From positions 67,954,001 through 68,018,000 of the forward strand of contig CM059432.1 of the NCBI GenBank assembly GCA_030390025.1: DNA of 64,000 bases. The letters are read 5' to 3'. The DNA is from Squalus acanthias. Taxonomy: Eukaryota. Both the position numbers and the translations under genes were made by a program. Below are positions 1 through 64,000 of the stretch, one piece after another; position 1 is the stretch's first letter, and the number at the start of each line of letters is the position of its first letter. Below the pieces are notes generated by a model. That model was given only the letters and a program-made list of their open reading frames with translations. It made no database searches and had not been told where the DNA came from.

Positions 1-143
1 CTGTTGAAAATTATTTTGATTCATGAATTTGTATAGGCTGCCTCCTATACATACTTCAGACTATAAGTAACCACTGCTGAAATAATGTACCAGTGAAGAA
101 TGAAATATGATTTAAATTCAAGATGAATCCTGGAGTGTTTTGT

Positions 144-371
144 TTTTATTCGTTCATGGGATGTGGGTGTCGCAGGTAAGGCCAGCATTTATTGCCCATC
201 CCTAATTGCCCTTGAGAAGGTGGTGGTGGGCCACCTTCTTGAACCGCTGCAGTCCGTGTGGTAAAGGTACTTCCACAGTGCTGTTAGGGAGAGTGTTCCA
301 GGATTTTCATGCAGTGACAATGAAGGATCAGTGATATATTTCCAAGTCAGGATGGTGTGTGACTTGGAGGG
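144..371 (-). mobile_element. 3' fragment of LINE lineage B
   Basis: Reverse complement of the 3' end of the element at 2108-3860. Confidence 0.85.
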
Positions 372-569
372 TTCAATACAAACTACAGGAAATCAATTAC
401 AACCATTTGGTTGAATTAATTTTTTTTTTTCTGTTTAAACTGGCTGCCTGAGTTCTAAAGTTAGAACATCAAACTTCAGTGTGGTCAGCCTAATTCTCTG
501 CAACTCCTTTCCTGAACCCTTTCTTCAAGATATTTCATTCCCCGTTCTTAAAATCCTTTTCCAACCCGG

Positions 570-1563
570 ACTAGGTCCCTTGCTTTTTGTGGTATATATC
601 AATGATCTAGACTTGAATATAGCGGGTATGATTAAGAAGTTTGCAGATGATACTAAAATCAGCTGTGTGGTTGATACTGAAGAAGGAAGCTGTAGACTGC
701 AGGAAGGTATCAATAAATTGGTCAGGTGGGCAGAACAGTGGCAAATGGAATTCAATCCGGAGAAGTGTGAGGTTATGCATTTGGGGAGGGCTAACTAGGA
801 AAGGGAATACACATTAAATGGTAGGACACTGAGTAGTGTAGAGGAACAAAGGGACCTTGGAGTGCATGTCCACAGATCCCTGAAGGTAGCAGGCCAGGTA
901 GATAAGGTGGTTAAGAAGGCATACGGAATGCTTGCCTTTATTAGCCGTGGCATAGAATACAAGAGCAGGGGGGTTATGCTTCAACTGTATAAAACACTAG
1001 TTGGGCCTCAGCTAGAGTACTGCATGCAGTTCTGGTCACCACATTACAGAAAGATGTGATTGCACTAGAGAGGGTACAGAGGAGATTTACAAGGATGTTG
1101 CCGGGAGTAGAGAATCTTAGCTATGAGGAAAGACTGGATTGGCTGGGTTTTTTTTCCTTGGAACAGAGGAGGCTGAGGGGAGACCTCATTGAAGTGTATA
1201 AAATTATGAGGGGCTGAGATAAAGTGGATAGAAAGGACCTACTTCCCTTAGCAGAGGGATCAAAAATCAGGGGGCACAGATTTAAAGTAATTGGTGGAAG
1301 GTTTAGAGGGGATTTGAGGGGAAATTTCTTCACCCAGAGGGTTGTGGGGGTCTGGAACTCACTGCCTGAAAGGGTGGTAGAGGCAGGAACCCTAACCACA
1401 TTTAAAAAGTACTTGGATGTGCACTTGGGATGCTGTAACCTGCAGGGCTACGGACCAAGAGCTGGGAAATGGGATCAGGCTGGATAGCTCTTTTTTGGCC
1501 GGCGCAGACACAATGGGCCGAAATGGCCTCCTTCCGTGCTGTAACTTTCTATGACTCTATGAT
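570..1563 (+). mobile_element. CR1 LINE, 5'-truncated and decayed
   Basis: KFADDTK RT motif, LEYC.QFWSP, FFTQRVV; TTCTATGA-type 3' tail; stops and frameshifts. Confidence 0.92.
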
Positions 1564-2107
1564 AAGTTTCCAGTCATCTCTCCGAACTCTTCTACTGCCA
1601 TTTACCATCCACTTCTTCTCTGTGAAATGTATTAGCATGTTCACTGTTAAAAATGTTATATAAATGAACTATAATAGCTGTTGTTGGAGCTGTTATCAAC
1701 ATCACTGAAAATCTGAAGTGAGAATAAGTTTCATGTTACAAGCTCAATTTCAAGGTTAATATAAAACAACTTTATATTACAAGTAATTATGTTTTCTTAG
1801 ATCCAGTTAGTCAAGTGCATTAGTTTGAATCTAATGATTGTTCACACAACCGTATCTTTGTTATTTCTAGGTCAGCTGCAGCAGGATTTTGATTTGAGCA
1901 ATTCAACACTTCATCGATCCATTTTCTCTGTTCTTGGCAAAAATACTAAATTCGAAACTTCAGAACAAAGTTCAATTTGCTTCAAGGTCTCTATTCACAG
2001 CTCTTCTTTAGTTGTTGTTGCTAACCACACTCACAGCAACATATGAGAGCATGCTACAACAACCTAGCCGTTTGCTCTTAAGCATGCTTTCCAAACTGAA
2101 AGCCAAC

Positions 2108-3860
2108 AATGATGGTGGAGCCCAGTACGTGAGTGCAAAAGACAAGGCTGAAGAGTTTACAACCATCTTCAGCCAGAAGTGCCGAGTGGATGATCCATAT
2201 TGGCCTCCTCCTGAGGTCCCCACCATCACAGAAGCCAGTCTTCAGCCAATTTGATTCACTCCACGTAATATCAAGAAGCGGCTGAGCGCACTGGATAAAG
2301 CAAAGGCTGTGGGCCCCGACAACATCCTGGCTGTCGTGCTGAAGACGTGTGCTCCAGAACTAGCCGCGCCTCTAGCCAAGCTGTTCCAGTACAGCTACAA
2401 CGCTGGCATCTATCCGACAATGTGGAAAACTGCACAGGTATGTCCTGTCTACAAAAAGCAGGACAAATCCAACCCGGCCAATTATCGCCCCATCAGTCTA
2501 CTCTCAATCATCAGCAAAGTGATGGAAGGTGTCATCGACAGTGCTATCAAGCAGCACGTACTCACCAATAACCTGCTCACTAATACCCAGTTTGGGTTCC
2601 GCCAAGACCACTCGGCTCCCGACCTCATTACAGCCTTGGTCCAAACATGGATAAAGGAGCTGAATTCTAGAGGTGAGATGAGAGTGACTGCCCTTGATGT
2701 CAAGGCAGAATTTGACCGAGTTTGGCATCAAGGAGGCCTAGTAAAACTGAAATCAATGGGAATCGGGGGAAAACGCTCCACTGGCTGGAGTCATACCTAG
2801 CACAAAGTAAGTTGGTTGTGGTGGTTGGAGGTCAATCATTACAGCCCCAGGACATCGCTGCAGGAGTTCCTCAGGGCAGTGTCCTCGGCCCAACCATCTT
2901 CAGCTGCTTCATAAATGACTTTCCCTCCAACATAAGGCCAGAAATGGGGACGTTCGCTGATGACTGCACAGTGGTCAGTGCCATTCACAACTCCTCAGAT
3001 AATGAAGCAGTCCATGCCCGCATGCAAAAAGACCTGGACGACGTTCAGGCTTGTGCTGATAAATGGCAGCTAACATTCTTGCCACACAAGTGCCAGGCAA
3101 TGACTATCTCCAACAAGCGAGAGTCTAACCATCGCCCCTTGACATTCAACGGCATTACCATCACCGAATCTCCCACCATCAACATCCTGGGGGTCATCAT
3201 TGACCAGAAATCTAACTGGACCAGCCACATAAATACTGTGGCAACAAGAGCAGGTCAGAGGCTAGGTATTCTGCGGCGAGTGTCTCATCTCCTGACTCCC
3301 CAAAGCCTTTCCACCATCTACAAGGCACAAGTAAGGAGTGTGAAGGAATACTCTCCACTTGCCTGGATGAGTGCAGCCCCAACAACACTCAAGAAGCTCG
3401 ACATCATCCAGGACAAAGCAGCCTGCTTGATTGGCACCCCATCCACCAACTTAAACAGTCACTTCCTCCACCACCGGTGCACCGTGGCTGCAGTGTGTAC
3501 CATCTACAAGATGCACTTCAGCAACTTGCCAAGGCTTCTTCGGCAGCACCTCCCAAACCCGCAACCTCTTTCACCTAGAATGACAAGGGCAGCATGCGCA
3601 TGGGAACACCACCACCTCCAAGTTATCCTCCAAGTCACACACCATCCTGACTTGGAAGTATATCGCCGTTCCTTCATTGTCGCTGGGTCAAAATCCTGGA
3701 ACTCCCTCCCTAACAGCACTGTGGGAGTACCTTCACCACACGGACTGCTGCGGTTCAAGAAGGCGGCTCACCACCACCTTCTCAAATGCAATTAGGGATG
3801 GGCAATAAATGCTGGCCTTGCCAGCGACACCTACATCCCAGGAATGAAAAAATAAAATAA
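2108..3860 (+). mobile_element. LINE lineage B (CR1/L2-group), 5'-truncated
   Basis: NYRPISLLS, QFGFR, GVPQGSVLGP, FADD; frameshift near 2770; A-rich tail. Confidence 0.9.
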
Positions 3861-5120
3861 ATTTGGGCTCCAATCAAAATCAATGCAGACGAGGTCCCTC
3901 TTTCCCCCAGTTCCATTTCTCACCTGTAGTATAGAAGCCATTAGCATTGGGAGCGGGGCTGCATTTTGAGCACCCGTTGGCCAGATGGCTTAATCACAGA
4001 TCTCACTATTAAATAGAAGTTATTGTGCGTCACATTGCATCAAACCTTTAACGTTGAAAATACCCATCACAGCAACACCTCCAGGAGTAACAAATATTGC
4101 AGGTACTCATGAGTTTTCAATGAAGCACGCGCCTCACATACAAAATTAAAATATCATAGACTGATATCTTGAAGGTTTCATCAGAGAACCTGCACAATTT
4201 TTTCATCTTGAATGTTTTTAACTGTAATTATTTACCTTCCTAAGGACATTAAGCTGGAAATATTTCCAATGAGATTGTGTCATTTTTAAGACTGTAATAT
4301 GGGTTGTTTCCAAAGTAATACCACAAGTGAAAGTACTGAAGTGTGATGTGAGACAACTCTTTGTGATGGGTGCAGCGGTTGGTCATCAGTGAGATAGTTT
4401 ATTAATGTGATATGATGCATCTTTCATGTTGCATTAGAGATTGTTGTTAGTAATTTATGTGGGAAGAATTACAGTATTAGTGAAGATGTGTTGATCTTCA
4501 TTGGGAAGTGTGACTGGAAATGTTTATGCAAATAAGAAAGCATTGAATAACCAAATTAAAACCAATCCCCACATTAGCAGCACAATTCTTTTCATAAAAT
4601 TTTGTGTGGATCATTCAGGTTGTATGCTTGGTGTACTGTAATTTGTTCTTTTAAGTGTGCAGAAGTAAAATTATTTACGAATGCAGACTAATACCCTGGA
4701 GTTTTTATTTGATTACTTAGGGGAGTCAATAAGAAATATTCCAATTTTCTTAAGGTTATTCTACTTCCTCAGAAGATTTAATAAATTAGGCCTCATTGTA
4801 CTTGGTCTGTTCGAAGAAGTGGGGTCAATTGGCCAAATGCCTTTTACATTCCTTACCTTCTTTGCATACACCCAGAGTATGGCCTGGATTTCCTTCTTTG
4901 CATCTGTGGAGGGGCAGGGCAGGAATTTTGCTTGTCGCCCTGACCCCGACCCAGTTTCCTGAGTCCGGGGTCATATGCAGGACAGGCTCCTGCATCTGCT
5001 AAGGAGAAAAATACAGGGGGACAGCGCCAAAAGAGGAGGGAGCCAAGTTTAAAGGAGGCACAAAGATGTGGAGTTTGATTTTATTTAGGTCTCAGACTGA
5101 ACCGAGGCTGAAAACAGGTA

Positions 5121-5484
5121 GGGGCGGAAATTTGTTTTGACATGTTTTGGGGCCAGAAATAGATGGTGCACTGGGAGTGCACGCCGGAGGCTGACCCAAA
5201 ATTGGGCCTTATGCCTCATCAGCATATTGCCGGCGAGCTGCGGACACCGATCGGACTTCCAGAGGCAGCTCGACATTTCCACGAGGACCAAGTTGGGCTG
5301 GCTGTCTCTCCGGTAGCAACCCTCAGATAGGTCCTGGGAGTAGGGGGAGGCAATTGGGAAGGAGGGAGGCGATAGGGAGGGGGCGATCAGGAGAGAGGGG
5401 AAGCGATCGGGATGGCGGCGGCTACGCAGCGGGAGAGGTGTAAAATGCCTATAAAATTGGCGCAGCATCAAACAATTTCTAACC
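5121..5484. mobile_element. Decayed GC-rich MITE-like element
   Basis: Imperfect terminal inverted repeats GGGGCGGAAATTTGTT / AACAATTTCTAACC. Confidence 0.45.
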
Positions 5485-6419
5485 AGACTGTCTTTTACAA
5501 AAGAATATAAAATTGACTTTTTGGTTTTAATTCAAATATCCATTTGTTGCTCTGCAGATTGATGATAAGGAACAATAGGAAAGCAATGGTATTCTGGGTG
5601 AAGATCAGTGCTTCAGACTTCTCTTAACAGAATCATACAACAGCTTCACTTAACCCTTTGTTCAAATGGTATTTCTGCAATTTTTTTCTGCAAAAAGCTG
5701 ATTATTTTTTCCTGCAAAATTCAACTTTTGCAGACATATAGGTCAGAAAATGCTGCTTGAATTGAGATAAGACCAGCTGATCTATTACCAGAGTCGGCAT
5801 TCAGTGTGATTCCATGGGAATGTACCTCCACATTTACATTCATGACAGAAAACTTCAACTATGCTTTTGGCAGACAAAATTTTATGAGGAATTCAAATAA
5901 ATTACAAAATAAATGCAGAACAATTTTTATGTCTCCACAGAATACATAACACAGCTGTGCCTTCATTAGATTTCAGCCCCTGGGATGGACATTTTAAATT
6001 CATAGCAGAGGACCCTGCTCAAGTGACAAGCAAATGATTGAACCAATGTTTTAACTCATTTTTTAATCAAGTTTGCAATCTTTCAATGTCTTATCGAGCC
6101 AGAAATTCGTTTTTCCACCTTGCCTGTGCAACAAAGAAATCTTCAGCTGAAATGGGAGGCAAGCAATTTGCAATCAGGCAATGACTTACGCTCTCTCCCT
6201 CTCTTTGCTGTTGAGCACTTCCCTTTAATGGTGCATACACTGGGGCCAATTTTCATCTCCAGTGTACATCAGGTGGGTGATGAGTGGGACATGTGCTGTG
6301 CTCGCCCAAAAGAATTGGTGTCGGACCCATGCCATTTTCATGCCCGGATCTAATTTAAATTAAATCGGCAAACTTCCAGATTGAAACAAGCTCCCCATAG
6401 GCAATACGACAATGGGGAG

Positions 6420-6515
6420 GAACATTGAAATATTAGGAACAGGAGTCGGCCATTCAACCCCTCAGGCCTGCTCCGCCATTCAGTTAGATCAATGTTGATC
6501 TGCACCTCAACTCCA
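6420..6515 (-). mobile_element. CR1 3' tail fragment
   Basis: GGAACAGGAGTCGGCCATTCAACCCCTC...CCTGCTCCGCCATTCA matches the other CR1 tails in the window. Confidence 0.7.
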
Positions 6516-6539
6516 TTTTCTCACCAGACCATCTTGTGT

Positions 6540-7790
6540 CCTAGTTCTGCTGAAGAGGACAGAAATGCAAACTTTAGGGACCCAGCCTTTAAAAGAAAGA
6601 TGATTTTTGTGCACCAACAATTGCTGAATGCATTGGATTCCCTGCCAGGGAGCTTCCACAACATGTTGGAGAGTGTGGAGGGAACCACTACCAACTTGTG
6701 GGGTTCTGGTGCATGGCAACAATACTTTACAGATAACCATGGAGCATGTGGTCATCTCAATGGACACTGAAACTGGGCTTTCCATGCAGGAATCTGTGGC
6801 ACCAGTAATAGTATCTCTCAGAGATGCTCTTACTGGGTCTGTGCAGGGCCTGAACTCAACCATCTCCTCCACCTTGGACAGACTGGGAGACGGAATGGCT
6901 AAGGGCTTCAATTAAATCATGGATGATCTCCAGCAATCGTGCAATAAGAATGGAAAATGTTGATATCACTAAGGAAGACAGCATGTCTTGACCCTCACTA
7001 CTCCTGAACCAATGCCTGCCCTAGTTCCAGAAAGATCCTGGGTTAGACTTCCCCGGCAGATGTCGAGTTGCTGCAATCTACAGCTGGGCCCTCTCAGGCC
7101 TGAGCTCCTAGAGGCTACCAATCCTGGCAATTCATGAGCTCTTGACTGAGGCACCACTCATGCTACAGCTACTAGGGAGCACCTCATAGGAGCACCAGAA
7201 TAGCTAAGCGAGCACTTAAGACATGCACTAGGGTCTCACGCCAGGGTGATAATTAGTGCGTAGTCATTTGTGATAATGCTTTTTGAAATTTTTATGTGCA
7301 GAGAATGTTCTTGCAGCAGCTGGTGGCCGTGAAATGTTGGTTAACATTAATATATCAATGTTGGTCTTTGGGGCGATGCAGTTTATTCGAGGGTGCAAGG
7401 AATAGGAGAGATGTTCAATATGACTGTTAATTCAGGGGAGCAGGGATTGTTCAGCTGAAGTGCTTTTCAATGACTTGCTGCCGACGAGCTCTGTCTGCAG
7501 GCTGACGTTGGTGCCCTCCCACTTCCTCATCATCCTCTCTGTCACCAATGTCCTCTCCCTCATCATGCTGAAGGTCCTTGTCCAATGGTGGTGCTATGTG
7601 TTGTCTGTCCCCTCTGCAGAGCAAAGTTATACAGCATATAGCAAGCCACTATCATATGGGACACTCCTTTGGGTTGTATTGCAGAAAGCCACTAGGCCTG
7701 TCCAAGCATCTGAATCATTATTTGAGATTGGCAGATAAAGGCGTAAAACAGTTACCTAAGCATCCAATATGGCAGGTGGCATAAGCGCGC
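6540..7790. mobile_element. Old Harbinger remnant (Myb-gene last exon on +, transposase C-terminus on -)
   Basis: DPAFKRKMIFVHQQLL resembles EPSRKRVFLEVQQ of the other copies; an RFRCLDR-like segment lies on the minus strand near 7690-7720. Confidence 0.6.
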
Positions 7791-8454
7791 ACATTCTGCC
7801 ATATTAGTAAAGCCTCCAGTCTAGACATTCAGGGCCCGTGCCTGCCACAGACTTTAAGCCTTTTGCATATGCAAATAGGGTGCTGAATGCCTGATTGAGA
7901 CCTGCTTCCCGAAATTTGGTTGCCCTGAATGCAGCCAGCGCCAGGCGTGCTGCGTTCATGATAGCCACACCTACATACGGCCTTGCCAGCGCTCCTTAAA
8001 GGCACCGCTGGAGGCCACCACCAAAAAGGTAAGTTTGTTATAAAATACTTCCTTGAAGATGGAGCCGGGATGGGCAGAGTCCTTCTAACTGCTCCACTGC
8101 AGTGCCAAAAACCATTGCTAGCTCCCGTTTGGCCCCCTCCCGATTGCCCCCCTCCTGATTTCCTCGCCCCTCCCGATCGCCTCCCCCTCCCGATCGCTTT
8201 CTCCCAATTGATCCAGGACCAACCTGAGAGCCAGTGCTGACAACACAATCCAATGTTGATTCACCGGCGAGTTGCATGGAGATGCCCCGCTGGCATCCAC
8301 AGCTCACCAGTCTCATTTAAATATGGCCCGAAGCCCTATATTGGGTGGACCTAGAGCCTACCCATTCCAGTGCAGTGATTGATTCCAGGCCAGCACAAAC
8401 CAATCTCTAGGAATTGGCTTTGACTGGCTTTGTTAAAATTACTTCAAACTTTGC

Positions 8455-8720
8455 CGGTTAGCGCCCCAAAAAAAGTTAGCACCCCCGCACCCGAAATTGA
8501 ATGGTACCACCCCAAGCAGGAGGCAGGCCGTTACTGGAAAAACTCCACCTCCCTCTTGGGGCGCTCCCAGTGAATATCGCGATGTTACGTGCAACAGCAC
8601 CATGCACGTTGGCACGTAGCGCCGTGGTACTAGAGGCCTCCCTCCCCTGATTAAAGGGGAGGGGCCTAGCGCACAGGATGGACAAACTTCACCTGAGCAA
8701 GGCTGAATTTCAACGGCCTT
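8455..8720 (-). mobile_element. Fragment of the GC-rich MITE family of 45238-45962
   Basis: Reverse complement aligns by eye with about 45730-45930. Confidence 0.65.
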
Positions 8721-8916
8721 GCTGGAAGAGTAACTTGTGCCGTGGGGCAGGGTTTAAACTAGTGTGGCAGGGGAAGGGAGAGAAATAAGATGAGGAAACA
8801 GAAAGGAGAGTAAAAGGGAGTGTAGGAAGGATAAAAGGGGAAAACAGATAAAAATGAAGACAGAGTAAAATAATTAAGGTTGCCAACAGATAGAGTGAGA
8901 TAACGAAAAGCACAAA

Positions 8917-10803
8917 GGCTGGAATTTTGCCTCCACGGGCAGGTCCAGTGCGGGCGGCCGCAGTGGCAGGTCACGAGCCTGCTGCTGGATCCATCATGCT
9001 GCTGCAAATGACTTTCCCTTAATAGGGCCTATTAAGCCTGCCCTACGTGTTACCTGGCCCAGTTAAATGGTGCGGGTCTGGTGACGTCATCGATGACGCG
9101 ATTTCAGCTGGGATCTGTAAAGGGGCCATGGTCACATTGGATTCGAATGTCAATGTAACATAGTGCTGTCAGTGCACTACAGCATTGGAGTGCTGCAAAA
9201 AATGACAATGACTGCACAGAGGCAGAGGGCTGCACCCAGGTTCTCCGATGACTCCCTCCATATGCTTATGGAGGGAGTCAGACCACTCAAGGAGGTCCTC
9301 TTCCCTTCCAATGGGCAGAAGAGACCTCCCCAGGAGACAAAAACAGCCTGGTTGCACATTGCACAGGAGGTCACAAGCAGGGATGTGGTCAGGAGGACCT
9401 GGGTGCAGTACCGCAAATGTTTCAATTATCTCATTAGATCAGGAATCGTGAGTACAGAGTCACACTCAACTTCATCCTGCTGTGCCTCTCATCACATCCC
9501 CATCACTCTGCCTTCCCAACCCTACCCCGGCACATCCTTCCTCACATCAACATACTTTGCACCTCCACCCATCCCTCTCTCTCTATCTACATTATCACAT
9601 CCCCATCTTACTAGCCACCCCTCACACTCACCCTCATCTTAATGCAATCATACCAACTAACAACACACAAGGAGGCCATTTGGGTGTTTTATCCAATGTT
9701 CATGTAAAGTTTCCGTTAATGTGCTGTCAAACATGAAAATCTTTATTTTCAACACTTGGACAGATTTGTGTGCACCTTTGGAAGTGCTTAGTGAGTTGCA
9801 GTGAATGGTGAGACATAATGGTACCCCCAGCAATGGTGATGAGTGTGAAAGGAATGGCTTGGTCATTGCAGGGATGCTTTATGGTGCTGGTGTAGGGTGG
9901 TGCCAACCTGGTGCATCATGTGGCAGCCAGGGTGTACAGCGTCAAGTGAAGTAAATCTGGCCATGATGAGGTCATCCCTGGCCTCCCGGGCAGCAATGTG
10001 GTCGGGTGCTGATGCCCTCTGTCCTGTGCAGCATCAGGTGATTGCGGAGAAGGTTGGTGGTGGTGTTGTTGGTGCTGCTGGTGCTGCTGGTGTTGGGGCT
10101 GATCGTGGTCCGATTCTGAGGACCAAGGTGAGACAGTATAAATGGCATCCATGCTGATGGAATAGATGGCAGGTGAAGTAGAGATGACACAAGCAATCTG
10201 TCAAAGGTGAGAGAGGTTCTTCCAATCAGGTGACACTGGATGGAGACTTTGCTGGAAAGACTGCAGCCTGCAGAATCTGTGCTGGGATTGCAGTGAGAAA
10301 CAGCTTCTGCTGAGTAAAGTGATCATCTGTCAGGTGGGAGCTTTTATAGTACATTTGATGCTGTCAACTAATCAGCTGGAGCAATGGCCACTGAACTCCC
10401 GCCTCATTTCCCATATTACAAAAGTGACTCCACTTCAAAAAAAAGTACTTCATTGGTTGTAAAGCACTTTGAGACGTCCCGTGGTTGTGAAAGGCGCTAT
10501 ATAAATGCAAGTCTTTCTTTCTTTCAGGTTGACAGACGTGGTTCCCGAGCAGCGTGTTTCCCGTGGCCATGCAGTTAAATTTAAAAGGTAAGGTTTAAAC
10601 CACTCTTAAGGGTGTGACAACTAGCTACTAATAATTGAAATTGGGTCGCCTGCCTCTGCCGGTCGGGTCTGGTCTGCGCTGACAGACGCGCCTGAGGGAA
10701 AGGCATGTGGGAGCGAGATGACAGCGGGTTCCTGACCCGCTCCCAAAAATAACAACCGACCCGCCTCTGATTGCGCCCACTACCACCTCGGAAAATTCAG
10801 GCA
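8917..10803 (+). mobile_element. Non-autonomous Harbinger deletion derivative
   Basis: TIRs GGCTGGAATTTT / AAAATTCAGGCA with AAA on both flanks; Myb/SANT-like exon 1 (RAAPRFSDDSL...AWLHIAQEV...RKCFN); fused transposase N- and C-termini on the minus strand. Confidence 0.8.
10404..10527 (+). mobile_element. 3' fragment of SacSINE1-like SINE inserted in the Harbinger derivative
   Basis: Matches the tail of 19463-19918 (GGCGCTATATAAATGCAAGTCTTTCTTT). Confidence 0.75.
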
Positions 10804-12094
10804 AAAGTATTGTGAATAAAATTGTGGGCTAGAGGCACAAAATGCTGTTCGGGAGGGAGTATGAAATAATAGTATATACCGAGGCATGGCTTAGGATGGT
10901 GCATCACTGTGAGATGAATATGCCTAGTACAAAATAAATAGGAGGGATAGAGTAGGACAAATGGAAGAGAGATAGAAATATTAATCAAAGATTACTTTGC
11001 AGCACAGGGATTATATGGATGATGTAAAAGATGAATCTATTTGGTTAGTGTAAGGAATAGGGCTTTGCTCTTTCATTTCTCTCTCAAATTACTTCCCTGC
11101 ATGTCTTATCAAGATTTGAATTGTACTTGGACAGAACTATGACCACTGAAGTGCCATCTGTACCTAGTAAGCAGCAGAGCAGGGCTCCATCCAGGAGAAG
11201 GTCAAAGAACGTCTGTGATACAGATCTCAAAGCCCTACTGGAAGAGACTGAGGAGATTGCCTAAATATTCGGATGTGTTTAATTTTGGGCGCATGTGGGT
11301 GCAGGATACGAGGTGAGGCCCGAGATGCCTCATTTCCATGAAGTGGGCGAGCTGCAGAGATTAAGAGGCAGCTCACCTGGCATGTCTAAAGAACGGGCCA
11401 CTGCAGGTACAAGATCAGGTCGGGAGGTAGCGGTGATTGGTAGCTGAGTTGGGGGGTGGGGTGGGCAGGGATCAATAGTTGGAGTGGCAGTGGCCCATGT
11501 TATTTTAATCTGGGGTTGGGAGGAGCTCTCCTTCTCCTCCCGGCTCCACATTCAGGTAAATATTTTTGGTAGTGGCCTACAGCAGTCGCTTAAAGGACCA
11601 CCAGTTAGGCTGCATGTAGACCATGTTTTCATTTCCGGTTGAGATTGGAACAGCCCCATTTTGAAAAGGGGACTGTAAACAGGTGTTAAGCCACCTATTT
11701 GCATAAGTAAAGGGCCTAACCTGTTTCAGGCATGGGTCCAGGACACCTCTTTTTCTGCAATTTACCATTGTGGCAGGAGCCGCACTTCTGGCACGTAGTG
11801 AGAGTGCACGCACGCCCCACCCACCATATTAGATGCTTAGATGCCCCTTTTGCACCTGAAAAATCAAGTGTACCACCATCAAATTTGTAGGCCTAGGAGG
11901 AACACAAGAGGAAAGTTCAGAGAAGCAGTGACTTTAGTCGTATCGATAAAATAGAGAGGAACATGAACGTTTCTATGAAAGAGAAAGAGGTTGGAGACTG
12001 AATGTGAGAGAAGGATTCCCTTCAGATAAGTTGCCTATTCTTGTATCCTATCCAGTGGTGTGAGAGAGGTGCTACAACCCCCCCACCCCCACAT

Positions 12095-13008
12095 GTTAGC
12101 CTAATATCAGTAGTAGGGAAAATGCTAGAGTCTATTATAAAGGATGTGATAACAGGACACTTAGAAAATATCAACGGCATTAGACAAAGTCAACATGGTA
12201 TTATGAAAGGGAATGTGAAGTTATCCACTTCGGTAGGAAAAACAGAAAGGCAGAGTATTATTTAAATGGTGATAGATTGGGAAATGATAATGTACAAAGG
12301 GACCTGGGTGTCCTTGTACACCAGTCACTGAAAGCAAACATGCAGGTGCAGCAAGCAGTTAGGAAGGCAAATGGTATGTTGGCCTTCATTGCAAGAGGAT
12401 TTGAGTACAGGAGCAAGGACGTCTTACTACAGTTATACAGGGCCTTGGTGAGACCACACCTGGAGTACTGTGTGCAGTTTTGTTCTCCTTACCTAAGAAA
12501 GGATATACTTGCCATTGAGGGAGTGCAGCGAAGGTTCACCAGACAGATTCCTGGGATGGCAGGACTGTCGTATGAGGAGAGATTGGGTCGACTAGGCCTG
12601 TATTCACTAGAGTTTAGAAGAATGAGAGGGGATCTCATTGAAACGTATAAAATTCTGACAGGGCTAGACAGACTGGATGCAGGGAAGATGTTTCCCCTGG
12701 CTGGGGGGTCTAGAATGAGGGGTCACAGTCTCAGGATATGGGGTAGGACATTTAGGACTGAGATGAGGAGAAATTTCTTCACTCAGAGGGTGGTGAACCT
12801 GTGGAATTCTTTACCACAGAAGGCTGTGGAGGCCAAGTCACTGAATATATTTAAGAAGGAGATAGATTTCTAGACACAAAAGGCATCAAGGGGTATGGGG
12901 AGAGAGCGGGAATATGGTATTGAGATAGAGGATCAGCCATGATCATATTGAATGATGGAGCAGGCTCGAAGGGCCGAATGGCCTACTCCTGCTCCTATTT
13001 TTTTTTCT
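12095..13008 (+). mobile_element. CR1 LINE fragment with internal RT deletion
   Basis: VSLISVVGKMLESIIKD...QHG jumps near 12211 to CEVIHFG; C-terminal ORF2 at 12277-12873; CR1 tail. Confidence 0.9.
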
Positions 13009-14456
13009 AGCATTCAAGTCTTGGATGGTCTAGTCAGCGCCTAGTCTGATTCCACTGAGAAAATCAGCTGGTTAATTAAAAGTAGGCGGTCAATGGTGAT
13101 GCAGCAAGTGCACCAGTATGTTTGCATCAAAAGCAGAAGTATTTATTTGTGAAAGCTCACTGCAACGCACTGTGAAACTGTGCTGGAAATTTAATTAATC
13201 ATCAAGTGCTGCAAACTGGTGTGTCACTGCTAATAAGTTACACCTACTTAAAGGTGCTGAGTGCTAATGAGATTCTTAAGAAAAACACTCAAATCCTAAC
13301 TCTTGAACAGTGTATCTATCAAGATAGATTTCTCTGTCCTAATAGGCATAAAATATTTTCTGCAAATTTTTAAGGATGAATTTTAGAAAGAAGAATCTGA
13401 GAAAGTTTTTGGGCCAGAGGATATTTCTACCACCTTGCTCCTATGTTGTCCCCTTATTTCTCATTTCCTGAAGGCAATTAGTCTTGCTGGGGTACAGTTG
13501 CACCGATAACAGCAACGTCTGGTACATCATCATTCTTCATTTGTGAGCCCAGTCAGTGAATGTGGGCATCTATTCAATTGTGAGTGACATTGTAGCTGAC
13601 CCTATTCTCGTCCTCACCTGATGGTTGCATAGCAGAGGTCGTTAGGTACCAATCAGGACCAGAGATTCTGGCTGACTTTACCCCCCCGCCCACCCGACCT
13701 CCTGAGGGTGTTATATCACTTCCCACCCCCTGCCCATTCGATCTCCTGAGGGTGCTATATCACTTCCATCAGCACCACCCTAGCTAAAATCAGTTAATTT
13801 TGCACAGACCAAGGATCAGATCAAGAATCAGATTGGAGCCCTTTCTAGTCTGTAAGATTCAATACCACACCACACGTTTGGCCATTGCAGGAGCTTTCGA
13901 TAAATTTAATTTTATCACCAGGAATCAAATCGACTGTAATCCATATTCTGGTGGTGAAATGCCAGATCCAGACCATTAGACAGCCCCGGAAACTGTGTCA
14001 AAGCACTTCTTAATTTATCATATTCTTGAAATACACTAAATAATTTTAATTTGTTTGTAGTTTTAATGTTATGCAAATGGATACAACACTAGTTTAAAAT
14101 GAATTCTGGCAATCACAAACAAAATTACCTTGAACAGTAGTTATAGGCATACACAATATTAGCCCTGCTCTGAGTGGCCACAGGACTGAAAACTTGGGGA
14201 ATGAGAAGACAGTCTGGTGTTCCACTTGTGTGAGGGGGGTTTGGTAAATTAACTGGGGTGAGGGAAAGCAAACATACTATTGCTTTTATCAGTGGATCTT
14301 TGGAGCCTTTACAATCCTGACTGTTCATAAACCTCTGGCTTTTTTGTGGTTTTAAAAACAGCATTCTGTGTGGTTCTCTTCGCTTTAATGCTGCTCCAAA
14401 ATAAGTCTCAAAATTATGTATTCCAGGGAAAAGCTACAATTATTTAGAACTCTCAT

Positions 14457-14478
14457 TTTATTCAATAACATTTTTATT
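14457..14478 (-). terminator. Candidate oprk1 polyadenylation signals
   Basis: Two minus-strand AATAAA (14457-14462 and 14473-14478) at the end of ~1.4 kb of AT-rich non-repetitive sequence downstream of the stop. Confidence 0.3.
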
Positions 14479-15810
14479 TAATAACAATTTCACAAACATG
14501 TTCCAAATCATAAATTATTTCATGGCTATAAAAGTACCTGCAAATATTTTCTGACATCAAAATAGCCAACAGTTTGCAACACCAGAGAAAAAGAAATCGA
14601 ACAGATTTAAATAAAGCACACCCACAATTCTGAGCACTGATAAACAGCAAGAACATTGCCAGTCACATTATATACCACAAGTTGATTCTTTTACTTCAAT
14701 TAAGTGAGAAATATTTGAATATATGAATATGTTACACTATATTAATAGCAAAGATAAAATACTTAACATTTTTCTAAGCTTTTTAATTCACAGTCACTTC
14801 TGAATACACCTTGGGTTAAAAACAGAAAGTTGTAACAGAGCGTGAGACAAAGGTTCTATTTTACATAGTGGACAGAAAATTGTGATTTTCCTCCTGGCAG
14901 GTGAGTGGGGTTCCTGGCCATGAGTGCACGTTTGTAAAATTGGTCCGAGTAAGATTTCTGTCCATTTTGTTTAACCCTTTCTGTTGCATGTTATTTTACA
15001 AAATAAGGGATTTTGTTTTGTTGATCCAGACTGGATTGCCTTTTCCAAAGCCCGCTTTGTTATCTGAATCTCAGTTCTAGTACACAGACATTGACATTTC
15101 CTCCATGGTTGAGCCATATGTTCATTAATTGTGGCCGATGATCAAAGACTTTTGGTCTTAAACCTTATGCAAGAATTTTTTTTACAAGAGAAAGCATTTG
15201 GCTCTTGGTTTTTCTAAAATGGCATTCCACTCACTGCTTTTGGAACTTAATACATTCAATTTGTGTTTTTTTATATACTGGAAATGTGCAATATGTTTGA
15301 TGTATCTACACTGATATATTAGTAACAACACATTTCATGACATGTATGCTTTTGTGTATGATTGACCACAGACGGTTTCTTCTTTTAATCTGACTCAAGG
15401 TTCTCATTTAAGATTTGTAATTGTATTAAATCACAAAATGTCAGTTGTTTGTTGCCAATATGCAATGAAAGCATTTTTTGAAAAAAACATTGGAATCATA
15501 TAAGCAAAGACTCCAAATATATCCATTGCAGCACAGTCTCTGTGATATGCCTGCCACGTTAATTTGACATGCTCCATTTGCCAATGAAATGGGACTGTAA
15601 GTACAGCACTGTTTCAGAATCAATGCCAATTATCCAGTTTAGATGCTAATATGACAAGCATCTGCTTTTTTGTGCTGAAGATAAGAATATTAAAATGAAA
15701 CTCATTTTCCCGTGCATACTGATTTCTTATTGATGAGCACAGGCAAACCAAGTCACTGCATTTGTTATAATGCTAAATAGACCTCATTTTCTTGGTCAGC
15801 AGAATAAGAA

Positions 15811-15900
15811 TTAAACTGCAGAAGTAATTTGAGTCAGACCTAAATCCTGAACGTCATCTCTCGCTTGTGGCGAGAAAGATGACATTTCCACTGCTAGTCA
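15811..15900 (-). other. oprk1: Stop-codon readthrough cassette (TGA CTAG) and C-terminal extension of oprk1
   Basis: TGA-CTA-G followed by the open frame LAVEMSSFSPQARDDVQDLGLTQITSAV-TAA; hairpin at 15853-15883. Confidence 0.85.
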
Positions 15901-16424
15901 TACCTGCCGGTTTGCATTCCCTATGCTATTGCGAAACAATGTAGCATTCTGTGTGGTATTCCTTACTCTGTTGCTGGTCTGCAACTCCAGCCTCAACCCC
16001 GAGGAACAGCAAAAATCTTTGAAGCACCTTTTAAAATTTTCATCTAGAAAAGCATAGAGGATGGGGTTAAGGCTGCTGTTGGTATATCCAAGAGCTACCG
16101 AGAAATAATAGCAGGCAGATAATGCTGTGGTTTCTGGGATATTTGCTAAAGCTTTGACTAATACAAAAATGTGAATGGGAGTCCAACAGATGATAAAAAC
16201 TGCTACAACAATGAGGACCATCCGTGTGATTCGGCGTAAGTTTCTGTCTTTCTCTCTGGAGCCAGACAGTAGTCTCACACTCTTCAAACGCAAGATCATC
16301 AAGCTGTAGCATACAGAGATGATGAGAACTGGTATGACAAAGGCAAAGACAAAAACACAGATTTTCAGCACAGTGTCCCAGTACCAGTAGGGATGTGGGA
16401 ACTGCAACGCACATTCAACGATAC
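15898..16424 (-). CDS. oprk1: Kappa-type opioid receptor, coding exon 3 (ECL2 to C-terminus)
   Basis: Acceptor [69 protein letters not shown]. Spliced CDS is 263+353+527=1143 nt = 380 aa plus stop. Confidence 0.95.
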
Positions 16425-18011
16425 CTGTTGAATAAGAAAAACAAAAGTCAGCGGTTATGATGAAATCTACAATCAAACCTATTACAGCTAAACCTTGTTA
16501 ACTGAGATTGGTATCGTTTTATTTTTTTTTCAGATTATCTTCAGTCAAATATAAATAGTTATACTGGGAATTCAGTGGAATCAAGCTGTACCAAACATAT
16601 TATCCATGTAATTGCATGCCCGATTAACCTTGTTCTAATTAACAAACTGGAATATTAATAGGAAAATAGTACAGATCCTACAAGAAGACAGTATAATCAT
16701 TTTAGCAGTCTCTTTACGTATTGTGCTGAATTATAGTAAAAACCTTCAATTAAAAAAACCCACTGAACTGATGTGTGTTTAATGGTATGTAGCAGAGACC
16801 TGGTTCCATAAGACAGGCTTGGTAATTGACTATGCAAAAAAATATATCGTAATTCTGCTTGGCCTTCAGCTTTTTGTGTCAAATTCAATTGCCGCAACTT
16901 GTAACCAGGTGAAGGTGATTTGGAGACCAGCTGGCATGCAGGAAGTCAGCTGAAGATCAGCTTCAGTGTATTTCTGGTGAGCAGATGTAAAGTGGACATA
17001 TTTAGAAAATTACCTCCAGAAACATTATATAATTCTCTATGAAGTGATAAATGGTGACAATGTGAAAACTGGTTCTGGTGTCTTTCTCCTACTTAGATTT
17101 TTTCAAATAGACTGATTGACAGTTGTTGATAAGTTGCAACTGATATATATTGAAATTGTGCTACCTACTTATGGTTTACCAGTGAGTTAATTTCAAAATA
17201 TTGTGTTTCAGTTCTTGTTGCCAAGGGAACACTAGAATACTCTTATCCATAAAGGCCAGTGCCTGTAAAATCACAGGTGTCCAATTCTAGCGGTTTATGA
17301 TCTCACTGTTATTCTCACTAAAAGGGTGACTCATAAGTTTTATATTTTCACAAGGAGTAAAAATAGTCCTTGTTTTTCTGTTTACCTCTCCAAGTAATTA
17401 ATTCAGTTCTCACTTTCCTGTTTACCTCTACCAGCAAGTGATTTAGGAGTATGTCTTCCTCTGTTCACTAATCAAGAGAAAGTATAGAAGTGAGTATAAA
17501 GCACTGTTTTCCACTTTGTATCCATCATCTACATTTTCATTAAAATTAGTAGAGGAAAACATATGCTTTCGTCATTTATTTTGGAGCATTAATTAGATGG
17601 TGGGGAGCATGTGCCCAAATTCCCAATAGCAACGCTGGTGGACGAGGCTCTGTAAAGGGAATGCAATTTCGTAAAATTACTCCTTAAGTGTTCATACAGC
17701 AATATCACACAGCACAATTTCTAAGCTCATGCTACTTATCTAACATAACTATTACAGTGCTACAGATTAACATGAGCATTAAGGGTCTATGACATTTAAC
17801 CAAGCTAGACAAAGATAGATAAAACACTTGCTTAAATCAATTATAGCTGTATATTTTACATTCCCTCCTATGAGTTGAGGCATTGAGCATTACAGCTTAG
17901 ACTGGAAATTATTGATTCTGCACGCTGCAATTTCCTCAGAAAATCAGTTTTAATGGTAACTAAATTTTAAAGGACAAAGAGCAATGCTGAACACCATAGG
18001 AAAGAAGGATG

Positions 18012-18215
18012 CTATAAAACCGTCTCTCTACCTCTCGTTCCTCCTTTAAGACACTCTTTAAAACCTACCTCTTTGACCAAGCTTTTGGTCACCTGCCCTA
18101 ATTTCTCCTTATGTGGCTCGGTGCTAAGTTTTTTGTCTTTTAATACTCCTGTGAAGCGCCTTGGGACATTTTACTATGTTAAAGGCGCTATATAAATACA
18201 AGTTGTTGCTGTTGT
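18012..18215 (+). mobile_element. L2 LINE 3' end
   Basis: CCTTTAAGACACTC..AAAACCTACCTCTTTGACCAAGC...GTGAAGCGCCTTGGG...GGCGCTATATAAAT followed by a (GTT)n tail. Confidence 0.75.
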
Positions 18216-18381
18216 TTAATGACCATCAATGCTGCAAGGTGTTATGGGGATGAAGGCACAAAAACTGCAGCAAAATGATGTCTGCTCATCTGCTCTGAAG
18301 TGAGCAAGTGCTATACTCGTAACAGGTTGTCATGCAATTAGGCTAGTTCTGATTTTATTTTTGACTGCAATTATGTGCTTG

Positions 18382-18473
18382 AGTAATAGATTGAGTTAAC
18401 ATCTCTGAATATCTGATGTCAAGGGGAAATTTTTGAAATCAGATATTCAGAGATGTTAACTCAATCTATTACT
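18382..18473. repeat. Perfect 36-bp inverted repeat with 20-nt spacer
   Basis: AGTAATAGATTGAGTTAACATCTCTGAATATCTGAT (18382-18417) and its exact reverse complement (18438-18473). Confidence 0.95.
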
Positions 18474-19462
18474 GAGCAAGCATTCCAAGAGAAGTTCCTA
18501 TTTCCCATCTACATGCTGCCCCTCGGCGACATCATCAGAAGTTATGTGGAAAGGTTTTAAACATCTCAAGTTTCTACTCTTGATATTGTTGTCTGAGTTA
18601 AGAATTCCCAACCAGCGCTGTTCATGTATGAACACTTGGGGACTGATTATTGTCTCCCTACTGCCCAGTCTTTTGGTATGAACTGGGCAGTAGCAGGACA
18701 AAAATCACAAAGGAAATCAGCAACTTACCACCAGCAGCCCATTCATTAGCCTGCATTATCTTCAGTTGGGTTAATATCTAAAGTACACAGAGGAATTCAG
18801 TATAAATGTGCCAAGTACTCATACAAGGACAGTGCCAGTCAAGAAATATATTCTGAAGAAATAATTTTGGAACTGACTTGGCGTTTAGAAAGGTCTCTAG
18901 TTAGAAGTAACTTGTTTGAAGTTTCTCTTAGATCATAAATATTGCTATATATTTTATCTAAAATCTTTCCAAAAAACATTTTAATGGTGAATTTGTGTCC
19001 AAGATAAAAATAAAGATTTTTGTGCTAAGCTTCAATATCATGCATTCTCAGGTATAACGGAGGTCAGGGACAGGTTAAAGCTCCACCTATAGTGCCCTAA
19101 CAATGCACCTCAACCACAAGCACAGAAAAGATACCCCTAATGCACAGCTATAACATGTCCTTTTCTCAAAGCAGTCACCCTTACAGTCTTTCTGAGGAAA
19201 ACTACCAATTTATGCCAGAATTCTGGTTAGTGAAACCATGCCCAATAGTAACTGGGGATGAGGCTGATCTTACTCATTTTGTGGAGGACCCCAAAGCCAT
19301 TTGAGAAAAAAACTTTCCTCACGTTGGCCTGAGTTGGATTCTAACTCATGTCCCAGAAATAAAAGATCAATTCCTTAATCCACGTGCTACCCAGTCCCCT
19401 CTTTAAACTTATGTGATAGAATACAATACATAACAATTAGTTTAGATGAAGTTCACAAAGTG

Positions 19463-19918
19463 TTAGCTTTGGCTCATTGGTAGTACTCTTACCTCTGAGT
19501 CAAAAAGTTGTGGGTTCAAGCCCCATGCCAGAGACTTGAGCACACAATCTAGGTGGGCAGTTTAAGGGAGTGCTGCATTATTGGAGGTACCGGTTTTCAG
19601 ATGAGACGTTAAACCAAGACCCCATCTGCCCTCTCAGGTGGATGTAAAAGATCCCTTGGCACTATTCAAAGAAGAGCAAGGGAGTTCTCCCAGTGCTCTG
19701 CCGGACAATCAACAATCCCACAATCAACACCTAAAACAGATGATCTGGTCATTTATTTTGTTGCTGTTTGTGGGACTTTGCCGTGCGCAAATCAGATGAC
19801 TTGTTTCCTACATTACAACAGTGGTTACACTTCAAAAGTACTTTATTGCCTATAAAGCACTTCAGGGTGGTCTGAGGTTGTAAAGGCGCTATATAAATGC
19901 AAGTTCTTTCTTTTTTTA
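19463..19918 (+). mobile_element. tRNA-derived Deu-domain SINE (SacSINE1/AmnSINE1-like)
   Basis: A box TGGCTCATTGG, B box GGTTCAAGCC; core GATGAGACGTTAAACC...GGATGTAAAAGATCCC.TGGCACTATT; L2-type tail. Confidence 0.8.
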
Positions 19919-20135
19919 AATTACAGGAGAAACGTCATACAGGCATTAATTTGGACCAGAACCTTTTTTGCATATTCAATGTTTTACACTTCATTAAAAC
20001 TCATCAATAGGTGAATGATAGTCAGCAAAAAATTTAACGTGTAAAAATTAAATACGCTACAATAAAATTCAGACTTTTCTAATACTTTGTAACTACAGTA
20101 ATGATGTTGGCTTTGACTGCAGCTTCAATACTCAC

Positions 20136-20488
20136 CATCCCTTGTTCCAGTGGCCCCCAGCACTATAACAGGAATGCCAATAACTGAGGCAAGGAGCCAG
20201 ATGCAAACATTCATTACTTTTGCCTTTAATGGAGTGCGGAAGTCCAATGCCTTCACTGGATGGCACACAGCAATATATCGATCAACGCTCATCATTGTCA
20301 ACGTGAAAATGCTGGTAAACATGTTATAATAATCAATGGAGACCACTATTTTACACAGCACATCTCCAAATGGCCAGGACCCCATTAAATAGTCAGCACT
20401 CTGGAAAGGCATTGTGCTTGTTGCTAGAGCATCTGCTGCAGCAAGATTGAAAATATAGATATTGGTAGCTGTCTTCATCTTGGTGTGT
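20136..20488 (-). CDS. oprk1: Kappa-type opioid receptor, coding exon 2 (ICL1 to TM4)
   Basis: [16 protein letters not shown]...[40 protein letters not shown]. Acceptor TTTTTAG|A, donor G|GTGAGT, 353 nt; phases match the flanking exons. Confidence 0.95.
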
Positions 20489-21108
20489 CTAAAAAGAAAT
20501 ACATAAAGCTGTCTTAGTTCATTGCTGTGACCATTCATAGTCCATACAAAATGACGATTACAAGCAAAATAAAACCCAGCACTGGAATACATATCATTCA
20601 GAAGTTATGTGCCATTTGTTCAATAGATGTTTTCATTTATACAGATGCTGTGCCTATCTTAGATGCTAGGCAATTAAATATCAATTCTTTAACACCAACA
20701 CGTTGTGTCCTGCTCTCAAATATCAATTTGCTTGCTATGGTGGGCATAAAACATGGCCAATTCACAGAATATATGAATAGCATTCAACACTGGAAAATAC
20801 ACAAGCCAAACCAAACAAAATACAAGTAATTGTCAGCTTTTATTCAGTGTGTGGTGCAGTCAGTTGCTGATGATTCCATTAGTTAACTACTATTCACTAT
20901 AGTTAATACAAATAAAGTCGTGATTAACAAAGTACTTCTTATAAGGCATTCTGCTAAATTAATGTAGGCTTCTTCTCAGACTGTTAAACTTATAATAAGG
21001 TTTCTAATAGCTAATTTTCTAATAGTGAAGATTTTGAAATTCCTCTTTTAATGACACTTGCAGTCTTGCCTATTTTCTGCACTGTCGGGCCAAAGTCAAT
21101 TTCTCCTC

Positions 21109-21710
21109 TGATCTTGCTGATGTTGAGTTGAAGGAAATTGTTGCTTATCTGGGACATAACATTATTTAAATAGTTGGACAGCATAGTGGCGGTTGAGGAA
21201 TCAAGAGTGGTGGCAGAGAGGTACAGCTGGGTGTTGTCAGCATACATGTGAAAGCTGGTCCATTGGCATGAACTATATCACCAAAGTGCAACATGTGCAC
21301 AAGGGGCAAGGATGTGAAAGGGGCAAGGATGGAGCCTGGAGTCACACCAGGTGTGACTGTTGTGGTGGGGGGTGGGGTGGGGGGGGGGGGGGGTTGGTGG
21401 AGGGGGGGAGAGAGACACACGACCATTATAGTAGATGTGCTGGCCACACTGGGACAGGTATGAGTGGAACCATGCTAGGGCAGTGCCAAGAAGGTAGACC
21501 ACAAAGGAGAAATTATGGAGTCAAAAGTCACAGAGGTCAAGGAGGACAAGTAGGAATAACATATGTCATTGGCAACTTTGGCAAGGGATGTTTGGGGGTT
21601 TGAACAGGGGGAAAGCAGATTGAAGGAAATCAAAGAATGAGTGATGGGAGAGGTGGGTATGGAGATGGGCAGCAACAACACATTTGAGGAGTTTAGAGAG
21701 AAAGTGGGTA
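21109..21710 (-). mobile_element. Decayed L2 LINE RT fragment
   Basis: MYADNTQLYLS, FLQLNISK, GTALAWFHSYLS, TSLAKVANDI motifs in several frames. Confidence 0.75.
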
Positions 21711-23134
21711 GGGCAAAAATGGATTTATTGATTTTTAATTTACTTGTATTCCTGTAATGCTGGACTCATCATGTGAAGGGTTAAATACCAAGACTACAAC
21801 TATATTCTTTTCAGCAGAAAACTATCAGCTTCAACTAGTCTACTAGATTTTACTTATGGCATAAATGTGTTTTGGCACACACAATGGGGCTTTGAAATAT
21901 TAATTAGTTAATTAACTCAAGGGGTATTATTTACAATTCCAAGCATCGCATAGTCGTGTTGGAGATAGCCTTGTTGTCCTACAGAAATACCATTGCAGCA
22001 TCTTGCCAGTTAAAGTGTCATTCTATCCCATTCACACAGCATGACACACAACCAGGCACCCTGGTCACACGTCACAAGATAGTTCTCAAGCTGGGGGTTG
22101 TGTCTTTGATTAATGACTATTTCTAAGTTCTTTGAAAAAAGGGCCGGACCTTTAATTGGTTGGAACCCTCTGCGATTGACAGGTCAGTGAACAGAGACCT
22201 CATCACACAGATTGATATTACCAGGTCTCAGAGCAGTCAGAATGCGTGTGAACTTTGCAGTCAGTGCCAAAAGGCATGGAATTTGCTGATCAGAATTTCT
22301 ACCTTGTATTATCTAATAATATATTAAGAAAGTGCTCTTTATCCCTAATTTATGCTCAGGTGCTCACAGTGTTGATTTAGTTAACTAAAAAGGAGTTTTA
22401 GGCATCAACTAAAACTATTTGCCCGGATTTTGCAGTCGGTATGGTGACATACTCTCAGAGTATGCCACCATACCAACTTTGAAATCCACTGCAAGTTCGG
22501 GATTTCCAGCGCATGTGCAAAATCCGGAACTTGCGGTCTGTCAACGTGGCCATCCGCGCAGGCCACAAAAAAGCAATCACTGGCGCAAAGTTGGACTTTT
22601 TTGCCCATCGACTGGCCAGTAATTGCGCACGGAAATGTTATGGTTGATGCAAATGGGTGCAGGGCCTGTTTGCATCAGCGTAAGGGGATACCTCAGCCAT
22701 TAATTAAACATTTTCATATCGTAAATTATGCACATACACTGTATCAAATTAATTTATGCAAATATTGGCCTGGATTATAGTTATAATGATGTCTAAAATT
22801 ATCAAAAAATTACATTTTTTGTGAGGTTGGTGGAATGAAGGTAATTATGAATAAAATTCCAATTCAGTAATTAGATCAGATTTCAGGATTCCATTACATC
22901 TCATTACGGGGTCCCCTTTGGAAATGATTAAAATGGAATTCTGCTTTGTGATTGGAGGACCAGACCCACATGATACCAGGAACACTTCCGCACCACCTGC
23001 GTCCCTGGAATCCGTGGGCATTTACACTGCCCTCCGCCTCGGAGCCTCAGACTACAAGTTTTCGCAGCCTCGCCACCAACAGGTAGGTTCGTAATTCTTT
23101 CGCGGGTCAGAGGCATACTCCAGAGGTAGGTCTC

Positions 23135-26100
23135 TGTAATGTATTATCACATGGTTTGGTATGAGCATGCTCAGTTCGCTCTGGCCTAGTAATGCAAGCA
23201 CATAGACTAGCAACTCATCGTGTCTCTGTCCTTCATTTGTTCTACCCAAGTATATTACAGTTTGGCGATGAGGATGGGATCTCACAGCCATTTTTAAGGA
23301 TCATGGAAGGACAAAGTGTTCAACCTTCGAGTGGAGAAGTTTAAGGTGAATTTGTGACATCTAAACTGAATTTTTGCGATTTTTTACCGTTAATGCTGAT
23401 GCAGAATTGTCTGTGCTCTGCCTTCGCGTGTATGCACACACAGCAACAGCGGCGTTGATTCTCAGGTAAACAGGTAGTGTGCTGAGTCACTGTTCAACAG
23501 GATTGGGACAATCATGGCCGCACCTACGGGATTCATCGGAAGCCTCGGCATGTATGACCGAGCTCGCAAACCATTCAATTCTTACATTGAGCAGATGGAG
23601 ATGTTTTTTAGGGCCAATAACATTATTGAGACTGAAGGTGCAGATGGGAATGTTCATGCTTAAAATAAAGTAATTAGTGAATGGAAGAAAGCAATTTTTC
23701 TAATGACGATCGGGCCAGATGTCTACAGAACGTTGACAAACCTACTCGCACCAGGGAAAGCGAAGGATGCGTTGTTTGAAGATATTGTCGAGAAACTCGA
23801 GGACTATTTCGACCCAAAGCCATTAGAAATAGCAGAGAGCTATAAGTTTGGTACCAGAAACAATGAGAAACCATCAGTGAGTACATTGTAACTCTTAAGA
23901 ACCTGTCTTTGCATTGTAACTTCGGCACATTTTTGGATTGTGCATTGCGAGATAAGTTTGTATATGGACTGGTGGATGAGCGCACACAATCCAAGTTACT
24001 GAACACTCCGAACCGAACGTTTGACATAGCATGCAAAATTGCCCTATCGATGGAGATGGCGTCTAAGAATGCTAGGGAGCTCCATCCAACTCAAGTGACT
24101 AGTGCAGCTGAGGTCTACAGTCACAAAACCACCGCCAAACCTAAAGCTGTGAGACTAAGTCAAAAGCATGTTGCTGAGAGCAGTTCAGTGAATTGTTATC
24201 GCTGCAATGGAAATCATTCACCACAGCCCTGCCAATACAGAAATGTGAAGTGTTTTCACTGCCAGAAGCAAGGCCATATTTTAACAGCTTGCAGAGTTAG
24301 ATCTAAAGCAGGAAGTAAGAACCATTCTAGTGGCAATGCAAAGCAGCGACAACAAAAGGGAAGAGTTCACAATATTGAATTGATCACACCTGATATTGAA
24401 GAATTAGGCATCTACAGTATCTATGCCACTAGTGGCAACACTAGCAGTTGTGTGTTGGGAGTGAAGGTGCGATTTTCACACTAAGTGCAGTTGACAAAGA
24501 CTTTCCCATGAATGCAACTGAGATTGCGGATGAGACTCAAAAGGACTCAGTACTGAAAAGAGTGTATGAAAGCACCTAGAATGGATGGACTGATCAGTGT
24601 CTGGACACAGAATTGAAACCATTCCATAACCATCATACTGAATTGTCTTGTGAGCAAGGTTGTATCAAGTGGGGAAACAGAGTGGTGGTACCTACTTCTT
24701 TGAGAGATAGAATTCTGGGCGAACTTCATACTGAACATCCAGGGATCGCAAGTGTGAAATCAATTGCAAGAAGCTTTGTTTACTGGCCTGGATTGGACAG
24801 TGATCTTGAATCACTTGTCAGCAAATGCAGCATTTGCCAAAATTGCAGAAACAAACCACCCAAAACTCCACTACAACCCTGGTCATGGCCAAGTAGACAT
24901 TTTCAGAGAGTACATGTAGACTTCTGTGAGAAAGCAAATGATTATTTCCTGGTATTTGTAGATAGTCACTCAAAATGGATTGAAGTGAAACACATGGGTT
25001 CAAATACTACAACTGAACGAAAGCAAGCTGGCGGAAAATATAAAAACTAACTCCAAAAGCTTTTATAAGTATATCAAGAGGAAAAGACTGGTGAAAACCA
25101 AAGTTGGTCCATTGCAGTCAGATACGGGGGAATATATAATGGGAAATAAGGAAATGGCAGACCAACTAAATGCATACTTTGGGTCAGTCTTTACGAAGGA
25201 AGACACAAAAAACCTCCCTGGGATATCGGGAAAAATAGGGACATTGGCAAAGGAGGAACTGACGCAAATCAATATCTCTAAGGATATGGTGTTAAGGAAG
25301 CTAAAGGGATTGAAGGCGGACAAATCCCCAGGGCCTGATAACATGCATCCTAGGGTACTGAAGGAGGTGGCCCTAGAGATAGCGGATGCACTAAGCATGA
25401 TTTTTCAGAATTCATTAGACTCGGGAACAGTGCCCATGGATTGGAGGGTAGCTAACGTTACCCCACTATTCAAAAAGGGGGGTAGGGAAAAAGCAGGTAA
25501 TTACAGACCTGTAAGCCTTACATCAGTTGTGGGCAAAATGCTGGAGTCCATCATTAAGGATGAAATAGCCGAGCACTTAGCAAATGGGGACAGGATAGGA
25601 CAGAGTCAACATGGATTTACAAAGGGTAAATCGTGCTTGACTAATCTATTGGAATTTTTTGAGGGAGTAACTGGTAAAATAGATGGGGGAGAGCCAGTAG
25701 ATGTGGTGTACCTGGACTTCCAAAAGGCCTTCGATAAGGTCCCACATAAAAGATTAGCATGGAAAATTGAAGCTCATGGGATAAAGGGGAAAGTATTGAC
25801 GTGGATAGAGAACTGGCTGTCAGATAGAAAACAGAGAGTTGGAATAAACGGCTCATTTTCTGAATGGCAGGCAGTAACAAGTGGGGTACCACAGGGATCT
25901 GTCCTGGGTCCCCAGCTGTTCACAATTTATATTAATGACCTGGATCAGGGAGTCGAATGCAGCATTTCCAAATTTGCAGACGACACTAAACTAGGAGGGG
26001 GGGTGGGCTCAGAGGAGGAGACCAGGAAGCTCCAGAGCGATTTGGACAGACTGGGTGATTGGGCGGATAAATGGCAGATGCACTATAATGTGGACAAGTG

Positions 26101-27983
26101 CGAAGTTATCCACCTTGGGTGCAGGAACGGGAGGGCAAATTATTATTTAAATGGCAATAAATTGGGAGAGGGGGAAGTACAGAGAGACCTGGGTGTTCTT
26201 GTACACCAGTCACTGAAGGCGAGCATGCAGGTGCAACAGGCGGTCAAGAAGGCAAACGGTATGCTGGCCTTCATAGCAAGAGGGTTGGAATACAGGAACA
26301 GGGATACCTTGCTGCAGCTGTACAGGGCACTGGTGAGACCACACCTCGAGTACTGTGTACAGTTTTGGTCGCCTCATCTGAGGAAAGATGTTCTTGCCAT
26401 GGAGGGGGTGCAGCGGCGATTCACCAGGCTGATACCAGGAATGGCGGGATTGACCTATGAGGAGAGACTATGTAGTTTAGGGATGTACACACTGGAGTTT
26501 AGAAGATTGAGAGGGGACCTCATAGAAGTGTATAAAATTCTGACAGGTCTAGACAGATTAGATGCAGAAGGAATGTTTCCCTTGGCGGGTGAGAACAGAA
26601 CTAGAGGACATAATTTAAGGATAAGGGCTAAACCATTTAGGACAGAAATGAGGGGGAATTTCTTCACTCAGAGAGTGGTGAACCTGTGGAACTCATTGCC
26701 ACAGAGGGCAGTGTACGCCAGCTCATTAAATATATTTAAGAGGGAATTAGATATATTTCTACAGGCAAAAGGGGTTAAGGGTTACGGAGAGAAGGCGGGG
26801 ACGGGATACTGAATTGAAGGATCAGCCATGATCTCATTAAATGGCGGAGCGGGCTCGAGGGGCCGGATGGCCTACTCCTGCTCCTATCTTCTATGTATCT
26901 ATGTAGATGATTGCGGTCTATCTTCGCATGTCATGGCTTACCTGAAGAACTTGCTTCTGACAATGGACCTCAGTTCCGTTCTGCTCTATTCCAAGAGTTC
27001 ATGAAATGGAACGGTATCAAACATACTCTCATTCCACCGTATCATCCAGCTTCAAACAGAGCAGCCAAAAGGTCAGTCAGAATAGTGAAAGAAGCTCTCA
27101 AAAAGCAAGTGTTACAGGGTTTTTCGGGACTCAGCATGAAGCAACATTTGGTAAATTTCTTGCTGAAGTACAGAACTGCTCCGCACACTACAACTGGACA
27201 TACCCCAGCAGAACTCTTGATGAAGAAGCGATTGAGAACACGATTGAATCTTGTTCAACTGAATTTGGCCTCAAGTGTTGAACAGAAACAGTTGAGAGTC
27301 AGAAACGTTACTATGACACCAATCAGAAAGAGCGCAGTTTCAAACAAAACAAATGTGTTGGTGTTCTCAGTCCCCCTGGCAAGCCAAGTTCACACAAGTG
27401 GGATGTAGGAACCATAGTAGAGGTTGGTGGAACCAAGAGATATTTGGTTGAAATTGGTGACAAAATCCGATTTGTTCATGTAGATCAAATGATCTCTGCT
27501 AGAGATGAACCAAGACATGATCGTGAACCACTTGATCATGAACATATACATGAGTTTGACTCAGTTCAGACTTCAGTTACTGAAGTACCAGGTTCAAACA
27601 AGTCTGAGATAGAAACAGGATCATCTTTGAGTTTGGAACCAAAACAAATCAGCCCGAAAATTGGTTCAACACCAAAACCTTCTGTAAGGAGATCAGGAAG
27701 GCTCCGCAAACCAGTTATTAAACTGGATTTGTAGTTCATTTAAAAGAAAAAAAGCCAGGAGTTTTTGTTATGTGGTACATGTAATTCTGGGAAAGTTGGG
27801 ACCATAGTTTTGTTGTATTTGAGAGGGGAATGCATACTTTTTTTTAAGGGGGAAAGCAGTGTAATGTATTATCACATGGTTTGGTATGAGCATGCTCAGT
27901 TTGCTCTGGCCTAATAAACAACCACATGGACTAGCAACTCATCGTGTCTCTGTCCATCATTTGTTCTACCCAAGTATATTACA
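23135..27983 (+). mobile_element. Gypsy/Ty3 LTR retrotransposon (Mag-like), internally deleted
   Basis: LTRs 23135-23259 and 27860-27983 (TG..CA); 5-bp TSD GTCTC; PBS TGGCGATGAGGATGGGAT at 23263-23280 (tRNA-Ser type); polypurine tract 27846-27859; gag with two CCHC knuckles; integrase HHCC and core; protease, RT and RNase H absent. Confidence 0.95.
25021..26904 (+). mobile_element. Young 5'-truncated CR1 LINE inserted in the Gypsy integrase
   Basis: Uninterrupted 573-aa ORF (25091-26812) with a full RT domain; tail TTCTATGTATCTATGT; the integrase reads TTTER | VD..LRSIFACHGLPEE across it. Confidence 0.95.
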
Positions 27984-29529
27984 GTCTCCGACCGCAATTT
28001 TTGACCCATTGTAGTTCTATGTCAAGTAAATTAAAATTAGGACTACATTTTCTAAAATAAGACCAAAATTTGAGATAGAAGCTAAAGTCAAAATTTAAAT
28101 AATTTCTCAAACTAAAGTAACTCTGATGTTGGAGGCTATTCAATCCCACCCCTTTACAGGCTGACTCTGTCACTCTGCTAGCATATTGCACAGAGACATA
28201 TGCAACCAGCTCACTGCTACATATATCCCTGTGCCTTCTCAAAGTGTAGAGGCTTGCACAAGACACGACATTTGTTGTGGTGTTGTATATTGTTCTAAAT
28301 ACATTTTTTAAATGTAAAAATAGGCAATATTTCATTGGACCCCAAACAAAACTGCAGTTAACAATTTTGTTACTTTTAATATTTATGATTTAATTTTCAG
28401 CTAGAAAACTAGGCTGTTTAGCATAATCTGTATTTTGTGTGTTTTTAAAGTATGAACAGTTTAGTTACAGATCATAGATATGATTTAAAGAATAGCATGG
28501 CTATTGTGCTTTGAAGCAACTGTGGGTAGAGCTTTTTTTTCTTTCAAGATCTTATTTTTTACATTTCTAATACTTGCCTTTTGTGGGGAAAATATGATTA
28601 CACTCTTCTCAAAACAGTGTTAGATTTAAATAAGTTTATTTTTTAATTATAGAATACACAGATTAAAGCCAACAGCCATTTTGCTTCTGGAGGGCAACGA
28701 TGGTGTTAAATATGATCCTCAGTTTGGCTTCTGTACTCATTAGCTTGGGGTTGGAGATATTAGAAATGTCAAACTGTTTTAAGTAATTTTGACATTTGCT
28801 GCTAATAAGCACAATAAACAGGTCAGAACCTCTGTTATGTAAAATAGAAAACCTACATGGTGCATTAAAAATAACAAGCTGCTTTCAACTACTACTCATG
28901 AGCTCTGTATGTGAAGGAGACTTTAGAAGAAAGCACTTTTATTATTTTAGCTGAATATAGCCGTATTTGCAATGGGCATATTCAGCTTTAAGGGAAACAT
29001 ACTGCTTTTATGATTCATTCCCATTAAATGTTAACAGAATTCTATACTCTCATCAGTCATCCATGTTCAAGTACCAGAGTGATTTATTGAATTGGAATCA
29101 AACTGATTCAGTGACTTGAACATTAAAGGCTCATTTTAGTAAACCAGAGCAATAAAACCCAGAGATATTCTGAAGAAAAATTATTGACAAAGTATTCGTC
29201 ATTATCTGTCCTCAAATATGAGATTTATCTCATATTAGATATAGACCGGAATTTTCTGGGGTCTGTGCGGGCGCGATTGGAGGCGGGTCGGGTGGGAAAT
29301 TTGAAATATCTTATAGCGGGTCGGGAACCCACCGTCATCCTGCCCCCCCCCCATGCGCCTTTCCCTCGGGCGTGTTTGCCAGCACGGCAGCGACCCGAAC
29401 AGCAGAGGCGGGTGAGCTAATTTAAAATCATTATGAGGTATTTGCCAGACCCTTTTTCACCCTACCTTTCAAATTTCCCTCTATAAGCACGGGAATCATG
29501 CAACTCGGGAACCACATCTGTGTACCTGA

Positions 29530-29966
29530 AACATAGAAACATAGAAACATAGAAACTAGGAGCAGGAGTAGGCCATTCGGCCCGTCGAGCCTGCTCCACC
29601 ATTCAATACGATCATGGCTGATCATCCAAATCCAGTACCCTGTCCCTGCTTTAATCCCCACAGTACACATATCCCACCCTACCCCCGTAACCCCACGTAT
29701 TTAATTCCCCCTAACATATCCCACCCTATCCACATAACCCCACATATTTAATACCCCCCTAACACTAAGGGTCAATTTATCATAGCCAAATCAACCTAAC
29801 CCGCACATTTTTGGACTGTGGGAGGAAACCGGAGCACCCGGAGAAAACCCACGCAGACACGGGGAGAATGTGCAAACTCCACACAGACAGTCACCCGAGG
29901 CTCAGATTCGAACCCGGGTCCCTGGCGCTGTGAGGCACCAGTGCTAACCAGTATGCCACCGTGTTG
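29530..29966 (-). mobile_element. HE1-like V-SINE with CR1-derived tail
   Basis: tRNA head (B box GGTTCGAATC); V domain GTGGAGTTTGCACATTCTCCCCGTGTCTGCGTGGGTTT; CR1 tail ending (TTTCTATG)n; CCTGA direct repeats. Confidence 0.88.
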
Positions 29967-30604
29967 CCTGAGGCGGAAGCTGAGTGGCCATTGATCCAGC
30001 TCATTACTGCACAGCATGAAAAGTATAATGAAAAGTCCCACCTCACAGCTGATCACTTTCCTAAGGCAGATGTTGTTGCTGACTGCATTCCCAGCACAGA
30101 TTTAGCTTTCTAGAGGTTACAAGTGTTTCCAGCAAAGTTGGAATTCACTGTCACCTCATTGGTAGAACCTATCACACCATTGACAGATTGCTTCTCTCAT
30201 CTCTACTTGACCTGCCATCTATTTCATCAGCATGGATGCCGTTTATACTGTCTCACCTTAGTCCTCAGAATCGGACCACAATGAGCCCCAACACCAGCAG
30301 CACCAGGCACGCCAGCAGCACCAACAACAACACCACCAACCTTCTCCTCAACCACTTGATGCTGCACAGCGCAGAGGGCATCAGCGCAGGGCTGCACTGT
30401 GAGAGCGCTTTGAGAGGAGCCCCCACTTGCATGTCCCCTCTCACCATCATCCCTGTCCTGGGTCACCCGCACTTCCCTGCAAGCAAGGAGCTGGAGAGCA
30501 CCTTGCTGCACAGCACTGGGGTCATGAGGACCCACTTCTACGTTAACATCCCTTCTAGAGAGGAGGTCTATGAGCCTCTGCCATCTATTCTCCATAGAGA
30601 GCAT

Positions 30605-30875
30605 GGGCTGGATTTTGAATGACCCGTGGAGTCGGGTTTGGAGGCATGTGGGGGGTTAAATTTGCGGGGTCGGGGGTCCCGACCCCATCCCGACTCCATC
30701 CCGCCTCCACGCAATTTTGACAAAATTAGTTCATGGGTTCCCACATGCTGGAACTCAATTGCCCAATTAAGTGAAAATTGCATCATTCATCCACATTAAT
30801 CTAGAGTCGGGGGCTGGGGAAACACGAAATGCGGATGACACGACCCCAACCCGACCCCAAGACAAAATCCAGCCC
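30605..30875. mobile_element. Harbinger-type MITE (271 bp)
   Basis: Perfect 13-bp TIR GGGCTGGATTTTG / CAAAATCCAGCCC; 3-bp TSD CAT. Confidence 0.92.
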
Positions 30876-32674
30876 CATGTGCTCCTGTGAGTGGCGCATT
30901 AGCTGCTCCATGCAGGTGGCCATCCTATCCATGGAAGTCGCCATCGCCTGCGACATGGTGGTGCTCATGTTGGAGGTGGACTCCTCCATTCTCTGGATAT
31001 TTGCAGACATCGCTGTCGCAAAACGGTCAAAGCCTCCTGCACTTCTTGCTGCACCTCCAGGAACACCCTCTTTCTAGATGGCTCCCGAGGCTCAGCGTCT
31101 GCATGCAGCTGAGCAGAGCTGGGAGTGTCCTGCGCCCTCCGGCGAGGAGTCTCCACTGTTGTCCCTGTCTCCACCATCTGCTCTTGCTCACTTGTGAAGT
31201 GTGAGACACCAGGTGACAACACTACTCTATCTCGCGTGGCACCCACCGAGGTGTGCGTCTCTGCGCTGGTGCTGGTTGTGCTTATGTATGGTGACGGTGC
31301 GCCCTCAGAGGCTGGAGGCAGCCTCTGTGGAGTCATCTTCCTCTTCCTCCTGGACAGTGGTGGTGGGGAGGGGTGGGTGGGGGGAGCTCTTGATGGACCT
31401 GTGGGAAAGTAAAGAGATGAGTTAGATATGTCATATGAAGAATGGGTACAGATACCATTATGCACATGATGAACATTCACTGGCTGCTGACATCAGTCCC
31501 CATATGAGTGACTGCTGTATGCCATTTAGCTGTATGATATGTAACTCTGTCACCAGGTTGCGGAGATGCCCCCATCTCTCCGTCTCCTACCTCCAGCTGC
31601 TCAGCGACTCCAGAGACTTCCAAGGCAGCCTCCTCTGCTGATGTTAGGGGGCCAATGATGGATGCCCACCTCCGGTTTGCTCCCTCTCCCTCTTATTGTG
31701 GGTTCACTTTTCCTGCAAGGAGGGAAAGAGATGGTTGAGTGAGAGTGATGGAATGAGTGTAAGGAATGAATGGGTTACATCTGTAGAGATGACTATGATG
31801 GAATGGGGTGGCAATGCCAAGTAGCCTCTTTGTGTGTTGTTAGTTCATATGATTGCATTAGGATGAGGGTGAGTGTGAGGGGTGGCTAGTAAGATGGGGA
31901 TGTGATAATGTAGATAGAGAGAGATGGGTGGATGTGCAAGCTATGTTGGTGTGAGTAAGGATGTGCAGGAGCAGGTTTGGGAAGGCAAAGTGATGGGGAT
32001 ATGATGAGAGGCACAGCAGGATGAAGTTGAGTATGGCTTTGCACTCACCTTTCCTGATCGAATGAGATCATTGATACATTTGCGGCAGTCCACCCAGGTC
32101 CTCCTGGCCACATCCCTGCTGTTGACTTCCTCTGCTATTTGGAGCCAGGCTTATTTTGTCTCCTGGGGAGGTCTCTTCTGCTCATTAGAAGGGAAGAGGA
32201 CCTCCCTGCGTGCTCTCACTCCCTCCACAAGCATATGGAGGGAGTCATCGGAGAACCTGGGTGCAGTCCTCTGTCTCATTGCAGTCACGTTTGGCATTCT
32301 TTGTAGCAGTCCAATTGTGCAGTGTGCTGCCTGCACACTCCTAGATGAACCTTCAAATGCAATGTGGCCATGGCTCCTTTAAATATCCCGGCTGAAAACG
32401 CGCCATCAATGATGTCATCAGACCCGCACCATTTAATAGGGCCGGGAAACTCGCACGGCAGCCTTAATAGGCCCCATTAACGGAAAGACGTTCTGAGGAG
32501 TGGCATGATATAAAGAACAGGGTCGCGACATGCCAGGGCGACCACCCGCACCTGACCCACCCAGATACGGAAAATTCTGGCCATAGATGTTGTAATCTTT
32601 TACTGTTTAAAACTATGCATTAATAATAAGTCCTGCAATACCTTATCCAATTTTGAATAAATTTAAGAGGTGAA

Positions 32675-33412
32675 GGGGGCAAAATTCGCCTCCTTTGCGC
32701 CCACCGTTAGCGCCTCTGGGGGGCGCTAACGGGGTGCAAAGGGCTTATCGCCCGGGCGGGAGTACTAATAGAACCTGCCAAGAAATTCAGCGGGGCGCTA
32801 ATGAGGCGCTAACGAGGCCCCCACCGGTAGCGCCCCGGGCTGCTGTGCCGCCGGTGATAACGTCATCACCGAGCGACACGACCCCTTAGCGACCTGCGGC
32901 CGAAATTTGGTTGCGCCCCATGAACCGGGCCTCACACTGCTGGTGAGGCGGTAATTAAAGGGGCGGTCCGGCTGCGCCCTGCGCCGACATTATTTATTTT
33001 GGCCGACCTCCAGGTTGGCCTCTCTTGGCGGCCCTTGGCGTGGTTTGTGGCCGCCATCGCGCCATCCGGCACTGTCTGGCTGCAGGCACAGCACCACGCT
33101 GCCCTGGTGGGATAGTGGAGGTCATCAAATGGCCTGCAGAGTGCGCAGCGACTCTCCCCTTTAACGGAAGGGCAGGGGCGCTGAAACGCGTCAGCGCTAC
33201 ATGGAGCGGCTGCGTAGTGCTCCGGCGCTACCGCGCTTTACGCCCCAGGCACCGCCCCAAGAGGAAGTGGAGCGCCCAAGATAGTGCTCCGCTTCCTCGC
33301 CGGGGTGGTAAGCCCAATTTAGCGGCCGGGGCGATACTCCCGCCCCAGGCGCTAAATGTCTGGCGCTAATTCGGTTACTGCCACCAATGGGGCATATCCG
33401 AATTTAGGCCCC
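32675..33412. mobile_element. CpG-rich MITE with repeated GTTAGCGCC/GGCGCTAAC motifs
   Basis: Ends GGGGGCAAAATTCG / CGAATTTAGGCCCC; 5' part similar to 45238-45962. Confidence 0.75.
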
Positions 33413-33944
33413 GTAGTCCTTTGTATTTGAGAGATAGGACAGGGCATTATGTTTTGCTGTCTCAATGGAACACGTTGCAAAAATGTATTAAAAATTCACC
33501 ATCAATTATTAATAAAACTAATATTTGAACATTGCACATTGCGCATTTAAATTGATATGACTATTAATCCAAGTGTAGAAACTTCTTTTGCAAAACTTTT
33601 CTAACATGCAGGCAGATTGATGTATACAATATTGTGAGAATATGATTTTATTTGTGCTATGTTAATGATATCATTTAAAAACAATCAACCCTTAGGGAAT
33701 TTTTAAAGAAACAATAGGAGCAGGAGTAGACCATTTAGCTCCTTGCGCCTGTTTCGCCATTCAATGAGATCATGGCTGATCTGTGACCTAACTCCATATA
33801 CCCATCTTTACCCCATATCTCTTACTACCTTTGATTAACAAAAATCTTTAAATCTCAGATTTAAAATTAATCATTCCCTAAGTGTTGCTTGTTTTTAAAT
33901 GATATCATTAACATAGCACAAATAAAATGATGTTCTCACAAATT

Positions 33945-35117
33945 GCATTTGGTAAAGTGCCACATAATAGGCTTGCTAGCAAAGTTGAAGCCCATGGAAT
34001 AAACGGGACAGTGGCAGCATGGATACAAAATTGGCTAAGTGACAGGAAACAGAGAGTAATGGTGAACGGTTGCTTTTCGGACTGGAGGAAGGTATACAGT
34101 GGTGTTCACCAAGGGTCGGTGTTAGGACCACTACTTTTCTTGATATATATTAATGACTTAGACTTGGGTGTACAGGGCACAATATCAAAATTTGCAGATG
34201 ACACAAAACTTGGAAGTATAGTGAATAGTGAGGAGGATAGTGATAGACTTCAAGAAGACATAGACAGGCTGGTGGAATGGGCGGACACGTGGCAGATGAA
34301 ATTTAATGCAGAAAATTGCAAAGTGATACATTTTGGTAGGAAGAACGAGGAGAGGCAATATAAACTAAAGGGTATAATTCTAAAGCGGGTGCATGAACAG
34401 AAAGACCTAGGGGTATATGTGCACAAATCGTTGAATGTGGCAGGGCAGGCTGAGAAAGTGGTTAAAAAAGCATACGGGATCCTGGGCTTCATAAAAAGAG
34501 GCATAGAGTACAAAAGCAAGGAAGTTATGATGAACCTGTATAAAACACTGGTTCAGGCCTCAATTGGAGTATTGTGTCCAATTCTGGGCACAGCACTTTA
34601 TGAAGGATGTGAAGGCTTTAGAGAGGGTGCAGAAAAGATTTACGAGAATGGTTCCAGGGATGAGGGACTTCAGTTACGTGGATAAACCGGAGAAGCTGGG
34701 GATGTTCTCCTTAGAGCAGGGAAGGTTGAGAGGAGATTTGATAGAAGTGTTCAAAATCATGAGGGGTCTGGACAGAGTAGATAGAGAGAAACTGCTCCCA
34801 TTGGCGGAAGGGTCGAGAACCAGAGGACACAGATTTAAGGTGATTGGCAACAGAACCAAAGGCGACATGAGGAAAAACTTTGTTGCGCTGCGAGTGGTTA
34901 GGATCTGGAATTCACTGCCTGAAAGGGTGGTGGAGGCAGATTCAATTGTGGCTTTCAAAAGAGAATTGGATAAGTACCTGAAGGAAAATATTTGCAGAGC
35001 TACGGGGAAAGGGCGGAGAATGGGACTAGCTGAAGTGCTCTTGCAGAGAGCCGGCACAGGCTCGAAGGGCCGAATGTCCTCCTTCTGTGCTGTAACCATT
35101 CTATGATTCTATGATTG
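33945..35117 (+). mobile_element. CR1 LINE nested antisense in the older CR1
   Basis: AFGKVPH...KFADDTKLG...; tail ATTCTATGATTCTATGATT. Confidence 0.92.
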
Positions 35118-35692
35118 TCACAATTGATCTAGCATCATTTGCTATTTGCGGAAGAGAGTTCTAAACTTCTACCACCCTTTGTGTGTAGAAGTGTTTCCTA
35201 ACTTCACTCCTGAATGGCCTGGCTCTACTTTTTAAACCATGCCCCCTAGTCCTACACTCCCCAACCAATGGAAATAGTTTCTCTCTATCTGCCTTGTCAG
35301 TTCTCCTTAATATCTTAAAAGCTTCGATCAAATCACCCCTTAACCTTCTAAATTCCAGGGAATACTACCCTAGTTTGTATAATCTCTCCTCGTAATTTAA
35401 GCCTTGGAGTCCAGGTATCATTCTGGTAAACCTGCGCTGCACTCCAACCAAGGCCGATATATCCTTCCTAATGTGTGGTGCCTAGAACTGCTCACAGTAC
35501 TCCAGGTGAAGTCTAACTTTTTTGATTATTTTCTCTACCTGTTCATGACATTTTAATGATCCATGTACCTGGACCCCCAAGTCTCTTTGGATCTCCACTG
35601 TTTCTAGCTTTTCACCATTTAGAAAGTACTCTGATCTATACTTTTTAGGCCCAAAGTGGATGACTTCGCATTTGCCTATATTGAAATCCATT

Positions 35693-37402
35693 TACATACG
35701 AACATACGAATTAGGAGCAGGAGTAGGCCACTCGGCCCTTCGAGCCTGCTCCGCCATTCAATAAGATCATGGCTGATCCGATTACTCCACATTCCTGCCT
35801 ACCCCCGATAACTTTTCACCCCCTTGCTTATCAAGAATCTCTCTACCTCTGCCATAAAAATATTCAAAGACTCTGCTTCCACCGCCCTCTGAGGAAGAGA
35901 GTTCCAAAGACTCACGACCCTCTGAGAAAAAATTTCTCCTCATCTCTGTCTTAAATGGGTGACCCCTTATTTTTAAATAGTAACCCCTATTTCTAGATTC
36001 TCCCACAAGAGGAAACATCCTCTCCACATCCACCCTGTCCAGACCCCTCAGAATCTTATATGTTTCAATCAAGTCACCTCTTATTCTTCTAAACTCCAGC
36101 GGATACAAGCCTAGCCTGTCCAACCTTTCCTCATAAGACAACCCTCTCATTCCAGGTATTAGTCTAGTAAACCTTCTCTGAACTGCTTCCAACATATTTA
36201 CATCCTTCCTTAAATAAGGAGACCAATACTGTACACAGTACTACAGATGTGGTCTCACCAATGTCCTGTATAACAGAAGCATAACCTCCCTACTTTTGTA
36301 TTCAATTCCCCTCGCAATAAACGATAACATTCTGTTAGCTTTCCTAATTACTTGCTGTACCTGCATAGTAACCTTTTGCGATTCATGCACTAGAACACCC
36401 AGATCCCTCTGCATCTCAGAGCTCTGCAATCTCTCACCATTTAGATAATATGCTTCTTTTTTATTCTTCCTGCCAAAATGGACAACTTCACATTTTCCCA
36501 CATTATACTCCATTTGCCAGATCTTTGCCCACTCACTTAACTTATCTATATCCCTTTGTAGCCTCCTTATGTCCTCTTCACAATTTACTTTCCTACCTAT
36601 CTTTGTCTCATCAGCAAATTTAGCAACCATACCTTCGGTCCCTTCATCCAAGTCATTTATATAAATTGTAAAAAGTTGAGGCCCCAACACTGATCCCTGT
36701 GGTACACCACTCATTACATCTTGCCAATCAGAAAATGACCCATTTATGCCTACTCTCTGTTTCCTGTTAGCTAGCCAACCTTCTATCCATGCCAATATGT
36801 TACCCCCTACACCATGAGCTTTTATTTTCCACAATAACCTTTGATGTGGCACCTTATCAAATGCCTTCTGGAAATCTAAATACAGTACATACACCGGTTC
36901 CCCTTTATCCACAGCACATGTTACTTCCTCAAAGAACTCCAATAAATTGGTTAAACATGATTTCCCTTGCAGAAAACCATGTTGACTCTGCCTGATTACT
37001 TTGAACTCTTCTAAGTGCCCTGCTATAACATCTTTAATAATAGCTTCTAACATCTTCCCTATGACAGATGTTAAGCTAACTGGCCTGTAGTTTCCTGCTT
37101 TCTGTCTCCCTCCCTTTTTGAATAAAGGAGTTACATTCGCTATTTTCCAATCTAATGGAACCTTCCCCGAATCTAGGGAATTTTGGAAAATTAAAACCAA
37201 TGCATCAACTATCTCACTAACTTCTTTTAAGACCCTAGGATGAAGTCCATCAGGACCCGGGGACTTGTCAGCCCGCAGCTCCAACAATTTGCTCAGTACC
37301 ACTTCCCTGGTGATTATAATTTTCTTGAGTTCCTCCCTCCCTTCCATTTACTGATTTACAGCTATTTCTGGGATGTTACTTGTATCCTCTATAGTGAAGA
37401 CC
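35693..37402 (-). mobile_element. CR1 LINE nested in the older CR1
   Basis: 368-aa RT ORF (36241-37347) plus C-terminus; tail TTCGTATGTTCGTATG. Confidence 0.92.
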
Positions 37403-39468
37403 ACAGTTTTGCTCATTCACTTAATCTATCAATATCTCTTTGTAATTTTATGCTTCCATCTACACTGCCTACAATGCCGCCTATCTTTGTGTCATCAGCA
37501 AATTTGGATATGTGGCTTTCTATCCCATCATCAAAGTCGTTAATAAATATGGTGAATAGTTGAGGCCCCAACACAGATCCCTGCGGGACACCATGAGTCA
37601 CATCCTGATTATTAGAGTACCTGCCCATTATCTATACTCTCTGTCTCCTGCTGCTCAGTCAATTTCCTAACCAGGTCAATAATTTGCCTTCAATTCCATG
37701 GGCTTCAACCTTAGTTAACAGTCTCTTCTGGAAGTCCATATAAATAACATCCATACACATTCCCCTGTCCACTACTTTAGTCACCTCAAAAAATGCAATC
37801 AGATCTGTCAGGCATGACCTACCTTTAGAAATCCATGCTGACTCTCTCTGATCAGCTGAAAACTTTCAAGGTGTTCAGTCACCCTGTCCTTAATTATGGA
37901 CTCTAGTCATTTCCTGGCAACAGGTGTTAGGCTACCTGGTCTATAATTCCCTGGTTTCAATTTCTCACCATTCTTAAACAGAGAATGCACAATTTTCCAA
38001 TCTAAAGGAACAGTTCACGAATCAAGAGAACTTTGGAAGATTATAGTTAGGGCATCTGCAATGTGCTCACCTACTTCCTTTAAAACCCTGGGGTGGAAAC
38101 CATATGGTCCTGGGGATCTGTCACACTTTACTGCCGTTATTTTCTTCATTACTGTTATTTTGCTTACATTAATCTTATCAAGTCCCTGTCCCTGATTCAA
38201 TATTAGTTTCCTTGGGATTTCTGGCCTGCTATCCTCTTCCTCTACTGCAAATACTGATGCAAAGTAATTATTCAACATGTCTGCCATTTCTTTATTATCA
38301 TTGACAATATCACCGATATCAGTTTTTAAGGGGCCTAACATTGCTCCTGTCCACCCTCTTTTTCTTAATGTAATTGTAAAAGATTTTTGCGTTGATTTTG
38401 ATATCCCTTGCAAGTTTCTTTTCATACTTGCTTTTTGTAGTTCTTACTATCTGTTTTGCGACCCTTTGCTTTTCTTTGTATCTTTCCCATTCGCCAGGAT
38501 CTGTGCTATTTTTTGCATTTTTGTATGCTTTTTCTTTTAATTTTATGCTGTCCCCTACCTCTTTAGTTGTCCATGGCCTTTTTTTTTGGCAAGTAGAGCT
38601 TTTGCCCCTTACAGGTATAAACTGGTTCTGTATCACATTAAATTCTTTTTTGAACATCTCCCACTGATCTTCTGTCATTTTACCTACTAACAAATTTGTT
38701 CAGTTTACTGTGGACAGTCTCTGTCTCATCACATTGCAGTCAGCCTTAACTAAATCTGGAATCTTAGTAGCTATTTTGCGTTTCTCCCTTTCAACTACGT
38801 TGAACTCGATCTTGTTATGATCGCTATTGGATAAATGTTCACACACCGTTAGGCTGTTAACTAAATCTGGCTCATTACTCATTATTAAGTCTAATATGGC
38901 ATGCCCCCTTGTTGGTTCTAGGACATATTGGCTGCGAATTTGCCGGCACTCAGAGAGCGGGTTTGGAAGTGGGTTGGTAGCGAAAATCGAAATGATTGAC
39001 GACGGGTTGCGAACCCACCGCCATCCCGCCTCCACGATACTTTGACAAGTGTCAGGTCAGTAAGTCCCGATCTGACCCAACACCAAACGGCGGGAGAGGC
39101 AGTTAAGGCAGTTAACAGCTTGATAACTGCCTTGCTAATCTTATTTTAACTGCCTGTTGCGGTTTTGCAGCTTTTTCTGCGTGTTGCCCGTCGTCAGACA
39201 AACACGCCAGCTGCATTGTGCCGGGATTAGCAAGGACCTGAATTTTTAGCAGCTGCTCGAACAGCTTAAAACAGTCCTACAACATCTCTGAGTTTCAGAT
39301 GTCACAACTTAGGGCTTTGAGGTTTTGGGACACATTTTGCAGCTCCACTAATCTTGTGAGTGTTCGAGCTGAAATCCATCTGCAGTGTGACCTCCTTGGA
39401 AAACCCTCTGGCCATTTTGGCTGAGCGCAAACAACCTCTATTCCTCGACTGAGATATATACCAGCGGT

Positions 39469-40690
39469 ATGGGAACCATTTATATCCTCTCATCCTGGTC
39501 GACAGATTCGGAGGAAGAGTATCCGCAGCAGCAGCACAACCAGGTACAACAGCAGCACCAATGCCAGGAGCGCCTACCTCCTCCTCACCCACCTGATGCT
39601 GCACAGGGCAGAGGACATCAGCGCAGGGTGGCACGTCGCCGCAGGAGATACCCCCAATCACAAGGTTTACAGGCAGAGGATGAGCTTCCTCAACATGAGT
39701 GAGTAGCAATGCCAAAGGAGGCTGAGACTTTCGTGAGGTGGTCATTGACATCTGCACAATGCTGCACCAACACCTGGAGCCCAGAGGAGCAGGTGGACAC
39801 TCCTTACCAGTGGCTGTCAAAGTCATCACTGCACTCAACTTCTTTGCTTCGGGCTCCTTCCAGGGATCAAATGCAGACACCTGCATCATGCAGGTTACCG
39901 ATGCCCTCTTTGCAAAGGCGCACAATTACATCCACTTCTCCATGTATGAAGCATGTGTGACCGCGCATGCGGTTGGCTTTGTAAATATGGTAGGCTTCCC
40001 AAGGGTGTAGGGCATCATAGACTGCACACATGTGGCCATTAGGGCACCCCATCACAACCCAGCTGTATTTGTCAATCGCAAGGGATTCCACTCCTTTAAC
40101 GTCCAGCTGGTGTGTAACCACAGGAAGATCATCATGCATGTTTGCGCAAAATAACCTGGCAGTTGCTATGACTCATTCATCCTGCAGCAGTCTACTGGGC
40201 CTCAGCTCTTCAATCCACCAACCCAACTTTCCGGATGGCTACTTGGCGACAAGGGCTATCCCCTAAAAGAGTGTATCATGACACCGATGAGGAGGCCATC
40301 AAACGAGGCTGAGGAGCGCCACAATGTGAGCCACATTTCGACCAGAAGCATCATAGAGCAAACCATCAGCTTGCTCAAAATGCGATTCCGATGCCTCGAC
40401 AGATCTGGTGGAGCCCTGCAGTATGCACCATCCAGGGTGTCCTGAACCATTGTGGTCTGCTGTGCCCTGCACAACATCGCACAGCAGCATGGCTTAGCGC
40501 TGCCGGATGAACAAGTGGCTCAGCGCACAGCCTCCTTGGAAGAAGAGGAGGAGGATGAGGAGGACGAGGAGCCACGCCTTGCGAGGCCGGATGTGGCCAA
40601 TCCAGCAGCGTGCGACCACATTGCTGGCCGTCAGGTAAGGGATGCACTCATCCATGCCAGATTCGCGTATGCTTACACTTCAACCACAGG
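39469..40690 (+). pseudogene. Harbinger DDE transposase (HARBI1-like), disrupted
   Basis: [72 protein letters not shown]; several stops and frameshifts. Confidence 0.9.
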
Positions 40691-41123
40691 TGGCTGGCAT
40701 TTGGAGATGAATGTCAGGACGGGCTTCTTAACATGCCATACATCATCTGGCCAATAAATGGTGCTTTCCTATCACTCTCACCAACATCATTACAAATGCA
40801 AGTAGCCCTGAGCCCTCACTGTGCAACTTCCATTTCTCAGCACACCTAGGCCCAAAACTGAAACCTTTGCCATCATTTCTGTTGAATGCAATCACAATCT
40901 GGATGACAAGCGGTCATTTTTCACACAATAAAACACCCAAGTGACTACGCTTGTGACTATTTGTGTGTTAACTTCCTCTTACGCATGCTGCTACGTGGTA
41001 CTTCCCTTGTGACTTCAGCAGATGTACAGGCACCTTGCTCACTTTGATGCTGAGCCTGCTTAGATGCCTTTGGTGGGCGTCCTCTGGGTTTTAGAGCCTG
41101 GGAGGGCTCCGTAACAGTCTGCT

Positions 41124-44100
41124 TTTTAAAAAATTTGTTTTTGGGATGTGGGCGTCGCTGGCAAGGCCAGCATTTATTGCCCATCCCTAATTGCCCTTGA
41201 GAAGGTGGTGGTGAGCCGCCTTCTTGAACCGCTGCAGTCCGTGTGGTCAAGGTATTCCCACAGTGCTGTTAGGTAGGGAGTTCCAGGATTTTGACCCAGA
41301 GACGATGAAGGATCGGCGATATACTTCCAAGTCAGGATGCTGTGTGACTTGGAGGGGAACTTGGAGGTGGTGGTGTTCCCATGCGCCTGCTGCCCTTGTC
41401 CTTCTAGGTGGAAGAGGTTGCGGGCTTGGGAGGTGCTGCCGAAGAAGCCTTGGCGAGTTGCTGCAGTGCATCTTGTAGGCAGTACACACTGCAGCCACTG
41501 TACGCCGGTGGTGGAGGGAGTGAATGTTTAAGGTGGTGGATGGGGTGCCAATCAAGTGGGCTGCTTTGTCCTAGATGGTGTCGAGCTTCTTGAGTGTTGT
41601 TGGATCTGCACTCATCCAGGCAAGTGGAGAGTATTCCATCACACTCCTTACTTGTGCCTTGTAGATGGTGGAAAGGCTTTGGGGAGTCAAGAGGTGAGAC
41701 ACTCGCCGCAGAATACCTAGCCTCTGACCTGCTCTTGTTGCCACAGTATTTATGTGGCTGATCCAGTTAAGTTTCTGGTCAATGGTGACCCCCAGGATGT
41801 TGATGGTGGGGGATTCAGTGATGGTAATGCCATTGAATGTCATGGGGAGGTGGTTAGACTCTCGCTTGTTAGAGATAGTCATTGCCTGGCACTTCTGTGG
41901 AGCGAATGTTACCTGCCACTTATCAGCCCAGGCCTGAACATCGTCCAGGTCTTGTTGCATGCGGGCATGGACTGCTTCATTATCTGAGGAGTTGTGAATT
42001 GTGCTGAACACTGTGCAGTCATCAGTGAACATCCCCATTTCTGACTTTATTTTGGAGGGAAGGTCAGTGATGAAGCAGCTGAAAATGGTTGGGCCTAGGA
42101 CACTGCCCTGATGAACCCTTGCAGCGATGTCCTGGGGCTGTGATGATTGACCTTCAACCACCACAACCATCTTCCTTTCTGCTAGGTATGACTCCAGCCA
42201 GTGGAGAGTTTTACCCCCGATTCCCATTGACTTCAGTTTTACTAGGGCTCCTTGATGCCACACTCAGTCAAATGCTGCATTGATGTCAAGGGCAGTCACT
42301 CTCACCTCACCTCTGGAATTCAGCTCCTTTGTCCATGTTTGGACCAAGGCTGTAACGAGGTCGGGAGCCGAGTGGTCTTGGCAGAACCCAAACTGGGCAT
42401 CAGTCAGCTGGTTTTTGGTGAGTAAGTGCCGCTTGATAGCACTGTCGATGACACCTTCCATCACTTTGATGATGATTGAGAGTAGACTGATGGGGTGGTA
42501 ATTGGGCGGATTGGATTTGTCCTGCTTTTTGTGGACAGGACACACCTGGGCAGTTTTCCACATTGTCGGATAGATGCCAGTGTTGTAACTGTACTGGAAT
42601 AGCTTGGCTAGAGAGGCAGCTAGTTCTGGAGCACAAGTCTTCAGCACGATAGTCAGGATGTTGTCAGGGCCCATAGCCTTTGCTGTATCCAGTGCGCTCA
42701 GCCATTTCTTGATATCACATGGAGTGAATCGAATTGGCTGAAGACTGACTTCTGTGATGGTGGGGACCTCAGGAGGAGGCCGATATAAATCATCCACTCG
42801 GCACTTCTGGCTTAAGATGGTTGCAAACGCTTCAGCCTTGTCTTTTGCACTCACATGCTGGGCTCCACCATCATTTGAGGATTGGGATATTCATGGAGCC
42901 TCCTACTCCCGTTAGTTGTTTAATTGTCCACCACCATTCACGACTGGATGTGGCAGGACTTTGACCTGATCCGTTGATTGTGGATTCACCTAGCCCTGTC
43001 TATAGCATGCTGCTGCCGCTTTTTAACATGCTTGTAGTCCTGTGTTGCTGCTTCCCCAGGTTAGATACACCTGGTGCTGCTCCTGGCATGCTCTTCTAAA
43101 CACCTTTTATTGAACCAGGGTTGGTCCCCTGGCTTGGTGGTATTGGTAGAGTGAGGGATATGCCAAGCCATGAGGTTACAGATTGTGGTGGAATACAATT
43201 CTGCTGCTGCTGATGGCCAACAGCGCCTTATGGATGCCCAGTTTTGAGCTGCTAGATCTGTTCTGAATCTATCCCATTTAACACAGCGGTAGTGCCATAC
43301 AACACGATGTCCTCAGTGAGAAGACGGGAGTTCATCTCCACAATGACTGTGCGGTAGTCACTGCTACCAATACTGTCATGGACAGATGCATCTGTGATAG
43401 GTAGATTGGTGAGGATGAGGTCAAGTAGGTTTTTCCCTCATGTTGGTTCTTTCACCACCTGTCGCAGGCCCAGACTGGCAGTTATGTCCTTCAGGACTCG
43501 ACCAGCAGTGGTGCTACCGAGCCACTCTTGGTGATGGACATGAAGTCCCCCACCCAGATTACATTCTGTGCCCTTGCTACTCTCAGTGCTTCTTCCAAGT
43601 GGTGTTCAACATGGAGGAGTACTGATTCATCAGCTGAGGGAGGGCGGTAGGTGGTAATCAGCAGGAGGTTTCCTTGCCCACGCTTGACCTGAAGCCATGA
43701 GACTTCATGGGGTCCGGAGTCAATGTTGAGAACTCCCAGGGCCACTCCTTCCCGACTGTATACCACTGTGCCGCCACCCCTGGTGGGTCTGTCCTGCCGG
43801 TGGGACAGGACATACCCAGGAATGGTGATGGAGGAGTTGGGACATTGGCTGAAAGGTATGATTCTGTGAGTATGACTATGTCAGGCTGTTGTTTGACTAG
43901 TCTGTAGGACAGCTCTCCCAATTTTGGCACAAGTCCCCAGATGTTGATGAGAAGGACTTTGCAGGGTCGACTGGGCTGGGTGTGCCATTGCCATGTCCGT
44001 AGCCGATGCCAAGTGGTCCGTCCGGTTTCATTCTTATTATGTTTCGTAACGGTTAGTTACAACTTGCTAGGCCATTTCAGAGGGCTGAGAGTTTGGAGTC

Positions 44101-44353
44101 ACATATAGGCCAGGCCAGGTAAGGACGGTAGATTTCCTTCCCTAAAGGACATTAGTGAACAAGATGAGTTTTATACAACAATCCGATAGTCTCACGGTTA
44201 CCATTACTGATACTAGCTTTTTATTCCAGATTTATTTAATTAACTGAATTTAAATTCCCAAAATGCCATGGTGGGTTTTGAACTCATGTCTCTGAGATCA
44301 TTAGTCCAGGCCTCTGGATTACTAGCCCAGTGACATTACCACTATGCTACCAT
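41124..44353 (-). mobile_element. Apparently full-length LINE lineage B: tRNA-like head, single APE-RT ORF (decayed), A-rich tail
   Basis: 5' TGGTAGCATAGTGG (A box) and GAGTTCAAAAC (B box); APE motifs LINIWGL, DIVILTES, YRPP, VGDF; RT motifs; the host Harbinger exon resumes on both sides. Confidence 0.85.
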
Positions 44354-45237
44354 ACTTCCTGCGGCTGTGCAGGGGCTGAGATGGCCATCTCAGTTGGGTG
44401 CCGAATCTGGGGCTCTGACTGAGGACTCTGCAGTGGCATGGTCATGTGAGCACTTGGAGAGGAGCCCACACTTCCTTGTTGTCGGCCAACTACATCCCTC
44501 TCATGGGTCACCCACACTTCACTGCTAGCAAGTGGCTGGAGAGCACCTTGCTGCACATCAGTGGGGCCATGAGGACCCGTCTCTGCACTGACAGTCCTCA
44601 TAACGGGGACGTCCATATACCTCTGGTGTCTCTCCTCAATAGATGCCCATCTATCCTCCATAGCAGACCATCTATTTAGAAGAGTCACCATGCTCTGTTG
44701 AGTCTGGCGAGTTATGTCCTCCAAGGAGGTTGCCACCCTCTCCATGGTGGCACGTTCATGCGCCAGTGCCTCCACCACGGCAGTGCTCATGTTTGAGATG
44801 GACTCGTCCATTCTCTGCACACTTGCAGTTACCGTGGATGCAAACCCTGTCAGAGACTGCTGCACTTGTTGCTGAAGTTCCAGCAGCTCTCTCTTTCTGG
44901 ATGGCCCCAGAGGCACAGCGTCTGCATGCAGCTGAGTAGAACTAGGAGCGCCCTGCGACCTCCGACGAGGACTCTCCACTGCTGTGGCTGTCTCCACCAT
45001 CTGCTGATGCTCACTTGTGAGCTGTGATACACCAGGTGACAACACTACTCTATGTGGCGATGGACCCACGGAGGTGTGCATCTCTGCGCTGGTGCTGCGT
45101 GTGCTGAGTCCTGGTGACGCTGCTCCCTCAGAGGTTGCAGGTTCCTCTGAGGAGTCGTCCGGCTCTTCCTCCTGGACAGTGGGGAGGGGGGCTCTCGATG
45201 GTCCTGTGGGAGAGTAAAGGCATTACTTAGACATCTG

Positions 45238-45962
45238 GGGGGAAAAATTCGGTTGATTAGCACCTCCAGTTAGCGCCCTAAGAGGGCGCTAACGGGGCGC
45301 AAAGCAACTAGCACCTGGGCGCGGCGCCGCTAATGCCTCCCGTGAAATTCAGCGGGAGGTTAGCGGCGGCGGTAACCATTAGCGCCCCACAGCGCTGCGC
45401 CGCCGGCGATGATGTAATCGCCGTGCGCAGCGCCCCGCTCATGCCCCAGCTGCGATCTTCAGTAGCGCCCAACTTACTGCCAGACGCTATGTCTGACAGG
45501 GTCAGGGGGGCCTACCTGTGGCCAGGGCAGCACAAATTAAAGAGAAGGTGCCGGGCGGCCATTTTTGTTGCTGGCCGTCTGCCAGCACCTGCCCGCTTTG
45601 TCGTCCCCGGCCTTCTGTGCAGCCCCCCCAAGGAGTACCGGCTGCGCTCCGTGAGCCCAACACTTCTCTTGTGTGCCGGGCTCTTTTGCCGGCACTCCAA
45701 TCCCTGGTGGCCCAGCTGGGCCCCAGGTCATGCTGCGCTCGGCCCCTCCCCTTTAATAAGGGGTGGAAGTCCTGCAGTGCTGTGGCGCGACGTGCCGCAG
45801 CGCACCCAAGAGGGAGGCGGGATGCTTCCAGTAACGTCCCGCCTCCCTCTTGGGGTGCTACCGGTGAATTTCGGGTGCGGGGGCACTAACTTTTTCGGGG
45901 TGCTACTTTTAGCGCCCCAGCGAAGTTAGCGCCCCAAAGGGGGCGCGACCCAATTTCCCCCC
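45238..45962. mobile_element. CpG-rich MITE in intron 2 of the Harbinger Myb gene
   Basis: GGGGGAAAAATTCGG / CCCAATTTCCCCCC ends; multiple TTAGCGCC motifs. Confidence 0.75.
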
Positions 45963-47751
45963 CCGATATTTAGGTAGCAGACACATCCTATTGTGCAGAT
46001 GATCAAAAGTCAATCTCTATGAACATCATTTGCCATTTCAGTCAATCATGAAATGTAAATGAGAGGGTTTAAAATCTATTCTGTCACCAGCTTCATCTAA
46101 TACACCCGTCTCTCCGTCCCCCACTTCCAGCTCCTCGCCAACTCCCACGATCTTCTGAGCAGCCTCCTCAGTGCTAGTCAACGTTGAAAGGGATGGTCGC
46201 CCTCCTCCTGTCTTCGCTCTCCCTCTCTTATTATGGGCTATCTTTTCCTGCAAGGAGGGACACAAGTTGAGTTTCATCGAGATTGATGGAGTGAGTGTGA
46301 AGAATCCATAACATAGAAGCTTAGAGGGAGGCCAAGATGGAGTGAGGTGCCAAGAGGAAGGAGCCTCTCTGTGCATTGTTAGTTGTTGTCATTGCATAAC
46401 AGTGAGAGCAAGTGTGAGGGGTGCATAGTAGGATGGGGAAATGATTCTATACATAGAGAGAGAGGGATAGGTAAGGGTGCAAGGGAAGTAAGGTTAAGGT
46501 GGGATGTGAAGGAGCAGGCTGACAATGCAGAGTGCTGGTGATGAGGAGAGAAGGGAAGCAGATTGAAGTAAAGTGTGATGTGATACTCACTTTTGATGAG
46601 CGCAGAAGATCATTGAAGTGTTTTCGGCACTGGACCACTGTGCATGAGCAAACTGACCTTGCGCTTACCTCCTCAGCAATTCGCAGCCAGGTTGCCTTTG
46701 TTTGCTGAGGTGGCTTCCTCCGGCCATCGTGAGGGAACGGAATCTCCCTGCGCCCTCTTACTCCCTCCACAAGAGCTTGGAGGGAGTCTTCAGCAAACCT
46801 TGGAGAAGCCTTTGCCCTTGCAGCAGTCATAATGAGCTGGACAATTCCCAGAGCAGCAGAAAGGAAATGAGAAGCTAAAGCTACATGGGTCCTTTAAAAA
46901 CAACTGAATGAGTGACGTCAGCAGAGGCGAGCAGCAGACCCGCTCCCACTCATTGGGCCGGGTAGCGCGCATGGCAGAATTAATGAGCCCACTTAACTGA
47001 AAATCTAGATTGGGGAGTGGCTGAAACCGGTAGCGGGACCGGAAACCACCCACCAGGCAACCCGACTCCAACCCGACTCCCACCCGACTCTCCATTAAAT
47101 TCGCGGCCATTGTTGCAGAACACTATCCTGGACACACTCAAGAAAAACTATTTTGCTTATATAAATAAATGCCACAGCTGCATAAATTAATATACAGATT
47201 CCACTCTCAGTGCCTTTGGATTTGCCTTTTTGAGGCAGTAAACAGATGGTTATATAACAAAATATATTTTTACTTTCAAACAGCAAAATCAATTTAGCAA
47301 ATTTTGCATCTATTTAAGGTAGCTGAGAGCGGTAGAGCTTATAACCAACATCCTCTGTTAATGGGCAAGCATACTGTTAATGATAAACATATCCAGAAAT
47401 TACCTCAGCAAACAATGAGCATTATTTACCTGGGATAAGTCCCAAAGTATGTTATTGGATACAAATCTGCTTAAAAAAATCTTTGTGTTGTTATCAGATT
47501 AATATACAAAAACAAAATCACGTCACATGCATCCAGGATTTTCCACTCAATGCCAAATACTTAGGCCAGGATTTTGCGGGGGTGTCAGCGGGTGTGTTCG
47601 GTGGTGGGTCAGGTGGGAAAGTGTTTGTTTTTGACAGCGGGTCAGGGACCCACTGTCAACCCACCGCCACGCGCCTTTCCCAATGTCGGGTCTGTCAGCG
47701 CTGAGCAGACCCAACAGGCAGCGGCAGGGGACCCAATTAATCTCATTAATA

Positions 47752-48050
47752 AAAAGAACAACAGAAAACGCTGGAAAAACTCAGCAGGCCAGACAACATC
47801 CGTGGAGAGAGAAAGAGAGTTAACGTTTCAGGTCGATGACCTTTCGTCAGAACTGGAAAGAGCCGGAAATCAAATAGATTTAAGGCCAGGATAAAGCTGG
47901 GAAAAGGGGGAGGGGATAAAGGAACAAAAGGGGAGATTAAGAGACATTAAGAGATATTAGGAGATATGCAAGGCAAGAGGTGGTGTTAATGTGACAGGTT
48001 AAGGCTGAAAGAAGTGTGAAATCCACTGGCAGAATGAAGGACAGCTGCCA
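47752..48050 (-). mobile_element. Penelope-like element terminal fragment
   Basis: ACAGAAAACGCTGGAAAAACTCAGCAGG...GTTAACGTTTCAGGTCGATGACCTTTCGTCAGAAC, carrying a hammerhead core; flanked by CTCATTAATA direct repeats. Confidence 0.65.
47818..47854 (-). ncRNA. Minimal type I hammerhead ribozyme motif
   Basis: AGUU-CUGACGA-A-AGGUC-AUC-GACCU-GAA-ACGU-U/AACU: stem I AGUU/AACU, stem II 5 bp, palindromic ACGU in place of stem III. Confidence 0.7.
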
Positions 48051-50453
48051 GCTCATTAATATCTTTAATCTCATTAATATCTAGTTGACAAATCATTAAC
48101 AGACTTTTTTAACTTACCTTTTCACTTTAACTTCATGGCCACGGGAACCACGCTGTTCGGGGACCACGGCTGTCAACCTGAGGCAGGAGTTCAGTGGCCA
48201 TTGCTCCAGCTGATTACTTGACAGCTTCAAATGTACAATAAAAGCTCTCACCTGACAGATCATCACTTTCCTCAGCCACAAGCTGCATCTCAGTCCATTT
48301 CCAGCACAGATTCTGCAGGCTTTCCACGCTCCATTCACTCTCACCTCATTGGAAGAACTCTCTCACCATTGACAGAATGCTTCTGTCATCTCTACTTCAC
48401 CTGCCATCTATTCCATCAATATGGGTGCCCTTTATACTGCCTCATCTTAGTCCTCAGAATCAGACCACGATCAGCCCCAACACCAGCAGCACCAGGCACA
48501 CCAGCAACAACAGCAACCTTCTCCGCAATCACCTGATGCTGCACAGGACAGAGGGCATCAGCACCCGAGCAGATTGCTGCCCGGGAGGCCACGGATGGCC
48601 TCACCATGGCCAGATTTACTTCACTTGACACTGTACACCCTGGCTGCCACATGATGCGCCAGGTTGGCACCATCCCACAGCAACACCATAAAGCATCCCT
48701 ACAATGTCCAAGCCATTCCTTTCACACTCACCAGCATTGCGGGGAGTACCGTTATGTCTCACCATTCACTGCAACTCACTAAGCCACTTCCAAAGGTGCA
48801 CACAAATCTGTCCAAGAATGCAAAGTGTTGAAAATAAAGGTTTCCATGTTTAACAGCACATTAATAGAAGCTTTACATGAACATTGGATAAAACACCCAA
48901 GTGGCTACCCTTGTGTGTTAGTTGGTATGATTGCACTAGGATGAGGGTGAGTGTAAGGGGTGGCTAATGAGATGGGATGTGATAATGTAGATAGAGAGAG
49001 GGATGGGTGGGGGTGCAAGGTAAGTTGGTATGAGTAAGGATGTGCAGGAGTAGGGTAAGGAAGGCAGAGTGATGGGGATGTGATGAGAGGCACAGCAGGA
49101 TGAAGGTGAGTGTGGCATTGTACTAACATTTCATGATCTAATGAAATCATTGAAAGGTTTGCGCCACTGCACCCAGGTCCTCCTGACCCTATCCCTGCTT
49201 GTGCCCTCCTGTGCAATGTGCAACCAGGCTGTGTTGGTCTCCTGGGGAGGTGTCTTCCGCCCATCGGAAGGGAAGAGGACCTCCCTGCATGCTCTGACTC
49301 CCTCCATAAGCATATGGAGGGAATCATGGGAGAACCTGGGTGCAGCCGTGCACCTCTGTGCAGTCATTGTCAGTGTTTGCAGCATTTCAATGTTGTAGAA
49401 CACTGACAGCACAAATGTCAAAATAAAGTTGGCCATGGTCCCTTTAAGGAAACCGGCTGATGACGTGTCATGAATGACGTCACCAGACCTGCTTCCTCTA
49501 ATTGGCCCGGGAAATGCGCTGGGCAGGCTTAACAAGCCCTATCAATGGAAAGTCATTTGACAAAGCGGGATGGAGCCAGCAGCGGGGTCACAAACCGCCA
49601 CCGACATCGCCCGCACGGACCCGCCGAGGTAAGTAAAATCATGGCCATTACTGTTTAGCTCACCCACAGTAGTTGAATAAACAAATATTATTGAAGCAGT
49701 GATTTGTTTTCTAATTATAACTGCAAACAAAAGGATAGTGTGCCTGTCTCTGCCTGCCTCTCTCTCTCTCAGCTTGACATGCTTTCTGAAGGAAAAAATG
49801 ACTTTAATTGTTTTTACTTTTATAATTTAATGAAAACCTACTCAAAATAATTTGAGATTGTATTCAAATCGCTTTCAAAAACATACAAAGTAAAATACAG
49901 TCCACAATAGGTTGCCAGTGAGCAAGGCTCACACTATATCCACCTTCTGGCTCCAGCAAGTTGCCTGAACCATTTTCATGGTCAGGCCTCAGTTAAATAT
50001 TTTTGGTGAGTTGCCAATGTTCAGTGAGCGGACTGAGGGGGCGGGTTGGTGGGGTGGGGGGGGGGGTGAAAATCCAGTGGTTCCTCCATGAAGTCAGACC
50101 ACAAAGAGGGAGGTGAAGCAATCTGTGAGTCCACGGCGTGGCTAGCAGTGAGCCTGAAGATGTTTGTGGGGCCAGGAGGACCATTTATGGCAGGAGCTCT
50201 ACCTGCCTGAAAAATTGCGCCAGCCAGCCAATGGGTGGGCATTGTTTATTCCAATTTCAACTGTTGACCACCCCCATTTTCCAACACAAACAGGGTGGGC
50301 AGCAGTTGAAAATTGCCCCCAATTTGCCTCAGATTGTTTGAAATTCAGTGATAGACAAAAGCTGCTGCAGGTGTATGATGAGTGCTGTCTGTCATATTTA
50401 AAGTGTGTCTCTGTTCCTGCTTCTCTCTCTCACATATATGCATGCATATACTT

Positions 50454-50478
50454 ACACACACACACACACACACACACA
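50454..50478. repeat. (AC)n microsatellite
   Basis: About 12 AC units. Confidence 0.95.
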
Positions 50479-51496
50479 CTGGTTCTCTATTTTTTTTTAA
50501 ATCAACTAGATAGGGTTTGTGAATCCTGTAGTGATTTACTTGACTCACCACAAGTATGAATCAGAAAATTACGGGTAGCATGCCTGTGATCTTTGAATCC
50601 ATGTTTGTAGCAGGGCAAGTACCCCATGAACTATTGAGGACTCAGGTAATCTATCATTTAATATAACCTTCACTGGAATGATTTTTTGAATTTTTTCCTT
50701 CAAATTGTTTGGCAAAACAAAAACTTTAGAGCTGAAGAGAAACATTTTTCCAGTTGAGTTGACAAAATGTTACTGAAGTACCTCGATAAATTGTGTACAC
50801 TGCAGACTCTCATACTGCAGGATCTCTCTTTTGCTTACAGTCACAGTTCTAAGCTTCAAGTAAAAACAATGATGAATGTATTCAAAGACAAACTTATCAT
50901 TAAGTTTAATTATTTTTTGTGAAAGGTGTAATTTTTTCGCATTTTCAATGTTACAAATCTTATTTTAGACATCAGAAATTTCAACCACTAAGAAAAAAAC
51001 GGCAGACAAAATGTTCTCAAAAAGAATTCATTAATTTGATTGTTCGCCTTTTTTATTTTATTTGTAGTTTCGCCTGATTGGTTATTCATAATTGGTTGTT
51101 TTCATATGTCCTCAGTAATTTATCTTCGGCAGTATTCTAGCTGCTATCCTTGCTATTGATTCATACATTCCTTATGTTATCAGCTCTGATCTGCTTCTGT
51201 TTTATTTGGAGCCAATTAACAAAAAGTGTGATTGATAAAATGTATATGGGAATGTGTGATGGGGTAAGTGTTACAGGAAGTGTATACAATACACAAGATG
51301 TTTAATATATATACACATTTCACTTTTGTGTGTTTGTTAGAGATGGAGGTGGATGTAAAGGCTTATTTTGGTGTTTGCCTATTTTTGCAGCTTGTTTAGA
51401 ATAGAAGACTTTTTAATTAAAATTATAAAATGCACCTAAAATGGTAGAAAGATGCTCTGTACTTCATATAAATTGCACTCCTTTAAAGTATGCTAC

Positions 51497-51599
51497 GATA
51501 TTAGCATACAAACATTTAACACATGCATATGAAATTCCTTTGCCTGCTATATTAATGGACAAAGGAATTTAATACATTAAGTATTTGTATGCTAATATC
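51497..51599. repeat. Nested imperfect inverted repeat
   Basis: Outer arms 21/23 (GATATTAGCATACAAA...), inner arms AAATTCCTTTG / CAAAGGAATTT. Confidence 0.85.
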
Positions 51600-52111
51600 A
51601 CAATGTAATGTCAGGGTTTTTATGTTCAAGGAATAATGGGTTAATTAAACTAATTCAAACAATTATTCATAAATTTTAAATTCCTATATATGCCAGTGCA
51701 CTCCACTCTGTTGCCATTGCATCATCTCTGATTTACTGCCATAATCACCCACTACCCTTTGCTATACCCATTCTTGCAATCCAATATCCAGGTCTATCTA
51801 GTATTAAAAGGAAAAAATAGTTTATACACCTGACCTATGGATGTATAAATATGTCTTTTTGTATATATGCAAACAGATTTTTTGATAAATCTATTGAATT
51901 CCCCAATGATAACCAATATGAATGTGGCAACTTCATTCTATCCACATGGGTAAATGACAGGTGGTTGCTGAACACAACGCATCCTCTTAAGACAAAGAGA
52001 GTACTGTATTGAACAAACAGTTGGTATAGTGTGGGTATATTGTTCAATTCAATCAACAACGTAAAATCCAGAGGAAAATGCTGTGGATTGACTTCACTGT
52101 GGACACTTTGA

Positions 52112-52694
52112 GGGGAATTTTTGACTTCTGCCCAAAAGGGGTGTGAAGTCGGTGGAGCGGCCATTCTGCCCACACAAAGACAGTCAAAAAACATTTCACG
52201 TTCAGAACTTATTTGAATGTAACCACAAAGCTGCAGGCACCAAAGGGCCACTCCACTGCAGCTCTCCAGTTGTAAGAGAGCAGGAAATAGGCCAATTCTT
52301 GTACTGAGCCAGCCAGCAGGTCAGGCCAGGGAAGGAGGAGCCAATCTTGGGCTGGGGTGGGGGGTTGTGGATGGATGGTGAGCGTGCACCGGCAGCGGAC
52401 TGCAATACTTTTGTAGAGCCAGGAGGAGCTGTTCTGCCTGGTGCAAATGGGCGGAGCATGACCATTTGTACCGGAAAATTACAAACTAGGACCCTGAATT
52501 GCATATCTAAGCAACCACTCATCTCAAACAGCCAGGTGCAATGCTCACCCATTTGCAGTCCTACCTGAAAATTGCATCAGGTGGCCCTTGGGCGTCAACT
52601 GGGCGGCCAAGGTGACCCCCGCCCTAGATTTTCAACTGCCGATCTCCCATATTTCAGGCAAGAATAAGGCGGCCAGCAGTTGAAAATTGCCCCC
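52112..52694. mobile_element. MITE-like element
   Basis: GGGGAATTTTTGACT / CAGTTGAAAATTGCCCC ends; the same right end recurs at 50300-50320. Confidence 0.55.
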
Positions 52695-52979
52695 ATTATT
52701 AATTTTGGAGCCAAAGTTAGTAGGTGATTAACTTCAACAGGGATTTAGATTGTTAGGACACTGGGGTACAGCATACTCTAAGGAACTGATGACTATGCTT
52801 TCTACATAATAGATAAGTTAGTCTTCATTTCAGGGAAGCATGCGTGTGTATGCTTACATGCAACACTGGCAAATTCTTCCTATTCGATCAGCACCTTTGT
52901 GCAATCAATTTTATGTGCTCATAACATAAAACATATGTGCCTCACAAACCAACTCTCAACACAAATTATTACATCTTAA

Positions 52980-53155
52980 ATGAAAACAGAAAATGCTGGA
53001 AACATTCAGCAAGTCAGGCAGCATTAGTGGACAAAGGAAGGTAGGGTTAACATTTCATGTTGATGACTTTCCATCAAGATGCTGCCTGACCTGCTGAGCG
53101 TTTCCAGCAGTTTCGGCTTTCATTTCAGAATTCCAGCATATGCAGTTTTTTTTGT
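52980..53155. mobile_element. Palindromic Penelope-derived short element
   Basis: Arms TGCTGGAAACATTCAGCAAGTCAGGCAGCAT / ATGCTGCCTGACCTGCTGAGCGTTTCCAGCA; related to 47752-47860. Confidence 0.7.
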
Positions 53156-53842
53156 TACTACATCTGAATCTCTCCCTGCATAAAAAAATAATGACATTGT
53201 TAACACAGCCTCTAATTCATGTATATACATTTTTGCAGTTGCATTTGAGACGGATAAATGTCCAATTGTTTGTGTGAGAACTATTTGGATTAATCTGTCG
53301 GCTGCTGCCGATTGCTCCCATCTGGGGGCGTTGCAATTCTAAAACGAGCCGTCTGGTCCAATTTAATAGAGATTTAGGGATATTATCATTGGTAGTGCAC
53401 TGGCTTTCGCGTAATTGCGTTAAATGTGTGTTCTTTGACTGCAGCCATTAACCAGTGGATAACAGAGGAGATTGCACCTCGTTAGTCATTTTCAAGTATT
53501 TTTGTTTTTTGATAAGTAATAAAATAATTACAGAAGTTGCACTAAGCCCCAAATTCCCGTGGCAACAGTGTTCTGACTATTAATCTACATCCTGCCATGA
53601 ACCATTTATATTCCACCTCACAAAGGTTACACCTATGGCAATTGTTTATTTTCCTTTGAGACTGTTCCACCAAATTACTTTTCTTTCACTATTTTACTTT
53701 AACACTTCTTACAGTTGCTAGATTTTTCCAGAACTAATCTTTACTTTGTCCGTTCGGTCTCCCCGAAACTTTAACTTCAGCATCCTACTGGGGAACCGTG
53801 GAAATGCCAAACCAAAGGGACAAACGAACTGAAGCCTCTTAC

Positions 53843-54105
53843 CTGACGATCACGTACATAACCAGACAGTTGCCCACCGAGCCCACCACAAAAATGACCG
53901 AGTAGACAGCAGTGATGATGATGGGGACCAGGCTGCCCATGGTGCCGTTTCTGTGAAAGTCAAGGAAGTCGGTGCTGTTTTCCCAATAGTAAGAAATGGG
54001 TGGGAAAGTGCTGTTTGGGATAACGCCAGGGCTACATTCGTCACAGGAGTGTAACATATACTTGGAACCCATGTCTTCCCTCGTAATCACCACTGGAGTA
54101 CCCAT
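53843..54105 (-). CDS. oprk1: Kappa-type opioid receptor, coding exon 1 (N-terminus and TM1)
   Basis: MGTPVV...NST/NST/NGT sequons...VPIIITAVYSVIFVVGSVGNCLVMYVIV(R). Ends AG|GTAAGA (phase 2). A polypyrimidine tract and AG acceptor lie just upstream (exon starts 54113). Confidence 0.93.
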
Positions 54106-54345
54106 AGTCGTATCTCAAAAAGAAAAGCAAAAACAAACAAGGAGACATATGACAATTATTTCAACAGAAAAATATAGGATATTTAGAATAAAAATAATTA
54201 GAATAAAAGCAAGCAGAAATCTACATACAAATCGTAACAGGCTTAGGAGGAAAACTTACAATACTGGACATAAAGGATCAGGATACAGAAATATTATTAG
54301 CTAAAGGGAAATTAAACAAAACCATGCCCGATTACCAACTCTCAC

Positions 54346-54700
54346 CCAGGTTAATTGAAGAGACGAGACTGAAAGCTTCCGTTTAACAGTAAAGTTAACG
54401 GGGAGAAGCCTCACGTTCTCACTGGAACTTTTGATGTGGGCACGGTGAGGTGTGAAGGGCGAGAGGTCCTTGCTGCAGAATCTGAGAACTGGCAGCGTGT
54501 CCCCGGTACCGTCTCTCCGTCTCCCTGCAGCTACTGGGCTGCAGCAGTTGAAACCCAACGTGACATCGACTCGATGACGCTCTTTAATCGAGGCGTTTAT
54601 TGGAGATCGGAGAATTTGGTACATCTTCTGTAAAACCGCACCGGCACTTCACTGACTGCCGCTTTTCAGAGCTCGCCATAGCAATCTTATATTAAGGAAC
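54346..54700 (-). promoter_or_regulatory. Candidate non-coding first exon / promoter of oprk1
   Basis: The ATG exon begins at a splice acceptor, so an upstream exon is needed. A donor TGG|GTGAGA lies at 54346/54345, the region is locally CpG-enriched and non-repetitive, and a TATA-like ATATAAG sits near 54686-54692. Confidence 0.4.
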
Positions 54701-55796
54701 TGGTGGTGAACTAAATCTAGCAAGCGCCCACATAACCATTTTAATTCATGCACTTAAAGTACTTACTTCTTGATGAAACAGCATGCATTTGTATCAGTCG
54801 ACACATCAACTCACCCTTCAGCGCTTTGGTGATCTTTCAATAAACTGCAGGATCCCGTGTCTACACACAACAGTTATTTCTTCGTCCTTTTTATTTCTAA
54901 AGGTGAAAAAGCCTGTTCCAAAAAAACAAATGTTCAAGTTTGCAGTTTGAGTGATGATAAAAGGAGGCCTGTGCAAAATTGGTTTATCTGATTTGTTGTC
55001 TGTTTCAGTTCCCATCCCTAAATATGTTATTACACCATCCCACACACACACACGTGAATCTTTTCCAAAGAGGACAGTTCATGGCATTAGTATTAAATCC
55101 ATTCACTCCACTGCACGGAATATGTGCGCATGATGTATTAATTAAAGTGCAGAACAATCCTCTCAGGCGGCTATTTAGAGTGTTGCCTGAAAGGTCCTTG
55201 CTTGATGGCTGCAAGTGATGGTTTTTAATTTCCAGGTTGTCCAGTGCACAAACTGTGATTTGCGTGTTTACGTTCATTACAACTTTTAAATGGCTGAACC
55301 ATAAAGGGAGTTTTATTCCAAGAGTTGGGGCTGTCCATTATTTAAAAGCATTTACATCTATTCCAGAACTGGGTAGGGTGCTATTTCAATGGGCAGAAGG
55401 AAACTTTAAATTTTGAAGACCTAAGCCATCTCATAAGAAATGTTATCCAAATTGAAAGGTGGATTTCCGAATTCTGCTGATCTTCCAGCAGGATCTACTC
55501 ACAATCACTTTGCACCTACAAGAACAGAACGCAGCTGCCCCCACCAGATCTTCCTGGGCCAATCCGTTGGCAGCTGTCAAGGGGCTGGAGGGATGAAATA
55601 TATGTCACGTTAGCAGCTCTTAAAGTACTACAGCAAGCATTTAAAGATACAGCTGCAGATAGCTAAAGGTAAGTGGCAAATATGGGGTCAATAATTTATG
55701 GCTGTATGTCCAAAAACCTAGTGAATGGCAAAGCCAGTGGGAAGGCAGGAACTGGGGTCTGTGGCAATTGTTGGAGCAGTGGAGCACCGAAACTCT

Positions 55797-58700
55797 GGCG
55801 CAATCTTTACCTTGGAGTCGGGTTGCATGCGTGCGGACCGTGTCGTGGATCGAGAACCCGAAGATTTGAACAGCGCGTTCTGCACTGCGCGTTTAACTCA
55901 ATGGCCCCAATTAAAACAGTCAAGCGCGTTTCCCAGCCCAATTAAATGGAGCGGGTCTGATGACATCACCAATGACTCGTTTTCAGCGCGGATATTTAAA
56001 GCAGCTCGCTCACATCTCATTTGAAAGTTGATGTAAGAGCGCATAAGGTGGTTCCCAGAGGTCTCTATAACGCAATAAAACTGATATAACTGTGGGTCAT
56101 GGAGACAAGACAGAGGGCAGCACCAAGATTCACCAATGCCTCCCTGGAAGTTCTGGTGCAGGCAGTAAAAGCACGCAGGGAAGTCCTCTTTCCTGGCGAT
56201 CGCCGAAAATGACCACCCAAAGAGACAAAAAGGGCATGGCTGGAGATCGTAGAGGAGGTCAGTAGCAGGCATGTCATGAGGAGGATGTGGCTCAAGAGCC
56301 GGAAAAGATTCAATGATCTCATGAGGTCAGGAAAGATGAGTGCAATGCCACACTCACCTTCATCCTGATGAGCCTGTCACCACATCCCCATCACTCTGCC
56401 TTCCCAAGCCTGCTCCTGCACATCATTCCTCACGCCAGCCTACCTTGCAGGTCCACCCATCCCTCTCTGTCTATGTACCTACTCACATCCCCATCTGACT
56501 AACCACCACTGATGCTCACCCTCATCCTAATGCAACCATAGCAAGTAACACCACAGAAGGAGGCCATTTGGCAACGTCACACCACTCCCTCATAGTCACC
56601 CTCTACAGTCCTTACACTCATTCCATCACTCTCACTCAAAGTTCTCTTCTTTCCCTCCTTGCAGGAGAAGAGAGCCACAACAACAGGGAGAGGGAGAGAA
56701 CCGGAGGTGGCCCTCCAGTCTTCAGTCATTTGACTCCAGCAGAGGAGGAGGCCCTAGAGATCTCTGGAGTTGCAGAGCTGCTGGTGGTGGGAGATGGAGA
56801 GAGGGGGACCTCCCAGCAACCCGGTGACAGAATTACATCTCATACAGCCACTTGGCATACAACAGTCACTCATATGGTGACTGATGTCAGCATCCAGTGA
56901 AATGTCATCATGTGCATAATGATAACGTTACCCATTCTTATTATAAGACTTCTAATTCATCTCTTTACTCTCCCACAGGTCCATCAAAAGCACCCCCCCC
57001 CCCCCACCCCCACCCCACCATTGTCCAGCTGGAGGAGGAAGACAACTCCGCAGAGGAAGCTCCATTCTCAGAGGGTGCAGCATCAGCAGACCCATGCACA
57101 GCCAGCACCAGCGCAGATACACACACCTCGGTGGGTCCTGTGTGAGATAGAGTAGTGTTGTCATCTGATGTCACTCACATCACAAGTGACAAGAGCCTTT
57201 GGTGTTGACAGGGACAGCAGTGGAGAGTCCTTGCCGGAGAGCACAGGACACTCCAAGCTCTACTGAGCTGTATGCAGATGCTAAACTTCGGCGACCATCG
57301 AGAAAGAGGGTGATCTTGAGGGGCAGCAACAATTGCACGAGGCTCTGCCAGCTTTTGCAGCCGCGGTGTGTGAAAATGTATAGAAAACGGAGGAGTCCAT
57401 CTCCAACATGAGCACCACCATCTCGCAAGCAATAGTGGTGTGGGCTGTTCCATGGAAAGGATGGCCAACTGCATGGAGCAGCAAATGCGCCAGTCCAACA
57501 AGAACATGCTTGCTGTGGACAACAGATGGCAGCTGCTCATTGACCTCATCTCGAGGAGAGATATAAACGTAGACTTGGGCGTTCATCACCCCACTGATGT
57601 GTAGCAAGGTGTTCTCCAGCTCCTTGCTAGCAGGGAAGTGCGGGTGGCCCATGAGAGGGATAATGTTGAGAGGGGACAATGAAGTGAGGGCTCTTCTCAA
57701 AGCGTTCATACTTCACCCCTGTTGCCTCCCCCTCAGTCAGACCCCCACATGGTTCCCCGAATCCTGATGGCTGAGTCTGCCCCTGCACAGTTGCAGGAGG
57801 AGCAGTCTTTGGCGGGGCCCTCACAGGCTCCAAAACCCAGAGGATGTCCACCAAAAGTGTCAAAGCAGTCGTAGCAGGGAAGTGAGCAGCCTGCCTCCAC
57901 CTCCGCTGAAGCCACAGGGGTTGGACCTCTTGGAAGCACGTTGAAAAGAAAAAAGACACAATCCTAGATGCACAATGGTATTCACATGGGTGTATGAAAA
58001 AATGTTTGTGATAAGTTTCAGTTCTATTTATGACGCACATAAATTTATTTCTTTGCACCACTTTCTGGTCTTGTCCATTTTTGCCTGCTACCTGGGAAGT
58101 GGCCTTGTCACTTGGAGTGAATGGTGAGACATGACTTAACCTCGAGCAATGGGGGTTTGGGTGAGAGGAATGGCTTGGTCATTGTAGGGCTGCTTTGTGG
58201 TGTTGTTGGGGGGGTGGAGAACTTAGTACAGTATGTGGCAGCCATATGGGTGCACTGGAATAAGTTAAAATAAATCTGGCCATTATGAGGCCATCCCGGG
58301 CCTCCCGGGCAGCAATGTACACCACTGCTGCTGCCATCTCCACCTCAGATTCCTCCTTCTCCTCCTCCTCATCTTCCGCCTGTTCCTCCTCCTCCTCTGA
58401 AGAGGCTGTGTGCTCTGCGGCTTGCTCCTCCTGCAGCTCCAATCCTTGCTGCTATGCTATGTTGTGCAGCGCGCAGCAAACGACGATAATTCTGGAGACC
58501 CTGGCTGGTGTGTACTGAAGGGCTGCTCCAGATCTGTCAAGGCATCTGAAGCGCATCTTCATCATGCCAATTGCTTGCTCAATGACACATCTGGTGGACA
58601 TGTGGCTGTCATTATAATGCTCCTCAGCCTCAGTACTTGGCCTCCTCAATGACGTTATCAGCCACATCTTCAGTGGATAGCCCTTGTCTCCAAGTAGCCA

Positions 58701-60051
58701 GCCGGTAAGTTTGTTTGGAGCTGCGGATGGGTGGCCTGACGCAGCACAAAAGAGTCATGACAACTGCTAGGGAATCTGGCACACACATGCATGATCATCT
58801 TTTTATGGTTGCAGATGAGCTGCACTTTGAGGGAGTGGACGTGCTTGTGGTTCACAAACACTCCTGGGTGATGTGGGGGGTGCTTTGAAGGCCACATGTT
58901 TGCAGTCGATGATGCCCTGAACCTGTGGGAAGCCAGCCAGAGCTGCAAAGCCGAGCACCCGCTCATTAACACTTGCTTCATCAGTTGCAAAGTTTAAATA
59001 ATTTGCTGACTTGTGAAACATGGCATCGGTCACCTGGGTGATGCATCTGTGTGCGGCCGACTGCGAGATCCTGCAAATGTCTGCTGCAGATCCCTGGAAG
59101 GAGCCTGAGGTGAAGAAGTTGAGGACGATGGGGACCTTGACAGCCACTGGTAAGGCGTGTCCACCAGGTCCTCTGGGCAGCAGGTCTTGTTCCAGCAAGC
59201 TACAAATGTCTGCGATGACCTGGCATGATAGCCTGAGCCTCCTTTAGCACTGCTGCTCAGTCATGTCCAGGAAGCTCATCCTCTGCCTGTATACCCTGTG
59301 TTGGGTGAATCACCTCTGGTGCAGTGCAGCCCTGTGCTGACCCCCTCTCTCTTGTGGAGCATCAGGTCGTTGAGGAGAAGACTGCTGTTGTGGTTGCTGC
59401 TGCTGCTGGTGTTTTGGCTGCTGCTGGTGTTTTGGTTGCTGCTGGTGTTGGTGCTGGGGCTTATCTTGGTCTGATTCTGAGATCCAAGGTAAGACAGCAT
59501 AAGTGGCACCCATGCTGATGTAATAGATGGCAGGTAAAGTGGAGATCAGAGGACCAATCCCTCAATGTTCTGATAGTGACTAACAATGTGGTGAGATGCC
59601 CTCCGAGGTTGCAGAAATTACCTGCAAACTCCTGACAACTAAATCTCTGCACTAAATGGAGTCAGCAAGAGCCTTTCCATTAGGCAAGGAAGCAGTGTAA
59701 TGTGTGAGTATTTATGTGTTTTTGCCAGCTGTCAATTAATAAACTCGTACAATGGCCACTGAACTTCCGCCTCCCCTTCACAGGCGAGGTTCCCGAGGTG
59801 CGTGAATCCCGTGCGCAAGAAGTTAATGCCAAAACCTGAGGTTAAAAAGTCTCTTAATGGTCTCTCAACAAGTATTTAAGTACTTCAATGAGGTCGCCCG
59901 CCTCTCCCGAGCGGGTCCATGGTGCGCTGGGCAACGTGCCCGAATTAAATGCGGAAGTCGGCGGGTTCCCGACGCGCTGGCAATTTCCGCGATTTTTACT
60001 GCTGACCCGCCCCCAAACCCATATGCAGGGGGACTGGGTAAATTCCAGTGT
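55797..60051. mobile_element. Second full-length two-gene Harbinger, decayed, upstream of oprk1
   Basis: Myb gene on + (ATG 56099, exon 2 56665-56823, exon 3 from 56979); transposase on - (ATG 59513 to about 58260; [33 protein letters not shown]); termini degenerate and approximate. Confidence 0.85.
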
Positions 60052-60149
60052 TCATGTTTGATGGCTGGCAAAGTGGAGGTGCTATGAGGAATGCGCTTTT
60101 AGCTTTGTTACTTAGAGGATGAAGAGCAAGAATACAGGGAGGCAAGACT

Positions 60150-60725
60150 CATCGGGTACCACAGAGGTGTTTAGCCCCCACCAGCATACACCTTCATACA
60201 CACATATAGAAACCAATACACTTCTATCTCCACCTGAACAATGATTTGCTTACTGAAGCTGCACTTCACTTTAAAGTAATACAAGAATTATGCCACATGC
60301 TCACTCCAGACCTAGAGAGCACCTTCATCACTGCACTGTCAGTGTATGGAAAGGTCATTGCTGCTCTCAACTTCTACCCAACAGGATTATTATAGGCTGC
60401 CTCTGGAGTCAATTGCAACATTAGCCATTTGGCTGTACACAGATGCATCAAGCAAGTGACAAGTACCTTGTGTGCTGGAGCTGCTCAGTATATTATCTTC
60501 CCCATGAATATTCATCATCAATGTAACAGGGCCCAGCACTTTTACTGTGTGGCAGAATTCACCATGTGTGCCCTTTTTCACAATGCCATCAACTCCTTAG
60601 GTTCCATTCATTGAATGTGTAAGTAGCTTCAGACCACAACTACCAAATAATGCACTGAAATTCTTTCGTTCCCGGAAACTATCGCAATTCATTCATTTTA
60701 AGACAGTTCACCATGGCACCTCCCT
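60150..60725 (+). pseudogene. Old Harbinger transposase fragment
   Basis: KVIAALNFYPTG...CNISHLAVHRCIKQVT remnants; truncated by the CR1 at 60737. Confidence 0.6.
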
Positions 60726-60736
60726 TTGCTGCAGTA

Positions 60737-62436
60737 AGACATAAGAACATAACATAAGAAGATAACATAAGAATTAGTAGCAGGAGTAGGCCATATGGCC
60801 CCTCGAGCCTGCTCCGCCATTCAATAAGATCATGGCTGATCTACGACCTCAACATCACTTTCCTGCCCTATCCCCATATCACTTGATTCCCCTAGAGTCC
60901 AAAAATCTATCTATCTCAACCTTGAATATATTCAACGACTGAGCATCCACAGCCATTTGGGGCAGGGAATTCCAAAGATTCACAACCCTCTGAGTGAAAA
61001 GGTTCCTCCTCATCTCAGTCTTAAATGGCCGACCCCTTATCCTGAGACTATGCCCCCTAGTTCTGGACTCTCCAGCCATGGGAAACACTCTCTCAACATC
61101 TACCCTGTCAATCCCCCTCAGAATCTTATATGTTTCAATGAGATCTCCTCTCATTCTTCTAAATTCCAAAGAGTATAGGCCCAATCTACTGAATCTCTCC
61201 TCATTGGACAACCCTCTCATCCCAGGGATTAGTATAGTGAATCTTCGTTGAACCGCCTCTAAGGCAAGTATATCCTTCCTTAGATAAGGAGACCAAAACT
61301 GTGCACAGTACTCCAGGTGTGGTCTCACCAAAGCCCTGCACAATTGTAGCAAGACTTCCTTACTCTTGTACTCTAACCCTGTAGTAATAAAGGCCAACAT
61401 GACATTTGCCTTCCTAATTGCTTGCTGTACCTGCATGCTAACTCTCTGTGTTTCCTGTACGAGGACACCTAAATCTCTCTGAACACCAACATTTAATAGT
61501 TTCTCACCATTTAAAAAATATTCTGTTTTTCTATTCTTCGTACCAAAGTGAATAACCTCACATTTCACCACATTATACTCCATCTGCCACCTTATTGTCC
61601 ACTCACTTAACCTGTCTATATCCCTTTGCAGGCTCTTTGTGTTCTCCTCACAGTTTACTTTCCCACCTAGCTTTGTATCAATAGCAAACTTGGATACATT
61701 ATACTCTGTCCCTTCATCTAAGTCATTAATATAGATTGTAAATAGCTGAGGCCCAAGCACTGATCCTTGCGGCACCCCACTAGTTACAGCCTGCCAATCT
61801 GAAAATTAGCCGTTTATCCCAACTCTCTGCTTTCTGTCCATTAACCAATCCTCTATCCAAGCTAATGCATTACCTCCAATCCCATGAGCCCTTATCTTGT
61901 CTAACAAACTTTTATGTGGCACCTTATCAAATGCCTTTTGAAAATCTAATTATACTACATCCGCTGGTTCTCCTTTATCTTCCCTGCTAGTTACATCCTC
62001 AAAAAACTAATACATTTGTCAAACACGATTTCCCTTTCATAAAACCATGATGACTCTGCCTAATCATATTATGATTTTCTAAGTGCCCTTCCTTAATAAT
62101 GGATTCCAGCATTTTCGCGATGACTGATATCAGGCTAACTGGCCTGTTGTTCCCTGTTTTCTCTCTCCCTCCTTTCTTAAATAATGGGGTTACATTTGCT
62201 ACTTTCCAATCCATTGGGACCTTTCCAGAATCCAGGGAATTTTGGAAGATCACAACCAATGCATCCACTATCTCTGCAGCTGCCTCTTTTAGAACCCTAG
62301 GATGTAGTCCATCAGGTCCAGGGGATTTGTCGGCTTTTAGTCCCATTAGTTTTCCAAGTACTTTTTCTCTGCTGATATTAATTACTTTAAGTTCCTCACT
62401 CTCATTAGCCCCTTGGTTCCCTGCTATTTTTGGTAT
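60737..62436 (-). mobile_element. CR1 LINE, 5'-truncated
   Basis: KSPGPDGLHPRVLKE, PQGSVLGP, LEYCAQFWSP; tail (TTCTTATG)n. Confidence 0.92.
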
Positions 62437-64000
62437 GGATTTGCAGGATCTTGTGGAGGCAGCGTTGGTGGTGTAAGGTTTTCAAAATTTGCAGATCCCC
62501 AAAACCTAAGGAAAAAGGACTTTGGAACTACCTCAGAGTGATAAAAATGCATTTGGGCCTAACCTAAGAGACTGTAAGACCAAAAACCAAGTTTCGGCAT
62601 TTTAAAAGCATGTCTGGGCCTGTAAAGGGAGAAAAGGCTGTGAAGGAAGTTGGGCTCGACCTCTGCAAAAGCAGTTTTGGTTATTGCAGTTAATTGCATT
62701 GTCTGGGGAATTGGGATGACCTCACTCAAGCCCCAGCAAGCATTAACATTTTGACAATAGACCCTAGGAGGAGACAGTCCCACCCAAAACAACAGGTCCC
62801 ATCAAACCGATTACAGAACCCATTAAAGACATGCATAAAGCAAACATTCGATCGAAGTCCTAGGCCCAGTCAAGAAACCCAAAACATGAGGACAATTCAA
62901 ACTCTGATTAAACAACAGATCGACAGGATGGAACTATCCTGAAACCACTTCACACATTTACAAAACCAGTTAACACGCTAGTAAAGTCGTTACTGTTAAC
63001 GAGGTCTTACAATGACCGGGATTTGATTTGGTTTTGATAAGACCACTTCAATTTAGTATAATTGAAGGCCCATCAAGCAGTTCAGGAGTAACAACAGTTC
63101 AAGTTCAACAGAAGGCAGTTCTGCAGTTTTGGGGTTCAATTTGAAAGCCTGTTTTTCAGCAGAAGTCAGTGCTGGAATTATAGAGTTCAGGAGAAGCAAG
63201 TTGGGCAGTTAAAGAAGACAGTTCAGTAAGAAGGGAGTTCTCCAGTAAAACAGTTCAAGTTCAACAAGCAGGCAGAAGGCAGTTTCCACAGTTCTGCAAG
63301 AAGGCAGTTCCACAGCTCGGAAGAAGACAGTTCAAACAGAAAGCAGTTCAACAAAGAAGGCCAACAGCTCCAGAAGTAGGCCGACATGCAAGAAGAGACC
63401 AGAGCGACCGCCTCAGTGACCATCAGACACCTCGCGGCAACAAGGGCCTTACGAAACCTTTTACTCAAAAGACTCTAAACCCTAACTCTCAACTGTCAAG
63501 GATTCATTTGGTGAGCATTATCCCTGGTTCTCCAGAGTCCAACCTAGCTAGTGAAGTGGGATTGGGAGGGGTGAAGTATTCTTCCAATGTTATTTCCCTC
63601 GCGTGTACCGAAGTGTTCCCCACCTTTAGAGTGTTAAGAGTGTTTGTGTTGTGTTTTACTTTCTTGAATAAAGATCAAAATTCTTTCATCAAAACCTGTT
63701 GTCTACTGCACCTTTGTTCACGACCCCCAAATAAGTCCAAGGTCGAGAACCAGGGGCGTGGGAACGATTCGAACCGCTCACTGAGTCAGAGGTGAAGCTG
63801 ACCCTACCACACCACCCCCTACAGTGGTACCTCTCCAGTGCTTTGAGGTGCTTGCTGTACATGGTCCATGTCTCTGAACCATACAGGAGGGCGGGTATCA
63901 CTACTGCTCTGTAGACCATGAGCTTGGTGCTGGGTTTGAGGTCCTGGTCTTCAAACACACTCTTCCTCAGGCGACCGAAGGTTGCGCTGGCACACTGAAG
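62437..64000 (-). mobile_element. RTE-clade LINE fragment split by the solo LTR
   Basis: TKLMVYRAVVIPALLYGSETWT...LKALERYH|QRCLHKILQI, contiguous after LTR removal. Confidence 0.85.
62472..63823 (+). mobile_element. Solo LTR (1352 bp)
   Basis: TGTAAGG...CCCTACA termini; 4-bp TSD GTGG; AATAAA at 63667-63672; interrupts an RTE reading frame. Confidence 0.85.

Follow-up and report, generated by a model that had tools for sequence, protein, structure and literature searches.

A probable stop codon readthrough signal and a conserved 28-codon extension closing the kappa opioid receptor gene of a shark

The 3' end of an opioid receptor gene in the shark Squalus acanthias, where the stop codon TGA is followed by CTAG and an open frame, raises the question whether stop codon readthrough of the kappa opioid receptor extends to cartilaginous fishes. 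UGA-CUAG readthrough is carried by OPRK1, OPRL1, AQP4 and MAPK10 (Loughran 2014; PMC4132726), the same four genes that the first-pass annotation of this DNA had listed. For OPRK1 the readthrough isoform has been published for human and 'throughout vertebrates', with a range from mammals to bony fishes given in the available part of the main text, and readthrough had been argued to be older than the divergence of OPRK1 and OPRL1 (PMC4132726). The isoform had been called hidden for the present locus, but it was not hidden to the field, to which it was already presented in PMC4132726. In the human OPRK1 context readthrough amounts to ~13% (PMC4132726), 4-5% (PMC12233894) or 1.4-1.9% (bioRxiv 10.64898/2026.07.14.738498), figures that vary with the reporter. 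For human OPRK1, 12 nt of 3' sequence suffice for readthrough, and the full-length readthrough protein was not resolved. A literature search on readthrough in cartilaginous fishes, sharks or lampreys, in which subscription journals were thinly covered, returned no paper on OPRK1 readthrough in sharks, and the available portions of PMC5513072 and PMC11546610 contained nothing further on the tail.

The gene itself consists of three coding exons within the window, i.e. the whole 64-kb stretch of DNA that was analysed, and its spliced coding sequence of 1143 nt encodes 380 amino acids with one stop. The product shares 95.5% identity with proteins of Heptranchias and Pristiophorus. In a tree of 32 rows (IQ-TREE), comprising kappa and mu receptors with true delta or nociceptin rows absent, the shark protein fell within a chondrichthyan clade (support 99/97) beside the kappa clade of bony vertebrates (98/95), and mu receptors were separated from both (100/100). 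The closeness to kappa relative to delta and nociceptin rests on scores against PDB structures rather than on the tree: exon 2 scored highest with kappa (215 bits), followed by delta (206), mu (199) and nociceptin (174), and exon 3 scored equally with kappa and mu (262 bits each), ahead of nociceptin (217) and delta (215). Judged by these sequence comparisons, the gene is the kappa opioid receptor, the orthologue of OPRK1, and the identity originally assigned to it is borne out by the tree and the PDB scores. Some shark orthologues carry the NCBI label 'delta-type-like'. Extracellular loops 2 and 3 of the shark receptor (16100-16424, minus strand) are more similar to mu than to mammalian kappa, as are the corresponding lungfish and sturgeon rows; these mu-like loops may be ancestral, may account for the 'delta-like' labelling and may have consequences for ligand selectivity.

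The open reading frames of the window belong mostly to pieces of retroelements and transposons, and by eye no neighbouring gene was noticed among them. The first coding intron spans 33 kb (20489-53842) and is packed with pieces of LINE-type reverse transcriptase (e.g. 24989-26812 and 36241-37347). These pieces were named by eye from translations, as were a stretch resembling gag and integrase of an LTR element (23867-27734) and fragments of a Harbinger-like transposase (e.g. 58452-59243). An inverted repeat in intron 2 (18387-18469) matched several Rfam hairpins below threshold, on either strand.

Table 1. Features of the oprk1 locus, in coordinates of the window.
Feature	Position	Strand	Basis
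oprk1 coding exon 1 (ATG at 54105)	53843..54105	-	N-terminus matches shark orthologues P0005 and P0160
oprk1 coding exon 2	20136..20488	-	AG/GT boundaries; PDB matches
oprk1 coding exon 3, end ...NRQV-TGA (...CAG GTA TGA)	15898..16424	-	Sequence, splicing
TGA-CTAG readthrough signal (putative), preceded by GTA	15894..15900	-	Sequence; context as for OPRK1 in PMC4132726
28-codon readthrough extension (predicted) LAVEMSSFSPQARDDVQDLGLTQITSAV	15814..15897	-	Homology to amniote-type tails; no indel in 4/4 runs
Predicted 15-bp hairpin, 11 nt after TGA, possible stimulator	15850..15886	-	-18.8 kcal/mol fold of first 50 nt
S-A-V at the C-terminus, match to class I PDZ consensus and predicted ligand	15814..15822	-	T-A-V in five distinct complete homologous tails
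Second stop TAA	15811..15813	-	Sequence; W at this place in homologues from gene calls with TGA read as W

The stop of this gene lies on the minus strand, with TGA at 15900-15898 and CTAG at 15897-15894; the succession of TGA-CTAG, 28 sense codons and TAA that had been described without naming a strand was confirmed there, and the 29 amino acids attributed to the extension correspond to the 28 codons plus the recoded stop. Across both strands of the window, CTAG comes directly after six of 2601 TGA triplets (0.23%); at least 28 open codons follow 24% of these triplets, and exactly 28 follow 1.0%. Since nearly a quarter of the TGA triplets are followed by open runs at least this long, the open run is unremarkable on its own and needs homology. 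What is above chance, on the evidence of sequence, is the motif at a true opioid receptor stop together with the ungapped homology of the tail.

Homologous tails are exposed in amniote-type OPRK1 records by gene calls in which TGA is translated as Trp (here 'amniote-type' and 'mammal-type' are labels taken from the likeness of the coding part to named proteins). Among 178 proteins screened, 14 besides the window's own two fit the pattern of the tail start, a pattern that favours similar tails, and these 14 represent four distinct tails, each of 28 residues and each ending in T-A-V and then W, a residue that we read as a second TGA. In ungapped comparison the four tails are identical to the shark tail at 17/28, 19/28, 16/28 and 19/28 positions, scores that were each reached by none of 100,000 shuffles, and the replacements between shark and amniotes include F/Y, S/T, D/E and L/I. 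The mammal-type tail thus has the length and the similarity that the first-pass annotation had given for the mammalian extension, and its identity of 17/28 compares with 10/29 in the ordinary C-terminal tail of the same pair (Fisher p=0.065). Two more records came from a further search, a tail of 27 residues that ends in T-A-V and a fragment with an early end (P0179, P0181). An apparent extended homologue with 97% coverage, P0073, was rejected as a fusion to an unrelated domain, and a word search with a 44-residue tail as the sole query gave ten candidates, none of which was scored. No curated readthrough isoform and no tail from a bony fish, an amphibian or another shark was present among the matches listed (120 of 504 in one search, 8 in a second and 5 in a third); this blank is uninformative, because standard annotations end at the TGA. 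Since the tail is shared by the shark and amniotes, the signal and the tail are no younger than the last ancestor common to jawed vertebrates, and the proposed origin before the split of cartilaginous and bony fishes is therefore upheld by homology.

The frame and the stop context were also compared in relatives, using four of the 24 coded runs listed (among them X1, X16 and X18) and the 40 of 104 substitution rows listed. Frame-breaking changes in related chondrichthyans had been named beforehand as evidence that would count against the extension, and zero indels were found in the tail: in each of the four runs a contig crosses it with no gap, and all 11 indel rows lie at 15480-15793, beyond the second stop, with none in the tail or the coding sequence. 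These rows represent about 8 indel events, for which the chance of finding zero in 90 nt is ~0.14 and alone not significant. The X1 contig, taken as RNA by guess, matches 15450-16425 with neither a difference nor a gap, covering exon 3, the stop, the tail and UTR, and it ends at the exon-3 acceptor, as expected of a spliced transcript; X16 and X18, also guessed to be RNA, continue into the intron like DNA. If its assumed orientation is right, the X1 contig continues for ~660 nt past 15450 (14792-15450, minus strand), and its end lies close to the ATTAAA at 14787, a possible polyadenylation site.

Organisms G and H (runs X16 and X18) share a change at 15894, which turns the context into TGA-CTAA and replaces Ala with Thr, and a change at 15852, which replaces Val with Phe, as found at this place in the mammal-type tail; both keep a tail without indels. 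Organism F has neither change and retains the G of CTAG, so that TGA-CTAA occurs in two of the three divergent organisms compared. Three short X18 contigs cover the S-A-V codons and the second stop without a difference. Substitutions amounted to 2-5 in the 90 nt of the tail versus 25-28 in 353 nt of UTR (p 0.06-0.8, relatives among sharks only). The two tail substitutions listed in X16 (Ala to Thr, Val to Phe) are both nonsynonymous and so gave no coding-type substitution pattern within sharks.

Downstream of the stop, a stable hairpin was predicted post hoc. The four most stable of 694 sliding windows along the spliced coding sequence and 1 kb of UTR overlap this hairpin, and synonymous recodings of the first 60 nt folded as well in only 33/1500 and 47/1500 cases; over the whole tail the effect was weaker (138/1500 and 79/1500). 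In G and H, a U-G pair close to the base of the hairpin is disrupted by the change at 15852, with no partner change among the substitutions listed. The post hoc finding, the sufficiency of 12 nt in the human gene and the broken pair in relatives all count against a role of the hairpin, and we consider it unlikely that it acts in sharks as a second stimulator letting UGA-CUAA lineages keep the isoform.

Shark oprk1 ends in TGA-CTAG with a conserved 28-codon tail, and our analysis suggests, with a probability of about 0.88, that a minority of ribosomes read through this stop to produce a receptor longer by 29 residues. By analogy with the human UGA-CUAG genes, CUAG would promote decoding of the UGA by a near-cognate tRNA in a few percent of events. 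The inserted residue would be Trp or Arg, as measured for the UGA of MDH1 (PMC5133446), and translation past the UGA would end at the TAA. The added 29 residues would be cytoplasmic and bring Ser/Thr sites, and the ordinary end R-Q-V would be replaced by S-A-V, which is predicted to be a PDZ ligand of class I and might alter how that pool of receptors is scaffolded or recycled. Several observations count against readthrough in sharks: G and H are without the G of CUAG, both tail substitutions listed in relatives are nonsynonymous, positions -9/-8 are CG in the shark and not AA as in mammals (PMC12233894), one homologous tail has 27 residues and another record ends early, and even in human the full-length OPRK1 readthrough protein was not resolved.

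Other explanations of the conserved tail were judged less likely than readthrough. The 90 nt might have been preserved as an RNA element, either a structure of the 3' UTR or a protein-binding site, with the peptide similarity a by-product of slow DNA change; the stable fold predicted for the first 50 nt and the few substitutions in shark relatives, of which the two listed are both nonsynonymous, agree with such a view. However, length, frame, position of the second stop and conservative exchanges are all kept between shark and amniotes, the best-conserved residues (the last 11) fall outside the hairpin, Rfam gave zero matches over the tail, and readthrough has been measured in human (PMC4132726), which makes an RNA element alone very improbable. 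It is more doubtful still that readthrough worked in the common ancestor and is now decaying in some cartilaginous fishes, with the signal left intact in this species. The TGA-CTAA of G and H, though not of F, fits this idea when set against the CUAG described as universal in OPRK1 (PMC4132726), but the abstract of the same paper calls the initial six out of seven bases universal and no more, and the tails of G and H are free of indels, with the X18 contigs matching the S-A-V codons and the second stop. Moreover, although 764 of 765 variants of CUAG lowered readthrough in human reporters, the single exception was CUAA in MAPK10, which raised it (10.64898/2026.07.14.738498). Natural CUAA variants offer a test case for the rules of the motif.

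The slightest chance is given to routes that would reach the tail without readthrough, i.e. splicing that bypasses the stop, A-to-I editing of the UGA or selenocysteine insertion, in favour of which nothing was found. The X1 contig, if it is RNA as guessed, runs across the stop without a difference, a gap or a joint, which argues against splicing and editing except as a minor form, since contigs drop rare variants. In 12500-21000, Rfam gave six weak matches up to E 1, none of them to a SECIS family. Readthrough at TGA-CTAG remains the preferred reading of the shark tail.

What the extension might add to the receptor is suggested by its end. The class I PDZ consensus is X-S/T-X-hydrophobic-COOH, and the ordinary end of the human kappa receptor was described as being without a PDZ motif and not recruiting PSD-95 (PMC3653948). 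The tail end matches this consensus with S-A-V in the shark and T-A-V in five distinct homologues, an S/T exchange at position -2, so that the ligand originally proposed for S-A-V stands as a conserved consensus match and a putative ligand. The ordinary ends of 11 chondrichthyan rows read RQV, RPV, REV or QEV, with none of class I. NHERF, a PDZ protein, reportedly interacts with the kappa receptor through the receptor's ordinary C-terminus. PMC3907859 cites a study whose title names an interaction between these two proteins. No paper linking the OPRK1 tail to PDZ binding was found, and the term 'PDZ' is absent from PMC4132726 and from the available text of 10.64898/2026.07.14.738498. With an S/T exchange at -2 and conservation of the terminal residues, the evidence points to the C-terminus as the portion of the tail that functions. 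We tentatively suggest, as a possibility short of an even chance, that readthrough acts as a switch from a PDZ-less kappa receptor to a minor class I PDZ pool that would be scaffolded or recycled differently, in all jawed vertebrates including humans. PDZ binding provides a concrete hypothesis for what this tail does in a receptor targeted by analgesic drugs; we did not find a role of the tail described.

Comparison with known systems places the shark case close to published readthrough. Class I PDZ ligands of other G protein-coupled receptors (PMC3653948) have the consensus in common with the shark tail, although here the ligand would exist on the readthrough minority only. Stems 7-8 nt after the UGA stimulate viral readthrough (Firth et al. 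2011; PMC3159437), and the shark resembles alphaviruses and Drosophila kelch in having a stem of at least 12 pairs shortly after the UGA, which there causes an up to ~10-fold increase; in contrast to those long-range stems with 7-8 nt spacers and support from covariation, the shark stem is a predicted local hairpin at 11 nt. OPRL1, AQP4, MAPK10 and MDH1 share the stop context with shark oprk1 while the genes differ. The tail of MDH1 has a demonstrated function as a peroxisomal signal (PMC5133446), whereas none was found for the OPRK1 tail in the papers examined, some of them available in part. Of the last eight residues of the tail, OPRL1 has six in common with OPRK1 (PMC4132726), and the AQP4 tail has already been followed back to cartilaginous fishes. 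The closest counterpart is OPRK1 itself (PMC4132726; 10.64898/2026.07.14.738498): the shark context has all features given for it, with the orthologous gene, UGA-CUAG, GUA as the last codon, a homologous tail of 28 residues and the strongest conservation at the C-terminus. The shark differs from published OPRK1 in its second stop TAA, in S-A-V for T-A-V, in CG for AA at -9/-8, in a predicted hairpin where no 3' hairpin was reported as conserved, and in the CUAA of two relatives. Although the age was already expected from the comparison of OPRK1 with OPRL1 and the tail, which is real and well conserved, was largely foreseen by the 2014 paper (PMC4132726), the shark gene fills the cartilaginous-fish gap: it is an orthologue of the known OPRK1 readthrough case and widens its main-text range, from mammals to bony fishes, by one node to cartilaginous fishes.
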